Source of the DNA: a virus
Lineage: Duplodnaviria > Heunggongvirae > Uroviricota > Caudoviricetes
Direction: 5' to 3' (one strand)
Virus record (IMG/VR): IMGVR_UViG_2850784384_000008
Length of the DNA stretch: 25,073 nt
Made by a program: the position numbers and the translations under genes. The notes under the pieces were generated by a model. That model was not told the origin of the DNA, did not search any database, and saw only the letters and a list, made by a program, of their open reading frames with translations. This document shows positions 1 to 25,073 of the stretch, piece by piece. Position 1 is the stretch's first letter; every line of letters begins with the position of its first letter.

Positions 1-939
1 TTATTTGATTTCAATTTTGTCCCACTCCCTGCCTCTGTCATCACGATACTGTGATGCCATGGTGTCCGACTTGTGCCCGAGAAGATGTTGAGCAAACTTA
101 TCGCTTATCTGCTTCTCATAGAGTCTTGCAGACAAACTGCGCAACTCGTGAAAGGTAGGTGGATCCCCTTCGAAGGAAAGACCTGATGCTTTTCGTGCGC
201 GCATAAAATACCTTGATACTGTGCCGGATGAAAGCGGTTCACGACGAGTAGATGCAATTATGGTTTCTCCGCCAAGAATCTCTTTGCATTTATCAAGTGT
301 TTCCTTCATTGATATCCCGAGAGCATCAACATGCAATGTTGTAGGGATGGCAATTTTTACGCCTGTTTTGCTTTGCTCGACATAAAGATATCCATCTACG
401 ATATCAGACCACTTCATTTCGCATAAATCACCAACTCGTTGCCCGGTAACAACAGCCAGTTCCATTGCAAGTCTGAGCCAACATGGTGATGATTCTGCTG
501 CTTGATAAATTTTCAGGTATTCGTCAGCCGTAAGTCTTGATCTCCTTACCTCTGATTTTGCTGCGCGAGTGGCAGCGACCGGGTTTGTTGTTATATGGCC
601 TTCAGCTATTGCCTCTCGGAATGCATCGCTCAGTGTTGATCTGATTAACTTGGCTGATGCCGCCTTGCCCTCGTCTATGTATCCATTGAGCATTGCCGCA
701 ATTTCTTTTGTGGTGATGTCTTCAAGTGGAGCATCAGGCAGCCCCCTCCTTATTGCTTTAATTTTGCTCATGTAATTTATGAGTGTCTTCTGCTTGATTC
801 CTCTGCTGGCGAGGATTTTTTCGTAGCGATCAAGCCATGAATGTAACGTAACAGAATTATCACTGTTGATTCTCGCTGTCAGAGGCTTGTGTTTGTGTCC
901 TGAAAATAACTCAATGTTGGCCTGTATAGCTTCAGTGAT
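1..939 (-). pseudogene. int: lambda-type tyrosine integrase, 5'-truncated (first ~44 codons missing) by IS600-like insertion
   Basis: Minus-strand ORF ends ...YRDDRGREWDKIEIK with stop at 1-3; in-frame translation continues upstream of the first Met (771) to 939 (…ITEAIQANIELFSGHKHKPLTARINSDNSVTLHSWLDRYEKILASRGIKQKTLINY) and stops at the IS end at 940. Near-identical to phage lambda Int from memory. Confidence 0.9.
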
Positions 940-982
940 TGAGGTGTACTGGCAATAGCGGACACTACCATTTGTTCTTTTT

Positions 983-1774
983 TTAAGCAGTCATCTGATG
1001 ATATTTTTCCCTGAAGGCTGCCGGGGAGATATTCCCCAGACGAGAGTGACGACGCTGACGATTGTAGAAAATCTCAATGTATTCCCGTATTACTGAGATG
1101 GCTTCATCCCGGTTATTAAAACGATAGTGGCTCAGGCTCTCATTTTTCAGCGTTCCCCAGAAGCTTTCCATCGGAGCGTTGTCGTAACAGTTACCTTTAC
1201 GCGACATTGATGTTTTCAGACCAGACTGCTCCTGTATGACCCGGTAATCGTATGCGCAGTACTGTGAACCTCGATCAGAGTGGTGGATTAGCCCGGCAGG
1301 TGGGCGCTGGCTCCTGAGCGCCATAAACAGGGCTTTACCTGTCAGCTCTTTTGTCATGCGCTCTCCCATGGCGTAGCCGACAATTTCGCACGTATAAACA
1401 TCTTTGATGCCAGCAACATACGTCAGGTCCGCCACCCAGACCTGATTTGGTGCTGTAGGAGCGAACGTCTGGTTCAGCAGATTTGGCGCAACTGGCAGAT
1501 TGTGGTTCGGGTTCGTAGTCGCTCTGAACTTGCGTTTCTGCTTACAGCGTAGCCTTAGCTCCTTACGAAGACATGCCAGTCGGTCACGACCAACGATGAT
1601 GCCATTCTCTGCCAGCTCCGTCTGGAGCCGCCGGGTTCCATATGTTTCGCGAGTGCGGATATGTGCCACCTTAATCTCCAGTTTTAGCCGCTCATCACTT
1701 TGTTTTCTGTCTGAGGGTTCATGCTGTACCCAGTTGTAATAACCGCTCCTGGATACACCAAATACCTGACACAT
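983..1774 (-). CDS. IS3-family transposase OrfB (DDE integrase domain), carrying a 9-aa in-frame deletion relative to the other two copies
   Basis: 263 aa versus 272 aa in copies B and C; lacks TQEGWLYLA immediately after the ...[10 protein letters not shown] motif; deletion junction near 1414/1415. Confidence 0.75.
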   Translation of the reverse strand: MCQVFGVSRSGYYNWVQHEPSDRKQSDERLKLEIKVAHIRTRETYGTRRLQTELAENGIIVGRDRLACLRKELRLRCKQKRKFRATTNPNHNLPVAPNLLNQTFAPTAPNQVWVADLTYVAGIKDVYTCEIVGYAMGERMTKELTGKALFMALRSQRPPAGLIHHSDRGSQYCAYDYRVIQEQSGLKTSMSRKGNCYDNAPMESFWGTLKNESLSHYRFNNRDEAISVIREYIEIFYNRQRRHSRLGNISPAAFREKYHQMTA

Positions 1775-1809
1775 CGCTTCAATGGGAAATTGTTGTCGCC
1801 ATTGTTCGA

Positions 1810-2112
1810 TTAACGCGTATTTTTCAGCGACTCCTGTGCAAAATACGCTGTTGCTTTTTTTAATATATCTCGCTCAAGGCGAGCTTCATTTAACGCCTTA
1901 CGCAGTTGCAGAATTTCAGATTCCAGTTCAGCCACCGTGCGGAAACCAGGAGTACCGAGCCCTTTTCTGGCGGCGGTAACCCATTGTCCTAAAGTGCCTT
2001 CAGGAAGAGATAATCGGGAAGCGCCTTCACTGATCGAAAGTTGATTTTCAAGAACCGTTCTGACAGCTTCGGCTTTGAACTCTTTAGAGTAACGTTGGGT
2101 TTTTCTGCTCAT
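1810..2112 (-). CDS. IS3-family transposase OrfA (HTH, leucine-zipper region)
   Basis: 100-aa ORF MSRKTQRYSKEFKAEAVRTVLENQ..., followed by an A7G run typical of -1 frameshift sites in IS3-family elements. Confidence 0.8.
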   Translation of the reverse strand: MSRKTQRYSKEFKAEAVRTVLENQLSISEGASRLSLPEGTLGQWVTAARKGLGTPGFRTVAELESEILQLRKALNEARLERDILKKATAYFAQESLKNTR

Positions 2113-2176
2113 TATTAGCTCCTTCTGATGCCATTCTATTTCAGGAAGGAGTGTCCGTTAAACTCAGGCTACCTCA

Positions 2177-2305
2177 CAGGTCAGTCCATCACAGTGGGCT
2201 GCGATTGGTGTGCTGGGAAGTCTGCTTCTGGGGCTTCTGACTTATCTGACGAATCTGTATTTCAAAATAAGAGAAGATAAGCGTAAGGCTGCGAGAGGTG
2301 AATAA
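2177..2305 (+). pseudogene. holin 3' fragment (last 42 codons; EssD / S21-like class), 5' end replaced by IS600-like copy A
   Basis: In-frame translation from the IS boundary reads [42 protein letters not shown], stop TAA at 2303-2305 overlapping the lysozyme ATG (TAATG); matches DLP12-type holin C-terminus from memory. Confidence 0.7.
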
Positions 2306-2598
2306 TGTCGCCATCATTACGCAAGGCTGTTGCAGTTGCTATTGGTGGCGGGGCTGTTGCTATAGCATCTGTGTTAATCACTGGCCCAGGTGGTAACGAT
2401 GGTCTGGAAGGTGTCAGCTACATACCATACAAAGATATCATTGGTGTATGGACTGTATGTCACGGACACACCGGAAAAGACATCATGCCTGGTAAAACGT
2501 ATACCGAAGCAGAATGCAAAGCTCTCCTGAATAAAGACCTTGTCACTGTCGCCAGACAAATTAACCCGTACATCAAAGTCGATATACCGGAAACAACG
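2305..2598 (+). pseudogene. phage lysozyme (SAR-endolysin, RrrD / P21 R-like), truncated after codon 98 by IS66-family insertion
   Basis: [28 protein letters not shown]...[13 protein letters not shown] then the reading frame runs into the IS66-type end GTAAGCG at 2599; N-terminal hydrophobic SAR-like segment. Confidence 0.85.
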
Positions 2599-2680
2599 GT
2601 AAGCGCCCCATCAGCGACGTCTTGTGAAAATTGTCCTGTCTGGCAACAATCGCGCCCATCTATATTGATGGACACGAACG

Positions 2681-3355
2681 ATGAATTCCCAGACAACAAA
2701 AGATATTCCCTGCTTCCGTTCTTATTTGCCTGATGCCCTGCGTTTAAGATTTGAAGATAAACTGACCATCCGGGCCATCGCTCAGCGTCTGGGTCTCAGT
2801 CATTCCACAATACATACGCTTTTTCAGCGATTTCTTGCATCCGGTATCGCATGGCCATTGCCCGATTCAGTTTCATTCGCTCAACTTGACGCCATCCTTT
2901 ATGCCAACAGAAAGAAGGAATTAACAGAGCCTCAAATCAGAGAAGGCTCATGGCGAAAAGAACGGCGAACCAGCTATAGCCGTGAATTTAAGGTCCGTCT
3001 GGCTAAGCAGGCATTACAGCCTGGGGCTGTTGTTGCCCGGATCGCCAGAGAACACGATATCAATAATAACCTGCTGTTTAAATGGAAAAGCCAGTACGAG
3101 GACGGCTTACTGAGCGATGATGACATACAGGAATGCATGCCTGTCCCGGTGGCACTGACTGATACGCCGGAGCCGACCAGACCAGTTACAAATCCCTTCT
3201 GGCGTAACAAGCATGATGAGCGCCCTGAGGGGGCTCCCGGAAACGTCCCACGGTGCGAGCTGCATCTTAAATCAGGTGTGGTAAAACTGTTTGACCCTCT
3301 CACTCCGGAACTGTTACGGGCGCTAATCCGCGAAATGAAAGGGGGTATCCGATGA
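2681..3355 (+). CDS. IS66-family TnpA-like protein (HTH) with an N-terminal extension of about 85 aa
   Basis: C-terminal part ...[45 protein letters not shown] resembles IS66 orf1; the N-terminal part ([24 protein letters not shown]...) I could not place. Confidence 0.55.
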
Positions 3356-3702
3356 TAACGCTGCCGACCGGTACCAAAATCTGGATCATCGCTGGCATCA
3401 CAGATATGCGTTGTGGCTTCAATGGCCTGGCTTCGAAGGTGCAGAACACGCTGAAAGATGACCCGTTCTCCGGGCATATCTTCGTCTTCCGGGGCCGCAG
3501 TGGCAAAATGGTGAAAATACTGTGGGCCGATCGTGACGGGTTATGCCTGTTCACCAAACGTCTGGCCGGTGACCCGGGAAGGGAAAGTGCACCTGACGCC
3601 AGCTCAGTTATCCATGCTACTGGAGGGGATCGCGTGGCAACATCCCAAACGGACAGAACGGCCTGGCATCCGGATATAACCCGTGATAAAACAAGGGAAT
3701 GA
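3352..3702 (+). pseudogene. IS66-family TnpB (orf2), frameshifted near its 3' end
   Basis: [72 protein letters not shown] then the conserved continuation (…GKVHLTPAQLSMLLEGIAWQHPKRTERPGIRI) is found in the -1 frame from about 3575. Confidence 0.65.
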
Positions 3703-4365
3703 ACAATGAACTCCCCGATGATATTGAGCTGCTTAAAGCCATGTTGCGTAAGCAACAGAGTCGGCTTCGACAGTATGCCTGTCAGGTCGCGGGCTATGAG
3801 CAGGAAATTGAACGGCTGAAAGCGCAACTCGACAGGTTGCGTCGTATGTTGTTCGGCCAGAGTTCAGAGAAAAAGCGTCATAAGCTTGAAAATCAGATCC
3901 GACAGGCAGAAATCTTCTGGAAGATGCATCGTCAGTCACAGATTCACCTGACACCAGTCCCCCGTCAGAAAACCCGATCGCCAGTAAGCCTGAATCCCCG
4001 GGACGAAAATCTTCACGAAAACCGCTGCCGGCAGAACTTCCCCGGGAGACACATCGCCTTCTGCCTGCTGAAACCAGTTGCCCGGCCTGTGGAGGTGTTC
4101 TGAAAGAAATGGGGGAAACAATCTCAGAGCAACTGGATATCATTAATACCGCCTTTAAAGTTATCGAAACCATACGTCCCAAACTGGCCTGTAGCCGGTG
4201 TGATGTCATCGTTCAGGCACCACTTCCTCCTAAACCGATCGAACGCGGTTATGCCAGTGCAGGGTTACTTGCACGGATCCTGGTCAGCAAATATATGGAA
4301 CATATCCCTTTATATCGCCAGTCAGAAATATACGCGCGACAGGGCGTGGAGCTGAGCCGTAATAC
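3699..4365 (+). pseudogene. IS66-family transposase TnpC, 5' portion (frameshifted between 4103 and 4109), interrupted at 4365 by IS600-like copy B
   Basis: Coiled-coil N-terminus (LPDDIELLKAMLRKQQ...LKAQLDRLRRMLFGQSSEKK) then ...GETISEQLDIINTAFKVIETIRPKLACSRCDVIVQAPLPPKPIERGYASAGLLARILVSKYMEHIPLYRQSEIYARQGVELSRNT in a different frame. Confidence 0.65.
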
Positions 4366-4429
4366 TGAGGTAGCCTGAGTTTAACGGACACTCCTTCCTG
4401 AAATAGAATGGCATCAGAAGGAGCTAATA

Positions 4430-4732
4430 ATGAGCAGAAAAACCCAACGTTACTCTAAAGAGTTCAAAGCCGAAGCTGTCAGAACGGTTCTTGAAAATCA
4501 ACTTTCGATCAGTGAAGGCGCTTCCCGATTATCCCTTCCTGAAGGCACTTTAGGACAATGGGTTACCGCCGCCAGAAAAGGGCTCGGTACTCCTGGTTCC
4601 CGCACGCTGGCTGAACTGGAATCTGAAATTCTGCAACTGCGTAAGGCGTTAAATGAAGCTCGCCTTGAGCGAGATATATTAAAAAAAGCAACAGCGTATT
4701 TTGCACAGGAGTCGCTGAAAAATACGCGTTAA
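4430..4732 (+). CDS. IS3-family transposase OrfA
   Basis: 100-aa ORF with good RBS (AAGGAG 8 nt upstream); ends just after an A7G run at 4681-4688. Confidence 0.85.
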   Translation: MSRKTQRYSKEFKAEAVRTVLENQLSISEGASRLSLPEGTLGQWVTAARKGLGTPGSRTLAELESEILQLRKALNEARLERDILKKATAYFAQESLKNTR

Positions 4733-4767
4733 TCGAACAATGGCGACAACAATTTCCCATTGAAGCG

Positions 4768-5586
4768 ATGTGTCAGGTATTTGGTGTATCCAGGAGCGGT
4801 TATTACAACTGGGTACAGCATGAACCCTCAGACAGAAAACAAAGTGATGAGCGGCTAAAACTGGAGATTAAGGTGGCACATATCCGCACTCGCGAAACAT
4901 ATGGAACCCGGCGGCTCCAGACGGAGCTGGCAGAGAATGGCATCATCGTTGGTCGTGACCGACTGGCACGTCTTCATAAGGAGCTAAGGCTACGCTGTAA
5001 GCAGAAACGCAAGTTCAGAGCGACTACGAACCCGAACCACAATCTGCCAGTTGCGCCAAATCTGCTGAACCAGACGTTCGCTCCTACAGCACCAAATCAG
5101 GTCTGGGTGGCGGACCTGACGTATGTTGCCACACAGGAGGGATGGTTGTACCTCGCTGGCATCAAAGATGTTTATACGTGCGAAATTGTCGGCTACGCCA
5201 TGGGAGAGCGCATGACAAAAGAGCTGACAGGTAAAGCCCTGTTTATGGCGCTCAGGAGCCAGCGCCCACCTGCCGGGCTAATCCACCACTCTGATCGAGG
5301 TTCACAGTACTGCGCATACGATTACCGGGTCATACAGGAGCAGTCTGGTCTGAAAACATCAATGTCGCGTAAAGGTAACTGTTACGACAACGCTCCGATG
5401 GAAAGCTTCTGGGGAACGCTGAAAAATGAGAGCCTGAGCCACTATCGTTTTAATAACCGGGATGAAGCCATCTCAGTAATACGGGAATACATTGAGATTT
5501 TCTACAATCGTCAGCGTCGTCACTCTCGTCTGGGGAATATCTCCCCGGCAGCCTTCAGGGAAAAATATCATCAGATGACTGCTTAA
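4768..5586 (+). CDS. IS3-family transposase OrfB (DDE domain), presumably made as OrfAB by -1 frameshifting
   Basis: 272-aa ORF with DDE-type motifs (…WVADLTYV…, …HSDRGSQY…, …[10 protein letters not shown]…). Confidence 0.85.
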
Positions 5587-5629
5587 AAAAAGAACAAATG
5601 GTAGTGTCCGCTATTGCCAGTACACCTCA

Positions 5630-6033
5630 TACCATGGTGCGCTGGGTATCAGAAATGGCAGACAAACTCCGTCCTCTGTATATAGCGCTGAATGACTATG
5701 TTCTGGAGGCAGGAAAGGTGCACGCAGATGACACTCCGGTGAAAGTACTGGCCCCGGGGAACGGAAAGACGAAAACGGGTCGTCTGTGGGTATACGTCAG
5801 GGATGATCGTAATGCGGGTTCATCCCTGCCGGCAGCCGTCTGGTTCGCGTATTCGGCAGATCGCAAAGGAGAACATCCGCAGCTCCACCTGGCAAAGTAT
5901 CAGGGCGTACTGCAGGCTGATGCCTATGCAGGTTATAACGTACTGTACGAAACGGGCCGGGTGAAGGAAGCCGGGTGCCTGGCCCACGCCCGCCGAAAAA
6001 TCCATGACAAGGATGTGCGCCGTCCGACAGAAA
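5630..6033 (+). pseudogene. IS66-family transposase TnpC, middle portion, ended by IS911 copy 1
   Basis: …[73 protein letters not shown]… typical of the IS66 transposase core; reading frame runs into the IS911 terminal repeat at 6034. Confidence 0.7.
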
Positions 6034-6105
6034 TGAAGTGGCACACTGAATTTGGCCACCTGAACAGAGGTGATATGCTCACCTCAGAACAACACAGGTG
6101 CTCCA

Positions 6106-7274
<1,169 letters not shown>

Positions 7275-7282
7275 CCACTTCA

Positions 7283-7528
7283 AAAGCTGAAAATGATGCT
7301 CTTCGGCGCAAGCTTGATAATGGTGGTCGGGTGCTCGTCAAAGGAAAATGCCCTGTGCCATCCTCAGCCGAAACCTCCAGCGCCTCCGGCATGGGCAATG
7401 ATGCCACCGTCGAACTCTCTCCAGTTGCTGGACGAAACGTTCTCGGTATCCGGGACGGAATCATCAGCGACCAGACAGCATTGAGAATGCTTCAGGAGTA
7501 CATCAGGATCCAATGCCTTGGGGGGTAG
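7283..7528 (+). pseudogene. Rz (i-spanin) 3' fragment, 5' part missing at the IS911 junction
   Basis: Frame reads KAENDALRRKLDNGGRVLVKGKCPVPSSAE… directly from the IS boundary; resembles the lambda Rz C-terminal half from memory. Confidence 0.7.
7293..7484 (+). CDS. Rz1-like outer-membrane lipoprotein (o-spanin), embedded in the +1 frame of Rz
   Basis: 63 aa MMLFGASLIMVVGCSSKENALCHPQPKPPAPPAWAMMPP…: signal peptide with lipobox VVGC and proline-rich stretch, fully nested within the Rz frame as in lambda Rz/Rz1. Confidence 0.7.
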   Translation: MMLFGASLIMVVGCSSKENALCHPQPKPPAPPAWAMMPPSNSLQLLDETFSVSGTESSATRQH

Positions 7529-7616
7529 CGGTAATTTTACTCATTATCCTTCAAATCAGATTCTGTTGTCAGAGGAATGGGGGAAGCTGGATTCGCAAGA
7601 GCTTTTTATGGGCAGT

Positions 7617-8126
7617 TTAGCTAAAAAAAGGCAACACGAAGCTAAAACTACCAACATAAAGTGCTGACCAGCTAGCAGCTGAAATCAGACTCACTGTATA
7701 CACTTTCACTGGATGAAGTTGCAACATTCCTGCCACCAAAGGAGCAATGTAACGCAGCACGGCGATAAAGCGCGAAGTGAAAAGTATTGACACAGAGTTA
7801 TTTTGCAACTGAAGGCGAACCCGTTCTATTGTATTGGAACGGCTCGATATTATACATGCAAGTTGAGGGATATGCCCAATTATTATACCAAGATGGTAAT
7901 TAACGATAGTACCGCACCATGCGCCACTCATGACCGTGATTCCAGCTTCCCATGGTGAAAGAGTCGTCTTGCTGACTGTAATTACAGTGGCCATCATAAT
8001 TGATGCTGGTGGCAATATCGCCGAAATGAGTAAAGTGGATTTTGTGAACGCTATTATAAAAAGAAGCCCCCATAGGCGATATGGATGAAGTACAAAATAG
8101 TTCATCAAAGCATTTATCCACTCCAT
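7617..8126 (-). CDS. DedA/YqaA-family (COG1238-like) small inner-membrane protein; candidate prophage moron
   Basis: 169 aa, four hydrophobic segments, motif …SILFTSRFIAVLRYIAPLVAGMLQL… resembling the DedA/YqaA signature; RBS AGGAAAG 7 nt upstream of ATG at 8126 (TTG alternative at 8129); opposite strand to the flanking phage genes. Confidence 0.55.
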   Translation of the reverse strand: MEWINALMNYFVLHPYRLWGLLFIIAFTKSTLLISAILPPASIMMATVITVSKTTLSPWEAGITVMSGAWCGTIVNYHLGIIIGHIPQLACIISSRSNTIERVRLQLQNNSVSILFTSRFIAVLRYIAPLVAGMLQLHPVKVYTVSLISAASWSALYVGSFSFVLPFFS

Positions 8127-8323
8127 CAATGTCTTTCCTTCTGTGAATTTTTCTTTGCTATTTAACCGTGATACGACTTAATTTAGGCTTAAACACCTTA
8201 CATTTACAAGGTACTCCTGTGGGGGGCCCTGCCACGGAGCGTCGCAGGAGTGAGTGATGAGGAAGAATTAAAGCAACCTATTGTGACAGGCAGCGATAAC
8301 AGTAAATCACAGGAAGCATAATC

Positions 8324-9019
8324 ATGGCAAAACCGGACTGGGAGGCCATCGAATCGGCATACCGGGCCGGAGTCCTTAGCCTCCGTGATATAGGCGAGAA
8401 ATACGGCGTTACAGAAGGGGCTATCAGGAAGAGGGCCAAAAAGCTTGATTGGGCACGCAGTGGCGGTACGCAGGTTTGCAAAAATGGTACGCAAAAAAGG
8501 AAAGTGCGTACCAGCAGAAAGCCTGCCATTACTGGCCTTACACAAAAAAGTACGCAACTAAAAACAGAATCTACACCGGATACGAAACCGATACGCGGAA
8601 TGCGTACCGATCCCCCGACTAACCCATTCCAACCCGGTAACCAGCAGGCATTAAAACACGGTGGTTATGCCCGTCGCCTTCTGCTCAAAGATGAGGTGAT
8701 AGAGGACGCTAAAGCGTTGACGCTCGAGGACGAATTATTTCGCCTTCGTGCTAACAACCTTGTCGCTGCAGAGAATATTGGTCGGTGGTTGGTGTCGCTG
8801 GAAGATGCTAATGGGGACCAGGAAAGGAAGATGCTGATTGAAAATATCAGCGCCGCCGAGAAAGCAATGATGCGCAATACAGTTCGTATTGAGTCCATCG
8901 TTGGCACGCTTGCGACGGTAGGAAAAATATTTGCTGATACAGCCTACCGCAAGGCCGCCACTGATAAGGTGTCTCTGGAGGCTGATCGTCTTCGCCGTGA
9001 TGCAGGTATTGATGATTGA
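8324..9019 (+). CDS. terminase small subunit, 3'-truncated by IS911 copy 2 (stop codon supplied by the IS end)
   Basis: N-terminal HTH (LSLRDIGEKYGVTEGAIRKRAKKLDW), NPFQPGNQQALKHGGY motif; RBS AGGAAG upstream; lies directly upstream of terL; the displaced last 23 codons are found at 10269-10340. Confidence 0.65.
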   Translation: MAKPDWEAIESAYRAGVLSLRDIGEKYGVTEGAIRKRAKKLDWARSGGTQVCKNGTQKRKVRTSRKPAITGLTQKSTQLKTESTPDTKPIRGMRTDPPTNPFQPGNQQALKHGGYARRLLLKDEVIEDAKALTLEDELFRLRANNLVAAENIGRWLVSLEDANGDQERKMLIENISAAEKAMMRNTVRIESIVGTLATVGKIFADTAYRKAATDKVSLEADRLRRDAGIDD

Positions 9020-9024
9020 AGTGG

Positions 9025-10193
<1,169 letters not shown>

Positions 10194-11049
10194 TGGAGCA
10201 CCTGTGTTGTTCTGAGGTGAGCATATCACCTCTGTTCAGGTGGCCAAATTCAGTGTGCCACTTCAGATGGCAATGGAGAGCGTGACCTCAATGACTTCTA
10301 CTCTGACATCCAAACCGACGCTGAATCCGGCTTTACGTAGTTTCTGGACTATGCGGGCACGTAACAAAGTGCTTTATGGTGGTCGGTCATCGTCAAAATC
10401 ATGGGATGCCGCTGGCATTGCCATATTTCTGTCGAATAAATACACCCTGCGTTTTTGTTGTGCCCGTCAGATCCAGAATAAAATCGAAGAGTCGGTGTAT
10501 ACCCTGCTCAAAATTCAGATAGACAGGTTTGGTCTGCGGCACCGTTTCCGTATTCTGAACAACAAAATCATTAACCGGGTTACTGGCTCGGAATTTGTTT
10601 TTTATGGATTATGGCGCAACATCGAAGAAATTAAGTCACTGGAGGGGATCGATATGTTGTGGCTGGAAGAAGCCCACGCACTGACGGAATACCAGTGGAA
10701 AATTCTGGAGCCAACGATCCGTAAAGAGGGTTCGGAATGCTGGTTCATATTCAACCCCGGACTTGTTACTGATTTCGTCTGGCGCAACTTCGTTGTTGAT
10801 CCGCCCGAAGGCACTCTCATCCGCAAAATTAACTATGACGAAAATCCGTTTCTGTCTGACACCATGCTTAAGGTTATCGACGCGGCGCGACGCCGTGATC
10901 CGGATGGTTTTAAACATGTGTATGAGGGCGTTCCGGAGTCTGATGATGATGCGGCAATTAGACTGGCCCCCTGAATCTCCAGACAACCAGTATCACTTAA
11001 ATAAGTGATAGTCTTAATACTAGTTTTTAGACTAGTCATTGGAGAACAG

Positions 11050-11379
11050 ATGATTGATGTCTTAGGGCCGGAGAAACGCAGACGGCGTACCACACAGGAA
11101 AAGATCGCAATTGTTCAGCAGAGCTTTGAACCGGGGATGACGGTCTCCCTCGTTGCCCGGCAACATGGTGTAGCAGCCAGCCAGTTATTTCTCTGGCGTA
11201 AGCAATACCAGGAAGGAAGTCTTACTGCTGTGGCCGCCGGAGAACAGGTTGTTCCTGCCTCTGAACTTGCTGCCGCCATGAAGCAGATTAAAGAACTCCA
11301 GCGCCTGCTCGGCAAGAAAACGATGGAAAATGAACTCCTCAAAGAAGCCGTTGAATATGGACGGGCAAAAAGTGGATAG
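11050..11379 (+). CDS. insC: IS2 InsC (OrfA), C-terminus altered: A-run at frameshift site is A5 not A6
   Basis: [56 protein letters not shown]… ends …EYGRAKSG* ; canonical IS2 as I recall it reads …[18 protein letters not shown]. Confidence 0.8.

Positions 11380-25073: not shown

What the first reader, a model, noticed from the sequence alone, without database searches (positions are those of the whole stretch)
7529..8323. DedA/YqaA-like membrane protein gene in the bor-type moron slot between lysis and packaging genes
The only intact non-IS, non-structural gene in the prophage remnant lies antisense between Rz/Rz1 and terS, the position where lambda carries the lysogenic-conversion gene bor. 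It has a good RBS and four hydrophobic segments with a DedA/YqaA-like signature. DedA-superfamily proteins act in envelope homeostasis, so a phage-borne copy could change host membrane properties. It has survived in an otherwise heavily decayed region.
Basis: partly seen in the sequence, partly recalled or inferred. Interest (0 to 1): 0.5.

Follow-up and report, generated by a model that had tools for sequence, protein, structure and literature searches.

The report
Prophage-borne atypical DedA membrane protein gene
A decayed Shigella/E. coli prophage carries, in the slot where phage lambda keeps its bor gene, an intact extra gene for an unusual DedA-type inner-membrane lipid transporter that most related prophages lack; it is a plausible but untested envelope-modifying gene.

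Summary
An intact 169-aa ORF (7617-8126, minus strand) lies between an Rz/Rz1 remnant and terS, antisense to both. It matches Pfam VTT/DedA above the curated cut-off.

It is a moron-type insertion:
- Related prophages have about 57 bp between Rz and terS. Here there are 795 bp, and they are AT-richer than the flanks.
- Only 6 of 5,426 complete E. coli genomes carry it.
- A 78%-identical copy sits antisense at the end of the lysis genes of an unrelated Citrobacter youngae prophage.
- No close homologue exists in 50,697 deposited phage genomes.

It is not YqaA-like. It belongs to the YabI/DedA/YqjA clade (COG0586), in a small Enterobacterales-only subfamily of short proteins. These keep both substrate-binding arginines but replace the two acidic residues (YqjA E39, D51) with invariant Lys and Ala.

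Chromosomal orthologues lie next to Mg2+ transporter genes. A roughly 75-bp upstream block travels with the gene. PhoP/PmrA-box resemblance there is not above background.

Best reading: a lysogen-expressed accessory lipid flippase, possibly not proton-coupled. Function is inferred. RefSeq already names it a DedA family protein. Interest is moderate.

The parts
7617..8126 (-). DedA-family (VTT domain) CDS, 169 aa. ATG at 8124-8126, stop TAA at 7617-7619. An alternative TTG start lies one codon upstream at 8129.
   Evidence: ORF list. PF09335 52.4 bits against a cut-off of 33.9. Full-length homologues. RefSeq annotates the identical gene as 'DedA family protein' WP_011069285.1.
8133..8140 (-). 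Ribosome-binding site AAGGAAAG, 6 nt upstream of the ATG.
   Evidence: Read directly from the sequence.
8160..8165 (-). Putative -10 hexamer TTAAAT, conserved in all Citrobacter and phage copies. Prediction only.
   Evidence: Upstream alignments. It fell below the threshold of the generic promoter scan.
8177..8195 (-). Direct repeat TGTTTAAG-CCTAA-ATTAAG in the -35 position. It looks like an OmpR/PhoB-type binding site, but the regulator is unknown.
   Evidence: Conserved block. Motif scores. The background control shows such scores are common.
7605..8197 (.). Core cassette shared with the Citrobacter copies: about 71 bp upstream, the ORF, and about 12 bp downstream.
   Evidence: DNA alignment of the window, the C. 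youngae prophage and the C. meridianamericanus chromosome. Similarity starts and stops at these limits.
7529..8323 (.). Whole segment present here but absent from DedA-less relatives of this prophage. Those have about 57 bp between the Rz stop and the terS ATG.
   Evidence: Alignment with E. coli 2024CK-00474. GC is 0.37-0.43 here against 0.50-0.56 in the flanks. The outer parts 7529-7604 and 8198-8316 have no match in phages.
7284..7528 (+). Rz i-spanin, C-terminal fragment. Its N-terminus was removed at the IS911 junction.
   Evidence: phrog_13, profile positions 77-153 of 154. IS boundary.
7293..7484 (+). Rz1 o-spanin, 63 aa, apparently intact and embedded in the Rz frame.
   Evidence: phrog_3198, positions 6-67 of 68.
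8324..9015 (+). Terminase small subunit gene, interrupted near its 3' end by IS911.
   Evidence: phrog_370, positions 1-254 of 284. Intact 765-nt version in FDAARGOS_943. IS boundary.
6034..7283 (+). IS911 copy bounding the island on the left.
   Evidence: 1250-nt inverted repeat, 100% complementary. Annotated as IS911 family in E. coli.
9016..10265 (-). Second, identical IS911 copy in inverted orientation, bounding the island on the right.

Best explanation
The gene is an intact moron cassette: a promoter region plus one ORF. It sits at the distal end of the lysis module of a lambdoid prophage, antisense to the late operon, in the position that bor occupies in lambda.

It encodes a short inner-membrane protein of the DedA superfamily, from the COG0586 clade nearest to YabI, DedA and YqjA. 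The protein keeps the two arginines of the second re-entrant helix, which in this clade are thought to bind the phosphate head group of undecaprenyl phosphate or another anionic lipid. It has lost both acidic residues of the first re-entrant helix, which are thought to carry the proton. Lys stands in place of YqjA E39 and Ala in place of D51.

I infer three things:
- The gene is transcribed from its own promoter in the lysogen.
- The protein acts as an accessory flippase or scramblase for an anionic lipid. Undecaprenyl phosphate is the leading candidate substrate.
- Transport may be independent of the proton-motive force, with the Lys amine occupying the former proton site.

This would help the host envelope keep up with lipid-carrier recycling during envelope remodelling, such as lipid A or O-antigen modification and low-Mg2+ stress.

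Shown here: the family, the subfamily residues, the cassette limits, the presence/absence pattern, and purifying selection. Inferred: expression, substrate, coupling and benefit to the lysogen.
For: Family.
- PF09335 scores above its cut-off.
- The subfamily profile scores 44-61 bits on YabI, DedA, YqjA, YohD and YghB. It scores 12 bits or less on YdjX, YdjZ and YqaA.

Residues.
- K29 and A41 are invariant, and R119 and R125 are kept, in 20 subfamily members.
- Among the 150 best cluster representatives, the position of K29 is E or D in 130. It is K only in the 15 subfamily members.
- The roles of these residues are taken from PMC10127716 and the 2026 YqjA preprint.

Structure. The AlphaFold2 model (pLDDT 79.7) has helix-break-helix segments at 15-52 and 111-134.

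Moron status.
- The gene is absent from otherwise homologous prophages.
- It is present in 6 of 5,426 E. coli genomes.
- It is AT-richer than its flanks.
- The same cassette lies antisense among the lysis genes of an unrelated C. youngae prophage with a different endolysin and terminase.
- In E. coli RMDEC465 it has a different packaging module on its right side.
- An upstream block is conserved although dS is saturated.

Selection and spread.
- dN/dS is 0.15-0.24 against the Citrobacter copies.
- The identical protein is seen on at least 1000 contigs.

Envelope and Mg2+ link. Chromosomal orthologues lie next to MgtE-domain or CorA genes.
Against: - No expression or phenotype data exist.
- E39 and D51 are essential in YqjA. 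YqjA D51A fails to complement, so by that standard this protein might not transport at all.
- NCBIfam equivalog scores for DedA and UptA are far below their cut-offs: 31 against 236 bits, and 19.9 against 250 bits.
- No terminator was found, and the promoter is only a prediction.
- The Shigella/E. coli copy has one extra base between the repeat halves compared with Citrobacter. It also has Cys at a position that is Arg in at least 90% of the subfamily. Either change could mean weakened function.
- The PhoP/PmrA-box resemblance is not above background.
Confidence: 0.5

Rival explanations
1. Neutral passenger or decaying relic. The cassette was picked up from a Citrobacter- or Kosakonia-like chromosome. 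It persists in Shigella only because it is short and lies in a stretch that IS elements happened to miss. It does nothing useful for the phage or the host.
For: - The surrounding prophage is heavily decayed, with IS911, IS2, IS600 and IS66 insertions.
- The ORF is only 510 bp.
- It is rare in E. coli, at 6 of 5,426 genomes.
- The window copy has an altered repeat spacing upstream and R91C at a near-invariant position.
- dN/dS against the closest homologue, 0.24, is the highest of the pairs compared.
Against: - The identical protein is found on at least 1000 contigs across S. flexneri, S. sonnei, S. dysenteriae and E. coli.
- There is only one synonymous difference from the E. coli copy.
- All subfamily-invariant residues are retained.
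- The same cassette was kept in a second, unrelated prophage.
Confidence: 0.2
2. Superinfection exclusion or receptor modification. The inner-membrane protein protects the lysogen from other phages. It would do so either by blocking DNA entry or by shifting the flux of undecaprenyl-linked glycans (O-antigen, ECA) that serve as phage receptors.
For: - Small inner-membrane proteins expressed from the prophage are a common form of exclusion gene (general knowledge).
- The position and antisense orientation fit lysogen expression.
- DedA proteins affect undecaprenyl-phosphate supply.
Against: - There is no match to any PADLOC defence model.
- Orthologues are ordinary chromosomal genes in Enterobacter, Hafnia, Morganella, Arsenophonus and Kosakonia, with no phage context.
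- The conserved transporter motifs argue for a housekeeping-type activity.
Confidence: 0.1
3. Lysis accessory. As a membrane protein next to the holin, endolysin and spanin genes, it modulates lysis timing or membrane integrity during the lytic cycle.
For: It is adjacent to Rz/Rz1 here. It lies between two Rz-like ORFs in the C. youngae prophage.
Against: - It is antisense to the late operon, so late transcription would oppose it.
- It brings its own conserved upstream block.
- Most relatives of the prophage lyse without it.
- Orthologues occur in chromosomes far from any lysis genes.
Confidence: 0.05

Closest known systems
E. coli YabI, DedA, YqjA and YghB (COG0586 DedA proteins)
   Same: - VTT/DedA domain.
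- Best profile scores: 60.8, 58.7, 57.8 and 43.7 bits.
- The motif R-F-x-x-x-x-R of the second re-entrant helix is kept (R119, R125).
- The serine equivalent to YqjA S52 is kept (S42).
- Like YabI, it lacks the D51 aspartate.
   Different: - 169 aa against 219-254 aa. The C-terminal transmembrane part is missing.
- E39 is replaced by an invariant lysine, and the 'PG' motif by 'PP'.
- It scores far below the NCBIfam equivalog cut-off.
- It is carried on a prophage rather than being a core gene.
Undecaprenyl-phosphate flippases of the DedA family (B. subtilis UptA, V. cholerae YghB, P. aeruginosa PA4029)
   Same: Same clade, and the same pair of arginines proposed to bind the phosphate. There is a weak hit to the NCBIfam UptA models.
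   Different: The UptA model scores 19.9 bits against a cut-off of 250. The acidic residues linked to proton coupling are absent. No activity data exist.
Phage lambda bor (lysogenic-conversion lipoprotein)
   Same: Same genomic slot and orientation: after Rz/Rz1, before the packaging genes, antisense to the late operon (general knowledge of the lambda map). It shows the same presence/absence pattern typical of morons.
   Different: There is no sequence or structural relation. Bor is a small outer-membrane lipoprotein, whereas this is a polytopic inner-membrane transporter-like protein.
DedA proteins needed for polymyxin resistance (K. pneumoniae DkcA, B. thailandensis DbcA)
   Same: Same superfamily and clade. 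They offer a possible link to lipid A modification that uses undecaprenyl phosphate (titles and abstracts).
   Different: Those are chromosomal, full-length and have the acidic residues. No resistance phenotype is known for this gene.
Giant-virus 'SNARE-associated Golgi' (DedA/VTT) proteins
   Same: They are the only viral structures resembling the model: best BFVD hit, E 0.64, TM 0.45.
   Different: They are of the eukaryote-type subfamily in eukaryotic viruses, and the match is not significant. No bacteriophage protein in BFVD resembles the model.

Membership tests
DedA superfamily (Pfam PF09335, VTT domain) | Sequence match to the family profile above the curated gathering score. | tested here: met
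   52.4 bits against a cut-off of 33.9, E 9.2e-14, covering profile positions 3-121 of 123.
DedA superfamily (Pfam PF09335, VTT domain) | Core of two re-entrant helix hairpins plus transmembrane helices. | tested here: inconclusive
   The AlphaFold2 model (pLDDT 79.7, pTM 0.74) has helix-break-helix segments at 15-52 and 111-134 and long helices at 58-84 and 139-168. No solved DedA structure was found to compare with. The AFDB library was unavailable.
COG0586 subfamily (YqjA/YghB/UptA type, proposed undecaprenyl-phosphate flippases) | Closer to COG0586 members than to COG0398 or COG1238 members. | tested here: met
   Subfamily HMM scores: YabI 60.8, DedA 58.7, YqjA 57.8, YohD 44.5, YghB 43.7 bits. 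By contrast: YdjX 11.6, YqaA 8.7, YdjZ -1.3.
COG0586 subfamily (YqjA/YghB/UptA type, proposed undecaprenyl-phosphate flippases) | [quoted passage not shown] | tested here: met
   R119 and R125 align with them and are invariant in the subfamily.
COG0586 subfamily (YqjA/YghB/UptA type, proposed undecaprenyl-phosphate flippases) | [quoted passage not shown] | tested here: not met
   K29 and A41 occupy these columns and are invariant in 20 subfamily members. E or D is found at the first column in 130 of the 150 nearest cluster representatives.
COG0586 subfamily (YqjA/YghB/UptA type, proposed undecaprenyl-phosphate flippases) | Flippase activity, shown by complementation or by sensitivity to amphomycin or MX2401. 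| not testable with these tools
   Needs experiments.
NCBIfam equivalogs PRK10847 (DedA family protein) and UptA | Score above the curated equivalog cut-off. | tested here: not met
   31 against 236 bits. 19.9 against 250 bits. 16.3 against 300 bits.
   8.7 bits on YqaA. Both arginines are present. The definition is from PMC10127716.
Phage moron (lysogenic-conversion cassette) | Present in some and absent from other otherwise homologous phage genomes, at a module junction. | tested here: met
   It sits at a second, unrelated prophage's lysis end.
Phage moron (lysogenic-conversion cassette) | Base composition different from the flanking phage genes. | tested here: met
   GC 0.37-0.43 against 0.50-0.56.
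Phage moron (lysogenic-conversion cassette) | Own promoter and terminator, giving transcription independent of the phage operons. | tested here: inconclusive
   Antisense orientation and a conserved 71-bp upstream block with a -10-like TTAAAT. No consensus promoter was called there and no terminator was found.
Phage moron (lysogenic-conversion cassette) | Expressed in the lysogen and changes the host phenotype. | not testable with these tools
   No paper mentioning the gene was found.
PhoP or PmrA regulon | PhoP box (T/G)GTTTA-N5-(T/G)GTTTA, or PmrA box, overlapping the -35 region. | tested here: inconclusive
   - Window copy: 9/12 for the PhoP box (hand count; it falls below the 10/12 reporting threshold of the scan) and 11/12 for the PmrA box.
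- C. youngae copy: 10/12 for PhoP.
- E. asburiae orthologue: 12/12 for PhoP.
- Matches of 10/12 or better occur in 12% of random 300-nt windows, and four other lineages have none.

The most novel reading that the evidence does not exclude
The 'K-for-E' short DedA proteins are a distinct functional class. They would be flippases or scramblases for an anionic lipid carrier that are not proton-coupled. They would belong to the low-Mg2+ envelope response of Enterobacterales, as suggested by the MgtE/CorA neighbours and the perfect PhoP box in Enterobacter. Lambdoid phages would have captured one as a lysogenic-conversion gene that raises tolerance of Shigella and Citrobacter to cationic peptides or Mg2+ limitation.
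Probability: 0.12. Interest if true: 0.65.

Novelty: new variant of a known kind. Interest (0 to 1): 0.4.

Why it matters
DedA proteins are among the last widespread bacterial membrane protein families whose substrates and coupling mechanism are still being worked out. The current model assigns proton binding to two acidic residues and phosphate binding to two arginines.

This subfamily is a natural experiment on that model. It is under purifying selection. It keeps the arginines and replaces the key glutamate with lysine.

If the protein flips undecaprenyl phosphate, it would be the first phage-carried lipid-carrier recycler. It would also add an envelope-homeostasis function to the list of lysogenic-conversion genes in Shigella. 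If it is inert, the case is an ordinary annotated accessory gene.

Tried and rejected
- YqaA-like classification: rejected on profile scores and on the arginine pattern.
- Anti-phage defence gene: no PADLOC hit.
- RNA element in the 795-bp interval: only a chance-level snoRNA hit, E 0.51.
- Intrinsic terminators on either side: none found. The GC-rich inverted repeat at 8212-8252 and the 3' flank fold no better than shuffled sequence.
- Regulation by PhoP or PmrA: I first thought the direct repeat was a significant box. A background count showed matches of 10/12 or better in 12% of 300-nt windows, and no box in Hafnia, Morganella, bta3-1 or Arsenophonus. It is kept only as a lead.
- First structure model from 20 sequences: too poor to use, pLDDT 54.5. 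It was redone with 60 sequences.
- Fold searches: nothing significant in PDB or BFVD. afdb50 was not available.
- Solved structures by sequence: none found.
- Literature searches for a phage-borne DedA or for this protein accession found nothing relevant. The hits for 'DedA' with 'prophage' or 'moron' were place names or the author name Morona.
- The S. flexneri phoPQ microarray lists SF0551 and SF0572 as differentially expressed. I could not map these locus tags to this gene.
- Origin of the outer parts of the insert (7529-7604 and 8198-8316): no match in phage records.

Full report
**What is there**

The interval 7529-8323 is exactly the gap between the stop codon of an Rz spanin remnant and the ATG of the small terminase gene. 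Inside it lies one ORF on the minus strand, 7617-8129 from a TTG. An ATG one codon in, at 8126, gives 169 aa. AAGGAAAG lies 6 nt upstream of that ATG.

- The left neighbour matches the C-terminal half of phrog_13 'Rz-like spanin', with an intact embedded Rz1.
- The right neighbour matches phrog_370 'terminase small subunit' and is cut at 9016 by IS911.

The rest of the window is a badly decayed prophage:
- an integrase at the window edge;
- a lysozyme fragment;
- nested IS66-family, IS600 and IS911 elements;
- a terminase large subunit split by IS2;
- the portal-to-capsid genes.

Beyond these come a Mu-like transposase and repressor remnant, and the chromosomal genes dcuC and pagP. The window matches a Shigella flexneri chromosome at 100% protein identity (L047).

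**Family**

- The protein matches Pfam PF09335 (VTT/DedA) at 52.4 bits, against a cut-off of 33.9.
- RefSeq already annotates the identical gene in E. coli as 'DedA family protein' WP_011069285.1.
- NCBIfam equivalog models for DedA and UptA are hit only weakly: 31 against 236 bits, and 19.9 against 250 bits.
- I fetched the eight DedA paralogues of E. coli K-12 and scored a profile of the gene's own subfamily against them. YabI scored 60.8, DedA 58.7, YqjA 57.8, YohD 44.5 and YghB 43.7 bits. YdjX scored 11.6, YqaA 8.7 and YdjZ -1.3.

The protein therefore belongs to the COG0586 clade, not to the YqaA (COG1238) group.

**An atypical subfamily**

Todor et al. (PMC10127716) define COG0586 by two features:
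[quoted passage not shown] In the alignment with the K-12 paralogues:
- the arginines are kept, as R119 and R125 in 'SRFIAVLRY';
- E39 aligns with K29 and D51 with A41.

Both replacements are invariant in 20 subfamily members, in the motif 'KST...S...PPAS'.

Among the 150 best representatives from a search of 1.84 billion cluster representatives, the first acidic column is E or D in 130. It is K only in the 15 subfamily members. The second column is mostly A, T, S or V, as in YabI.

A 2026 preprint reports that YqjA D51A, R136A and S52C fail to complement. The serine is kept here, as S42.

The proteins are also about 50 residues shorter than YqjA and lack the C-terminal membrane segment.

A profile search found about 50 clusters scoring 150 bits or more, followed by a drop to 91 bits or less. 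A scan of one genome per species found 64 loci. All named taxa are Enterobacterales: Shigella/E. coli, Citrobacter, Kosakonia, Lelliottia, Enterobacter, Hafnia, Morganella and Arsenophonus.

**Structure**

- With 20 sequences AlphaFold2 gave a poor model, pLDDT 54.5.
- With 60 sequences it gave pLDDT 79.7 and pTM 0.74. That model has helix-break-helix segments at 15-52 and 111-134 and long helices at 58-84 and 139-168. This agrees with the DedA core and with four hydrophobic segments.
- No solved structure resembles it.
- In the viral structure library the best match, itself not significant, is a giant-virus 'SNARE associated Golgi protein'. No phage protein resembles it.

**It is a moron**

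- Related E. coli prophages have homologous Rz and terS genes separated by about 57 bp with no gene between them. Here the gap is 795 bp.
- GC content is 0.37-0.43 in the insert, against 0.50-0.56 in the flanks.
- Only 6 of 5,426 complete E. coli genomes carry the gene, all at 99.4% identity or better and all after the same lysis genes.
- In FDAARGOS_943 the prophage is far more complete and carries the gene in the same place.
- In RMDEC465 the packaging module to its right is a different one, so the cassette sits at a mosaic junction.
- A 78%-identical copy lies in a different lambdoid prophage of Citrobacter youngae. That prophage has a GH19 endolysin, a DUF1441 small terminase and a GpA-type large terminase. 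The copy is again antisense, between two Rz-like ORFs.
- DNA similarity between the window, that prophage and the chromosomal Citrobacter copies starts about 71 bp upstream of the ATG and ends about 12 bp after the stop. That defines the mobile unit.
- IMG/VR holds 16 loci: 14 of the Shigella type, one of the C. youngae type, and one dinI-DedA pair next to a Mu-like prophage end.
- None of 50,697 deposited phage genomes has a close homologue. The nine weak hits are 24-30% identical. Seven of the nine carry no feature annotation or are a bacterial draft contig filed in the phage set.

**Chromosomal relatives**

- Other members of the 57-78% clade are chromosomal.
  - In C. freundii and C. meridianamericanus the gene follows dinI, near icd and the ars genes and close to a Lom/Ail gene. 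This looks like a prophage remnant.
  - In C. amalonaticus and Kosakonia no phage genes are nearby.
- More distant orthologues lie beside Mg2+ transporter genes:
  - an MgtE-domain gene in about 27 Enterobacter/Lelliottia species and in several Arsenophonus;
  - the same gene 2.6 kb away in Hafnia and in strain bta3-1;
  - CorA in eight Morganella loci.

Part of this pattern may simply be inherited gene order, so I treat it as a lead.

**Promoter and regulation**

The conserved upstream block contains a direct repeat with an 11-bp period, followed by 11-12 nt and then TTAAAT.

The motif scores are:
- In the C. youngae copy the repeat scores 10/12 against the PhoP box.
- The window copy has one extra base between the half-sites. 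By hand count it scores 9/12 for the PhoP box, which is below the scan's reporting threshold. It scores 11/12 for the PmrA box.
- The E. asburiae orthologue has a perfect 12/12 PhoP box, in the intergenic region it shares with the MgtE-like gene.

A control weakened this reading. Matches of 10/12 or better occur in 12% of 300-nt windows of the fetched loci. Hafnia, Morganella, bta3-1 and Arsenophonus have none. Only the perfect box stands out, and it may serve the neighbouring gene.

What remains is a phylogenetic footprint. The block is conserved between copies whose synonymous sites are saturated, with dS up to 1.8. No terminator was found.

**Integrity and selection**

- dN/dS against the Citrobacter copies is 0.15-0.24. 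The E. coli copy differs by one synonymous change.
- The exact protein occurs on at least 1000 contigs, named from S. flexneri, S. sonnei, S. dysenteriae and E. coli.
- The window copy differs from the subfamily consensus at a few near-invariant positions. The notable one is Cys for Arg at residue 91.
- In this window the gene lies on a 1,732-bp island between two identical, inverted IS911 copies.

**Mechanism**

The best-supported reading is a lysogen-expressed accessory DedA protein that moves an anionic lipid across the inner membrane. Undecaprenyl phosphate is the leading candidate, because the arginine pair is intact and the clade is COG0586.

Replacing the proton-binding glutamate with lysine suggests transport that is not proton-coupled. 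This rests on an analogy from general knowledge of other transporter families, where a basic side chain takes the place of the coupling ion. It is inference only.

The rival readings are:
- a neutral relic;
- a superinfection-exclusion or receptor-modifying function;
- a lysis accessory.

The last two are weakened by the ordinary chromosomal orthologues, by the absence of defence-model hits and by the antisense orientation.

**Novelty**

The gene is already annotated, and DedA proteins and morons are both well known. I found none of the following described:
- the charge-reversed short subfamily;
- its carriage as a cassette at the lysis end of two unrelated lambdoid prophages;
- its chromosomal association with Mg2+ transporters.

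I rate it a new variant of a known kind, of moderate interest.

Noticed in passing
window 6034-7283 and 9016-10265: Two 1,250-bp IS911 copies, 100% identical and in inverted orientation, bracket the 1,732-bp Rz'-Rz1-DedA-terS' island. This is a composite-transposon-like or invertible arrangement. The right copy is a simple insertion in terS. The left copy abuts an IS66-family fragment, so the Rz 5' end and the lysozyme 3' end have been deleted.
   Followed up: partly
window 19294-20928 (-) and 21311-21820 (+); compare L043 3179-6101: There is a Mu-like prophage remnant: a MuA-type transposase of 544 aa and a repressor-like protein with a Mu DNA-binding domain. In IMG/VR locus L043 a 73% DedA homologue, preceded by dinI, lies directly beside the repressor end of a Mu-like prophage. 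This may be coincidence.
   Followed up: partly
L025 (E. asburiae) about 6897-6950; also L016, L012, L044, L045, L046, L055-L110: Chromosomal orthologues of the gene lie next to Mg2+ transporter genes: an MgtE-domain gene in Enterobacter, Lelliottia, Hafnia and Arsenophonus, and CorA in Morganella. The E. asburiae intergenic region has a perfect PhoP box, TGTTTAAGAACGGTTTA, followed by two overlapping weaker ones.
   Followed up: partly
window 24442-24476: Upstream of pagP there is a PhoP-box-like repeat, TATTAA-GGTTA-TGTTAA, followed by 12 nt and TATGCT. This is the same layout as the repeat upstream of the DedA gene. I did not check it against published pagP promoter mapping.
   Followed up: no
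window 2305-6125: The phage lysozyme gene is truncated (142-aa ORF, Phage_lysozyme profile positions 3-70 of 125) by an IS66-family element. That element is itself interrupted by an IS3-family element (4430-5586). Everything between the integrase (1-771) and the lysis genes of the prophage is missing.
   Followed up: no
L010 = NZ_CP056259.1 (C. freundii 'plasmid' pRHBSTW-00902_4), 27515-46021: This 82-kb record, filed as a plasmid, carries core chromosomal genes: icd, rluE, mnmA, hflD, purB and phoPQ. The dinI-DedA pair lies beside icd, a known lambdoid attachment site, and there are Lom/Ail and ars genes nearby. It looks like a chromosome segment or an excised island rather than a plasmid.
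   Followed up: no
L003 7291-9005 (C. youngae prophage): The DedA cassette lies between two ORFs that both match 'Rz-like spanin' PHROGs (89 aa and 161 aa). The cassette may therefore have landed inside the spanin region rather than after it.
   Followed up: partly
L027 (E. coli RMDEC465) 7579-8118: A relative of the prophage carries an Acb1-family anti-CBASS gene directly after its large terminase gene. It also has a 182-aa antisense hypothetical ORF between the DedA gene and terS.
   Followed up: no
window 7854-7856 (codon 91 of the DedA gene): The Shigella/E. coli copy has Cys where at least 90% of subfamily members have Arg. It also has conservative changes at three other near-invariant positions (V43I, L45M, A64T).
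   Followed up: partly
L052/L054 (Kosakonia) 6656-7639: In Kosakonia the 72%-identical chromosomal orthologue is followed by an L,D-transpeptidase (YkuD) gene. It has a different, extended -10-type upstream region and not the direct repeat.
   Followed up: no
PMC5775216, Table 4: In the S. flexneri 301 phoPQ-mutant microarray, SF0551 and SF0572 are differentially expressed. By their numbering these locus tags may lie near this region. I could not map them to the window.
   Followed up: partly
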